A DNA stretch of 64,000 nucleotides from a virus (Duplodnaviria > Caudoviricetes). Location: the IMG/VR virus record IMGVR_UViG_3300035501_000578, positions 1 through 64,000 of that record; one strand, 5' to 3'. Below are positions 1 to 64,000 of the stretch, piece by piece. A program made the translations under genes and the position numbers. Positions within the stretch are counted from its first letter, which is position 1, and every line of letters begins with the position of its first letter. The notes beneath the pieces are model-generated. The model saw only the letters and a list, made by a program, of their open reading frames with translations, was not told where the DNA came from and did not search any database.

Positions 1-569
1 CAATAGAATAAATCAATCATTGCTATATCTCTATCAGTAGTGCAGTTCATTCGTAAGGTTTCTAATTCTTCATCAGTAATTATCTTCTTAACTTTCTTTT
101 CTGCTTTAATTTTATTTAATCTTGCAGCCGGATTATCCTTTAAATATCCTTCTTGATGTAACCATGTAAACATACTAGATATTATTCTTCTCATTCCATC
201 TAAAGTATTATTACAAACATTCCTTGTTCTTTGATAATTAGCCAAATAACACCTTAAATCATTCGTTGTTATATCAGTTATATTCTTACCAATTTCGTTA
301 ATAACAGGAGATAATATTTCTTCATAACGAGTAACAGTCTTATCACTTTTACCTTCTATACGTTTAGTATTTAGAAACATCTGCAAAAGTTTTACATTCA
401 TATTGTCATATAAAACAATGTCTGTTGATTTTTTATCTATATTAAAATCATTCAGATTCATATATAGAATATTTTTCAAATTAACAAGTTGCTCATTGGA
501 CAATACGTTTGTCATGCCATTAATTACATTAACCACCAATTCATTAATACATCGTTCATTTTCACCCAT
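1..569 (-). CDS. Tyrosine recombinase (XerC/D-like), probable tail-fibre invertase; 3' end runs off the window
   Basis: Not in the ORF track. Hand translation from ATG 569 (RBS GGAGG): MGENERCINE...FLNTKRIEGKSDKTVTRY...DLRCYLANY...RRIISSMFTWLHQEGYLKDNPAARL...RDIAMIDLFY, i.e. integrase SAM-like domain and start of the catalytic domain. Confidence 0.85.
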   Translation of the reverse strand, partial: MGENERCINELVVNVINGMTNVLSNEQLVNLKNILYMNLNDFNIDKKSTDIVLYDNMNVKLLQMFLNTKRIEGKSDKTVTRYEEILSPVINEIGKNITDITTNDLRCYLANYQRTRNVCNNTLDGMRRIISSMFTWLHQEGYLKDNPAARLNKIKAEKKVKKIITDEELETLRMNCTTDRDIAMIDLFY

Positions 570-690
570 AATAACCCTCCATTGTAATTAACTTTACAAT
601 ATGTTATTATGATATTGCAAAGTTTTTTATTTTGTATTGAAGGAGCGAGGAAACTTTCCACGGTATCTCACTCCTTCTTTTTATGAGTTA

Positions 691-719
691 ATTATAAGAA
701 CAAATGTTCGATATGTCAA
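691..719 (-). promoter_or_regulatory. Consensus sigma-A promoter with a LexA (Cheo) box in the spacer, upstream of the recombinase
   Basis: Minus strand TTGACA-tatCGAACATTTGTTCT-TATAAT (17-nt spacer); GAAC-N4-GTTC is the Firmicutes SOS box. Confidence 0.8.
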
Positions 720-772
720 CGAGTTTTACAGTATATATTAACCATATATTTATAATTATAATTATATTACTT

Positions 773-789
773 CGTTAAACAGTAATTTA
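773..789 (+). repeat. Inversion site A (CGTTAAACAGTAATTTA)
   Basis: 16/17 inverted match to 1323-1339; both copies encode LNSNL in frame. Confidence 0.8.
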
Positions 790-1014
790 TTAAAAATAGA
801 AAAATTAAAAGTGTCTGCTGATGTAACTGCTAATACATCTAAAGATATTACTTTAAGTTGGACAAATACACCTAAAGCTGTTTTTGTGTATACAGTTGTT
901 GGTAGTGGTCTTACTGTTAATATTAATTTTTGTGAACTTATTTATTCTAATACCTTACGAGTTAGAAGTTCAACTGCACAAACTGTTACTGTAACAGTTT
1001 GTAGTATATATTAA
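775..1014 (+). CDS. Silent alternative C-terminal cassette of the tail fibre (LNSNL + 74 aa)
   Basis: Frame is open from the inversion site (LNSNLLKIEKLKVSADVTAN...); no RBS; convergent with the fibre gene. Confidence 0.75.
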   Translation, partial: LNSNLLKIEKLKVSADVTANTSKDITLSWTNTPKAVFVYTVVGSGLTVNINFCELIYSNTLRVRSSTAQTVTVTVCSIY

Positions 1015-1046
1015 AATAAATCTAATAGATTGTTTATATAGGATTG

Positions 1047-2774
1047 CTATTTAAATTTTATTACCCAGTATCGTACAATCGCAGTATGGCTAGCACCATT
1101 TGTATTGAAAACTTCAAAAGTTACTTGCATGTTGTCTATGTCTAATGCAAAGGATGAAATCGTATAACCCCATGAGCAAGCATAAGGTATAACCATAACT
1201 TTATTTTTTGTAACAGCACCTGAACCAAGTGACCCAGTTGACGATACAGAACTTCCTACACCACTTGGCATAGAAACGCCTGTAGAATTATATGTAGCCC
1301 ATGAATCTATTTGACATTTTCCTAAATTACTGTTTAGCGTATCAAGGGTACTTTTATCTGTGGAAGACATTAATCCATTTGCACTTGTTGTTGCAGTAGA
1401 ATAAGTTGTATTAGTGTCTTTATAATATGGGACACCACTTATAATAGGGCAGGCAGTATAACCTGAATTACTTGTTACTGTTGAAGTTGTTTTAACAGCA
1501 CCAAGAGTAGAAGAAGCTGTTGGTAATCTATCTGACGAAAGAGTACCTGATGATATATTGGAAGCATTAAGAGAGGTAATACCAGAGCCATTACCAGTAA
1601 TATAGTCAGCGTCAATATTATAACTTACTATATTATCGGGGAAAATGGTAGTTGTATATGTTGTTCCTGCTATTGTAATACCTTTTTCTGCTAATATAAG
1701 ACCTTCTCCAATTCTCAAATCTCCAGTTAACGTTCCACCACTTAAAGGTAACTTAGTACTATCTCTAGCCGAACCATTAGCAAGCAAATAACCCTGATAA
1801 GCCGATAAACTATCAGTAGTGGAAGTAGAAGTAAGATTATTTTGTATACCTCTCCAAGTGTTTGTATCAGTAGCACTAAATGTAACTACGCCATTTGTAG
1901 CACTAATAGACATATTGGAACCCGCTTTTAACTGAATGCTATTTCTATTAGTAGAATCATCTACACACAGTAAATATGGATTACTTGTTGCAGATGTAGC
2001 ATTTGCAGTTCCACCAGAAGCTCCTACATATAAGTGTGATGTATAGTGGGTATTTGTATCTGTATAACAACTACTCGGTATAGTACCACTCAGCTTTGTA
2101 GCATCAAGAGTAGATTCTTTTGTTAAAGCATTATCAAGGATAAACATATTTTCACCATAATCAGTTACAATACCTTGTCCATTTACCGTAATATAAGGAA
2201 TTGGAATTTCAATATCTATCCTTGATCCAGTAATTGATAAGCCTTTAGTGTGACCGGCTGTACCTGCTGTGATTGAAGCCTTATCTGCCTTACCTGAAAT
2301 ATCTTGATGAGAAGTCAGATATTGACTATGAGTGTGAGATGAAGCCGCTGCACCAACTTCACTATAAGTAGGCTTATTTGCTTCTGTATAGACACGATAC
2401 CAACTACCCCATGTACCACCATAATAGTTTCTCATATACACTTTAGGGTTTGAAGTCGCGTATTCAGTAACCTGCTGATATATTCCAGCATGTTTTCCTA
2501 CTATCATAAAAAATGCATATGCAATAGGTGAATTAGTAAATGTTTTTACATCAGCACTATAAGCGCAATAATAAAAACCAGGACTAGTATAATTGTTTAA
2601 ATCAGCATTTGCTGGTATAACATTAGCATTAATATAATTGGTATAGTTTGCCGTTCCTCCATTAGCCGGTAAAGATGATGGAAAATCTGAAATCTGAGAT
2701 TTTGTATGAGTGTGACTCTCAGGAGTTAGAGAATAAGTAGCATCACCAACTTTTATATTTGAAATAGAAGCCAT
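1047..2774 (-). CDS. Tail fibre / receptor-binding protein with pyocin-knob-like domain and switchable C-terminus
   Basis: HTHxKSQISDFP and ADLNNYTSPGFYY...WGSW fibre motifs, LPLSGGTLTG repeat, Ser/Thr/Gly-rich, LNSNL crossover near the C-terminus. Confidence 0.8.
   Translation of the reverse strand: MASISNIKVGDATYSLTPESHTHTKSQISDFPSSLPANGGTANYTNYINANVIPANADLNNYTSPGFYYCAYSADVKTFTNSPIAYAFFMIVGKHAGIYQQVTEYATSNPKVYMRNYYGGTWGSWYRVYTEANKPTYSEVGAAASSHTHSQYLTSHQDISGKADKASITAGTAGHTKGLSITGSRIDIEIPIPYITVNGQGIVTDYGENMFILDNALTKESTLDATKLSGTIPSSCYTDTNTHYTSHLYVGASGGTANATSATSNPYLLCVDDSTNRNSIQLKAGSNMSISATNGVVTFSATDTNTWRGIQNNLTSTSTTDSLSAYQGYLLANGSARDSTKLPLSGGTLTGDLRIGEGLILAEKGITIAGTTYTTTIFPDNIVSYNIDADYITGNGSGITSLNASNISSGTLSSDRLPTASSTLGAVKTTSTVTSNSGYTACPIISGVPYYKDTNTTYSTATTSANGLMSSTDKSTLDTLNSNLGKCQIDSWATYNSTGVSMPSGVGSSVSSTGSLGSGAVTKNKVMVIPYACSWGYTISSFALDIDNMQVTFEVFNTNGASHTAIVRYWVIKFK
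1323..1339 (-). repeat. Inversion site B inside the tail fibre gene (CGCTAAACAGTAATTTA)
   Basis: Inverted partner of 773-789. Confidence 0.8.
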
Positions 2775-2836
2775 TTTATTTTTTACCTCCTTTAAAAATT
2801 TTTATATTTTAAATAAAAAAGAGGATAGTATAAATA

Positions 2837-3319
2837 CTATGCCTCTATAATTTCTTCTTTATCTATGACATTTTCTTTGTCTTCATTTTCTGAATCTGTG
2901 ATAAATACACTTAATAATTCCATATCCTTATAATCAAGTTCAATATCATCACCAAAGTCTTCAATGTTAAATATAAATAATGATACATTATTTTCTGTAA
3001 AGAGCAATTCTTCTTTATTCTTACTATATTCTGCTAAATATTCATCTTTTACACGTCTAATAGTTTGCTTGTCACCGTTCTCGTCCTCTGTTTCAAAATC
3101 ATAAGAATATTTATCATCAATATATCTTTCTTGAAGTTCTTTATCAAATTGATTGTATTGTTCCTGTATTCCTTCAAACACCTTAATATTTTTACGAAAA
3201 TCCCATGATAACTTAATTGGCAACTTTGCGCTGAGAACAGGATTATTTTCCTGTGATAACCAGCCTAATATATTTAAAACTTCAATAGTATATAATTTCT
3301 TTTCAACTAATTTTGACAT
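2837..3319 (-). CDS. Hypothetical acidic phage protein (possible fibre chaperone)
   Basis: 160-aa ORF with AGGAG RBS, in operon order. Confidence 0.55.
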   Translation of the reverse strand: MSKLVEKKLYTIEVLNILGWLSQENNPVLSAKLPIKLSWDFRKNIKVFEGIQEQYNQFDKELQERYIDDKYSYDFETEDENGDKQTIRRVKDEYLAEYSKNKEELLFTENNVSLFIFNIEDFGDDIELDYKDMELLSVFITDSENEDKENVIDKEEIIEA

Positions 3320-3334
3320 AATAATTTTCTCCTT

Positions 3335-4483
3335 TTACTCGTTTACAATATTCATAATTGTTTCATAATTCTGTGTAATCCTAATATCAGTAGGACACAA
3401 CTCATGTGATTTCTGCACATTTTCTTTTGCTTTTTCAATGTCACCTAAGTTATAATAAGCAACACTTAATATATCATAAGGTTTTTCTCTCCATGAAGAT
3501 TCTTGTTCAGACCAATGACCAATACGTTCAGGAATATTATGCAGGCATTCCTTTACATATCCAATGGCTAAGTTGTAAAATCCCATTTCGTTGTATAACT
3601 CTGCAATCTTTAAATATGGTTCTCTATATAAGCGTTCACGACAGATAGCACGAGAGTAGTAATCTATTGCTTTTTGTTTATCTCCCTCACGTAAATACCA
3701 TGAAGCAACATTCTCATAGCTTGTCATCCACATACCAAATATGTCTTTTTTGTCTGGATTAGATTCAAAGATTTCGATTGCTTTGAGATAGCAGTTTAAT
3801 TCGTCTACTGGATAATTATGATCGCCATATTCCCTTGCTAGATAAAACCAACCATAAGCGTCTTGCGGATTATCTTGTATTCTAACTTTTAACAAGTCGA
3901 GATAAGATGCTCTAGGTTTGGTTAAGTCTTGCCAATGATGAAGGGTAACATCTTTAAGTTCAATTGAATGTTCACGTTCATAGGAACAATCTTCATTTAT
4001 ATCATCTTTACGCATAAGGTATTCATGTACTGCACATTTCCAATAATAAGCATTATTAGCATGGATTTTATCATAACAGAATGTGTAGGCTGGTGAGCCA
4101 TCTGGATTGTGTGACCATACGTAATTGTATAGGCAACGTGAAGTATCAGGTTTCCATGCGGAACGTAGTTTATCTGCCCAGCCTTGTTCAAATACTTCGT
4201 CTAGGTCTGTACAGACTAAGATGTTTGCGTCGGTTACTAATTTCAGTGATTCATTACGTGCTGTGTCAAAACGCCAAGGCTTAATTTCTTTTTGTTTGAT
4301 ACGAGTAACACGATGATCATTAAGTAGTGCTTCATATGTACCATCAGTAGAACCTGTGTCAAGAACTACAATGTCATCGGCTTCGGACATGGAAGAGAGC
4401 CATTTGTCTACATTTTTAATTTCGTTCTTGCAGATTGCGTAGACACAGATTTTGTTTTGGGTATTATTTTGTTTGTTTTTCAT
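3335..4483 (-). CDS. Family 2 glycosyltransferase with C-terminal TPR repeats
   Basis: ICVYAICKNE...VVLDTGSTDGT...FDTARN...DLDE (DxD-type)...VHE, followed by TPR-like helices. Confidence 0.9.
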   Translation of the reverse strand: MKNKQNNTQNKICVYAICKNEIKNVDKWLSSMSEADDIVVLDTGSTDGTYEALLNDHRVTRIKQKEIKPWRFDTARNESLKLVTDANILVCTDLDEVFEQGWADKLRSAWKPDTSRCLYNYVWSHNPDGSPAYTFCYDKIHANNAYYWKCAVHEYLMRKDDINEDCSYEREHSIELKDVTLHHWQDLTKPRASYLDLLKVRIQDNPQDAYGWFYLAREYGDHNYPVDELNCYLKAIEIFESNPDKKDIFGMWMTSYENVASWYLREGDKQKAIDYYSRAICRERLYREPYLKIAELYNEMGFYNLAIGYVKECLHNIPERIGHWSEQESSWREKPYDILSVAYYNLGDIEKAKENVQKSHELCPTDIRITQNYETIMNIVNE

Positions 4484-4569
4484 AACTTTGTTTTCCTTTT
4501 ATTCCACTAGGGTAGGAGAGTAGGGGGTGCTACTCTCCATTGTTGTACTAATTGATACTATTTGGATTA

Positions 4570-5754
4570 TTATGATTTAACGCCTGAAACTGTTGTTACT
4601 GCATTTCCTGAAGTTGGTGTGATATCTTTTAGAACGGTTGCTGTTCCTGAAGCAGAAACGGTCTTTGCGAAAGTATCACTTGTTGTTGTAATGCCTGTCA
4701 AAACTGTCTGGGTGCTTCCGGCAGATGCACTTGTAAGTGCGGAAGAAGAAGAAGTTGTCAGACCAACTACAGCAGAACCCGTGGTAGTCGAAACCCCTGT
4801 AGCAAAAGTTTTACTAGACGATGTAAGACCTGTAATCGCTGCCACAGTACCGGAAACACTAACACCCGTGGCAAAAGTTCCAGAATTTGAAGAAATTCCT
4901 GTGATTACAGATGCAGTAGAAGATGCGCTTGTGGTTTTTGTAAAGGTTGCAGATGTCGTTGTCACGCCCGTAACTCCACTGGCTGTTGACGAGCTGATAG
5001 AAGTTACAGCTTGACCGAGAATCAATGTTGTACCACTGACTGAAGCAACATTTTGTGATGTCGGGGTTACTGCGGTTACAAAACTTTTTGTCCCAGAGGC
5101 AGATGCTGATACGAGAGCCGAGCCAGTAGTTGCCGTCAAACCTGTGATTGCAGCAGCGGTTCCCGCCGGTGAAACTGAAGTAACAGCAGAAGATGTAGAA
5201 GCTTTTACTGCTGTAGCAACTGTAGCAGAAGATGCAGCAGAAACACTCGACAAACCTGATGCTGTAGCAGCGGTAACAGTCTTAATAAAATTATCAGAAC
5301 CACTAGAAGCAACAGATGTCAAAAAAGTTCCTGCGGACGTTGTGAGACTTTTTATTACAGATGCCGTTGAAGACGCACTTGCAGAAGTCAATCCTGAACC
5401 TGTAGTCGCCGTCAGCCCCGTGATTGCGGAAGTAGTCGTTTTACCGATGCTCGTTACAAAACTTCCCTGACTATAAGTTATGCCGACAAGATGCATACCT
5501 TCATCACCAAGTTCTACCCATTGTGCGGCAGTAGAAGTCACGGATGTGCAAACAAATTCTTTAGTATTATAAAGAATCATATCACCAACTTCAGCTGTAT
5601 GACTTTCACCAGTTGTATCTGTATCGCTTGTCTTTAATTTAACAGAAAGTTGTGTTGTAGGTTTTTCTAGTGCAACACCAGCAAACTTCAAACCGCTTGC
5701 TACGCCGATGTCATAAGTAGTACCTGCAATTTGAATTTGAGTAATATAAGCCAT
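4570..5754 (-). CDS. Ser/Thr/Ala/Gly-rich repetitive fibre-like protein
   Basis: N-terminus MAYITQIQIAGTTYDI resembles the fibre N-terminus MASISNIKVGDATYSL; imperfect repeats such as AITGLTATTGSxLxSASAS. Confidence 0.65.
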   Translation of the reverse strand: MAYITQIQIAGTTYDIGVASGLKFAGVALEKPTTQLSVKLKTSDTDTTGESHTAEVGDMILYNTKEFVCTSVTSTAAQWVELGDEGMHLVGITYSQGSFVTSIGKTTTSAITGLTATTGSGLTSASASSTASVIKSLTTSAGTFLTSVASSGSDNFIKTVTAATASGLSSVSAASSATVATAVKASTSSAVTSVSPAGTAAAITGLTATTGSALVSASASGTKSFVTAVTPTSQNVASVSGTTLILGQAVTSISSSTASGVTGVTTTSATFTKTTSASSTASVITGISSNSGTFATGVSVSGTVAAITGLTSSSKTFATGVSTTTGSAVVGLTTSSSSALTSASAGSTQTVLTGITTTSDTFAKTVSASGTATVLKDITPTSGNAVTTVSGVKS

Positions 5755-5810
5755 AAAATTTTGTCTCCTTTAATTGTTATAATTATTTTTTATTGCAATA
5801 AAAAAGAGTC

Positions 5811-6992
5811 CTAATTATAGGACTCAAAAATATCTGAAATATCTGTTATGTTATTAGATTCATCTGGAATATCAGTTTTCTTTATTGTACGAAGTTCTCC
5901 ATAGTCATAATGAATTATGCCATCTTGTGCATTCTGATATGTAGAATTATCAATGTTAAATTCTATCCATGAGTGAGTGGTAGAGTTAAAGTAATTTATC
6001 GCTTTATCTAACATCTGTAGTAAAATTTCGTCTGACGGGAGTTTGTCCTTAGAAGAAATAATTGTCATTCGTTTAAATCCTTTTCTTTTTATTATGTTAG
6101 AACGGATTATTTCTTTTTGATCAAATTCGGATTGAGACATCCTATCAAGTTTAACTATTAAATCATGACCACTACCATTATATTCTACATCAATATTATA
6201 TTCTGGTAAATAAATATCTAACGCATAGTATTCATATGGATAATTCAATTTTCCACCATATAAATTGTGTAAATATTTTTGCTGAGAAGAACATGCCATA
6301 TTTTTATTATCACACAAAGACTTTACTATTTTCTTCTTAACTTCTTCATTACAAGAAGCTCCATTACCTCCATATCTCTCATTCATGGTGTTAATAAGCT
6401 TATTTTTTACTTCTTCTGATTGAGCAGGTGCTTTGGTTCCATACCGTTGCAAATTCGTTTTTTCAGCTTTGTCTTTAATTTCTTTTACTTGCATTGGATT
6501 TTCTTCACCATATTTCTCTACCATACTTTTCCTAATCTTATCTTTTACATATTCAGACTGAAATGGATTAGTTACGCCATATTTTTCTAAACAGGTGTTA
6601 ATTATTTTCTGTTGAACAATAGCATTTTTTGATGGAACTTCCGCACCGTATTTCGCTAAATTAGTTTTCTTTATTTCCTCTCTTATTGAAGGCAATTGTA
6701 AAGTGCTTTTTACTCCATACTTTTCCATACAAAGTTCTTGCTTTTTCATGTTTAGACAATCTGGACAAGCACATTTATCACCTCTTAATTTGTTATAACC
6801 TTTATAAGTTATACTGATTACATTCTTTTTGCAATAATCACACAATACATCAACTTTTGCTTTACTTCCAGGTGATAAATCTTCAATTTTCACCATAATT
6901 TTATCATGATGTCCACCTTCATATCCTAAATCGTTATAATACTTAATCATTTTTCCAGTTAAAGTTATTTCAACTTCCTTCGTCAATAACAT
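5811..6992 (-). CDS. Free-standing homing-type endonuclease (Zn-ribbon, KYG repeats, C-terminal Vsr/DUF559-like PD-(D/E)xK domain)
   Basis: CDYC/CPDC, repeated TNLxKYG units, LDIY...IDVEYNGSGH; start taken as MLLTKEV. Confidence 0.7.
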   Translation of the reverse strand: MLLTKEVEITLTGKMIKYYNDLGYEGGHHDKIMVKIEDLSPGSKAKVDVLCDYCKKNVISITYKGYNKLRGDKCACPDCLNMKKQELCMEKYGVKSTLQLPSIREEIKKTNLAKYGAEVPSKNAIVQQKIINTCLEKYGVTNPFQSEYVKDKIRKSMVEKYGEENPMQVKEIKDKAEKTNLQRYGTKAPAQSEEVKNKLINTMNERYGGNGASCNEEVKKKIVKSLCDNKNMACSSQQKYLHNLYGGKLNYPYEYYALDIYLPEYNIDVEYNGSGHDLIVKLDRMSQSEFDQKEIIRSNIIKRKGFKRMTIISSKDKLPSDEILLQMLDKAINYFNSTTHSWIEFNIDNSTYQNAQDGIIHYDYGELRTIKKTDIPDESNNITDISDIFESYN

Positions 6993-6996
6993 AACA

Positions 6997-7179
6997 TCAT
7001 TTCTCCTTTGCATTTTTATAATCAATCATTGCTTGGATTAGCTCATCAGTCGATTCAAAAACATAAACGTCTTTGTCAGGAATATTTAAATTATGATTTA
7101 TCCGCAGAATACGATTTCCACGCATCATGCAGTAACCAGCCAATCTAAGCGAAAATATATATTTGTATTTTTTATTCAT
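6997..7179 (-). CDS. Small DUF5659-like protein
   Basis: IFSLRLAGYCMMRG...KDVYVFE pattern. Confidence 0.55.
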   Translation of the reverse strand: MNKKYKYIFSLRLAGYCMMRGNRILRINHNLNIPDKDVYVFESTDELIQAMIDYKNAKEK

Positions 7180-7244
7180 TCCTTTTTCTCCATTAAAAAA
7201 AGGAGCAGTATTTCACTACTCCTAATTTTCAAATCTATTTATAT

Positions 7245-7898
7245 CTAATCATTTAACGGAACAAGAACTTCAATCTCTTCAACATTACTTGGAGTCCAAA
7301 CAACAGCATTCCCAACAACCTCTAACTTAGGCATGGTAACAGTTTTCTTTTCAGCAACTCTTTCCGCTAAAATTTTTATATTCTTTTCACTCAGTACAAT
7401 ATTCTGTGTCGCAAGTTCAGATATATTTACATATCCATCTTCACCAGCATATCTAATTTCGCCATTAGACAACGAAATGTAAAAATTGTTATACATTGAA
7501 GAATCTATTACACTAGGAAAATCACCCTGTATAACCTTTACATTTGAGACTAATTCATCACCATGATAAAGTTGTCCATTATCAAGGAAGTATAAAGTGT
7601 TTTCATATTTCTCTGATAATTTTGAATAGTTAGAATAGGTGGTCGAAATAAAATGCCAACTGCTTTCACCAGAATTGAGAGGAGAATATTCTTTATTTTC
7701 ATTTGACCAACGGTATAATTCATTAGTTGATATAGCCACATACAAGACTTTTTCATTTCCCACTTCGGGAAAATCAGATATAGAATCTTTTTGAACTATA
7801 GCTTCGTAGTTACTATAACTTTCTTGAATCTGCTGTTGGATCTTTTTTTGTAACTCGCTATTATAGAGAGTTAAATTTTCTAAATTGATTAAATGCAT
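7245..7898 (-). CDS. Putative virion/tail accessory protein
   Basis: FPEVGNEKVLYV motif typical of fibre/baseplate proteins; RBS GGAGG. Confidence 0.5.
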   Translation of the reverse strand: MHLINLENLTLYNSELQKKIQQQIQESYSNYEAIVQKDSISDFPEVGNEKVLYVAISTNELYRWSNENKEYSPLNSGESSWHFISTTYSNYSKLSEKYENTLYFLDNGQLYHGDELVSNVKVIQGDFPSVIDSSMYNNFYISLSNGEIRYAGEDGYVNISELATQNIVLSEKNIKILAERVAEKKTVTMPKLEVVGNAVVWTPSNVEEIEVLVPLND

Positions 7899-7979
7899 TT
7901 AAACCTCCCTATTTTTTGACATATATTTAAAGAGGTGACTTTAAGCCACCCCTAAAAATATATAATGTTTAATTATAGA

Positions 7980-8858
7980 TTACGCTTCTGTAGAGAAGAG
8001 TCCCTTGATTTCGTCTTCAGTGCAAGCAGTAAGACTTTCTGAAAGCTGGTCTAAGTTCTGCTGAACTGCACTTGCAGCACCATATTTATCATATGTATTA
8101 GCAGCAATACTAGCAGAAACAGCAGTAAGCTTACCATCAACCTCTGTTACAGAAACAGCAATTCCATCATCTCCAGCTTCCTGAGAAACAGAAGCATCCA
8201 AGCCAGCAACTACTTCATCAGTATAACCTTTAGCATTTGTCTCTGCTGTACTAGCAGAAGCAGTAGCGGCATCACTTGCATCCTTAATTTTTCCATCCAC
8301 TTCTGACTTAGTATATACTGTAGATAAGTCAGTTGATGTTGAACCGATGCAAACAACTTCTTCGCCAACCTTTAAGTATTCCTTATACTTATCTTCACCC
8401 TCTGCATTTTCGTCCTTGATTAAATACAGAACATTTTCTTTAGCTGTATCAACAGTTGGAATTTTAGTTACAATTTCCTTCTGTAAATGCTGTGCCTTAC
8501 CAATTTCCTCAGAAACCTTAGTATCTACATAAGACTTTGTTGCGAGATCAGATAACAACACACCGCCATCAACAATGTTACCATTTGTGTCAGTAATTAT
8601 TACGTTACCTTCGGTAGCATTTGTAATCTTGTGAACGAAGCTAGACAGATCCTGCTGTGGTAACTCAATTTCATAAGCAGCCTCAGCACCTTCTGCAATT
8701 GGCTCCTCGGTTCTGTAGAAACTAAGCTTATTTCCGTCTAAAACTACGGTTTTAAGACTCTTAGCATCTTCTTTCTGGATGTGTTCCTTGATAAGACCAT
8801 CATAAACACCTAAATTTTCGAGTGACACAAATTTAATTACTTTCTTTTCATCAGCCAT
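7980..8858 (-). CDS. Putative tail/fibre structural protein
   Basis: ATKSYVD, YTKSEVD, PTVDTAKENVLYL motifs; strong RBS. Confidence 0.55.
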   Translation of the reverse strand: MADEKKVIKFVSLENLGVYDGLIKEHIQKEDAKSLKTVVLDGNKLSFYRTEEPIAEGAEAAYEIELPQQDLSSFVHKITNATEGNVIITDTNGNIVDGGVLLSDLATKSYVDTKVSEEIGKAQHLQKEIVTKIPTVDTAKENVLYLIKDENAEGEDKYKEYLKVGEEVVCIGSTSTDLSTVYTKSEVDGKIKDASDAATASASTAETNAKGYTDEVVAGLDASVSQEAGDDGIAVSVTEVDGKLTAVSASIAANTYDKYGAASAVQQNLDQLSESLTACTEDEIKGLFSTEA

Positions 8859-8884
8859 GTAAATAGCCCTCCTTAAAATATTTT

Positions 8885-9739
8885 TTAATTATTCGCAAAC
8901 ATCGCAATGATGTCATTTGAATCTTCACTAACAACCTTTTCCTCAATCTTTTCATCTAATTTTTCATCTAAATAATCATCAACATAATCATCAATTAAAT
9001 TTTTAACATAAGACTGTGCTTCATCTTTAGTCATTACATCTAAAGCAGCTAACTTTGAATCAACCACATCTTCTGTTACATAATTTTGTTCCTCTAACCA
9101 TTCACTTGTTGGGACTTCTGATTTGCTTAGAATTTCGCCATCAGGAGCAACAGTATAGTCGGTTATATTTGTTGTTGAAATAATTCTGATAAGACAATTA
9201 TTATTTTCATCGTAAGAAATAAGGTATAAATTGGAATTAGAAGATTGGAAAATGGTTGGATAAGTTTCGGACAGTTTATAAGCACCATTCACCTTATAAA
9301 TGTTTTCCAACTGTCCATTTAAAATAACAGGGTTCTCAATATCACCCTGTAAATTATCAATTGGTCTTTCACCAAGTTCTGAATAATTTAAATTACTTGA
9401 ATCATAAACAGATATCGGCTTAACAATAAATTTGCCAAGACTATTCTTATTAACAATATATGCGGTATATCCATTCTTCTCAGAAAGAATAGATACAATC
9501 TGACCTTCATAAGTATCTGTCTGATTATTTAAAAACTCTTCAGCAGAATCTATACTTTCAAAGCGATAAACCCTACTTTTTATAACAACTTGTTCTAGTT
9601 CATCTGTTATAAGAATCTGTTCTTTTGTATCTTCACAGATTATAATGTCCCATTCATTGATAACACCGGAATTGATATTATCCTGAATTTTTGATTTGTT
9701 CGCATAAAAATAGCGAGTGTGATTATTTTTATTTGCCAT
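8885..9739 (-). CDS. Hypothetical tail-region protein
   Basis: 284-aa ORF with GAGG RBS in operon. Confidence 0.5.
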   Translation of the reverse strand: MANKNNHTRYFYANKSKIQDNINSGVINEWDIIICEDTKEQILITDELEQVVIKSRVYRFESIDSAEEFLNNQTDTYEGQIVSILSEKNGYTAYIVNKNSLGKFIVKPISVYDSSNLNYSELGERPIDNLQGDIENPVILNGQLENIYKVNGAYKLSETYPTIFQSSNSNLYLISYDENNNCLIRIISTTNITDYTVAPDGEILSKSEVPTSEWLEEQNYVTEDVVDSKLAALDVMTKDEAQSYVKNLIDDYVDDYLDEKLDEKIEEKVVSEDSNDIIAMFANN

Positions 9740-9751
9740 ACAATCACCTCA

Positions 9752-10414
9752 CTAAATTCTAACAATCGTTACGTTACCGCCTGTTTCTCCACCAGTTTCA
9801 ACAAGCTTATCATTCAAATCCTCAAGAGATACACCACTACCAATACTTTCACCGTTAGCAGTAAGTTCCAAATTACCATCAGAAATTCTAATGTCATCTG
9901 CCTTGCTAATATTTAATTGATTTGCAAGTTCTGAAAGTGCGAGAGTAGTTTTCTTGTTTTCAAGATACATTGCTGCCAAATCAGACAATGCTTCATCAGA
10001 TGTATGAAACCAAGAAGCTAATGGTAAAATCTTTAAAGTAGCAACACTAGGAATTTCCCTTACACGTTCAATTGTATTACCATCATAATCACGCTCAGTA
10101 TACATAAAGTGGAACGACATTTGTACGTCACCAGATTCAGCCGTAATTGCTGTTGTCAATTCTGTGGTAGGGAGAGAGTAAACTAGAAAATCATTCTTGT
10201 AGTTACTATCAGATAAAACTAATGTAATAACACGATGAGTTTTACTAATAGGAAGAACATATTCCATGACTAAATCAAAATCTGCCATATTATAACCATT
10301 GTATGTTTTGTCACATATGAACTGAATTTGGTCAACCATATTAGATTTTTCGGTGACAGGAGATTTAATGCTATGTGTAATAGAATTATCAGCATTAATT
10401 AAATATGTATTCAT
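9752..10414 (-). CDS. BppU-like baseplate-associated protein
   Basis: Beta-sandwich pattern with TAITAESGDVQMSF; translationally coupled to the upstream gene. Confidence 0.45.
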   Translation of the reverse strand: MNTYLINADNSITHSIKSPVTEKSNMVDQIQFICDKTYNGYNMADFDLVMEYVLPISKTHRVITLVLSDSNYKNDFLVYSLPTTELTTAITAESGDVQMSFHFMYTERDYDGNTIERVREIPSVATLKILPLASWFHTSDEALSDLAAMYLENKKTTLALSELANQLNISKADDIRISDGNLELTANGESIGSGVSLEDLNDKLVETGGETGGNVTIVRI

Positions 10415-10557
10415 GATTTTACTTCATCCCCTTTCTTAACTATGTAGTTGTATTCCTCCAATGAAATCCTCATTTCATCACGCATCTTTTCAATTTTAGC
10501 AAGTTCGATTTTCCCTTGTGAGTACATTGCTTTTAATGTCTCAATAAAAGTACTCAT
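10411..10557 (-). CDS. XkdX-like small tail protein (48 aa)
   Basis: Below the track cutoff: MSTFIETLKAMYSQGKI...ISLEEYNYIV; ATGA overlap with the next gene. Confidence 0.6.
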   Translation of the reverse strand: MSTFIETLKAMYSQGKIELAKIEKMRDEMRISLEEYNYIVKKGDEVKS

Positions 10558-10558
10558 A

Positions 10559-10885
10559 TTATAAAATCCCCCTTTCTATCATTTCTGTAATTAATTCCTC
10601 ACGTATGGTATCAACAGATTTAAAATCCCTATCTAGCAGATAGTTGTATTCATTTTCTGTAATTTCTTCCATAGTCACAGTTGGGTATATGTCAGGAATA
10701 GGAAATGGTAAAAGAAAACTGGTATTATAAATCTTCTCATTATCAGACATAACGCCTTGGGCATCTTTAATACCACAACGTATAGGAATTTTGTGAGCAG
10801 TTTGAAATTTAACGTATGTAGGAGAATCTTCATAGTGAAGTAAATCAACGACTTTACAATTTCGAATAAACTTAAAATATTTCAT
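10559..10885 (-). CDS. Hypothetical tail-region protein
   Basis: 108-aa ORF, RBS AGGAGG. Confidence 0.55.
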   Translation of the reverse strand: MKYFKFIRNCKVVDLLHYEDSPTYVKFQTAHKIPIRCGIKDAQGVMSDNEKIYNTSFLLPFPIPDIYPTVTMEEITENEYNYLLDRDFKSVDTIREELITEMIERGIL

Positions 10886-10943
10886 TGATACCTCCTTATA
10901 TAAAAAGTACCGTCAGAAAATCCTAACGGTACTTATAAAAATA

Positions 10944-13900
10944 TTAAATTGAGAACTCTAAGCAAATGCCCTGAGTTCCAGAACTATTCCAACAATCACT
11001 TGTACCAGGTGTATTATAATCTTCATCATCACCGACAATAGCCCACCATGTATATGAATATGCCGGATAAGCAGAACGTGTCATATACCTACCATTTGAA
11101 CCATCTTCAAAAGCACGTAATCTATCAGATGTGGCAAGAATATAATTGATAGTATATTTGCCGTCATCGTCAGGTTCACCAGCTTCAAGGTCGTATGGGT
11201 TTCTTGTAAATGAAGAATCAAGTTCTAGGATAGATGGAAGCGCAATATAAGAATCAGCATATTCTACGGTTGAGTTAGTATCACTACTACCAGAACCACT
11301 ATAACCAGTATTGTAGCCAATCTTACACTGCTTAATTAACTGTCTCCATTCTACAGGGATTGCTTTATAGAATCTGTTTTGTAAGATACTATAATTAGTT
11401 GTCTTACCCCAACCGCCAGCGTTAGAACCTGTATTTACACTCATCTTGTTAGATAATAAGTGTGACATTAAGAACGTAAGAGTACATCTAGCACCAGAGT
11501 TGTCACTTAGATAATACTTTCTTAATCCTGCCATTTCAGCAGTAATTGTTTCCCTAGTCCATAGTGCCATTTGTCTGCAAGCCGTATCTCCAATATCATA
11601 ATCAAATAATCTGGCAGAATAGATAGTACCTTTAGCATAAGAACCGAGAATACCATCATCAGACCTTGTTGCACCAAATATAAGAGTAGCACCATTACTT
11701 ACAGTTGCACGATTAGCACTAAGAGTAGTATAAACAATTTCAGCATTTGGCTGATTACCAAGATATACATGAAGTTTTGTCTCGCCTTTTATATGTCGGA
11801 GAACCAACATATCTCTAGTTCCAACTCCAGAAGTTGACTGACTAGCAGAACCCCAATTGACAGTTCCACCATTATAATATCTCATTCTGAATCCGTCTGT
11901 GCTGATAGATTGGTAACATTGCATTAAAACAGTATTATTAGATGCTTCGCCCCATTTATAATCTACAGCAAGTACCCAACTGGAATCTTCATCAAGTAAG
12001 GAAATACCAGTATCATAGTAATCACCTTTAACACCCGTGAATGTCCTCTGTCCATCTGTGAATAACTCTTTACATGATACATTAGAGTAATTAAATTCTT
12101 CACCCATTGTAAAGGTAATAGAGTCCTTAGAATGAACAGTAGTAGGTAAATCACCAGTGTCTTTATCCTTATTCTTAATCATTGCATAGATTTGAACAGG
12201 TGTCATGTCGCTGATACTCATTTCAGAAATTTCAGCTTCATTATATCTATAAGTATCATAATCTGCTTCTATATCTAAATCACCTGTAACAAATGGGTAA
12301 GTTTTCCAACCTTTAAATAGACTATACACATAAGCTGATTCTTGCTTTGTATATGTAGGAATATCACCATCATACTCGACAGAAGTTCCGTAAGGTGCTT
12401 CCGTTGTCTGTAATACTGTACCGTCATAATTCAAGAATCTAACAGTATAATTATGCACAGATTCATCATATACGGCAGTAATAGTTCTATCAGAACGGAC
12501 ATTAGTTAATGCTAAATCCCATTCCTTGAATGTATAATCCGTTGATATAGTTACACCATCATCAAGATATACAACCATTGTAGGTGTTGGAATAGGATTA
12601 TCTTCTCTAGTAATAGGGTCAACTGCGCTTTGCCCTTCAATAACGTGCTGTACATCTAATTCTTGATGTGTTGGGTCTGGGTCAATACTTGGATTACGAA
12701 ATGTAACTGTATAAGCCTGTAAAACAGCAGAAGCAGGAACATCAATTACTAAGTCTTGCCATGTATTATTGAACTGTTCAATTGTAAATGTATCTGATGC
12801 TGGGATATGAGCTGTACCAGTAATTACTGATTGTGAAGTATCATAACCGGCAGAATCTACACCATACAGTTTCAACAGTTTCTTCAACCATGTATCTTCG
12901 GTTGTCCAATCTACGCTAGTTGCTCTCAATCTGTTTAGATTAGTCGCTTTTGTAATTAAGTCAACACTGTCAATTACAGGACAATTTTCAATTACAAGCT
13001 TGAGAATATTTGTATAATCTGCAATCTCTAAATCAGTTAGATACATCAGATTCTTCATAGTAATTGCACTTATAGAAGCTGGTAAATGTGCAATTTTTGC
13101 ACTTCCTCCACTAGCAAAGGTAACACCAGTGATTCCACTACCTTCAGCATAGAATTCTTCCAAATTGTTACAGTTGGAAAGATTAATAGCCTGTGCAAGA
13201 TTAGGAGTATTTCTAATATCAAGTTTCTTTAACATAGGATTATTGCCAATACCTAAAGTGGTAAGGAATGTATTCTGATAACCTTTTGTTGAATTACCAA
13301 TAATAAGTTCCTGTAGTTTTGTTGCTTTGGAGAAATCATTATCATAGATATAACATGCAGAAATATCATTTAAAGACTGAATTCTTGATGCACCATAGAT
13401 AAGGATAGCAGTATCATTCATTTCAGTTAATGGTGTTGTAAGTTCATACTGAATACCAGCTTTCGCACGAACCTGTGTAGCACTTGGAGAGTTACCATAT
13501 AATACAGATATATACATATCTTGATATGGAACGATTCTAAGAGTGTAATTTGGCTTTACAACAACATTTGATGGAGTGTTACATCTAAACATAATTTGCT
13601 CAGAAGTAACACTCGTATGAAGGAATTTGGTAGCCATGTAGAATGCCTGGTCACGTTCCCATTGTCTACGCTGATATTTCTTTCTACCATTCATCATTTC
13701 AGTTAGGAAACGTGTTGTACCTGCTCTATATGTACGAAGATACTTACGTTCAATATCTAATCGCCAAACTTCTTCTGGGAACTGATTCTGCCAATTATCA
13801 AACTCGTTAATAAGGTGTTCAGCATTCCAACAGTTCGCAGAAATACTTTGATACATACTTCTTAATTCTGTATGCATCAAATCACGTATACGACACCAGA

Positions 13901-16900
13901 AAACACTTTCAGCAGCATTGAATACATAACCAGAACTTGCATCCCCATCTGTTCTGTAATCCGTATCCTCTTTACCATAACTAAGAGAAAGCATTCCTGA
14001 GTTGTTACAATTCTGTTGCTTTTATGACCTATAATATATTTTATAGGCGGGAATGGTACTTCCAAAAGTGTCTTTACACTTGACCATTCCTCTGCGATTT
14101 CATTTTTTAGATTATAGTCGCAGTTCAGACTATTACATCGTTTATCCAACCATAAACGTCTCTCCGTTTAGTCGTTGTTCCTCTATATATTCATTTTTAT
14201 ATTTTAAATTAAATTTACAATTATTAGTTTTATGCAAACAAATTCTACTAACTTCTTGTGGTAATATACCTAATTTAAGACCTGCATTATTAACAGAGTA
14301 AAATTCTTCCATTATATTTCCATTATTATCTAATAATAAAACAGGTTTTGTTCCTTTACCCCTGTCTTTTATTTGTGGAATTCTGCTGTAATTTATATCT
14401 TTAGAATAATCATCTTTTAATACCCATACGTATTTTCCAGCAGTTTTACATTTTCCTTTGCAAGCTAAAGAAATAGAAGATAAATCTACATTTAAAGACT
14501 TAGATGCCTCTGTAATACTATCCCAAAGTTTAATTACATTACCATCTAAACCAATTTGATATACTGGTTTACTATTTGGACAATCTTTTCCTTTTGGTCT
14601 TTTTGTACCACTAAAACTGTCTCCGCCATAAGACATATTATATCCATTTTTATAACTATCGAATTTTTTAATATAATATATTTCTTTATCATTAAGTTCT
14701 TGCATTGTATCAGCGGTATCATAAACTTCATCAACTACAAACGCATCTAAACCACATTTTTCTATTGAGCGAAGCAAATGTTTATTATATCTTTCACCAC
14801 AATCTCTTTTACATTTTAAATAATTATAAACTCTTTCAATTCCATTACCTTTATACAAATATCTACCGTTAAAACCTTTTGGATGGGTAGTTTGACCTAT
14901 ATAAACACAATGAGTGATTAGGTTTTCAATTTTATAAATAATTCCAAAATATTGTTTATTATCTATCTCAATCATATTTTACCTCCTTTCTGTAAAAATA
15001 CACAAAAAAAGAACCCGCAATTATTTATAAGGGGTTCCAAATGAATATATAGTTGGAAGGCGTTGCCCATCTCTGGGTTTTCGCCGTATATTAGGAGAGA
15101 TTTTTTATACTTGGCACTAACACTTTATGCCAAGTGCTGTCTTTTCTGTTACTTTTGTGACCTGTTTATAAACAGGCGGAGAGGGTTCTTCTTTAAAGTG
15201 TCTTTACACTTGACCCTCTCTCTGCAATTTCATTATTAGATTATTGTTGCAGTTCAGACTGTTGCATACTTTGTCAAGCCGTCTCAACAAAGTCTTTTTC
15301 GCTCAGTCGTTGAAGGCGACTATGTTTATAGCCTTCCTCGGCATTGTCCATCTCTGGAGTTTTGCCGTATATTAGAAAAAGTTTTACAACGACACAGCAT
15401 TTTTATCGTTGTCATAATCCCATAAATCAAAACGATACTTTCCGTCAGAACATTTTGCATAATGCCAGAACAGATTTTTGGCTCTGTTGTCTATCATAGT
15501 GTATCTTAAAGTAAACAGATACCAATACAAAATAGATTCCTTTACGCACCAATCACTAAGCTCATTTACAAATTCTTCGTCTGTAGAAGTAATAACCCAT
15601 TCGTAGAAGTCTCTCCAAATCTGGCGGTTATTCTGACGAATGGTTGTTTTAGCTTCATCGGAAGAAATTGCATCTCCATCCTTTGAATCACCACAACAGT
15701 CATATCTAAATTCAAAAGAATCGTCCCAGTTATTATACAAAGCATCGTATTTTTCATTACCAGTTTTCCATTGGTCTTTTGAAATTGGATATACTATATT
15801 ACCAGATTCATCATAAACACCAGTAGAAAATGTAGAGTTAGGAAGAGTATTATCACTTACTTCAATACAGAACTCATTCATATCATCTGGGTCATATGCT
15901 CTTGTAAGGTCGGTTTTCTTTGAGTCACCAATGTTGCCCAAACTATAGAAATGCCATTCTGTATCATTAAATTCCCTATGAGTAGTTAAATCTGAATCAC
16001 TTTCTTTTATAAAGATGATACAGTTCACAAACTCCATATCATTTTTAATTCTGGAATCTCTTGTCTGAGCGAGAGAAGTATACGGTATATAATCATTGTA
16101 TCTCTTTTGGAGTAATGCGTTATTTGCATTCTCAGAAGATGCAACGTTTGTTTTAATATTGAACCAATTATTAGGTACAGATGTACTTGTTAATTGAACT
16201 TTTCCAGAGCCATCCGTTACTTTTGTACCATCACCTAATGTTAATTCAGTAATATATGATTCATCGAGTGGAATTTTACTTGTTACTTGATGTTTGCCAT
16301 CAAAACCAAATATAATATCTATATTTCTTGAAGCAAAACCATATTCATTAGAAGTAGTGCCTTGTCCGGCATGAAATCCGTTCTTAAATACCCAGTTATC
16401 CCTAACTGGATCACCACCAGTATGAATACATTCCACGTTTGTATTCTTTACATAATCCTTCTTGTCATTTGTAAAGTGTGGGCATTCAATCTTAATAATC
16501 TTCAAGTCAGGACAAGCCTTTGCAACGCTCTCAGGTGTAAGATTATTATTCTCATCGTAAATCTGATTACGATTATATCTAGCAATCATTTCCTCCGCAC
16601 TACGGGCATCTGCAATAAAGTTATTTAAAATACCTGTATCTGTTAGAGAAGAAGAGTATGCTTTCATTCGATAAATAGCTACATCACAGTCCTCAGAACC
16701 AATCGTAATATATTGTGGGGTATTCTGTGTAAAGCTATGAGAGTCCGTATATATCATAGGTCTTGTAGCAACACCATCTTCATATCCCATAACCATAGGA
16801 ATATCTGTGTCCTTGTTTATATTAAACTCGAACTCAATAATATCTTCCTCTGAATATGGCAAATACAAACTTCCAGCACTTCCATATACATATGCTTCAT

Positions 16901-19505
16901 GGACATTCATCTGCAAACCAATTTGTGAACTTCCTGTACTATCCATACATTGTAAGAATGTAGCACTAGCCTTTCTAACATTACTTGTTTTATATACAAG
17001 TTTGAATTCCTTACCATTTTTCTTAGCATCATCAGAGAATAACTGATAATTGATAATAGCAGTAGTACCGGCTTTAATGCCGAAATACTGGTCGCCATTT
17101 TCATCAATCTGATATCCACCATTTACCCAGTCAAAGTTATCAGATACGGTCATCGCAATATCACCATCAGACCATAATCTATTCTCGTCATTATTTGATT
17201 TTCCATTAGGATTAAAGTCGAAAGCAAGATTAGCTGTAACAGGAGATACATCTATATCAAGTTCTTCAATATTAACAGTGATTGTCTTTACAACATCACG
17301 ACAAGTAATTGTTAAGATATGTGTTCCAACATCAGAAGTCTTATAAGCCCATGTATTAGAATTAGATGTAAGAGTAAGATTAGATATTACATTTCCATCA
17401 ACAGCCAAAGTAACTTTTGGAGTTTCTGTATTTGGGTCATATACGACATAGGTAATATTAGTTGTATTGTACTGCATGGAATCAATATTAATTTGACTAC
17501 AACCGATTATTGGAATATCAGACGTTTCATCATACCAAATAATATCTTTGAATATATGGTCTGTTTCAATAGTTACTCCATTTACAGTAGCAGTAATATA
17601 TGTTTCAAGTAAATGTGAGCCATGTTCTTGTACTGGAAGAGTATAGGACATTGGAATACCAGACGATGAAGTAGTTACGGAATCTAATTCAACACCATCT
17701 AAGATAAAATGAACTACCTTAGAGATAGAACCATATGGTGTGTATGTAAAACTAATCGGTGCAATCGGATAAGTAAATGTATCATTAAAAGATGACTCTA
17801 AACGAACATCTACCATCTGTACTGTCCAAGTACGAGTAGCAGTAGTACCATTATCATCAGTAATAGATAATAAAACTTTCTGAGTTCCTAATGAAACAAA
17901 ATCACTGATATCAAATTCATTATCTGTATCAGAAGAAATTGTCTGTGTTCCAACAACAGTATTTCCAACTTTCCAAGTAGCAGTACCACCAATACCAATG
18001 TTAGATGAGTCAACAGAAGTATAATGATATTTCAATACAACATTGCCACCATATAAAGCAGTAACAGGAGTTGTTGTGATATACTTTATTGTCATAGTAG
18101 AAGAGGACTGACCACTTCCACCACTGCCTCCTAGTATTTTAAAGCTACTTACCTCTACAGGGTTTTCAGTATCATCACCAGTTACTTCCCATAAGCTGAA
18201 TTTATATTTATCATCTTCACTTGCATCATCAGATGTATTATAAGTTGCATAGTATGTCTTTATCTCATCAGAATTTCCCTCACCAATCTTATCAGATAAT
18301 TCGCTGATTGCAGTTCCAAGTGTACCAATATCTTCTTTATTAGAATTAGCAGTAGCTTTGACTTCGTTAATAGAAGAATTTATACCAGAAACAGCAGTAG
18401 AAATTTTAGAATCTACTTCATCCTTACTATAGACTTTATCACTTACATCTATATTTTCGACAGAAGCTTCTAATTCTGTAAATTTATCAGTAACAGTTTC
18501 TTTATATGAGGATAAATCATTAGAGACAGTATCTATATTAGTCTGTATTTCAGATTTTATACTATCTGCAAAAGCAGTAGACCATTCAGAAGTAGGGTTT
18601 AAAATTAATGGAATTTTAATTTCTTCGCCATTTTTAAAATACAATGTTTGGGATATTATAGTCATTGTATCTTCATTTACTTCAACTGATATGTCTTTTA
18701 AACCATTTATATCATCTATTGCATCATATACTGGTTGTAAATCTATATTTTTTAGTAAATCATCAACTTCTTCTTTGGTATAGTAATCAGATAATTTATC
18801 AGCAATAGCAGTATCAACACTTTCCTGTAATTCTGTCTTTGCGTCCCCTACAACAGTTTTGGCTTGTGCAGAAGCTTCTTGCGCTTCTTTAGCTGCTGTC
18901 TGTGCTTCAATAACTTTCTTAGTAATGATATTAGTATAACTTTCCCAACCATCACCAGGTTCGATTGTTCCATTTCCAGATAATGATTCAAGAATATTTA
19001 TTTCACTATTCGGTCTTGTCCTCCATACATATTCACCGGCAGAAGTAGATCCGGTAGCAATAATTTCAAATTTTAAAATACCTTTAACGGCAGTCACATA
19101 TTCATTTATTAAGAAATGGAAACGAATTTGTGTTGAACTGTATGATACGTTAACTGCTGGTAACTTATATTCTTTGTTATCTGCATTAACTATATGAAAC
19201 TCCAGTGTTGCAGCGTTGGCAATATCAATTCCATCACTATATCTTGACATTAAAAAACTGATAATCTGTGAGTTCTTTTCCTGTGTGAGATTTATCTGTT
19301 CTTTATTAACAGATACATTTTTTAAAGAATCGACAACAGAATATGCCTTATCATCTACATATTCCTCATACCATGTATATTTGTCATCAGCACGAACCCA
19401 TTGTTCATCAACTGCTACATCATCACTTTGAACGGATATAGCACTTGTAGCAGATGTAGTAGTAGAATTACTTTGAGAAGCGATAGACTCTTGAAATGTA
19501 GCCAT
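10944..19505 (-). CDS. Large multidomain tail protein, 2392 aa after splicing; join(19505-15405,15140-15127,14007-10944)
   Basis: Removing two group I introns gives ...WDYDND|TALGI|[11 protein letters not shown] in frame (4101+14+3064=7179 nt); BppU-like N-terminus, CotH-kinase-like region (IDNRAKN...WDYDNDT), leucine-rich repeats, InlB-B-like repeats, LamG-like region. Confidence 0.85.
14008..15126 (-). mobile_element. Group I intron (1119 nt) carrying a GIY-YIG endonuclease
   Basis: P1 CTTGGCAT/GTGCCAAG with U.G at the splice site, P10 TGTTA/TAACA, core CAACGACTAA and TAATAGTCT, terminal G. Confidence 0.9.
14142..14975 (-). CDS. Intron-encoded GIY-YIG endonuclease with NUMOD1-like domains
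   Basis: GIIYKI...[31 protein letters not shown]; 3' end overlaps intron P7. Confidence 0.9.
   Translation of the reverse strand: MIEIDNKQYFGIIYKIENLITHCVYIGQTTHPKGFNGRYLYKGNGIERVYNYLKCKRDCGERYNKHLLRSIEKCGLDAFVVDEVYDTADTMQELNDKEIYYIKKFDSYKNGYNMSYGGDSFSGTKRPKGKDCPNSKPVYQIGLDGNVIKLWDSITEASKSLNVDLSSISLACKGKCKTAGKYVWVLKDDYSKDINYSRIPQIKDRGKGTKPVLLLDNNGNIMEEFYSVNNAGLKLGILPQEVSRICLHKTNNCKFNLKYKNEYIEEQRLNGETFMVG
15141..15404 (-). mobile_element. Group I intron (264 nt, no ORF)
   Basis: P1 CAACGAT/GTCGTTG, P10 TGCTGT/ACAGCA, core TTCAACGACTGA and CAACAGTCT, terminal G. Confidence 0.9.
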
Positions 19506-19523
19506 TTTTAATTACTCCTCCTT

Positions 19524-20018
19524 TCAATTTTTATTATTTATAAGTTCCTTTAATTCTTCAACCGTTTGAGATAATTCTGAAATTTTCTTTTCGTTCTCTT
19601 CTTCTTTCAGAATTAATTTATTCAGTAAAGAATAATTGTTTTTTTCAAATTCATCATTGTTTAATGGATTTTTTTGGACAGAAAGAGTGAATGGAATTGT
19701 AGATAGAATCGTAGATTCATCTAAATCATAAAGTACAATTTTAAGTTTACATATTCCAGAATAATATAATAAATCTTCATCTAATATTACTGTAACAACA
19801 TTATCAGAATATGTACAGTCTTTAACGATTGAAGATTTATCACCCCTTTGTCCTTCCAATTTAATTTTTATACCATCAGGTATACTGTATAACTCTCCTT
19901 GGTTATACAAAATAAACTCAACAGAACGTGAATTTTTATCACCTTGTTGAGCCTTAATTACTTCGTAAAAAGTAGGAGAGTATAAATCTATAGATATTTG
20001 TTTAATAACTGTGTCCAA
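19524..20018 (-). CDS. BppU-family baseplate upper protein N-terminal domain protein
   Basis: AQQGDKNSRSVEFILY motif. Confidence 0.75.
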   Translation of the reverse strand: MDTVIKQISIDLYSPTFYEVIKAQQGDKNSRSVEFILYNQGELYSIPDGIKIKLEGQRGDKSSIVKDCTYSDNVVTVILDEDLLYYSGICKLKIVLYDLDESTILSTIPFTLSVQKNPLNNDEFEKNNYSLLNKLILKEEENEKKISELSQTVEELKELINNKN

Positions 20019-20045
20019 TGTTATATCTCCTTTAACAATTATTTG

Positions 20046-23000
20046 TTATGAAATTTTTGACAATAGAAAAGATACCTGTTCTTTTAGGGTATCTATTTCT
20101 GTCTGCTGTTGTTCTATTGTTACTTGTTGTTCGTCTACCTTTTTATATAGCTTTTGAATCATATGGGTATTCCAAGAAGTAAATTCTGTATAAATTAATC
20201 CCATAGGATCATCTATACCACAATAATCTTCATCGTCTGTACTATCTGACATTTGTACGAATCCACCAAAATCTTGAGTAGTATAACCATTATTTTCTAA
20301 CGCTTCTTTTACGTCTTGTGCTTTAAAACCAAAATGGTATCTCCCAGAAGTACCATTATTATATTTAAATCTTATTGCTTGTAAACCCATAAAGACATCA
20401 TCAAAATTATCTAATGACTCGAAAGAATTTTTTAAACGTTCATCTGAAAGAGTAGTATACCCAGAACTATTATAATGTGTAACAGTCTCTCCTCTCAGCA
20501 CACAATAGTTTAAATTTTTATCACCCACACGGCATCTTGTTTTTTTATCATCATCAATACCATATTCGAGAATTGATATATCATTTGCATAATATTTTTG
20601 ATTTGAATATATGTTCCCTCCTGCCTCAATATTACCTTTTGATTCAATTTTCCCTGTTGAATATATGTTCCCTCCTGCCTCAATATTACAATCAGTGCTG
20701 AACTTATCAGAACGAACATAACAAGACCTTTCTTGAGACATATCTTTAAACCCAATATAATTTAAAGGACTATTATATCCATTATCTGATAACCTGCCAA
20801 ATTTATAGTTTGAATCTGAAGAATCATCTAGCGAGCGTGTAATTATTTTTACGTCTTCTTCTAAATCATCATCATAAATATAATATGCTTTATAAGCCTT
20901 TATTGTTGTAGCTTTTATAGTTCCTTCAATGTTACAATTGGTTGCTGTTAATTGTCCTTTTTTAGTAACTCTAAATGGACAATCATCATAACTAGTATGA
21001 GATGTACCACCCGCAGCAAAAACATATGTAGTACCAGACGTTGGTTTTTGCATAACAGCAACACCTGTATCAGTATCTCCACTATATATTTTTAAATCAC
21101 TTATATTCCAACCACCAATAGTACCACTAGTTGCAGTTATTTTTCCTGATATATCAGCATCTGTAGATTTTAATTTGCCAGTTCTATCAATAGTAAACAT
21201 AGTCGTTCCTGATGAATTTTGCGCATGAATAAATGGTTTATCACTTTCATTTATTAACAATAAGCCAGCTTCTTTTGAGCCTATAGATATAGATTTAGAA
21301 GAACAAATTCTATTATTATTGATATACCAATTACCTAATGAACCACTTGTAGCTGAAATGTTACCTATGATTGATAGATTGGTTTTATCCCATTTTATTT
21401 TTTCTCCTGCAAAACTAAAACTACCATCAGTCAAGTCAAGGATACTTCCTGTTTTATCAGTTTCAGAATAATTGGCAGATTGAATAACTCCATTAGTTAT
21501 TGTAATCCCATCACCAGTGATTTGAACATTTCCATTTTTGTTACCTATATACATTTGTTTTCCAACAATCAATTCGCCTATCAAAGCTGGAGCTAAAACA
21601 CCATATTTCCAAGACTTTTCACCAGTAATAGGGTCAGTATATAATAATTCTCCAAAAGCAGCCGAGGTACTTTTCCAATTATCAGTGGTAAAACCAAGAA
21701 TATTATTGCACAATCTAAATTGTTTAGGACTATAATATCCTTCATCCATCTGTTTTCTGCATATAAGACCAGCAGTGGTCAATGTTACTTCTTGATCTGT
21801 ATTATTTGTGAGCATAATGTTAGCAGTATTTAAACCATTATTGTATAAGTCATCAAATGTACTATGTGCCGCATCGCCTTTTTTAGCCTGTAAAGTAGTG
21901 GAAGAGTAGCTTGTAGCCATACTACTTGCTTGTTGTAAAAGGCTCGTCAAATCACTCGTAGTTCCATCAACTGATTCAATTTGTTCAGAAAATGTAACAT
22001 TAATACTTTCTATAGAATCGCCACTAAAATCAACACCAATAAGTCTTAGCTTTAATATTTCATCATCAGTACGAACTCTTATGTAATTAAATAATGCAAA
22101 CTTATCATAGAATGGTTCAAACTCAGGAAGAGCAAATAGATTGTTCAGATTAGTAGAGATAGTACGTTGCAATACACATGCTTTCTTTGCTTCTTTTGTT
22201 GCAACTTCAACCAATTCTTTAGCTTTAGCAAGACATTCAGAAGTAGATAAGCCATCTGAAATATAATTATCATTTTTATACGAATCTTCTCTACGGTATG
22301 CACAAAATTCTTTATATAAACTTCCTTCTTCTAAGTTGTTAGCAACATCTAAATTATTTAAAAATGTTTGGAAATCATATTTTTCTTGAAAAGCTTTTTG
22401 TTCTTTTGAAAGAGCATCAATTTCATCATTAATAGAATCTACCTGTGCTTGTCTTTTTTCTTGTATTTCCGTAACGATTGAATAATAATTTTGATATTGA
22501 CTATATAATTCTTTTTTAACATCAGAAGAATCATCTATTGACATCAACGTACTTAAACATGTATTGTACCCCTCTGCAAAAGCATCCAAACGGCTTAAAC
22601 TATATAGGTCAAAATAATCTCTGATTTCATCATCAGACATTTCAGCAACATTAAAATCCACTTCCGTCATATCAGCTTTAGCTAATGCTTTTTGAATTTT
22701 CTGTTTCTCATATGTCAATTCATCATCATTAACTGTTACATTAAATGTTTGATTCTTTTCGTCATCAGTTCTAGGATAATATTCTGTTTCGTCAGATGTT
22801 CTTGTAATTAAAATATTACCCTTCCATGTACCATATGTTTTATCTGAAGATAGTGTAAAAGAAGTAGTCCCATCTATGACTTCTATTTCATACCTTGAAT
22901 CTAACAAGACTTCTGCTATTGCAATTACATTATTGGTGACTGCCGTAAAATACTTATTATCATAATTAGACATTGAAGATACACCGATTGTCATTGATTT

Positions 23001-34300: not shown

Positions 34301-37300
34301 GCCGAAATTGCTCACAATAACGCAGTAGCACAGGAATGGCAGAATAAACCCAAATGTATTTGTTGCGGCTCAACAAACTTAAAGAAAATATCAGGATTAT
34401 CCAAAGCAGGCTCTGTCGCAGTTTGGGGTATATTCGCTGCTGGAAGAACGTCAAAAACTTGGCATTGTAATAATTGTGGAACGGAGTGGTAATTGTAAAT
34501 ATACTTGAAAACCTTGCGAGGGAGGAGTAACTATGCTCAATAAACAACAAGAAAAAGTATTAAAGTTTTTACTGTCTTTACCGAGAGATATTGATAATAC
34601 TGTAAGTGTCAGCAATAGTATGTGTACAATTCCTTCGAATATATCCGAAACGGAATTTATAACTATACTTAATTCATTAGAGCAGAATGGTTTTCTTAAA
34701 TTAAAATGGATTAACAAGAATCATGATAATCTAAATAATTATGTGACGATAACAATATTAAACGAAAATTACTTCAAAGAAAAGTCTGCCAATAATATAA
34801 AAAATTTAAAAGATAACATTAAATGGCTTATCCCTTTAATTATATCAATTCTTTCTTTGATATGGAATATTTGTAATACTATAATGTACTCATATTTAAA
34901 AGATTTTTTACTTAATAAGTGAGATTAAACTGCAAGTAATCCATATATTCCATATTATATTAACCAAAGAGATTGCTGAAATTATAATCCAAACAGTGTT
35001 TTTCATTGTGTATAATTCCTTTCATTTTTTATTTAATAAATTCTGTAGACTTGGGAATAAAACAGTTCACATGGCATTGTAAAGTAGTAGAGATTTTAAT
35101 AATTCAACAGTTCTAGACAATACAAAAGAGACATCCATAATAGATGTCTCTTTCAAATAGCAAAATAAAAATCATAGTGGGGATTATGCCATCCCAAATC
35201 AAATTAATCATAAACTCTCGAACAGATTATTGCGTGATGTTTATAAGTGTGATATAATCCGCATATCTTAAACATATGGGGGTGTATATATGAGCAAAGT
35301 ACAATTATCAGAAGAAAATCAAAAAATCAAGCAACAATTAATATGGGATTTTAATCGCTCAAAAATAAGTGCTAACAACTTTGATAAAGATATTGTAAAT
35401 TTGATAGCTGAAATGACGACACAAGCACTTCAACTATCACAAGAAAATCATAATCAATAGTATCACTATTTTCCCTTATTTACATACTTTAATGGATTCG
35501 CTACACAGTCTATTACTGTTTGTAAATCGTTAATATTATTTATATTTGTATCGCATACATATTTTGTAATTACATATTCGTACAGTAAATCCAGTAATTC
35601 ATCAGTAATATTTGGATTTATTGTACGAATTTTATCTTTTATCTCTTGAATTTTATCCATTTCTTAATTCCCCCCTTCATTTAATTTTAAAAGAATGATT
35701 TCTAAATTGATTGGTAATGTGAGAGTAGTACACAACAAAAGAAACAGTAATTTAAGGCAAGAAAAAAGAGCAGTTAAATTAACTGCTCATAAAAGTTTAC
35801 CGCAAAAAGCCTTTTTAATTAAAATTTACGTACCGTCCTATATGCTGATATTACACTAGATATAGGCTCTCTATTGGATTAGGGATAGGAATATATAAAG
35901 ACACCTTAGTTGGTGTCTTTTGTAGTTAAAGCATAACTTATTGTTTCTATTATATTTCCTAAATTATCATATATTTCTAATTTTTCAACTAACTTGAAAT
36001 TTTCTATATCTACATAATCCATAAGTGCTGATTGTTTGGATATTAAAACAGTAAGAGGGATATATTTATTATTTTCAAATCTGATGCCAATATTCATACC
36101 ATTATTATTTCCACTGTTATTATAAAGAGTGCGATATAGAATATAATCCATTTCGACATTATTAGTATTTTTCACTTTACCAGAAGGTATATAAAACGCA
36201 GTACCTTTTCTTAAAGTATTATATGTACAAGAAAACATTGCAAGTCTTTTCTTTTGTTTTTTAAATCTTGTTTTGATTGCATCATTAATTTTAAAATCTG
36301 AGAATGATAAACCGCTATCAATTTTTTGGAAGAATTCGCAATTCTTTATATGATTATCTATATGTTGAATACCTAGCATATGATAAATTCCCCATTCTTC
36401 AAATTCTACCGTTATGATAGTATTATCAGAAAAATGATATACAAATTTTCGTGGTAATAAATAAGTACATGAGAAATCTTTATATAGTCCTAACGATATA
36501 TCTTTTAATAATGGTATATTATCTAAGTTTAACAAATCTTCTTTTGAAAGCATCGTTCTTCTCCATATAAAAAGCGTCTAGTATAAAAAACTAGACGCTT
36601 ATAAAACTTCTTAAATTGGACAGCGTCCTGTTTTACAGGCTGTGCTATGGTAGTTTCATGTCCCCCAATAGGGAAGATGAGCTGTCCCATTCACCTTTAC
36701 TTTGGATAAACCAGGCATTTCTCCTAGAAATCACTAGACTTCTTATCTATAATATACACGAATATCGCAGAACATACAATCGAACATATTGTGAATTTTT
36801 TGTTAACAAAATAATTGTTACTTAAATATTCTTATTCAACATTTCTTTAACTTCGTCAAAATTTTTACCGCTTTCCTGAATTAATTCATATAGTTCTTCC
36901 AGCTTGCTCATTTTGATTTGTTCTTCTAGTTCTATTTTTGTTTGCTTTAGTTTGCTGAGTGAATCTTCCATATTATTTATCTCTATAGTTATTTTACTTA
37001 ATTGTTCTTCCAAAGATATATTTTTCTTTCCTCTTGCCATTTTGAATTACTTCCTTATAAATATGATAATGAGAGAGTAGCATATAATATACTATTTTGT
37101 AAATAAAAACAGAACGCAATATACGACAATTATTTTAATACTATAATACATTATATGTGAAAAAACTATGAATAAATAACTAAATAGCTTATGTATTTTT
37201 TATTATATCAAAATATAAATATAACAAATATTTATAAGTTTTTCTCGTTAGACGAAACACTACGTCCAAATACATTACTTAAACTTATTAAAAATCGCAA

Positions 37301-40300
37301 TGTACACTATGCATTATAAGCAGATGCTACATTATGGCTGTAGCCTACTCAAAGGATGGGTATGTCTGTGGGGATTGCTCTCTATACAATTTTAAATTGT
37401 ACAAAATCCTTTATATATACGATTACACTCTAAAAAGAGTGGAGTGCCGTCCTGCTCGTTATCTGTTGTCAATAGCACTTAGGCTTATATATCAGTTCTC
37501 ACCAATTTTCCCGTATGCCAACATAATCAATTTTTTCTACTTTCGTAACCTCATCCGCAAAAATAGGGATTACGGTTTGATATGTATTCCAGTGATAATC
37601 AAAAAGATTACCAGAAGGCTAATTGAACTTAGCCAAACTTTCAAGCATTTACTCCTTCATGTTTAGTTTATACTCCGCTAAAAGTGTTTGCAGAGTCTTA
37701 TTAAAAACTCCATGTATCCATAGACTTGTTATAACGCCATTATGTTATTTTCTTATCTACGATTACCCAATTAAAAACTATAGGCGAGTTTATTAATTTT
37801 TGTCGCTCTAATGAGCCAAGTAAAGTTTTTAACGAACGCTGTTATACCTATTCCGGCAATAACAGTTTTTAATGACAGAAAATTTTCTGCCAAAAATCCA
37901 ACTACTTCTGATAATGTTGTTAAATCGTCAACAGCATCACCAAGAGTACCACGATCTATCATGGACTGAAATGTACCTGTCCACGTTTCTTTCAGTGCAT
38001 TAATTTTATATTCGAGTGAATTTTCAATAATGCTCATTTCGGCATCTGCTGAACCGGCTGCATTTTCCATATTCTCCATTGCTTGTTCTGCTGCTGAGAA
38101 GTTGGTAAGCAATCCGGCTACTACTTGTCCGTTACGCTTTCCGGCTAGCTTTTCTAAGAGTTGAGCCTGGGTTTTGTCGGAAAGGTCTGAATAGATCTCG
38201 GATATCTCTTTTAATCAATCTGTTACTTTCATCATATTTTTTATATGATTACTGACCATATATAAATATGGCGGTATATCATTTCTGGTATACTCTGTGA
38301 TTTCTTTTTAGATTATATTCACATGTTCGGACTGTATATTAACGTTTCCTAAATAGGAGAGCGTAACAACTTCACATAACATATCACTATGCTATGCCCG
38401 CAGTCTCTAGGGATTCTTGATTTAATATTCTAGTTATTTCTTTATTAATTATGTTTTTATATGTATCGTCTTTTACAGACCAATAAGGTATCTCTATATA
38501 ATTATACCCATTATTTATCGCAAAATTTTTCTTTTGATTGTCTTTCCATTTTTGATATTTAAATTCTTCTTCTGGAGTTTTTCCTGATTTTTTCGATTGT
38601 GTTATATGCCATCCACATAATTCATAATGTTGAATACCATGAACTTCAATAATAATTTTTAATTCTTTTATTTCATTATCAAAAGGCATTTTATACCCTG
38701 AAATGGGATTAATTGGTATTATAGAACAATTATATTCATGAAGAACCGTATAACCAAATGTTTCAAGATATAATCTTACTTTTTCTTCTAAGAAAGATTC
38801 CTTTCTTTCTCTCACACAATATATACAATTACGTGAATGATTTGCTGAATAATCAGATATTGTTTGCATATAATCATTATGTTTTCCGGCTCTACATTTT
38901 AACCATACTTTTTCTTTTGAAGAATAAGCATAATCAAAAGGTGTTTTGTCATTTTTATCAGACCAAATATCAAGTATTTCAGGGACTTGACTCCCTAAAC
39001 TATCCAATGGATGTATTAATTTTCTTGAACAATATGGACATGGAGCATCAGCAGAATAATAATTATTTGGATGTGTATAAAAATTATGATATTCTACCCT
39101 TTGACATTTTAAATGTACTTTAACATCATTTGTAGATTTAGATATTTTAAACGGATCAATAGTATTATCATCACACCAATATTTATCAAGCCAATCTTCA
39201 CCATATTTATTGATATTGTATTGTGCAAAAGAATCTTCTTTATAAACAATTTTTGAAACGCAAGCTGGGCATCTTTCACCTCTATAAAAATTATCAGGAG
39301 AAATTAAATAGTCTTCATGATAATTTTTCTCTTGACATTTTATATAAACTTTCTTACCAGAACATTTGTCAAATTCAAAAGGTGACTTGGAATTCTTTTT
39401 AGACCAATAATCATTAATTGCGTTATTTCCGAAATTTTTAATTAAATAATACCCAAATGAATTTATATATTTTTTATATGGATCTTGATTTTTATTTGGA
39501 TTAGTAATGTATTGAATCGGATAAAAATAAGAATATAATTCAAATTTAAACCAATATTTTTTAGCAGTACATTTAGATATGTAATGTATATCGTCATTTA
39601 AAGATTTGTCCCATGCTTCAATCAAATCTTGTCTTTTATTCTCTATACACCATTGGTAAAAAGAATTACATTGTGGACAAATACAATCTTTTGAAAACAC
39701 TAAGTTACTAATACCTTTTTGAAAACTTTCATGAATATTCTTTTTACATTTAAAATAATAATATTTTTTGGTTTTATGTGATATGTCTTTTGGGGATATA
39801 TTATTTTTATCATAATCCCATAATTCTAAATAATTTTCTTTTCCGTTTTCTATACACCAATCGTAAAATGATTTACTTCTTTTTCTTAACATAATTAAAT
39901 TCCTTTCATTTACTAAATTTTCGCATTAAAAAAGAGCAGTCACTTATTTGACCACTCTTGCATCGCTTTCGCTAATTTTTCATTTTTTATATACACCCAA
40001 AACATCTTTTTTGTTTCTGGATGTAATCCAACAATTTCATATTTTATCCCTTTAGAATAAAAAAAATCTCTCATAGGAATAGAATAACATGGGAATAAAT
40101 TTGAATTTTTCAATTAAATCAAGCCTTTCCTCGGTCTGAACTATCTCTAGCCTTTAACCGATATAGTTGTTATCAATGTGTTTACGCACAAAGCATATAG
40201 CTTTCGCTATATGGAGACATATAGTTTATCTCATATGTAGATTTGTATGTCTGTTTCGTTGAATCAGTAAATAAACTAATTCCTCCAGGTGTTTTTGCAG

Positions 40301-42498
40301 TTTTTGTTAAATCAGCAATATCGCCTGAAATATTTTCAAGGTCTTCTGATAATTCTTCGGTTTCTTCATCATACATTGTATTACTTTCGGCAACCGACAA
40401 CCTACATACCATATTTTAATATGGCGATCAGTCATTTCTGGCTGATTCTCACATTTCTTTATATTGGGATTATAGTGTGAGATTGGACTGTATATTCATC
40501 CTAAAAAATAGGAGATTAACTTCAACATATATGTTTCCATATATATCCCGCAGTCTCTGAGGATTCTTATAACATAGATTACATTATATGTTACAAATCT
40601 TTCCTAAGTCTCTGATGTCCCTCATCCTTTGACTTATATAGTTAATATCCGTATTTATTTTAAGCGCATACGGCACATACATTACTGTATATGGAGGCAG
40701 TGATGAATTTACCTCGAATACGCATAGCCAGTGTTTTAAAAGCTGTACCAGTACTCTCTGCATTTCTGGTGATCTCAACGGAAGCACTCTCAAGGGCTAT
40801 TGTTTGCTCAAGCGAGTTGTTTGCTTCAGCCATAGCAGCAGAAGAACGTGTCAACATATCAACTATTTCTTCGTTGCTAGTCGCTGCTGTGTTTCCGATG
40901 ATATTTATATTGTCTAATATTTCACGTTTAACATCATCTACTTCAATTCCAAAGGCTTTCATGGTTGAAACCATTCCGTCCGTAGCCGTATCTACATCCA
41001 TCCCCGGAGAGATACTAGCAAACTGAGAACTTAATTTAGCCATCTCAGTAGCGGCTTCACCACTTGAATATCCAAGCCTAGACCAAGCACTTGCCTGATC
41101 AATAATTTCTTCAGTGGTTACACCCATTTGTTTTGCCACATCATTTGCAGAGTAGTAGAAATCATTTAACTCCGATGTGGACATAGTAGTAGTTTTCTGC
41201 AAGTCAACTAAAGCTGTATCCAAGTCAACTACTGTGGTTATAGCTTCCTTAACATATCCAATTGCCCGATACCAACTAAAATACATACTAACAAGCGATG
41301 AAATATTATTATATAGAGCCTTACTCTTAAATATATCAATCAGCCGTTTACCTTCATTACCAGCCGCCTTTTCAGCAGAAACAATGCCGTAAAAACCAGA
41401 CCTTATTTCTTCAAATGGTGCATCAGAACCCATTGTCTTTAACATACTAATATATGTTTCAATTTGTTGTTGCGCTTCTTTAGAAAAATTAGTATTCCTG
41501 CTTAGAGTATCCTGCATTTTATTTATAAATTTAAGTCTGCTCTCTAATGTAGAACCTTTATCTCCAGCAGTCATTGATTTAAAGATCTGTAATAATTCAT
41601 TACCTCTAGTTTGTGCTGTTTTTAATTGGTCGAGTTCAGTGTCAGTAATTAAATCAATAGGTTTAGAAGTAATTTTACGAATAGTTTCATTTATCTGATT
41701 TAATTTATCTAAAGATGCTTGATAATTACTGTTTTGATTTTCTGCCTTCGGTTTTGCCGAATATGTATTATAAGCATTTTGAAATTTTTTAAGAGAAGAT
41801 GAAGCTTCTTCAATTGCTTGAGCTTCTTTTGTTACGTTATCAGAAGTAGTAGTAGCAGATGATGATACATTATTATTAGCACTGGCAAATTGTTCTTTTG
41901 CACTAGATGCGTTTTTAGTTTGCTCTGCAAGATTACCCATAGCTTCAGCAGTAGCGTTTACACCAGATGTGTTTTCAGATGAAAGATTCGTTTTATTACC
42001 ACTTACTTTACTCTGAGCATCCGATAAATCCTTAGTAGCACTAGCAAGACCTTCTGTAGCTTTTTGTGCATTTTGAATCTGACTGACATTAGCATTTGCA
42101 TTCTTTCCAATGTTGCCAAAATCCGTATTGACTTCTGTAATATGTTTCGTCAGTGTAGTCAAAGAAGAGTCAATATTTTGGATAGAAGACAATAGACTTT
42201 TCGCACCTGAATTACCGTCTATCTTACCAAAAGCAGTACTTAAACTCTGTACCTCTGTTGTAATTGATTCTAGCTGTCCAGCTAATTTCTCAAACTGTTT
42301 AAAATCACCGGTATTATTGCCAAGACTTTTTAACATTTTATCAAGATTGGCAATAACACTTTCCAATTGTTCTTTGTTTACACCAATATCAATGGTATAT
42401 TTTTTATTATTTACTTCTCTTTCTAAAGTTTCTAATTGTTTTTGAGCTGTACTAATATCTAACTCTATTTTTTTCTGCCATGCAGATATTCCACTCAT
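25337..42498 (-). CDS. Tape measure protein in five segments, about 3021 aa; join(42498-40711,40373-40228,38215-37819,34035-28567,26602-25337)
   Basis: PhageMin_Tail-like LDTALVDLQKT region; junctions MRIRG|YDEET, TYEI|LKEIS, KNFT|QLRTI and SKD|LHDYQ all in frame (total 9066 nt). The third junction is inferred from guide pairing and is the least certain. Confidence 0.8.
26603..28566 (-). mobile_element. Group I intron (1964 nt) in TMP with endonuclease ORF in the P9 region
   Basis: P1 GAT|TAA/TTAGTC, TGCTGGAAAACCC, core TTCAACGACCAT and ATGATATGGTCT, terminal G before TTACATGAC. Confidence 0.85.
26619..28088 (-). CDS. Intron-encoded endonuclease: six Zn-ribbon repeats plus DUF559/Vsr-like nuclease
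   Basis: Repeats Y.NA.TPILH.C...W...P.N.L.G.GCP.C; PFDFY...IAIEYDGKQH. Confidence 0.85.
   Translation of the reverse strand: MGVTKTHEEYVAELAIKNPDIEVIGEYSGVHNKILHRCKKDDYIWEVTPDNILRGKGCPKCSKHIKFTHEDYVNELALTHPNIQVMEEYINNNTPIMHKCLIHNIEWKSVPATVKNGYGCKECVKEYMREKRVKSRDEYIEQLNLINPNIMLIGDYINAHTPTLHRCLIDGYEWMLKPNNALSGKGCPNCYGNIKKNQLEYVEELSLKNPNLEVLEDYINAKTPILHRCKRHNIKWKISPDNALHGYGCKECLREKIGEKNSKTHEQYVKELKEINPNIIVLGEYIDAKTPILHRCLIDGYEWMVRPDNVLCGTGCPKCAGNIKKTHEEYVYELSCINPYIKVIEKYIDSVTPILHECLIDGYQWYAAPTNLLSGCGCPQCHESSGERQIRTWLEKHDVLYDFQKRFSDCKDINSLPFDFYLPDYNIAIEYDGKQHFEPIEYFGGVVAFERTVKHDNIKNNYCKNNGISLLRIPYNKNVEEELNNFLFI
34033..34061 (+). promoter_or_regulatory. Sigma-A promoter of the 34091 cargo gene, overlapping a divergent minus-strand TATAAT (34054-34049)
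   Basis: TTGCTT-N17-TATAAT then AGGAGG RBS; ATTATA-G-TATAAT dyad. Confidence 0.65.
34091..34492 (+). CDS. Cargo: Zn-ribbon protein
   Basis: PKCICCGSTNLKKIS...KTWHCNNCG; own promoter and RBS. Confidence 0.8.
   Translation: MTPRNLMDKICKEADENTEFYKKISNVAESRDKLKCIELLIQHYNCDFDNARMVIDYIIDGTPLPSDLSPAEIAHNNAVAQEWQNKPKCICCGSTNLKKISGLSKAGSVAVWGIFAAGRTSKTWHCNNCGTEW
34533..34922 (+). CDS. Cargo: winged-helix-like protein with C-terminal transmembrane helix
   Basis: LNSLEQNGFL motif; WLIPLIISILSLIWNI; RBS GGAGG. Confidence 0.7.
   Translation: MLNKQQEKVLKFLLSLPRDIDNTVSVSNSMCTIPSNISETEFITILNSLEQNGFLKLKWINKNHDNLNNYVTITILNENYFKEKSANNIKNLKDNIKWLIPLIISILSLIWNICNTIMYSYLKDFLLNK
34908..35006 (-). CDS. Cargo: 32-aa hydrophobic peptide
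   Basis: Hand translation MKNTVWIIISAISLVNIIWNIWITCSLISLIK; GAAAGGA RBS. Confidence 0.5.
   Translation of the reverse strand: MKNTVWIIISAISLVNIIWNIWITCSLISLIK
35124..35153. terminator. Bidirectional-type intrinsic terminator inside the cargo
   Basis: AAAAGAGACATC-cataata-GATGTCTCTTT. Confidence 0.6.
35290..35460 (+). CDS. Cargo: 56-aa hypothetical protein
   Basis: MSKVQLSEENQKIK...; promoter TTGCGT-N17-TATAAT at 35230-35258 and GGGGG RBS. Confidence 0.6.
   Translation: MSKVQLSEENQKIKQQLIWDFNRSKISANNFDKDIVNLIAEMTTQALQLSQENHNQ
35466..35660 (-). CDS. Cargo: 64-aa hypothetical protein
   Basis: AGGGGG RBS; convergent with 35290-35460. Confidence 0.55.
   Translation of the reverse strand: MDKIQEIKDKIRTINPNITDELLDLLYEYVITKYVCDTNINNINDLQTVIDCVANPLKYVNKGK
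35762..35788 (-). terminator. Intrinsic terminator downstream of the PBECR4-like gene
   Basis: GAGCAGTT-aattt-AACTGCTC-TTTTTT on the minus strand. Confidence 0.7.
35906..36553 (-). CDS. Cargo: PBECR4-like (Barnase-EndoU-ColicinE5/D-RelE superfamily) putative RNase toxin
   Basis: Y.F.....I.VEF....IYHMLGIQH pattern and C-terminal YIPLT strand; recognised by motif only. Confidence 0.55.
   Translation of the reverse strand: MLSKEDLLNLDNIPLLKDISLGLYKDFSCTYLLPRKFVYHFSDNTIITVEFEEWGIYHMLGIQHIDNHIKNCEFFQKIDSGLSFSDFKINDAIKTRFKKQKKRLAMFSCTYNTLRKGTAFYIPSGKVKNTNNVEMDYILYRTLYNNSGNNNGMNIGIRFENNKYIPLTVLISKQSALMDYVDIENFKLVEKLEIYDNLGNIIETISYALTTKDTN
36569..36600 (-). terminator. Terminator between the cloverleaf RNA and the nuclease gene
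   Basis: AAGCGTCTAG-loop-CTAGACGCTTTTT immediately upstream of the RBS. Confidence 0.7.
36618..36688 (-). ncRNA. Candidate cloverleaf-shaped antitoxin RNA
   Basis: 7-bp closing stem GGACAGC/GCTGTCC enclosing three arms; promoter TTGTAT-N17-TATATT at 36779-36751. Confidence 0.45.
36822..37040 (-). CDS. Cargo: 72-aa basic-tailed coiled-coil protein
   Basis: MARGKK then coiled coil ending LEELYELIQESGKNFDEV; AAGGAAG RBS. Confidence 0.7.
   Translation of the reverse strand: MARGKKNISLEEQLSKITIEINNMEDSLSKLKQTKIELEEQIKMSKLEELYELIQESGKNFDEVKEMLNKNI
37240..37818 (-). ncRNA. Large (~580 nt) structured RNA at the 5' end of the TMP interruption, containing the guide
   Basis: More than ten hairpins found by eye plus long-range complementarities; GC-richer than flanks; no credible sense ORF. 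Confidence 0.65.
38216..40227 (-). mobile_element. Group I intron (2012 nt) in TMP with endonuclease ORF
   Basis: P1 GAGAT/GTCTC, core TAGAGACTGCGGG and AATATACAGTCC, terminal G before ATTAAAAGAG. Confidence 0.88.
38387..39892 (-). CDS. Intron-encoded endonuclease: treble-clef/Zn-ribbon repeats plus DUF559/Vsr-like nuclease
   Basis: W...KN...P.......S.KKV..KC...H...CP.C repeats; PFDN...IIEVHGIQHY; C-terminus overlaps P7. Confidence 0.85.
   Translation of the reverse strand: MLRKRSKSFYDWCIENGKENYLELWDYDKNNISPKDISHKTKKYYYFKCKKNIHESFQKGISNLVFSKDCICPQCNSFYQWCIENKRQDLIEAWDKSLNDDIHYISKCTAKKYWFKFELYSYFYPIQYITNPNKNQDPYKKYINSFGYYLIKNFGNNAINDYWSKKNSKSPFEFDKCSGKKVYIKCQEKNYHEDYLISPDNFYRGERCPACVSKIVYKEDSFAQYNINKYGEDWLDKYWCDDNTIDPFKISKSTNDVKVHLKCQRVEYHNFYTHPNNYYSADAPCPYCSRKLIHPLDSLGSQVPEILDIWSDKNDKTPFDYAYSSKEKVWLKCRAGKHNDYMQTISDYSANHSRNCIYCVRERKESFLEEKVRLYLETFGYTVLHEYNCSIIPINPISGYKMPFDNEIKELKIIIEVHGIQHYELCGWHITQSKKSGKTPEEEFKYQKWKDNQKKNFAINNGYNYIEIPYWSVKDDTYKNIINKEITRILNQESLETAGIA
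40374..40710 (-). mobile_element. Group I intron (337 nt, no ORF) in TMP
   Basis: P1 GAGGT/GCCTC, P10 TTCATCA/TGATGAA, core TCAGAGACTGCGGG and AATATACAGTCC, terminal G. Confidence 0.9.
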
Positions 42499-42511
42499 TG
42501 ATTAGATCACC

Positions 42512-42970
42512 TCACTTTAAAATTTTATCAACTTCTTTGTCTATAATTTTATTAATGTAACCACCAAAACCACTTTCAATGTCTGCATCAACATACATAT
42601 AAGGAGGTAGTGACTGTTTCATCATCCACCTGCCATTACCATGTTCGCCACCCATAAAGAAAAAATCAAAAGCAGTACTTGGTTGTAATTTATTACCACC
42701 AATCCAACTAGGGTATGAATTCATATAACCTGAATCGACAGACATAGAAATAACATTTCCTTTACCACTTGTTCTTGCACTTTTAAGAACATTCATAAAA
42801 TTATTTGTACGTTGATATGCTTGTGGATTATAATCGTTGTAATAATCAACCAAGGAATATCTCACAGACTCTTTGAATAATTTATTTACCTCTGGTGCAA
42901 TTTTTTCTGCAATATGTTCTTTAAGGTCTATTAATTGTTTGTTCCAATCATCTGTTAAATTTCCACTCAT
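42512..42970 (-). CDS. Conserved phage tail-region protein (possible tail completion)
   Basis: Start MSGNLT with AGGAGG RBS; YNPQAYQRT motif. Confidence 0.55.
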   Translation of the reverse strand: MSGNLTDDWNKQLIDLKEHIAEKIAPEVNKLFKESVRYSLVDYYNDYNPQAYQRTNNFMNVLKSARTSGKGNVISMSVDSGYMNSYPSWIGGNKLQPSTAFDFFFMGGEHGNGRWMMKQSLPPYMYVDADIESGFGGYINKIIDKEVDKILK

Positions 42971-43142
42971 CCTATACCTCCTTTCAAATTGCGTATAATC
43001 AAAATAGGAGAGCAGTAGCAACTACTCTCCAAAGAAAAAGTCCTGTAAGTTTTGACACTCACAGGACTTAATATGAGGAATTTTATATATCATTTTTATT
43101 TTTTAATTTTGCCATTAAAAGCATTAATTTATTCACTATATA

Positions 43143-43325
43143 CTACATAATAATCTCATAAATAGTACCTTCCGCATCTTTCGGAGCTTTAGTTCCCCAG
43201 CCATTCTTTTTCCTTAATTCATAATAATCACCGCAATCAGTAGCGATTAGTTCTTCGCCTTTATTAATATTTATTTGATATTTTCCATCATTTACTTCTA
43301 TGTCTTCTAAAAAACGTGCTTTCAT
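43143..43325 (-). CDS. Small hypothetical protein
   Basis: 60 aa, AAAGGA RBS. Confidence 0.55.
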   Translation of the reverse strand: MKARFLEDIEVNDGKYQININKGEELIATDCGDYYELRKKNGWGTKAPKDAEGTIYEIIM

Positions 43326-43354
43326 AATTTATCCTTTCAATTCTTTCCTGATCG

Positions 43355-43606
43355 TTAAAATGTATATTCCCTTGTTACAAACAAAGGTACAAATCCACTT
43401 GAATCACCATTATATTCTCTACGCTCATAATTTTCTAAAAACATTTTAGCAGTTTTTATACTGTTGTATTGCATTGCACATTTAATATCTGCACCAATTG
43501 TGTCATCCAAATATAGAAATACTGTTTCAGAATTGTTATCCATACGAGCACCCTTCGGTGTTGTCACTAAACGAACTAAGACATAATATCTATCTGTTAT
43601 CTTCAT
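43355..43606 (-). CDS. Small hypothetical protein
   Basis: 83-aa ORF in operon. Confidence 0.5.
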   Translation of the reverse strand: MKITDRYYVLVRLVTTPKGARMDNNSETVFLYLDDTIGADIKCAMQYNSIKTAKMFLENYERREYNGDSSGFVPLFVTREYTF

Positions 43607-43611
43607 AATTC

Positions 43612-43875
43612 TTATTCCACCTTAACCTTTATTTCATACTCATCATTTAATACAAGCATCAATTTAGCAATTCTACTAGCATTTGAACCAAAATCATGAT
43701 TTATAGCTCTTGCAAGTTCCAATTCTGGATCGTCCCATACGCCTAAATATTTACTTGGAATAGGATTACCTGGAATATAATTATTCAGCCATTCGTTGTA
43801 ATCATTGTATGTATTAACAAATCTTTTAGTATTAGGTATTAGATTTTCAGATGTAGGAATTAACCATTTCTCCAT
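43612..43875 (-). CDS. Small hypothetical protein
   Basis: 87-aa ORF in operon. Confidence 0.5.
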   Translation of the reverse strand: MEKWLIPTSENLIPNTKRFVNTYNDYNEWLNNYIPGNPIPSKYLGVWDDPELELARAINHDFGSNASRIAKLMLVLNDEYEIKVKVE

Positions 43876-43876
43876 A

Positions 43877-44473
43877 CTATTTAACCACCCTTAACCCACC
43901 ATTAACTGCATCCTTCAACTTATCTATTGTTTCATCATCTAACTCTAACTCAGCAATATTCTTTCCTAGAGTTTCAAGTGTTGGTTGCAATACAGCACTT
44001 ATCAGACTTGAAAATCTTGTTACCTGACTAGAAATAAAAGAGTGTGTAGATAATTCATTTTCCAAAATGTCATCAACCGCCATATTAAGTAGTGTTTGAA
44101 ATTCCTTAACTTGTTCTACTGGAAGTAATTCAATAATTTGTCTGATTAAATTATTCTCATCTAATAATTCATATTCCTTTGTAGTGTTGTTGAAATCAAT
44201 ATCTATATTTGTAAAAAGGTCAATTATATTAAGCGTGAATAGAAGATAGCGGGCTGTCGAATTTACTTTAATACCTATTTCTTTATTATCTTTGTCGTAT
44301 TCGTGGGTAGTGGTTTTAGCAATTCTATTTGCTATATTAACCTTATCTGTAAATGGGATATAAGACTTGATTGAGAGAGTGTCTTCAATATACTTTCCCT
44401 TTAATTTATCTGATACTACTTTATTATATCCTTCAACAAATTCTGTTACTTTCATATTTATTTTTCCTTTCAA
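43877..44473 (-). CDS. Putative tail assembly chaperone
   Basis: Between tail tube and TMP; IKSYIPFTDK motif; the true start may be MKVTEF. Confidence 0.5.
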   Translation of the reverse strand: MKGKINMKVTEFVEGYNKVVSDKLKGKYIEDTLSIKSYIPFTDKVNIANRIAKTTTHEYDKDNKEIGIKVNSTARYLLFTLNIIDLFTNIDIDFNNTTKEYELLDENNLIRQIIELLPVEQVKEFQTLLNMAVDDILENELSTHSFISSQVTRFSSLISAVLQPTLETLGKNIAELELDDETIDKLKDAVNGGLRVVK

Positions 44474-44480
44474 TCCTTAA

Positions 44481-44708
44481 TTATATTTCAACATCATAAT
44501 TACACCATTTCTGGTATAACTCTTTGGTTTTTTCTTTCTCAAAAATCATTACGATAATTTTCCGATCATTTCGTTCATCATAACTGGTATAAATGTCCAT
44601 AGGATAAACATCATTTACCAAGTAGAATAGTTGCTGTTTTTGGTTTACAATTCGCACACAATCTGTTGAATTGTACTCAATCCCAGCCAAATTCGATTTT
44701 ATATTCAT
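44481..44708 (-). CDS. Small DUF5659-like protein
   Basis: RIVNQKQQLFY...P.DI...IVMIFEKEKTKELYQKW. Confidence 0.5.
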   Translation of the reverse strand: MNIKSNLAGIEYNSTDCVRIVNQKQQLFYLVNDVYPMDIYTSYDERNDRKIIVMIFEKEKTKELYQKWCNYDVEI

Positions 44709-44806
44709 AAGTTTCTCCTTTTAATCCTCTACGTAAAAAATAGGGGAACACAAAATTGAATAGTTCAATCCTGTAATTCCCCTATATGGTTTTTACAATA
44801 AAAATA

Positions 44807-45274
44807 CTATTCAACATCGTCAACTGTCTTCTTTTTAGACCTTCGATAATTTCTTGGTTTTTCTTCAATATTTTCTTCTGATTGCTCGATTTTATCTGAA
44901 ATTTCATTAGTAGAAGTAGTAGTATCAACTTTCTCTATAATTTCCACAGATTCTTTCTCTACTTTATCCGGTATTTCATCTATAACAGGAGTAGGTATTT
45001 CAATTGTTTCAGCGTAAATCTTTGCAATAGAATTTTTGTAGCTTTCTCCAAACATTTCAGATTTAGATAAATCTAATTTGTCTAGCTGTACTTTCGCTTC
45101 ACTTGCAGTAATTCGTCCGTCTTCAAAAGAAGATGTCGCATTGTAAATATCCTTGCAGTTTTCAGAACAGAATGCAAAACGCCATGTTTCGATTGGGTTA
45201 TAACCCTTACATCTAGGACAGTATTTGTAACTCACTCCGTCTACACTACAAGTTCTTAATTTTCCGTCAGCCAT
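44807..45274 (-). CDS. Zn-finger hypothetical protein
   Basis: RTC...YKYCPRC...FCSENC. Confidence 0.65.
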   Translation of the reverse strand: MADGKLRTCSVDGVSYKYCPRCKGYNPIETWRFAFCSENCKDIYNATSSFEDGRITASEAKVQLDKLDLSKSEMFGESYKNSIAKIYAETIEIPTPVIDEIPDKVEKESVEIIEKVDTTTSTNEISDKIEQSEENIEEKPRNYRRSKKKTVDDVE

Positions 45275-45342
45275 TCAAAATTTCCTCCTTAAAATAGGGC
45301 AGTGCATTAGACACCGCCCCTAATAAATAATTCAGAATTGAA

Positions 45343-46167
45343 TTATGCTGCTTCCTCTTCTTCGTCAACGAAGTAGACATCAACAAGAACCTTCTTTGTT
45401 GAGCAAGTATTAGCAAGGATAGCACCCTTATAATCCATTGTCTGTGAATCTCCACCCTGAAGAGCAAGAGATACTTCTGGACTAGGAATAAATTCTTCAA
45501 TATGAATTACAACAGCTCTGAAGCTTTCCTTATCACAAGGGTCAACAGCAAGAGCTTTAAAGTATAATTCATGTGACTTAGGATACTTGTCAGCAGAAAT
45601 ACTAATCTTAGCACCTGATTTAACTTCCTTTGTATATTTTACAAAGTATTCAACTTCTTCTGAATCTGTAGGTGGTGTGAATATAGCACTAGCTACAGTA
45701 CCGCTATCTTCACTAGCTTTAGTAGTTGCAATAGCATATTCAGTAGCAGATGCAGATGAGCCAAGTTTGTAGGTTTTACTTGTATCAAGAGCACCATTGT
45801 AAATAGCACTAACAGTGAGAGTGCCATCAACATAACCAGTAATGTCGAGTGTATCACCAGCAGATACGGTCTGTATTATTGGCATCTGAATAGTATTTTC
45901 GTCAGTGGCAATTTCAGCGTCAGCACCAGAAATAGCCTCGATAACGGCAAGGTTAATAAATGCATTAGTAGCATTAACTTCTGCTGTCTTACCTGAGTAC
46001 TTTCTATATACAAGGTTTCCGTCCTTATCTTTAATATCAGTAGAGTCAGCAGTTATATCAATTGTAGCTTCATTAAGCTGTGTAAGAGCATAAAGTGGTG
46101 TGCCATTCTTCTTAGCACCATAACCGAACTGTAAATGGTCAATGATAACGTCTCCAAGCTTAAACAT
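45343..46167 (-). CDS. Major tail tube protein
   Basis: Start MFKLG with AGGAGG RBS; highly expressed codon style; position; flanked by terminators. Confidence 0.7.
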   Translation of the reverse strand: MFKLGDVIIDHLQFGYGAKKNGTPLYALTQLNEATIDITADSTDIKDKDGNLVYRKYSGKTAEVNATNAFINLAVIEAISGADAEIATDENTIQMPIIQTVSAGDTLDITGYVDGTLTVSAIYNGALDTSKTYKLGSSASATEYAIATTKASEDSGTVASAIFTPPTDSEEVEYFVKYTKEVKSGAKISISADKYPKSHELYFKALAVDPCDKESFRAVVIHIEEFIPSPEVSLALQGGDSQTMDYKGAILANTCSTKKVLVDVYFVDEEEEAA

Positions 46168-46239
46168 TTTGAATTCCTCCTTAAAAATTTTTTGATAATA
46201 AAAAAGAGCGACTAATAAATCGCTCATAAAAATTAATAA

Positions 46240-47097
46240 TTAATATGTATCTCTAAAGAAATTGAAATTATCTTTAGGTACTTTTGATAAATCCGCAAAT
46301 CCTGAATATAATCCAGAATTTAAAGACTTAGTTCCTTCGTAAATCTGTAATCTTTTTACAGAATCCATAAACTGACAAATCCCAACTTCTTTTAATTCAT
46401 TTAATTTATATTTAAAACCTGGATGATTAATACAGGTAGAAATCAACGGCAAAAGAGTAGAAGTCTCTTTATTATTTTGATTTGCTAAATTCATCTTATC
46501 TTCATCTATCATCCATTTTTTTGCAGTTTTACCTTTTGCTTTTTCCACCTTTGGATGTATATTCATCATTTCACGAATATACTCCGCAATCGTCATATAA
46601 TCATCTTCTGGTATAATTATATTTTGGGACGCACTGAATAAACAAAGTTTTGGATTATTTTCATCTTCTTCAACAGTGTCAATTCCAAGTGCCTGAAAAA
46701 TATCATTTAGTTTAATTAACCTAAAATCATAAAACTCAATATCCTTAAATAAAAGTTTCAAAGGTTCTTTTTCAACTGTAGGGATTAATATTGAGAACAC
46801 TTCAATATCTTTGATTTTGCACCAGTCCACTTTGTTTTCCCAAAGTGCTAAACGAATTGAGGTAGAATTGTAAAGAAAAGGAGTAAGAGAACGATAAAAA
46901 GTTTCTTCTCCAATTTCAAGAATATCACCAATTGTAGGTTGTGAAATAACAATATTAGGTATAACCTCGTAGTCTTCACCAAAGTACATTTTTAATTTAT
47001 CAAAATGATATTCTTTTTTATTGGATTGATTTTTTTTATTAAATTCTTCAATTACTGCATTTTGCAGTAAATCTAGTGTATCTGTATTTTTCTCCAC
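46240..47097 (-). CDS. Conserved SPbeta-like tail/neck protein
   Basis: ISQPTIGDI motif; position. Confidence 0.55.
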   Translation of the reverse strand: MEKNTDTLDLLQNAVIEEFNKKNQSNKKEYHFDKLKMYFGEDYEVIPNIVISQPTIGDILEIGEETFYRSLTPFLYNSTSIRLALWENKVDWCKIKDIEVFSILIPTVEKEPLKLLFKDIEFYDFRLIKLNDIFQALGIDTVEEDENNPKLCLFSASQNIIIPEDDYMTIAEYIREMMNIHPKVEKAKGKTAKKWMIDEDKMNLANQNNKETSTLLPLISTCINHPGFKYKLNELKEVGICQFMDSVKRLQIYEGTKSLNSGLYSGFADLSKVPKDNFNFFRDTY

Positions 47098-47105
47098 ATC
47101 ATCAC

Positions 47106-47744
47106 CTACTTTCGCAACTGATGATTAACCAGAGAAGTTTTGCCGTTATACGGCGTATATGCAAGTCCATTAAGGTCAACAATTTGAAAGACCATTGTAC
47201 GAACTATATAATTGTTATCAGTAGTTGATTCTTTTGATGAGATAAGTCTTGCTTGCATACCAAAAGTATTTCGCAAGTTAAATCTTTCCCGAAGAATAGA
47301 ACCTATAAGGTCAGAGCGTGAAATACCTGTTCGTACATCAATCGCATCCTTACCATCCACAAAAATAGTGAAAGTAATTTCAGTGTATTTTTGGACTTTG
47401 TTATAACGGGGTAATTCATCAAACCCTACCTGATAACACACATAATGCTTTACAGTTGTTTGGGTTTCTGGAATAAATAAGTAAGGTCTAATATTTGAAG
47501 ATTCTCCAAAATATCTATCCCATTCACCTAATGGTTCGTGAGTTTCGGAATCCCAATTTATATTTCCATCATCATCAAATAATTCACCTTCTAAATCTTT
47601 TTCGTGTAAAGCATATAATAATTCAGGACATTTCATGAGAGTATTCTTAATAATGTCCTTGTATTGAATATTTTCATCATCTACGGTGGTAGCGTAGGCA
47701 CGTAATTTGCCGAGCAAATCATCTTTTGTTACAATATCTGCCAT
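47106..47744 (-). CDS. Putative tail terminator/completion protein
   Basis: Start MADIV with AGGAGG RBS; RSDLIG motif; position. Confidence 0.5.
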   Translation of the reverse strand: MADIVTKDDLLGKLRAYATTVDDENIQYKDIIKNTLMKCPELLYALHEKDLEGELFDDDGNINWDSETHEPLGEWDRYFGESSNIRPYLFIPETQTTVKHYVCYQVGFDELPRYNKVQKYTEITFTIFVDGKDAIDVRTGISRSDLIGSILRERFNLRNTFGMQARLISSKESTTDNNYIVRTMVFQIVDLNGLAYTPYNGKTSLVNHQLRK

Positions 47745-47754
47745 ATTCCACCTC

Positions 47755-49014
47755 CTAGACGATAAGCTCAAATTGAGCAGTTGTTTCTATAATTTCATTT
47801 CCGTTAGTTACAACGCATTTTATATTTAATGTCTTACCGAGATAATTTCTATCATCAGTAGATTTAATCTTAATCTGATTGTAGTTGACATTTGACAACC
47901 AAGTTACTGTGTCTGTTAAATCCTCATCATCTACGCTGCAAGTCCAATTGAAATTAGCAGAAGAATAGTTATCTGTAATTTCAGTGTCGGAATTGTCATA
48001 GATTTTTGCCGTAAGAGTTTTGTAGCTTCCGGCGATTTTGATTGTTGAAGTAGATGCTGTGATTTTGGAGTAATTGGTTGTGATTGGAATGGTAGAATCG
48101 GATGGATTTGTTGGTGTGAGAGATGAATCAGTGATATAATAATCGGCGTACATTTCGCCAGTTTCAAGATTAACATAATCAGTATATTCTGAAAACACAT
48201 CTTGATAAAATGTAAGCTTCTGAATCCCAAGAGGGGAAGAGTTTTCAACCTTGCTAATAGTCCATGCTGTCGGGTGCTCGGTTAAAGAACCGAGTAACAC
48301 ACGCATATTATTATTAGATTCACCTTTATACCAAATCTTTTCTGTTATTGAATTAAGTGGCAACCAACCTTTATCCTGATTCTCTACTGTGGTCGTACTA
48401 TATGAAGTCCATAAGCCACTGTTGTAGCTGCTCTGCGAGCGTAAAACACACCACATTTTTCGTTTAATCCGTTCCTGCCCATTATCTTCAATCCACATCA
48501 GATTGTAGTTAATCGGTAAGATTAAATACTTAGGAAATTGGTTTGCAATCTCCTTGCTTATAATCATCCACTTACGATAAATTCCTCTATCATCAGGTAT
48601 ATCTACGTACAATCCTGCAAAATCATTATTGCCATATTTCCGTCTATAATCAGTTTCAAAATAATAAAGTTCGTCACCCTCATTAAATTCAGTCTTTTGA
48701 GAAGGACGAAATTGCAAGTAATATTCTACTTGGTCTTTATCTATGGACTGGTAACTTTTGATTATGAATTTTGCATCAATACGAGTTTTAGTTGTATTCT
48801 CGTAGGTCATATGATCTTTAAGTTGGAGCTGATCATCGTGAAAATAATCGTAGATGTAACAGACTTTTGATTGCGGATCTCTGTCAAAAGTATATTCCAT
48901 CAACATATCCGAATCACTTTTCAATTTCTCACCCAAAGTAGGATAATTCCTACCAGTAGAATTAGTATTTACTGTACTGCCAATTTTTCGTTGATAAAAA
49001 TCGAAAGCCGACAT
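47755..49014 (-). CDS. Putative head-closure protein with C-terminal Ig-like domain
   Basis: Position after adaptor; beta-rich C-terminal domain. Confidence 0.5.
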   Translation of the reverse strand: MSAFDFYQRKIGSTVNTNSTGRNYPTLGEKLKSDSDMLMEYTFDRDPQSKVCYIYDYFHDDQLQLKDHMTYENTTKTRIDAKFIIKSYQSIDKDQVEYYLQFRPSQKTEFNEGDELYYFETDYRRKYGNNDFAGLYVDIPDDRGIYRKWMIISKEIANQFPKYLILPINYNLMWIEDNGQERIKRKMWCVLRSQSSYNSGLWTSYSTTTVENQDKGWLPLNSITEKIWYKGESNNNMRVLLGSLTEHPTAWTISKVENSSPLGIQKLTFYQDVFSEYTDYVNLETGEMYADYYITDSSLTPTNPSDSTIPITTNYSKITASTSTIKIAGSYKTLTAKIYDNSDTEITDNYSSANFNWTCSVDDEDLTDTVTWLSNVNYNQIKIKSTDDRNYLGKTLNIKCVVTNGNEIIETTAQFELIV

Positions 49015-49015
49015 A

Positions 49016-49360
49016 TTAATCACCAACTTTCAATCGCTGCATTAAAGCACCGGCATCAAAAACCAACTTCTTATATCTTCCAAAATCAAAATCATCTGAC
49101 TTCAAAATAACCAAAGCTGATTCCAAAGTGTTTATAATTTCTACAAAATCCTTGGGATATAAGAGTAATTCATTGTAACTTGAAATTTCTAACAAAAGAT
49201 TCTCGTGATATTTAACCACATCAATATTTTCAAAATCTTCTTTTGTATTTTCATCTGTATACAAAACTAGCCAAAATATTTTCTTACGCAATTTGTTCTG
49301 ATAATAATCAGTTTGTTCCGGCTTAAATTCGCCGTATTTATGTAACACCATTTTATCCAT
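49016..49360 (-). CDS. Hypothetical head-tail region protein
   Basis: 114-aa ORF coupled to neighbours. Confidence 0.55.
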   Translation of the reverse strand: MDKMVLHKYGEFKPEQTDYYQNKLRKKIFWLVLYTDENTKEDFENIDVVKYHENLLLEISSYNELLLYPKDFVEIINTLESALVILKSDDFDFGRYKKLVFDAGALMQRLKVGD

Positions 49361-49812
49361 CAGCTTTCACCATAACTTCCAAAATGGTATGAATGCCTTG
49401 TCAGTTCCCTTTCAAATTCAGTTTGAAGATTATGAAGTCTTTCCATATTCTGATTATAATTTCCAAGAAGTTTCTTTTCTTCCTTACCGCCTATCATTAC
49501 CGCCAAATTAGCAGTATTTTCAAGTTTAGATGGAAAGTAATTAAGAATAACACCCTTTGCTAAAATAGAAGTGACAAAATCAGAATCATAATTATCATCA
49601 ACACTATTTGTTAATGTAAATGTAACCTGCATAATTTCATCATCTAATTCAAAACTGGAAAATTTGCTCCTGAATATAATAGAAGAGTAGGCTGAGTGTA
49701 ACCACTCTTTCATACTCTCATAAAAATCATCTTGCGTATATTGTACTAGTTCTAAGTCATTGATACGAACCAATGCCCGTTTATATATTTGATCGTATGA
49801 TATAGAAGGCAT
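49360..49812 (-). CDS. Putative head-tail adaptor
   Basis: SYDQIY..AL.RIND pattern; position. Confidence 0.55.
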   Translation of the reverse strand: MPSISYDQIYKRALVRINDLELVQYTQDDFYESMKEWLHSAYSSIIFRSKFSSFELDDEIMQVTFTLTNSVDDNYDSDFVTSILAKGVILNYFPSKLENTANLAVMIGGKEEKKLLGNYNQNMERLHNLQTEFERELTRHSYHFGSYGES

Positions 49813-49831
49813 AATTGGATACCTCCTTTAT

Positions 49832-50500
49832 TTATAAGAAATCCTTGATACAAGTACCAACAATATCATCAATTAATTTAATCTTATTTAGTGATGGATA
49901 ATTCTCATTTCTAATCATTGCTACAGCGGTAGTCTTGATAATTTCAACAATCCAAGCTGGAGCGTTTTTTAAAATGTCAGCAAATTCATTATCTGATTTA
50001 TCAAAATATTCCTCTGGATAATCTACGTGATCAAAATACTTATATACATCACCAAGTTCACGACTCCACTGACTTCTTAAATCATCATCCATAATAATAA
50101 TATTAGGTTTCATAACATAATCGGTTCTTCTAAGAGCCTGTAAATCACGATATTTCACGTAATCAATATCTCCAAAGTATTCCCAATGATAAACGGTGTT
50201 CTTATCAACACCAACGGCTGTTAATTTCCACGGTGTAACACTCTTACACATAATTTCATCTTCTGGTTTAAATACTTTTGTAGATTTATTGACAGTAAGT
50301 GTATCTGACTTGATGTCTGCCTGAACTTCACTAGAAACTGTTTCAATTTTTGTTGGTTTCATATCAGAACGAGCTAATTCGATCATTTCATCTGTAGCAG
50401 TCTGCATATGGCTAGATACAGAATATCCATGATCTTTTAAGAAAGAAATTAGTTCTTTATTGGTAACACCTAATTCCTTTGATAACTCTAAAATTTTCAT
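49832..50500 (-). CDS. Head-region protein with N-terminal IF2_N-like domain
   Basis: MKILELSKELGVTNKELISFLKDHGYSVSSHM matches the translation initiation factor IF2 N-domain pattern. Confidence 0.65.
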   Translation of the reverse strand: MKILELSKELGVTNKELISFLKDHGYSVSSHMQTATDEMIELARSDMKPTKIETVSSEVQADIKSDTLTVNKSTKVFKPEDEIMCKSVTPWKLTAVGVDKNTVYHWEYFGDIDYVKYRDLQALRRTDYVMKPNIIIMDDDLRSQWSRELGDVYKYFDHVDYPEEYFDKSDNEFADILKNAPAWIVEIIKTTAVAMIRNENYPSLNKIKLIDDIVGTCIKDFL

Positions 50501-50569
50501 TCCATTTTTCTCCTTTAATCATAAAAAGGAGAGTAGAATTAACTACTCTCCAAAATTTATCAGCTAAAA

Positions 50570-52834
50570 TTATTTCATCTTAATTTCGCCAAATACTTCG
50601 TTGATAACAACACCGATACCTTCCTGATATGCAAGTTCTGCATCAACGGTCATATCCTTCTTTAGACCATCCATACCTGTCTCGTAGTAAATAACGTCTC
50701 CCTCATTTACTCTTTTAATTGGAGGTCTATCAGGATTAATTGGCATTACAAAAATCTTCTTGTTATCATCTGCTGAGAATACGCTTTCTCTTGTACCAGC
50801 CTTATTAACACGGCTAAGAGCAAGGCAGTCATATCCTTCCCAAGAGCCAAGAAGACCATTCTGATGTCTTTCATCCTTCATTGCATCAGAGAACATATTA
50901 TAGTTTACAGTATTCTGAAGCTTCTGAATTGCGGTACGAGTACCAACAAGTAATACATCTTTACCAGTTGCGGCTTTAACAGCTTCAATATGCTCGATAA
51001 TGTCATCCTTTGTAGCTTCTGAAACGGCTGTTTCAAGAACCATATCAGTAGGGAGAGATTCATCCATAGACATCCAAGCTGTAAAGAGTGCACCATATCT
51101 GTACTGCTCAATAGCAGTGTACATCTTGTCAACTAATCCTGCAAAATCAACCTTACCTGTCTGGAACAGAGTAAAGTCGGTATATACTTTAATAGTATAC
51201 CAAGAAGTCTCGATAGAGAATGACTTACCTGGCTTTACGGACTGTCTTACACTTTAATGTTTAACTTATATTATTCCCCAATATTTAAAAATTTCCAATG
51301 ATAGCCACCACATGTCTTGCGTTCACCACGGCATACTTTTAATATACCAGAACTGTCTAAGGATAAATCTTTACTTGCTTCAGTGGCATCATTAAATTGT
51401 TTATTTAATTCCAAACAAAACACAGGAGTAGTATTCCTTCTAAATGAACGTATACCTTTACTATGTTCACTCATCTTTTTCTTTGATTCTTCGGTATGAT
51501 GTCTTCCATACATACCATTGTTTTTACCAATTATTTTTTCTTTTATTTCTGGATTTGTCCATTGATTTAATGCATCAATTCGTCTGACTTCTTTTAAATT
51601 TGAATGGCAATAAGATTCTTTAATAGAATTACTAAGCTTTTTTCTTGACTCTTTGGATAGTGTATTTTTTATAAATTGACCACCTGATTTTAAATTATAA
51701 CCGCAATCTCTATCCAAAGTATTATATAGTTCTATATAATAAATTTCCCTCTGATCAAGTTCGTTTATTTCGCAAGTGTCTAATATATAAAAACTAAAAC
51801 TATCTTCACCATATTTATTCCAAGCTTTTTGTAAATAATCATTATCATGATTTCCGTGATTTAATTCACCTTTATGTCTTCTCCATCTATCATAAATATT
51901 TTTAGATTGACCAATATATTTTTTGTTTGTTACGGTATTTTCAATGCAATAAATTCCAGAAATTATTTCATTTTGCATTTACTCATCTCATTTCTGTTAT
52001 TATTTTGGGAAATAATTTTATAGGGTCGCTACGCCCTGTTGAGTTTAATTGTCCAGATTAAACTCCACTTACTTTCATAAGTAGAACAGACTATATCATC
52101 ATCCAATAAAGGATGTGTACCATTTCCATTTAAGGGGGTTTCACCCACTCACTTGAGCCGTACTTCTATTGCAGATTTCTCTGCCGATGGAATAGTCGTT
52201 GAGCCTTACCTTTCGGTCTTGGTTGCTGATTGCCCATTAAAAAAGAACAGGGGATTTAACCTCGTTCTCATACAAATAATTTTTTCTGCTTTCGCCACAT
52301 TCACGTTTATACCATTTAAGGTATTGCGTTGTAGTTTATTTGCCTTTAGGGTTTTCCAGCAGTTAGATACATATTTTTTCATACAGCTTACGCTATACGG
52401 ATACTGTAAGAGTCAATATCATGGTGGTTTCCAGCGAATCTGGATACAGTAAGAAGAGAATTATCATCAACGAAAAACTCATTTGCATCGCCATCGTTGA
52501 TGTTGATTTCCTCAACATACTCCATAAATCTTGCATTTGCACTAGACCAGCCAGAGTTCATTTTATCTACGATTACATCCTCAATAAGAGTTGCAATTTC
52601 CTTATTATGATCTCTCCAAGCCTGTCTACGCTGCATCTTAGTTGCGGTCTTAAAATTAATACCTAATACTTTATCAAACTGATTTCTAAGAATAGTCTGA
52701 GTATCTTCTTTAGAATACTTTTCATATACTCTATTGCTTGCATCTAACATAAGTGAGTTAAACTCAAGCATATTTTCATATTTGTTATCAAACTGTGCTA
52801 CAGTATTTGCAGCAAAACATGTAATATCTCTCAT
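50570..52834 (-). CDS. Major capsid protein, 366 aa after splicing; join(52834-52416,51251-50570)
   Basis: Spliced FAGNHHDI|VRQSVKPGKSFSIET in frame (419+682=1101 nt); position after protease and decoration genes. Confidence 0.88.
51252..52415 (-). mobile_element. Group I intron (1164 nt) in the major capsid gene
   Basis: IGS TCTTACAGTATC pairs 12/12 with ligated GATAT|TGTAAGA (U.G at the site); core TCAACGACTA and ATGATATAGTCT; terminal G. Confidence 0.93.
51271..51978 (-). CDS. Intron-encoded GIY-YIG endonuclease (NUMOD3/NUMOD1-like)
   Basis: SGIYCI...KYIGQS, GRHHTEESKKKMS. Confidence 0.92.
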   Translation of the reverse strand: MQNEIISGIYCIENTVTNKKYIGQSKNIYDRWRRHKGELNHGNHDNDYLQKAWNKYGEDSFSFYILDTCEINELDQREIYYIELYNTLDRDCGYNLKSGGQFIKNTLSKESRKKLSNSIKESYCHSNLKEVRRIDALNQWTNPEIKEKIIGKNNGMYGRHHTEESKKKMSEHSKGIRSFRRNTTPVFCLELNKQFNDATEASKDLSLDSSGILKVCRGERKTCGGYHWKFLNIGE

Positions 52835-52853
52835 TTATTTATTCCTCCTTCCT

Positions 52854-53429
52854 TTACGCAATCTGCTTATTCTGTACTACTTCAATACGAACAAGTGTGT
52901 AATAAGTTCCAACAGCAAAACTATGAATCTTACCGATAAATCCATAAGTAGAAGCTTCTGGCTTTTCAGCCTGTGCTACCCATGCACCGTTGCCATCGAC
53001 AACTACATAAGCACCAACTTTTACAGCATCAGTAGAATCATCTGTAAACTGATAAGAAGCGATTGCAAAGATATCTTTATGAACATCTACGTCCTGAATC
53101 TGATAAGCCTTTACTGGCTTACCAGCAGCATTTGTGTAGTTATATGCCTGTTTCTGTTCTGTAGTAAGTGCCGTCTTAACATCAGCAGGAGCACCAGTGA
53201 CAGCAATCTTGTCACCTACACCAGCGATAGTTGCATAAACTTCCTGAAGACCATTACCTGTACTTTCACCGATCTTCAAAGCTACACCGTTATCTACTTC
53301 GATCTCATTTTCATTTTCATCACGCACAATTGCGTCGTATAAATTTCCGATATCAGTCGAAGCGAGGCGGCTGCTCTCGAATAATCCATGCAAATTCAAA
53401 GATTTGCCTTTTAGATTGGTATATACCAT
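52854..53429 (-). CDS. Putative capsid decoration/auxiliary protein
   Basis: Directly upstream of the capsid gene; VDNG motif; strong RBS. Confidence 0.6.
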   Translation of the reverse strand: MVYTNLKGKSLNLHGLFESSRLASTDIGNLYDAIVRDENENEIEVDNGVALKIGESTGNGLQEVYATIAGVGDKIAVTGAPADVKTALTTEQKQAYNYTNAAGKPVKAYQIQDVDVHKDIFAIASYQFTDDSTDAVKVGAYVVVDGNGAWVAQAEKPEASTYGFIGKIHSFAVGTYYTLVRIEVVQNKQIA

Positions 53430-53492
53430 AATTTTTTCCTCCTTAAATTTTTAATACAATAAAAAAGACCATTCAATTAAGAATGATCAGAT

Positions 53493-54857
53493 TCAAATAA
53501 CTTTTTCTAATCTTGTCCAAGTGAGACGTGTTCCGTCTGACAGCGTTCCTGCGAATTTCCTATTTTCATCTCGAAAATAATTACTGATATTTCCATGATA
53601 TTTGTTTTGAGCTTCTTTGAAATTGTGAAATATTTCCCCTGTTTCATTACACATTACCAAAGTATTGCGTGGATGATTATATGTTTTAAGCATATGCTGA
53701 AAATTTAATTGTTTAATATCTTCAATAGACTCATTAATTACATGATTTTTTGAAGCCATATATAAATATCTTCGTATTGTAGTATCGGACAATTTAAGTT
53801 TATCTTGTAACTCGACAATACTTTTTACTCCATTATTCCATTCATTACAAATACGTTTAATTAATGGAGTATTAGCTTCAAGCAAACAATTATCCCAATC
53901 AACATTTTCTATGTCAATTATTTTTGATAATTCTGAATTAACAATATTTTTCTTGATATATTCTTCTCTATTATCAAAATTATAATTACAATCAATTCGT
54001 ATCATGACATATCCATGTTTTTCAGCTTCAATAGTTTTGAATTTATCTCTAGCTTTTGTTTCTTTTAATGTCATTCCAGATAAGTTATTATCAAAATAAT
54101 GCCATCCACCATCCATTTCAATAATATAATATTTATCATTTATTACAATTTGAAAATCATATTTATATGGTTTGATCCAGTCCGGTGAAAATTGAAAATT
54201 ATATTCAATATTTAACTGAGATAAAATACTAGACATTAATCTTTCTGGGAAACTTATTCCTGTTCCGCATTTACTACAAGACAATCCATAATTTGCAACA
54301 TAATAAATTGGAGCATAAATTTCTTCACCACAATCAGGACAAATAAAATACGTTTTTTCATGACTTAATTCTTTGTATTTATGTCCATCTTTTTTATCTT
54401 TTAATAAATTATATAATTTTTTGTTTGTTGCATAAATATCATTAACATACGGAATACAATGATGATTCATTTTTGAATAACATACTGGACAATTGCATTG
54501 TTTTCTTCCAAAAGCATTGCTAGGAATAATAGTAAATTCGCATCCACAATTATGTTTTATTTCTACTGGTGTACGATTGTTTAAGTAATTACCTATCACT
54601 TCATAATCATTACCAAATTCATCATAAAAACGTTCTTCGAATTGTTCTTGTGATAATTTTATTCCACCATAACAAATACAACAATTAATTCCATTCAAAA
54701 TATTTTTTGCAGCTTGATTGCAAATGTGCCCACACTTATTATGTTTAAGCATTATTTTATTTGTACATCCAGTATATCTACCAAGTATTGTATATTTATT
54801 TGGAAATTTCGTTTCTACTTCTTGAACAAATTCTTCATGCGTCTTATTTTTACCCAT
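53493..54857 (-). CDS. Free-standing homing-type endonuclease (Zn-ribbon repeats, DUF559-like domain, NUMOD1-like tail)
   Basis: KTHEEF...H..CG repeats; YDF...IIEMDGGWH. Confidence 0.8.
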   Translation of the reverse strand: MGKNKTHEEFVQEVETKFPNKYTILGRYTGCTNKIMLKHNKCGHICNQAAKNILNGINCCICYGGIKLSQEQFEERFYDEFGNDYEVIGNYLNNRTPVEIKHNCGCEFTIIPSNAFGRKQCNCPVCYSKMNHHCIPYVNDIYATNKKLYNLLKDKKDGHKYKELSHEKTYFICPDCGEEIYAPIYYVANYGLSCSKCGTGISFPERLMSSILSQLNIEYNFQFSPDWIKPYKYDFQIVINDKYYIIEMDGGWHYFDNNLSGMTLKETKARDKFKTIEAEKHGYVMIRIDCNYNFDNREEYIKKNIVNSELSKIIDIENVDWDNCLLEANTPLIKRICNEWNNGVKSIVELQDKLKLSDTTIRRYLYMASKNHVINESIEDIKQLNFQHMLKTYNHPRNTLVMCNETGEIFHNFKEAQNKYHGNISNYFRDENRKFAGTLSDGTRLTWTRLEKVI

Positions 54858-54889
54858 AATCCTTACCTCCTTACAATTAAAAATCCCAA

Positions 54890-55123
54890 CTATTTTGAAT
54901 AGTTAGGATTTTCACGATTCATAACATATTTATTTTTTGTTTTTGGTCTTTGATTAAGATAATCTAAAAGTTCATCGCAATATAGGAACATCCAATATTC
55001 TCTATTTGTTGATGGATTAATACCTTTTGCAATATATCTTAAATGTACTTTCTCCATTAGCTCTTTCTTTAGAGTAGGAGAGTAGCAATAAAAAACCTCG
55101 CTCATAAATATTCCTCTTTTCAA
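54890..55123 (-). CDS. Small DUF5659-like protein
   Basis: FYCYSPTLKKEL...NPSTNREYWMF. Confidence 0.55.
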   Translation of the reverse strand: MKRGIFMSEVFYCYSPTLKKELMEKVHLRYIAKGINPSTNREYWMFLYCDELLDYLNQRPKTKNKYVMNRENPNYSK

Positions 55124-55139
55124 TTAAATTTTTAATAAA

Positions 55140-56894
55140 TTACTTCTTTAACAATCCATCTAAAAATGATGTTGTCTGCTCATTTCTGCTAAAAGCAAGG
55201 AATGACTGAGCCTTTGGTTTTTCTGTTTTAGTATCATCAGTTTTTGCAAATGTCTTAGTTGTTCTGTTTAACTTACCAAGAGCTGCGTCAGCCTTTTCAA
55301 CCAATTCATCTTTAGTAAACTGTTTTAATGTTTCTTTTGCCATAAGAGACTTAAATTCTTTTGTTTCAAGATATTCTGCATATGCATCATCAGAGAATAC
55401 AGTCATCTTATCATCTAATTTCTCTGCTTCCTCATATTTTGCTAATTTCTCAGAAATAGCAGAGTAATTAGAACGCATAGAATCAAGTTCTTCTTTTTCA
55501 GAAGCATTGACAAATTCTGCAAAAACTTCTTCACGTTCTCCATCAAATGCTACGTTATCATTATCAACAGTAAATTTCTGCTTGAAATAATTTCCAAGAT
55601 AAGACTGATAAATGAAATAATTATCATATGTTGATACAATCCAATAGCAGTCATTTAATGTTTCTTCTAATGGAGCAAGTAAGGTATAAAGAATACCTCT
55701 TAAATCTTCATGTGAAACAGAAAATGTTTTTGTAAAAGTAGTAGTATCATTTAATGAATGATCTTCTTTGTCTTTATCATCATTACAGCTATTATCTTCT
55801 TTTACGATAGTATCATCGTTTGTTTCGTCATCAGTTTCAGAATCATCATCTGTGTCGTTGTCTGCATCACTAGAACCTTCATCTGTTACAGTATCATCTT
55901 CCGGATCATCTTTCGCATCGTCCGTATTATCTTCGAATAACTCCGCAAATTTTACTTGAAGTTCTTCGTCAGACATACTTTCATAATCAAATGTGATATC
56001 TTCAACTGTTTTGTTATATTTTTCTAATAGAGATTTAAACATTACTTTGTCGTTTCCTCCTTTCTCTTGTTCATTATCTAGTTGACTTTGTGAATTTATA
56101 TTGAAATTAGATAGAGTAGTCAAAGTTATATTTAACTTATCTAATGTTTCAATTAATTTAGATTGTTCTATTTCTGAAAAATCAGAAAATAATGAATTGT
56201 TTTCTTGAGAAAAGTCTTTAAGTGTTAGACGACTTCCAGCCATACCAGGTGCATAATTAGCTCCTAATAAAGTGCAGCCTTGCACGTAAAAGTCATCAAG
56301 ATATAAGACATGCTCTGTTGCATTCCAGTGCATTTTTCTAATACACAATTCTACCGAACAGTCAACAGTCTGTCTCCTACGCAATATTTCGCAGGTATCA
56401 GTATATTCTTCATAGATTACAATATCAGAAACAACGAAATTTCTTTCATATTCTTCGTCATATTCTGTGTGTATATTTTCAGGATTTACAAAATGACCAA
56501 CTGGTAATTCCTTGTAAACAAACTTATCAAGTTCTTCATTATATTCCATTGTATGACCAGAAAAATCTTTAATAGGATTTCCGTCTTCGTCAACTTGGTC
56601 TGTCTCAATAATATCAGCCATAATAGGTCTGTCTTTGAGAGACATCATTTTTTCTTCTAATATATCTGTTTCAATATGACTTTTGTTATTATTGGTTAAA
56701 TCGTGGAATGCACGAATTTTTCCATATAATAAACCCTCAGATAAACCATCGGACAATTCAAATTTTGCATCAGTTTGTACGGCAATAGTGTATCCTGATT
56801 TTTCTTCACTAAATGTCAATGAATTCTTTTTAGAACTATAAAAATTATATAAGTCATTTATTGTCAATAACTTTTTTTGCTTTTGTCTCGGCAT
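55140..56894 (-). CDS. Prohead protease / scaffold
   Basis: NNNKS..., CSVEL, GCTLLG...PGM protease motifs followed by an acidic coiled-coil scaffold. Confidence 0.8.
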   Translation of the reverse strand: MPRQKQKKLLTINDLYNFYSSKKNSLTFSEEKSGYTIAVQTDAKFELSDGLSEGLLYGKIRAFHDLTNNNKSHIETDILEEKMMSLKDRPIMADIIETDQVDEDGNPIKDFSGHTMEYNEELDKFVYKELPVGHFVNPENIHTEYDEEYERNFVVSDIVIYEEYTDTCEILRRRQTVDCSVELCIRKMHWNATEHVLYLDDFYVQGCTLLGANYAPGMAGSRLTLKDFSQENNSLFSDFSEIEQSKLIETLDKLNITLTTLSNFNINSQSQLDNEQEKGGNDKVMFKSLLEKYNKTVEDITFDYESMSDEELQVKFAELFEDNTDDAKDDPEDDTVTDEGSSDADNDTDDDSETDDETNDDTIVKEDNSCNDDKDKEDHSLNDTTTFTKTFSVSHEDLRGILYTLLAPLEETLNDCYWIVSTYDNYFIYQSYLGNYFKQKFTVDNDNVAFDGEREEVFAEFVNASEKEELDSMRSNYSAISEKLAKYEEAEKLDDKMTVFSDDAYAEYLETKEFKSLMAKETLKQFTKDELVEKADAALGKLNRTTKTFAKTDDTKTEKPKAQSFLAFSRNEQTTSFLDGLLKK

Positions 56895-56949
56895 TTCTTT
56901 CCTCCTTCCTTTAGTTTTTGTATATAAATAAAACTCCTAGTGGAAGGAG

Positions 56950-57138
56950 TTAAATACATAATATATTGCTATATTTGATTTTTGATTGGTCTATATCATT
57001 GGAAAATTGTAATTTGTTATTATTGATAAATGTTATCCAATCATTTGAATTATCCACTTGCTGAAATCCTAATTTAGATAGGGTAGTAGCAGTAGAAGTA
57101 TCTTTTGTTTTTAAAAACTTTTGTTTTTTATTATCCAT
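56950..57138 (-). CDS. Small hypothetical protein (DUF5659-like fold possible)
   Basis: FLKTKD..TA..L.KLGF...TFIN. Confidence 0.55.
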   Translation of the reverse strand: MDNKKQKFLKTKDTSTATTLSKLGFQQVDNSNDWITFINNNKLQFSNDIDQSKIKYSNILCI

Positions 57139-58685
57139 TACTTATTTCCCTTATCTTCATTTTTCCCTGCATTTCTCGTAGACTGTCCTTCTTTAGACAA
57201 CTCATCTTCTGAAACCTCTGGTCTACCACCTTCGCTAGACTGTGTATAAGTAGAAGCAAATGGAATGGCATAATCATTTAAATTAAGAGCAAGTGCATCG
57301 AATCTCAATTTATTATAAGCTACATATGGGGTATCACCCAATGCACACATATAATCCATTTTCCCAATACCAAACGCACAAGCATTTTTCTTTTCATCAA
57401 TAAAATCCTGTCTATTGAACTGAGTTTGATCAAATATTTGTAAATATAATCCATCAGTAATATTATTCTTAATCCAATAGTTTAACCATGATTCAATTCG
57501 TCTTACATAAATTGAGATTTTGCCAAGATCGTTGGCATTAGAATATTTAATACCATTTGCGTTGCTTGAATCTCCGGAACTTACAATAAGCTTATTAATA
57601 CCAGCATTAGCAAATAGATTATTCATTGCTTTATTTAATGAATCTGTATCAGCAGTTGATGTGCTACTTTCGAAATCTATTACGGTTGTGTCTTCATACG
57701 GAATCGTTCCAACTCCAACTAGGTCAGGGACAATTTCATTAAGAATTGCATCAAACTGATTTACTAATTCAAGAGATATTGCAAAGTCATCTACATTGTC
57801 ACTATTCTTCAAAAGTGGAATCTTATTAAGAATCAACTTATAATTCTGCAATTCCTCTTTTGCAACCACTAAGTTCTCAGTGTCTAATAAATTCAAAAGG
57901 CTTTTAAATATTGGCAAGAAATAGGGCAGTGGCATATAAAATTCATCATCTGTACTTGCAATTAAACACAGTGTTTTTTCAGGTGGTAGTCTAAACCATT
58001 CATAATCCCTACCATTATTTTTATATGTTTCATATCCGTCTATGAATGGATCTTTTTCCCATGTTCCAACACCATCATTATTAACACCATAGATGAAATC
58101 CGTATTGTTAGATTTATCAAAATATGCAGCGTCAAAATATACAATCCATTCGCCCTCTTTAGTTTTGCCATATATACGGCAATATTGCACATCTAATGGC
58201 ATTAGGAACATTCCTTCATTATCACTATACTGCATCCATCCAACATATATACCGTCTCTAATGGTGTTAGCAATTACGTTTTGTAATTCTTTTGCCATCT
58301 TGAAATTATGAAATGCTTTTAGTACCTTTTCATAATTTTTAAGCTGTTTTTGTGGATCATAATCTTTAGTATAATCTGCAAGCGGAGTGATGTTATATGT
58401 ATAAAGTGGCATCGTACTGAAATAAGAAATCATCTGCTTATAAAGCATTGATACTCTTGTCAAGAAACGAGATACTTCACGAATATTATCAAGGTTGGTC
58501 AGCGGAGATTGTGCATATGTATCAAGTAAATCTCTTGTATATTGTGTAAATGTTTTAGAAACTGTTTTTGAAACATTGCGCTGTAACAATTCCTGTATTT
58601 TTTCAAAACTGATTTTCTGTGCTTTTTTTCGTTCTACAGTATAATCAGATTCATTTGATTTTGTTATAATTTTTCGTTCATTCAT
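57138..58685 (-). CDS. Portal protein
   Basis: 515 aa directly after terminase; C-terminal STYTQS...GGRP motif. Confidence 0.8.
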   Translation of the reverse strand: MNERKIITKSNESDYTVERKKAQKISFEKIQELLQRNVSKTVSKTFTQYTRDLLDTYAQSPLTNLDNIREVSRFLTRVSMLYKQMISYFSTMPLYTYNITPLADYTKDYDPQKQLKNYEKVLKAFHNFKMAKELQNVIANTIRDGIYVGWMQYSDNEGMFLMPLDVQYCRIYGKTKEGEWIVYFDAAYFDKSNNTDFIYGVNNDGVGTWEKDPFIDGYETYKNNGRDYEWFRLPPEKTLCLIASTDDEFYMPLPYFLPIFKSLLNLLDTENLVVAKEELQNYKLILNKIPLLKNSDNVDDFAISLELVNQFDAILNEIVPDLVGVGTIPYEDTTVIDFESSTSTADTDSLNKAMNNLFANAGINKLIVSSGDSSNANGIKYSNANDLGKISIYVRRIESWLNYWIKNNITDGLYLQIFDQTQFNRQDFIDEKKNACAFGIGKMDYMCALGDTPYVAYNKLRFDALALNLNDYAIPFASTYTQSSEGGRPEVSEDELSKEGQSTRNAGKNEDKGNK

Positions 58686-58712
58686 TACTTAGTGATGTGT
58701 ACCTCCTTTCTT

Positions 58713-60488
58713 TTAGTATTTTGTCACTTTCTTTGGCGCACGAACTGAGAAGAGTTGGGTAGGGGAGTAGATAGGAGATTGTTTTGGTTTAAGTTTTAAA
58801 GCCAATTCTTGACACACATGATAATTCATCATTGCGGCAGAATATCTATCCTTCCTCATACCAGATTTTTCTTTGATTTTTATATTTGTTCCTTTTACTT
58901 CATGGTCTAAATTAATCAACTCATTTACAAGCAAAGAAGTTTGTATATATGGTAATTTTAACATCGCTTGTTCCCTAGAAGTAAATTTAGAATAACCTCT
59001 AACTTTTGTAATAATATCCTCTGCCTCATATTCAGAAAGTAAAAGATTTATATTTCCATTCTGAAATCCTGCTCTCAATGCAAGTGCTGCTTTAGTATTA
59101 AAATCAGCCGTAGCCTTAATAGACCAAATAACCTTATTCGCATTTTTTATACGACAACGACTAGCCATATTATCATCATTCAAACAAGTCATAGCATCGT
59201 ATGTAACTGCATACTCTGCGTCATACTGTGGTTTTGTGCAAAAGTCGTACACACCTAATCCCTGACCATTCGTATCTAAAACTAAATCTGTACACTGATA
59301 TTGATAAAATGTTCTCATTACAATAATTCCTAACTCATCAGTCGTGAGTCCTTCATAAGATTCTTCGTAAACAAAATTAGAAATATAATCATTGTTATCA
59401 GTTGGAATGGCTGAATTTATAATCAAAGCTGAAGAATCATTATTATGGCGTTTACTTGCCATTAAAGCAATATCCACAGATAATATTCTTTTTTCGTTGG
59501 TTTGTAATTCTGGAATTTTTATTTGATGATTTTTATAAATTTCAAGAGGATAAAAAGAATTTTTGATTTTCCTTCTTGCTGATATATCATCGTATTTGAA
59601 GAAAGCTCCATCTGTATCGCCATACCATTCTGCACCCATTTCCATTTTAAAAGAAAGTGGATCAAAATCAGCCTCGCTCATCTCATCCTCAACCTGTTCA
59701 CGAGATAAAAGACCTTCTTTAATCGCTAAATTGTAAGGAAGCCCACAACAAAAATAGCGTTTTGCATCATCCAACATATTTGCGTAATATGCTTGTAATT
59801 TTGAATAGCTCCAATGACTTTTAAACCACGCTGAACTCATATACATCTCGATGTTACGCTCTGTAAGATGAGCATATTCTGGATTATTTAAATATCCAGG
59901 AGAGCGAGGAGCTGTTAAGAATTTTCTTAATACAGTATTTATTGTGTTTAAATCAACCATCCGAAATTCATCTACGACTATGAGCGTGGCTCGGTTGTGC
60001 CTTGCCGAATCATTAGAACTAACTATTTTAATCCAACTACCATTTCTAAAATCCACATGAGCATTATTGATTGAAGTTGAAATATCACTTATTTCAGCTC
60101 TAAGATTAGCCGACCCCCAACTATAATTTTTCATAAAGTCATCATTTATCTTTTGAATTATTTCTAGCGATTGTGCTTTAAAACCTGATGCCACACAGAT
60201 CTTGGTTCCAGGGTAAAGTATACATCTTACAACGCAGTACAAAGAGGTCAACCATGTCTTGCCAGAGCCACGACTTGCAATATACATGAAATTTGTACTA
60301 ACCATCATCATATATATTAAAATTTTTTGGAATAGTTTAAGCCGAACGTTCAGGTAGTTACACACAAATCTTTGCGGGTTTTTTCTAAAATAAGAAGCCC
60401 AATATGCTACACCTTCAAGAACTCTTTCAGATTTTTCTTGGTAAACCTCTTGTAATGTTTTTTTGTTTTGTTTATTTTTAGAAGCCAT
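58713..60488 (-). CDS. terL: Terminase large subunit
   Basis: Walker A ASRGSGKT, Walker B IVVDE, MSSA, nuclease SVDIA and KDRYSA. Confidence 0.93.
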   Translation of the reverse strand: MASKNKQNKKTLQEVYQEKSERVLEGVAYWASYFRKNPQRFVCNYLNVRLKLFQKILIYMMMVSTNFMYIASRGSGKTWLTSLYCVVRCILYPGTKICVASGFKAQSLEIIQKINDDFMKNYSWGSANLRAEISDISTSINNAHVDFRNGSWIKIVSSNDSARHNRATLIVVDEFRMVDLNTINTVLRKFLTAPRSPGYLNNPEYAHLTERNIEMYMSSAWFKSHWSYSKLQAYYANMLDDAKRYFCCGLPYNLAIKEGLLSREQVEDEMSEADFDPLSFKMEMGAEWYGDTDGAFFKYDDISARRKIKNSFYPLEIYKNHQIKIPELQTNEKRILSVDIALMASKRHNNDSSALIINSAIPTDNNDYISNFVYEESYEGLTTDELGIIVMRTFYQYQCTDLVLDTNGQGLGVYDFCTKPQYDAEYAVTYDAMTCLNDDNMASRCRIKNANKVIWSIKATADFNTKAALALRAGFQNGNINLLLSEYEAEDIITKVRGYSKFTSREQAMLKLPYIQTSLLVNELINLDHEVKGTNIKIKEKSGMRKDRYSAAMMNYHVCQELALKLKPKQSPIYSPTQLFSVRAPKKVTKY

Positions 60489-61546
60489 TATTCTTCGCTA
60501 CTTCCAAAAATTTTATCGAATAGAACTTCGCTATCAGTTTCCTCATCGTACTCAGGAGGTTTGACTGCGTACTTTGACATGAATTTTTCGTATAAGTTTG
60601 AAAATCTATTCTTTAAACCGAGCATTTTACAAGCATGCCCCCTATAAAAAACATCAATATAGGTTCCAATTTTATCAACATCCTCTAACTCCGGATCTAT
60701 ATCTGGAAGTGGTCTAGTTTCTTCATATTTTTGAATAAGAGTGCCTAGTGTCTGTGCGTCAGAAAATGTATCCAGCATATTTTGCTTTGGTTTTAAATTT
60801 CCAGTATCAAGCCAATCTTGATATGCTTTATCAATATCTTTTGTTGATTGACCTTTTTTCAAAGCAACTCTTTTCATAAGTTTTAAAATTGATAAGTTCT
60901 CAAAAGTTTCTTCTTGAGCCTTTTGAGAACATTCATATCTGGAAACCCAATCTTGATATTCGTTTTCAAGAAACATAAGCTCTTCATTCGTATAATCTGA
61001 ACCGAACCTTTTCTTTGCAGATTTAATAGTTTTTTGAATAATTTTAGTATTTTCCTCAGTATTATTATCTATATCTTCAATATCAAACTCCGAATCAGAA
61101 AACTTTTTTAAACGATATTGAGGCAATGATTTGATCATTACCGTAAATTGTTGAACTGCTGTAGAACGTATCTTTTCACCTGTTCCTTCAGACAAAATAT
61201 CTAATTGTGCTTTATAATCTTTATCACTGAAATACCAATTTAAACGCCTAAAAGTTTCAATCGTTTTTTCTCTATTATCAATTCTAACTCCATTTTTATC
61301 TATGTCTGTACACATATCAAGTAAACATTCTTTACAAGCATAATGCTCGATTCCACTTTTGGTTTCAGTAGAAGAGTAAAACGCTTTTGAAGTCTTCCAT
61401 TTTCCACAATGCGGACAATACACATAATCCAAATCTAAAAGCCGGTTGTAATCAGCGGCTAATTCGTTATATGCTTTTTTGACATTATTTACAGTTAATT
61501 TCTTAATCTCATCCTCGGTCTTAGCTTGTCGTAAATTAGCCATCAA
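60488..61546 (-). CDS. Zn-finger protein upstream of terL (candidate terminase small subunit)
   Basis: CPHCG...CKEC; coupled to terL. Confidence 0.5.
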   Translation of the reverse strand: MMANLRQAKTEDEIKKLTVNNVKKAYNELAADYNRLLDLDYVYCPHCGKWKTSKAFYSSTETKSGIEHYACKECLLDMCTDIDKNGVRIDNREKTIETFRRLNWYFSDKDYKAQLDILSEGTGEKIRSTAVQQFTVMIKSLPQYRLKKFSDSEFDIEDIDNNTEENTKIIQKTIKSAKKRFGSDYTNEELMFLENEYQDWVSRYECSQKAQEETFENLSILKLMKRVALKKGQSTKDIDKAYQDWLDTGNLKPKQNMLDTFSDAQTLGTLIQKYEETRPLPDIDPELEDVDKIGTYIDVFYRGHACKMLGLKNRFSNLYEKFMSKYAVKPPEYDEETDSEVLFDKIFGSSEE

Positions 61547-61587
61547 TTCACCTTCTTTCCTCTTAATCTATATAAAAAGAGAAGTAG

Positions 61588-62604
61588 TTAAGCTGTTTTA
61601 ACCACTTCTCCAAATTCAGGTATATATTCTTTCCATAAATAATTTTTGTGATATGCACGATTGCCATCACAGACTTTATTTATACTATAAATATCATAAT
61701 AATCATGATTAGCCAAATCTTCCGATTTCCATGTTCGTATATAATTCATATTCATATCGTATTGATTTATATAATATTTTCCGCAACTTCTCCTACTATG
61801 TAAAAGATATTCTTGTGAAAAATCATTCTCTTTTTCAAATTTATATCTCCAAATAAATCCATCATATGAATTTCGTTCATGCCTACAACATCTTGTAATT
61901 GAAGAAAATTTTTTGTAACTATTTTTTAAATCTAAATAATCCCATTCTTTTATTAATCTGCCATATAAGTCATATTGTAGGATTGGAATATTAAAAAATC
62001 TACTATACTTTAACATATATTGTTCAACATCAAAATTTTCTATTTTATCAAATTCGTCTTTATAAAACCAAATATATCCATTTGCTTGATGCGTAATATG
62101 TCTACAACATTGTAATATGGATCTTGCTCTTATATTATTATATGTTCTTTGAACATGAGTTGCACTTCTCCATATACGAACTACATTTCCATTAAAATCA
62201 ATTTGAACAACCTTTTCAGGATTTTTAACTTTTGACATATATTCTTTTTGTTCTTCAGTTAAAATAGTTCCTCTTGATCCACCTCCACCATCAGATAAAT
62301 TATATCCAAATTCAGGATTTTTTGAATCATACTTTGAAATCCAATATATTTCTCTGTCATCCAAATCCTTTTCTTCACATAATTCTAATATTGAAAATTC
62401 AAAATTTTCTTTACCATACTGATTCCAAGCACCTTGTAGATGTCTATTTGAATGAATTTGCTTGTTTAATTCATACTTATGATGCCACCAACGTTGTCTT
62501 ATATCTGTGCTTTGACCTACATATACTTTGCCATTAATAACATTTGTTATGATATAAATGCCACATACATTTTCATCTAATTTAGTCCATAATTTTGCAC
62601 CCAT
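61588..62604 (-). CDS. Free-standing GIY-YIG endonuclease with three NUMOD1-like repeats
   Basis: CGIYII...VYVGQS; repeated I/V.QYD..G..I..W. Confidence 0.9.
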   Translation of the reverse strand: MGAKLWTKLDENVCGIYIITNVINGKVYVGQSTDIRQRWWHHKYELNKQIHSNRHLQGAWNQYGKENFEFSILELCEEKDLDDREIYWISKYDSKNPEFGYNLSDGGGGSRGTILTEEQKEYMSKVKNPEKVVQIDFNGNVVRIWRSATHVQRTYNNIRARSILQCCRHITHQANGYIWFYKDEFDKIENFDVEQYMLKYSRFFNIPILQYDLYGRLIKEWDYLDLKNSYKKFSSITRCCRHERNSYDGFIWRYKFEKENDFSQEYLLHSRRSCGKYYINQYDMNMNYIRTWKSEDLANHDYYDIYSINKVCDGNRAYHKNYLWKEYIPEFGEVVKTA

Positions 62605-62726
62605 ATTTCATCATTTCTCCAATCTCCCCATATCAAAATATTTACATCAAAAGAGAAGAGAAGGGCGACTGGATATGGAGTACAGTCATTTATAGAGTTT
62701 GCAAATCTCTATTATCCTTCTCTTGA

Positions 62727-62806
62727 TCGCCAACCATCAGACTCGAACTGACAAAAGCCCATCTACCACAACCGACAAGCCGTTTTCCCATTTAAACTAC
62801 ATTGGT
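62727..62806 (-). pseudogene. Degenerate tRNA-like element
   Basis: D-arm GTTT/AAAC and T-arm GTCAG-TTCGAGT-CTGAT; acceptor imperfect; anticodon arm aberrant. Confidence 0.45.
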
Positions 62807-62911
62807 ACACTATATATTTCTCTATTTCAATTTCATTCCAAACAAAAAAGAGCCGTATAAACGACTCTTTACCGATTGATCGCAAAATCAACCACAACTG
62901 TATTTAATATT

Positions 62912-63085
62912 TTATTGCGGACTTACCTGAACCATCAATTCCTTAGAATCCCTATCAATAGAAACAGAAAAGTCATGCGAATCCATGAACTCTACAATTT
63001 TTCTGTTTTCTTCTGTAACAGGAGTCCTTTTTAATTCTTTTCTTGCAACAAACGGTAATCTAGGCTTTAAAACATATCCATTCAT
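62912..63085 (-). CDS. Small hypothetical protein
   Basis: Start MNGYVLKP with GGAGG RBS. Confidence 0.55.
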   Translation of the reverse strand: MNGYVLKPRLPFVARKELKRTPVTEENRKIVEFMDSHDFSVSIDRDSKELMVQVSPQ

Positions 63086-63107
63086 ACAATTCCTCCAAAA
63101 ATGATTA

Positions 63108-63353
63108 TTAAAACATACCGCCAAATATAGAATTAAAAGCATCCGTAAAATCAGATTTCCCCTCTTCTAAAACATCAATTAATTTATGCTCACCATATAA
63201 ATTTCTCAATACTTTGAAACTATCAGCTTTTGCTTGCCATAAAGTTTTTTCGTATTCATCGTCTCCATATATACCAACTGGATTTCTACGTTTCCATGAA
63301 GAATCTAAAGCAGCTTTGTATTGTATAAGTTTAGAATATTTACGTTGATTCAT
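63108..63353 (-). CDS. Small hypothetical protein
   Basis: 81 aa, AAAGGA RBS. Confidence 0.55.
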   Translation of the reverse strand: MNQRKYSKLIQYKAALDSSWKRRNPVGIYGDDEYEKTLWQAKADSFKVLRNLYGEHKLIDVLEEGKSDFTDAFNSIFGGMF

Positions 63354-63409
63354 ATTGTTTATCCTTTCAATCTTTATATATATTAAATTTTCTAAATAGA
63401 ACTACACAT

Positions 63410-63625
63410 TTATTTATTCTTATCTTTTCTACGTTTAATATCATCAATAATACAAGAGACAATACCGCCAACCACAATAAACGGCATTATCAAAGATTTA
63501 TATATTATTTGATACCACTTGTCATCATTGTCTAAAACAATTAATGCCCAAGGGAAACAGAATATACCATCTATACATAGATATATAACTAAAAATTTAA
63601 GAATGTAATACCAAATACTAAACAC
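63410..63625 (-). CDS. Small membrane protein
   Basis: Two hydrophobic segments and a basic C-terminus. Confidence 0.5.
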   Translation of the reverse strand: MFSIWYYILKFLVIYLCIDGIFCFPWALIVLDNDDKWYQIIYKSLIMPFIVVGGIVSCIIDDIKRRKDKNK

Positions 63626-63645
63626 CTCTTTTGTTTATTAATTAG

Positions 63646-63718
63646 TGGAAGCGTTGGGACTTGAACCCAATACGATAGCCATACATTGATACTTGACTTC
63701 GTTACCTAATTCACTCCC
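63646..63718 (-). pseudogene. Degenerate tRNA-like element
   Basis: Acceptor GGGAGTG/CGCTTCC, T-arm TTGGG-TTCAAGT-CCCAA; no D stem; 12-nt anticodon loop. Confidence 0.5.
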
Positions 63719-63737
63719 ATGATAGAAGAGGATGACA

Positions 63738-63935
63738 TCAAATTTCTTCTAAACAACACATTACAGCATCCCAATCAGTGTCATAATATTTACCACATTC
63801 ACTGCAAATATAATGAATTCCATCATCATCACAAATATATTCAGATGCTACATATAATTCTTCTTCATTTTCAATCATATTTTTTATTCTTTCTGAAACA
63901 AAATTTTTATCCAATTTGTGCGTTGCGCAAGCCAT
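63738..63935 (-). CDS. Small Cys-containing hypothetical protein (start uncertain)
   Basis: YICSECGKYY Zn-finger-like motif. Confidence 0.4.
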   Translation of the reverse strand: MACATHKLDKNFVSERIKNMIENEEELYVASEYICDDDGIHYICSECGKYYDTDWDAVMCCLEEI

Positions 63936-63996
63936 ATCAGGATTCGAACCTGTATTTCCGATTATGTCGGCGTTCTTTCCGTTGACACTAATGACA
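63929..63996 (-). pseudogene. Degenerate tRNA-like element
   Basis: T-arm CAGG-TTCGAAT-CCTG, CCGA-CATAA-TCGG with a 5-nt loop; partial acceptor. Confidence 0.4.
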
Positions 63997-64000
63997 CGTA

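Follow-up and report, generated by a model that had tools for sequence, protein, structure and literature searches.

A tape measure gene in two parts

The 64,000-nucleotide stretch of Caudoviricetes DNA analysed here (the window) carries a tape measure gene in two parts, separated by an ornate RNA of about 580 nt and a series of small genes, which raises the question of what this RNA is and whether it rejoins the two halves. A sequence-only reading had proposed that the RNA is the catalytic or ribosome-binding engine of such a rejoining, and possibly a new large ribozyme class. Our analysis points to another identity: positions 37818-37246 are in all probability a complete group I intron core, and the full intron (37818-34036, minus strand, 3783 nt, of which the core is the first 573 nt) would split the tape measure gene and by default be removed in cis. 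The parts of the locus are as follows.

37819-38211, minus strand: tape measure exon 5' of the intron, 131 codons, with a phrog_4211 match
37246-37818, minus strand: probable ribozyme core of group I type, intron positions 1-573, placed by family alignment and covariation
34037-37245, both strands: cargo of small genes
34091-34492, plus strand: conserved antisense zinc-ribbon gene that abuts the 3' splice site
34036, minus strand: putative omega G, the terminal intron base; a G precedes mapped 3' exons
34014-34035, minus strand: P10 target, nt 1-22 of the 3' exon

The upstream exon matches tape measure positions 816-948 of phrog_4211 (E 8.8e-16) and has 2268 homologues; among the best 150, about 60 (~40%) stop at the same codon. 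Its frame is tape measure-like through ...FVKNFT, and the frame starting directly after G34036 is likewise tape measure-like and open for 1823 codons, to 28564. Both exon frames are intact, together exceeding 2400 codons. The predicted joined product reads ...FVKNFT/QLRTIGES... (slash at the junction), and P0022, a homologue without the intron, runs ...FIKNFS/KLKEIGD... through the same point; the motif x-L-(K/R)-x-(I/L)-G is common to the predicted ligated junctions of relatives.

The 5' end of the intron is UGGCU and its 3' end AAG, with a G before the 3' exon in all 12 listed loci that have a mapped 3' splice site (L101 matches L100). Direct reading of the window revealed no start codon or Shine-Dalgarno sequence just before the 3' exon, the frame of which stays open over the 110 codons that precede its first listed start. 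Neither spliced RNA nor an intron-less DNA allele was seen. A gut metatranscriptome run, the only one found, contained a contig of 264 nt that matches core positions 37455-37718 exactly; the run consists of Logan contigs, which are unable to show RNA ends, and the contig may reflect DNA carry-over in the library.

A family of introns at one tape measure codon

Homologues of the RNA were found downstream of tape measure 5' halves, where the sequence-only reading had advised looking for them, in over 60 contigs of phages and prophages, with sources including human and animal gut samples and Robinsoniella and Clostridia genomes (loci L003, L004, L006-L020, L027, L035-L041, L050, L058-L060 and L068-L118, with the Robinsoniella and Clostridia genomes). 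With a leave-one-out family HMM, nhmmer returned the core in the window as the sole match in the 112-kb genome (E 3.5e-21). Introns of the family range in length from 0.9 to 7.1 kb, with the same core. This is a large, previously unannotated group I intron family that occupies one conserved tape measure codon in gut Clostridia phages. Since it is invisible to Rfam, annotation routinely splits each of these tape measure genes in two, with "hypothetical" genes between the halves.

The novelty of the RNA had been made to depend on the lack of a strong match to a known family, and none emerged: a 751-nt stretch had no Rfam match, RF00028 included, even at E 10. This outcome is uninformative, because RF00028 also misses every relative as well as the introns in the window that had been called canonical; RF00028 is a curated detector, not the definition of group I. 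Group II traits (a GUGYG 5' end, domain V, an AY 3' end) were not found in the RNA, nor was any Rfam group II match. It does weigh against the group I assignment that RF00028 scores neither the RNA of the window nor any family member.

Comparative support for the core fold

The stretch 37240-37818 is non-coding and lies on the minus strand, the orientation given in the sequence-only reading. Its MFE z-score is only -2.15, and it is comparative support, rather than this score, that establishes the RNA as real, structured and conserved. From 19 variants, RNAalifold recovered P2, P2.1, P3, P4, P5, P6 and P8 unaided, with compensatory changes in 35 of 44 pairs. Adding P1 and the P3/P7 pseudoknot gave a model of 55 pairs across P1-P8, in which 94.0% of pairs form, compared to 72.0 +/- 0.9% in shuffled controls (none of 500 attained the observed value) and about 40% in slid ones. 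Absence of covariation had been named as a possible outcome for this RNA; instead, both sides change in compensation in 42 of the 55 pairs.

37719-37761, minus strand: P2 (CGUAGAU/GUCUAUG) around P2.1 (AUAAC/GUUAU), with compensatory changes in 7 of 7 P2 and 4 of 5 P2.1 pairs
37672-37696, minus strand: hairpin ACUCUGC/GCGGAGU in the P2-P3 interval, subclade-specific
37653-37657, minus strand: P3 5' strand AAGGA, partner UCCUU at 37356-37352, 100% paired, two pairs covarying
37453-37647, minus strand: P4 around P5 and its large extension, which includes a hairpin with a GAAA tetraloop
37369-37452, minus strand: P6 and its extension, placed by alignment and pair counts
37318-37350, minus strand: P8, 10 of 12 pairs covarying

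P3 to P8 follow the canonical 5'-3' order with the P3/P7 pseudoknot. P4 joins UGCUUG (37647-37642) to CGAGCA (37458-37453), is 100% paired with four covarying pairs, and holds the P and Q elements (AAAUGCUUGAAA and AACGAGCAG). Three pairs covary in P5, the extension of which is common to an RF00028-positive intron, and the P2.1 loop AUAAUGGC is conserved.

The local hairpins of the sequence-only reading all lie where it had placed them, and most are kept with compensatory changes. GCUACA/UGUAGC is inner P8; GGCUAA/UUAGCC and UGGUAAUC/GAUUAUCA belong to the P5 extension, where relatives carry other hairpins, and CACUCU/AGAGUG to the P6 extension. UACAUUGC/GUAAUGUA and UUGGACG/CGUCUAA correspond to two hairpins near P7, hp1 and hp2. 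ACUCUGC/GCGGAGU is kept in L082, L087 and L088, with the L087 change compensated, and CCGUAA/UUGCGG becomes CCAAAA/UUUUGG in L082. The AGUGCU/GGCACU hairpin, which would enclose the P4 3' strand, is not kept in these three close relatives and was rejected.

Two long-range contacts had also been suggested. The pairing GUCUAUGG/CCACAGAC finds no support: GUCUAUG is the P2 3' strand, with CGUAGAU for a local partner, and CCACAGAC is the R element (J6/7 and the P7 5' strand). The kiss between P8 GCCAU (37338-37334) and L2.1 AUGGC (37740-37736) is supported, since GGC/GCC is conserved in the two loops and jointly replaced by GGU/ACC in L095 and L115.

Guide pairings with both exons

Next to the 5' splice site, the intron carries a guide for each exon.

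37805-37816, minus strand: small L1 hairpin GCUC/GAGC, directly 3' of the 5' splice site
37768-37789, minus strand: 22-nt P10 guide, the complement of 3' exon nt 1-22
37763-37767, minus strand: internal guide sequence GGUAA, the P1 3' strand, its first G in a U.G wobble with the last exon base

P1 forms between GGUAA and the last five exon bases, UUACU (37823-37819), and in 19 of 19 sequences a U.G wobble marks the 5' splice site. P1 positions -2 and -3 covary (AU in 10, GC in 5 and CG in 4 at the former; GC in 15 and AU in 3 at the latter). Within the OWN-like subclade, made up of the intron in the window (OWN) and its closest relatives, the guide and exon strands are GGUAA/UUACU, GUCAA/UUGAU, GGCGA/UUGCU and GCCAA/UUGGU. 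The L1 hairpin occurs in all variants with differing sequences (UAACUC/GAGUUA, GUGAU/AUCAC, CGA/UCG). P10 comprises 22 bp here (21 Watson-Crick pairs and one G.U), 21 bp in L097 and L104, and at least 14 bp in L086, L006, L058 and L035; the guides of relatives differ in sequence, each complementary to its own 3' exon. P10 usually consists of just a few base pairs, and 14-22 bp is much longer.

Because the guide is complementary to the ends of both exons and the reading frame picks up again immediately after the terminal G, the RNA is very probably the engine that rejoins the tape measure halves, as the sequence-only reading held. Its group I assignment follows from the P1 U.G wobble, P10, omega G, the canonical P3-P8, the P3/P7 pseudoknot and the P, Q and R elements. 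Splicing would then proceed with the 5-bp P1 (UUACU with GGUAA), carrying its U.G wobble, setting the 5' splice site, and a guanosine cofactor bound in P7 attacking it. The P10 guide immediately 5' of GGUAA would pair over 22 nt with the start of the 3' exon, and in this extended form P10 could capture a 3' splice site transcribed about 3.2 kb later. G34036 would enter the same guanosine site and the exons would be joined, giving one full-length tape measure protein, while the cargo genes, including the antisense zinc-ribbon gene, would leave with the intron. The default is cis-splicing of a read-through late transcript, presumably continuous across the cargo.

A P7 apparently interrupted by hairpins

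The sequence-only reading held that the RNA lacks the P7 elements of group I introns. This was wrong, as the RNA has an R element (CACAGACAUACC) with P3' immediately after it and an S-like element (AUGCAUAGU), although the latter is without its final C(C/G) in place.

37361-37368, minus strand: R element and P7 5' strand (C451, bulged A452, G453, A454, C455, bulged A456, U457, A458)
37306-37309, minus strand: inner part of the P7 3' strand, UAGU, invariant within the subclade
37248-37305, minus strand: hp1 (37305-37270) and hp2 (37269-37248), a pair of hairpins that apparently interrupts the P7 3' strand
37246-37247, minus strand: CG, proposed to complete the P7 3' strand on its outer side

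In inner P7, pairs 494/551 and 495/550, and once 492/552, change on both sides between clades, and 496/549 is invariant. Among 23 relatives hp1 is 99% paired, with six of nine pairs covarying, and hp2 covaries in the OWN-like subclade. In the canonical register the guanosine-binding pair is G-C in 13 of 13 clade A sequences, whereas in the subclade of the window G stands opposite G in 6 of 6; this mismatch counts against the group I reading and is rescued only by a split P7. A sister subclade carries the textbook R and S, CAGAGACUACC ... UAUAGUCC.

In the subclade of the window, the two hairpins appear to interrupt the P7 3' strand at the guanosine-binding pair. We infer a split P7, in which guanosine would be bound at the pair G453-C572, with C451-G573 next to it. 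The former is invariant, G-C in 23 of 23 sequences; the latter is C-G in 14, G-C in one (L097, a compensatory change) and unpaired in eight.

Cargo genes and splicing in cis or in trans

The antisense gene lies 14-96 nt from the 3' splice site across the family and shows faint similarity to zinc ribbons of the IS1595 type (E 0.021). No homing endonuclease was found in the cargo, which holds three terminator-like hairpins on the minus (sense) strand. These hairpins, together with genes transcribed against the intron, argue against a simple continuous host-polymerase precursor. A broader proposal, to which we give limited credence, is a guide-directed long-range or trans-acting group I splicer: a complete core on the 5' exon with a 14-22 nt antisense guide, a 3' exon up to 7 kb away or separately transcribed across independently expressed cargo, and a pocket built from a hairpin-interrupted P7.

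Strict splicing in trans, which we consider rather unlikely, would have a first transcript (5' exon and core) ending inside the cargo and a second starting a few bases before G34036, to be captured by the 22-bp P10. The family-wide guide is indeed far longer than a cis intron requires, the core in its entirety precedes the cargo, with little room between antisense gene and splice site, one core serves introns of widely differing length, and the RNA contig covers the core only, all of which, like the terminator-like hairpins, fit this possibility. However, no convincing sense-strand promoter was found upstream of the 3' splice site, where a TATAAT lacking a -35 element is the sole candidate, and the scan of this AT-rich DNA gave no excess of promoter-like sites over shuffles (33 against 29.4). 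Clade A relatives lack a scan-detectable terminator 3' of the core, only the 5-bp P1 would retain a free 5' exon, and phage late transcription often passes through terminators.

Other explanations for the locus

A decayed intron relic that no longer splices, with a functionless RNA and the tape measure made as two polypeptides or the phage defective, would suit the missing canonical guanosine pair, the cargo free of homing endonuclease and the lack of splicing evidence. It is improbable nonetheless, as P1 and P10 covary with the exons in the closest subclade, which needs ongoing selection, and core helices stay paired through compensatory changes. The two long intact frames, and a 3' exon frame open upstream and apparently without translation signals of its own, also speak against it.

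Still less plausible is a new large ribozyme or ribosome-bypass class unrelated to group I and II introns. The RNA has no Rfam match of any kind and its P7 is unusual, but all group I architectural hallmarks are present and covary, the family grades into members with textbook R and S, and it has sequence in common with an RF00028-positive intron. The claim of a new ribozyme class is removed, and a testable group I intron takes its place. That the 22-bp match marks terminal inverted repeats of a DNA transposon inserted in the tape measure gene is barely credible: the repeat brackets 34014-37789 with 21 of 22 identity and the zinc-ribbon match is of IS type, but direct reading shows that removing the segment at the ends of the repeat would leave the frame broken, one arm is itself coding sequence of the exon, no target-site duplication was seen and no transposase found, and relatives keep complementarity despite different sequences, G.U pairs and bulges, which indicates RNA-level constraint.

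Comparison with known introns

The unusual traits of the family make it a natural system for asking how a group I ribozyme locates a distant 3' splice site, to what extent a guanosine site can be remodelled, and whether accessory genes find safe harbours in the introns of essential phage genes. These traits are the very long P10, the exchangeable kilobase cargo, the antisense gene at the splice site and the apparently split P7.

The guanosine site of the Tetrahymena LSU intron consists of C262-G312, bulged A263 and G264-C311 in P7. Our R element is C-A-G-A-C, as in Tetrahymena, and the split-P7 model restores C451-G573, bulged A452 and G453-C572, but the 3'-strand partners would sit about 60 nt downstream of UAGU, past two inserted hairpins. 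A recognised relative is the L091 intron (3887-4194), which RF00028 scores at 70.9 bits and the family HMM matches at E 3e-11. It has the P4-P5 extension motif in common with the family, 75% identity to L006 over 91 nt and the same P, Q, R, S logic. However, it is compact at ~310 nt, its S is contiguous (AAGAUAUAGUC) and Rfam recognises it, unlike the tape measure family.

The T4 sunY (nrdD) intron is reported, in work attributed to Michel et al. in 1992, to have a remote 3' splice junction. Like the present intron, sunY has its core 5' of a long insertion, so that its 3' splice site is distant; it contains one sense ORF and depends on intron structure at its 3' terminus, whereas beside the 3' splice site here no conserved intron RNA structure was identified, and the tether appears to be a very long P10. 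Organellar trans-splicing group I introns, such as placozoan and lycophyte cox1, join separately transcribed exons via RNA pairing. The likeness applies only if splicing occurs in trans, and the cox1 introns are broken inside the core, in loops, with the ribozyme reassembled, while here the core is whole and only omega G and the exon would come in trans.

Group I introns in tape measure genes are known from Bacillus cereus group prophages as TMP-IVS1-3 (Tourasse and Kolsto 2008, PMC2504315). As far as the consulted part of that account describes them, they and the present intron are both in-frame insertions in tape measure genes of Firmicutes prophages, with early in-frame intron stops. Compared by description, that same part of the account (PMC2504315) mentions no multi-kilobase endonuclease-free cargo, no P10 of 14-22 bp and no interrupted P7.

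An intron within the tape measure gene

The 64-kb window is the first part of a 112-kb IMG/VR phage record; its G+C is low and its minus strand carries nearly all genes. Gene calls and profile matches show that the tail tape measure gene is broken into pieces, as follows.

Parts of the tape measure gene
40660-42498: tape measure piece, 612 codons
38387-39892, within the tape measure gene: insert with HNH endonuclease
37819-38211, minus strand: tape measure piece, 131 codons, matching phrog_4211 positions 816-948
Between the 131-codon piece and the downstream frame, minus strand: gap of 3783 nt, whose first 580 nt are the RNA under study
34035 to 28564, minus strand: downstream open frame, 1823 codons, whose first 200 residues match tape measure families

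The sequence-only reading had described an ornate RNA in the gap, seen in it the engine of exon rejoining, and suggested a new ribozyme class. Its observation was largely right and its interpretation half right: the RNA is very probably the engine of tape measure exon rejoining, but it is a group I intron, placed in that class rather than a new one by its P1/P10/omega G layout, covarying P2-P8 and P, Q and R elements. Two more intervening sequences were seen in the same gene (38216-40227 and 40374-40710, both minus strand), one of them encoding a 501-residue HNH/treble-clef endonuclease. Both have R/S-like CAGAGACUGCGGG ... AAUAUACAGUCC, and Rfam gives no match to either. Three splicing events would be needed for a full-length tape measure protein.

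The splice junction

The upstream exon ends in ...FVKNFT, with its last codon, ACU, at 37821-37819. A 22-nt guide (37789-37768), lying some 30 nt inside the gap, can pair with the downstream exon along the exon's first 22 nt (34035-34014), forming 21 Watson-Crick pairs and one G.U. The upstream exon's read-through frame ends within the guide, at UAA 37773-37771. Directly after the guide comes GGUAA (37767-37763), the pairing partner of UUACU at the upstream exon's end; the pair at the cleavage site is a U.G wobble. The base preceding the downstream exon is G (34036). Guide, GGUAA and G34036 have the layout of group I P10, P1 and omega G. P0022, a homologue that runs through the splice point, reads ...GITAFIKNFS/KLKEIGD..., compared with ...GITAFVKNFT/QLRTIGE... 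for the predicted ligated product. BLASTP of the 3' exon start against the long intron-less homologues P0003, P0010 and P0022 gave only weak co-linear matches, so it is the short motif and the frame that support the junction. At the mapped 3' splice sites of related loci (L numbers below), the last intron base is G and P10 fits the exon of the same locus.

P10 in the window's intron and at related loci
Window's own intron: 22 bp
L097: 21 bp; intron about 7.1 kb
L104: 21 bp; intron about 1.2 kb
L086, L100, L101: 14 bp or more
L006, L058: 10 + 4 bp
L035: about 16 bp with bulges
L003, L004: 7-8 bp plus a few

By default we assume splicing in cis, within a read-through transcript; trans-splicing is a live alternative. 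In one gut metatranscriptome run, whose library could contain DNA, a single contig of 264 nt was identical to part of the core (37455-37718). The rest of the 4.3-kb stretch compared, exons and cargo included, had no coverage in that run, which was searched as contigs only and has no bearing on splicing. The contig would fit a stable excised intron RNA, but may also stem from DNA carry-over.

Relatives of the intron

When the 131-residue exon was searched, without a profile, in a set of 1.8 billion proteins, 2268 matched. Among the best 150, about 60 stop at, or no more than 34 residues from, the position aligned with the window's splice site, ending after ...K-N-(F/L/V)-(D/G/T), while the others run through. 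Subsets share other read-through tails (RDKM.., GNKMHFPMNILDNIHNLLWIQRFRVC or RTKMFVLTNMP), which may represent other intron families at the same site. Contigs encoding four truncated homologues share one gene order: a tape measure 5' half, about 450-500 nt free of genes, one or more small genes of which the last is antisense, and a tape measure 3' half. One of the related loci, L006, also has SPbeta-type tail genes (YomU/V/W Pfam families).

Motif scans added 14 IMG/VR phage contigs, 12 contigs from the closer clade, 37 from metagenomes, with a human gut label on several of these, and the genomes of Robinsoniella peoriensis, an uncultured Robinsoniella and a Clostridia MAG. Homologues downstream of tape measure 5' halves, which the earlier reading had proposed collecting, exist in phage, metagenome, Robinsoniella and Clostridia sequences. 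A family HMM made without the window's intron had its sole match in the 112-kb genome at 37827-37297 (E 3.5e-21). In the phage collection, blastn of the stretch found no match; related-locus searches with exon proteins and with P0022 found no relatives, and blastn and nhmmer found no paralogue among the other introns of its own genome.

Fold and covariation

RNAalifold, applied to an alignment of 19 sequences (A2), returned unprompted P2, P2.1, P3, P4, P5, P6 and P8, with P4-P5 and P6 enclosed by P3 and P8 directly after P3'; compensatory changes occur in 35 of its 44 pairs. With P1 (exon -1 to -5 paired to the guide) and a pseudoknotted P7 included, the model has 55 pairs, and 94.0% of its cells are paired, compared to 72.0 +/- 0.9 when shuffled (0/500) and 39-46% with partners slid. 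Both sides change at 42 pairs, and the covariation score is 0.626 versus 0.211. At the splice site the pair is U.G in 19/19; the one beside it is AU in 10, GC in 5 and CG in 4, followed by GC in 15 and AU in 3. Every helix of the model is present in the window's sequence, and the elements P, Q and R are those of group I.

Core elements of the window's intron
P: AAAUGCUUGAAA
Q: AACGAGCAG
R: CACAGACAUACC, with P3' (UCCUU) directly after

Most local hairpins listed earlier map to P8, the P5 and P6 extensions, a subclade-specific hairpin and the two hairpins at the core's 3' end (hp1 and hp2); AGUGCU/GGCACU is not preserved in close relatives. The suspected loop-loop kiss was borne out, with L2.1 GGC and L8 GCC conserved and jointly changed to GGU/ACC in L095 and L115. 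The long-range pair GUCUAUGG/CCACAGAC fails because GUCUAUG is the P2 3' strand and CCACAGAC is R; P2 covariation and the position of R likewise rule it out as P3.

P7 and the guanosine site

In clade A of the family, P7 is canonical, with an invariant G-C pair, a bulged A and a covarying outer pair (G-C 9, A-U 4). The register is fixed by the inner part of P7, where both partners differ between clades at three of the four pairs (494/551, 495/550 and, once, 492/552). In the clade of the window's intron, the guanosine-binding pair of this register has G facing G (6/6). Other candidates for P7 were rejected: the 3' arm of GCAAU/AUUGC is part of hp1, the register CUAC/GUGG (AUAC/GUGU in the window) is broken in L071 and L072, and the downstream GUCU (37253-37250) is part of hp2.

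The metagenome sequences partly resolve the G-opposite-G problem. A sister subclade has a textbook UAUAGUCC, whereas in the subclade of the window's intron the base following UAGU closes hp1 instead. The hp1 helix is 99% paired, with a closing pair of G-C in 11, G.U in 11 and A-U in 1, and the order is hp1, hp2, then an invariant C. This C is able to pair with the R-element G in 23/23. The base past it forms C-G with R position 451 (intron numbering, 1 = 37818) in 14 and a compensatory G-C in L097, and is unpaired in 8 (L006 type). We therefore propose that the P7 3' strand is interrupted by hp1 and hp2. The decisive pair is invariant and therefore unable to covary.

Cargo and the 3' splice site

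With the same core and guide, R can lie as little as 0.66 kb or as much as 6.7 kb away from the 3' splice site (L097, L104, L086, L100, L106). Core and guide are thus constant and the cargo is exchangeable; given its very different sizes, the intron interior behaves as a variable gene-cargo site in an essential gene. In 12 of 13 loci, from both clades, an antisense gene begins 14-96 nt from the 3' splice site. Its product of 100-240 residues has a conserved C-terminal zinc-ribbon motif, CPxCxSTN..KIS...HCNNCGxxW. Also in the window's cargo are genes on the minus strand and, in sense orientation, three hairpins that resemble terminators. Six cargo proteins compared with Pfam, PHROGs and PADLOC gave nothing meaningful, including the last three listed here.

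Cargo genes of the window's intron
34091-34492, plus strand: antisense zinc-ribbon gene, adjoining the 3' splice site
35906-36553, minus strand: protein of 215 residues
36822-37040, minus strand: protein of 72 residues, predicted coiled coil
34533-34922, plus strand: protein of 129 residues

By eye, a TTGCTT hexamer (34033-34038) spans the splice site, its TTG complementing exon CAA and its C complementing omega G. It stands 17 nt before TATAAT (34056-34061) and falls below the promoter-scan threshold; relatives have TTGCAT at a spacing of 16-17 nt. An A-run/hairpin/U-run was also seen by eye past the core in L004, where the terminator scan makes no call.

Comparison with known group I introns

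Rfam gave chance-level matches only (HSUR, SmY) on the whole window (gathering threshold), 20 kb (E 10) and a 751-nt stretch (E 10). Its group I model RF00028 gives no score to this RNA or to any relative and also misses the introns in the window that had been called canonical. It does score L091:3887-4194 (70.9 bits, E 4.7e-16), a compact group I intron on the same contig as a family member. The family HMM matches this intron over the P4-P5 extension (E 3e-11), L006 shares 75% identity with it across 91 nt, and the P5-extension motif CUACAACGUAA...GCGUGAAUGUUGCGAAAGC is common to it and the tape measure family.

Prophage tape measure genes are already known to contain group I introns (Tourasse and Kolsto 2008, PMC2504315). 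We have not found described a family-wide P10 of 14-22 bp, a complete core with as much as about 6.7 kb of cargo downstream of it, an antisense gene conserved at the 3' splice site, or the apparently split P7.

In the proposed split P7, the window's intron would regain C451-G573, a bulged A452 and G453-C572. The Tetrahymena intron has C262-G312, A263 and G264-C311, the same arrangement as modelled here.
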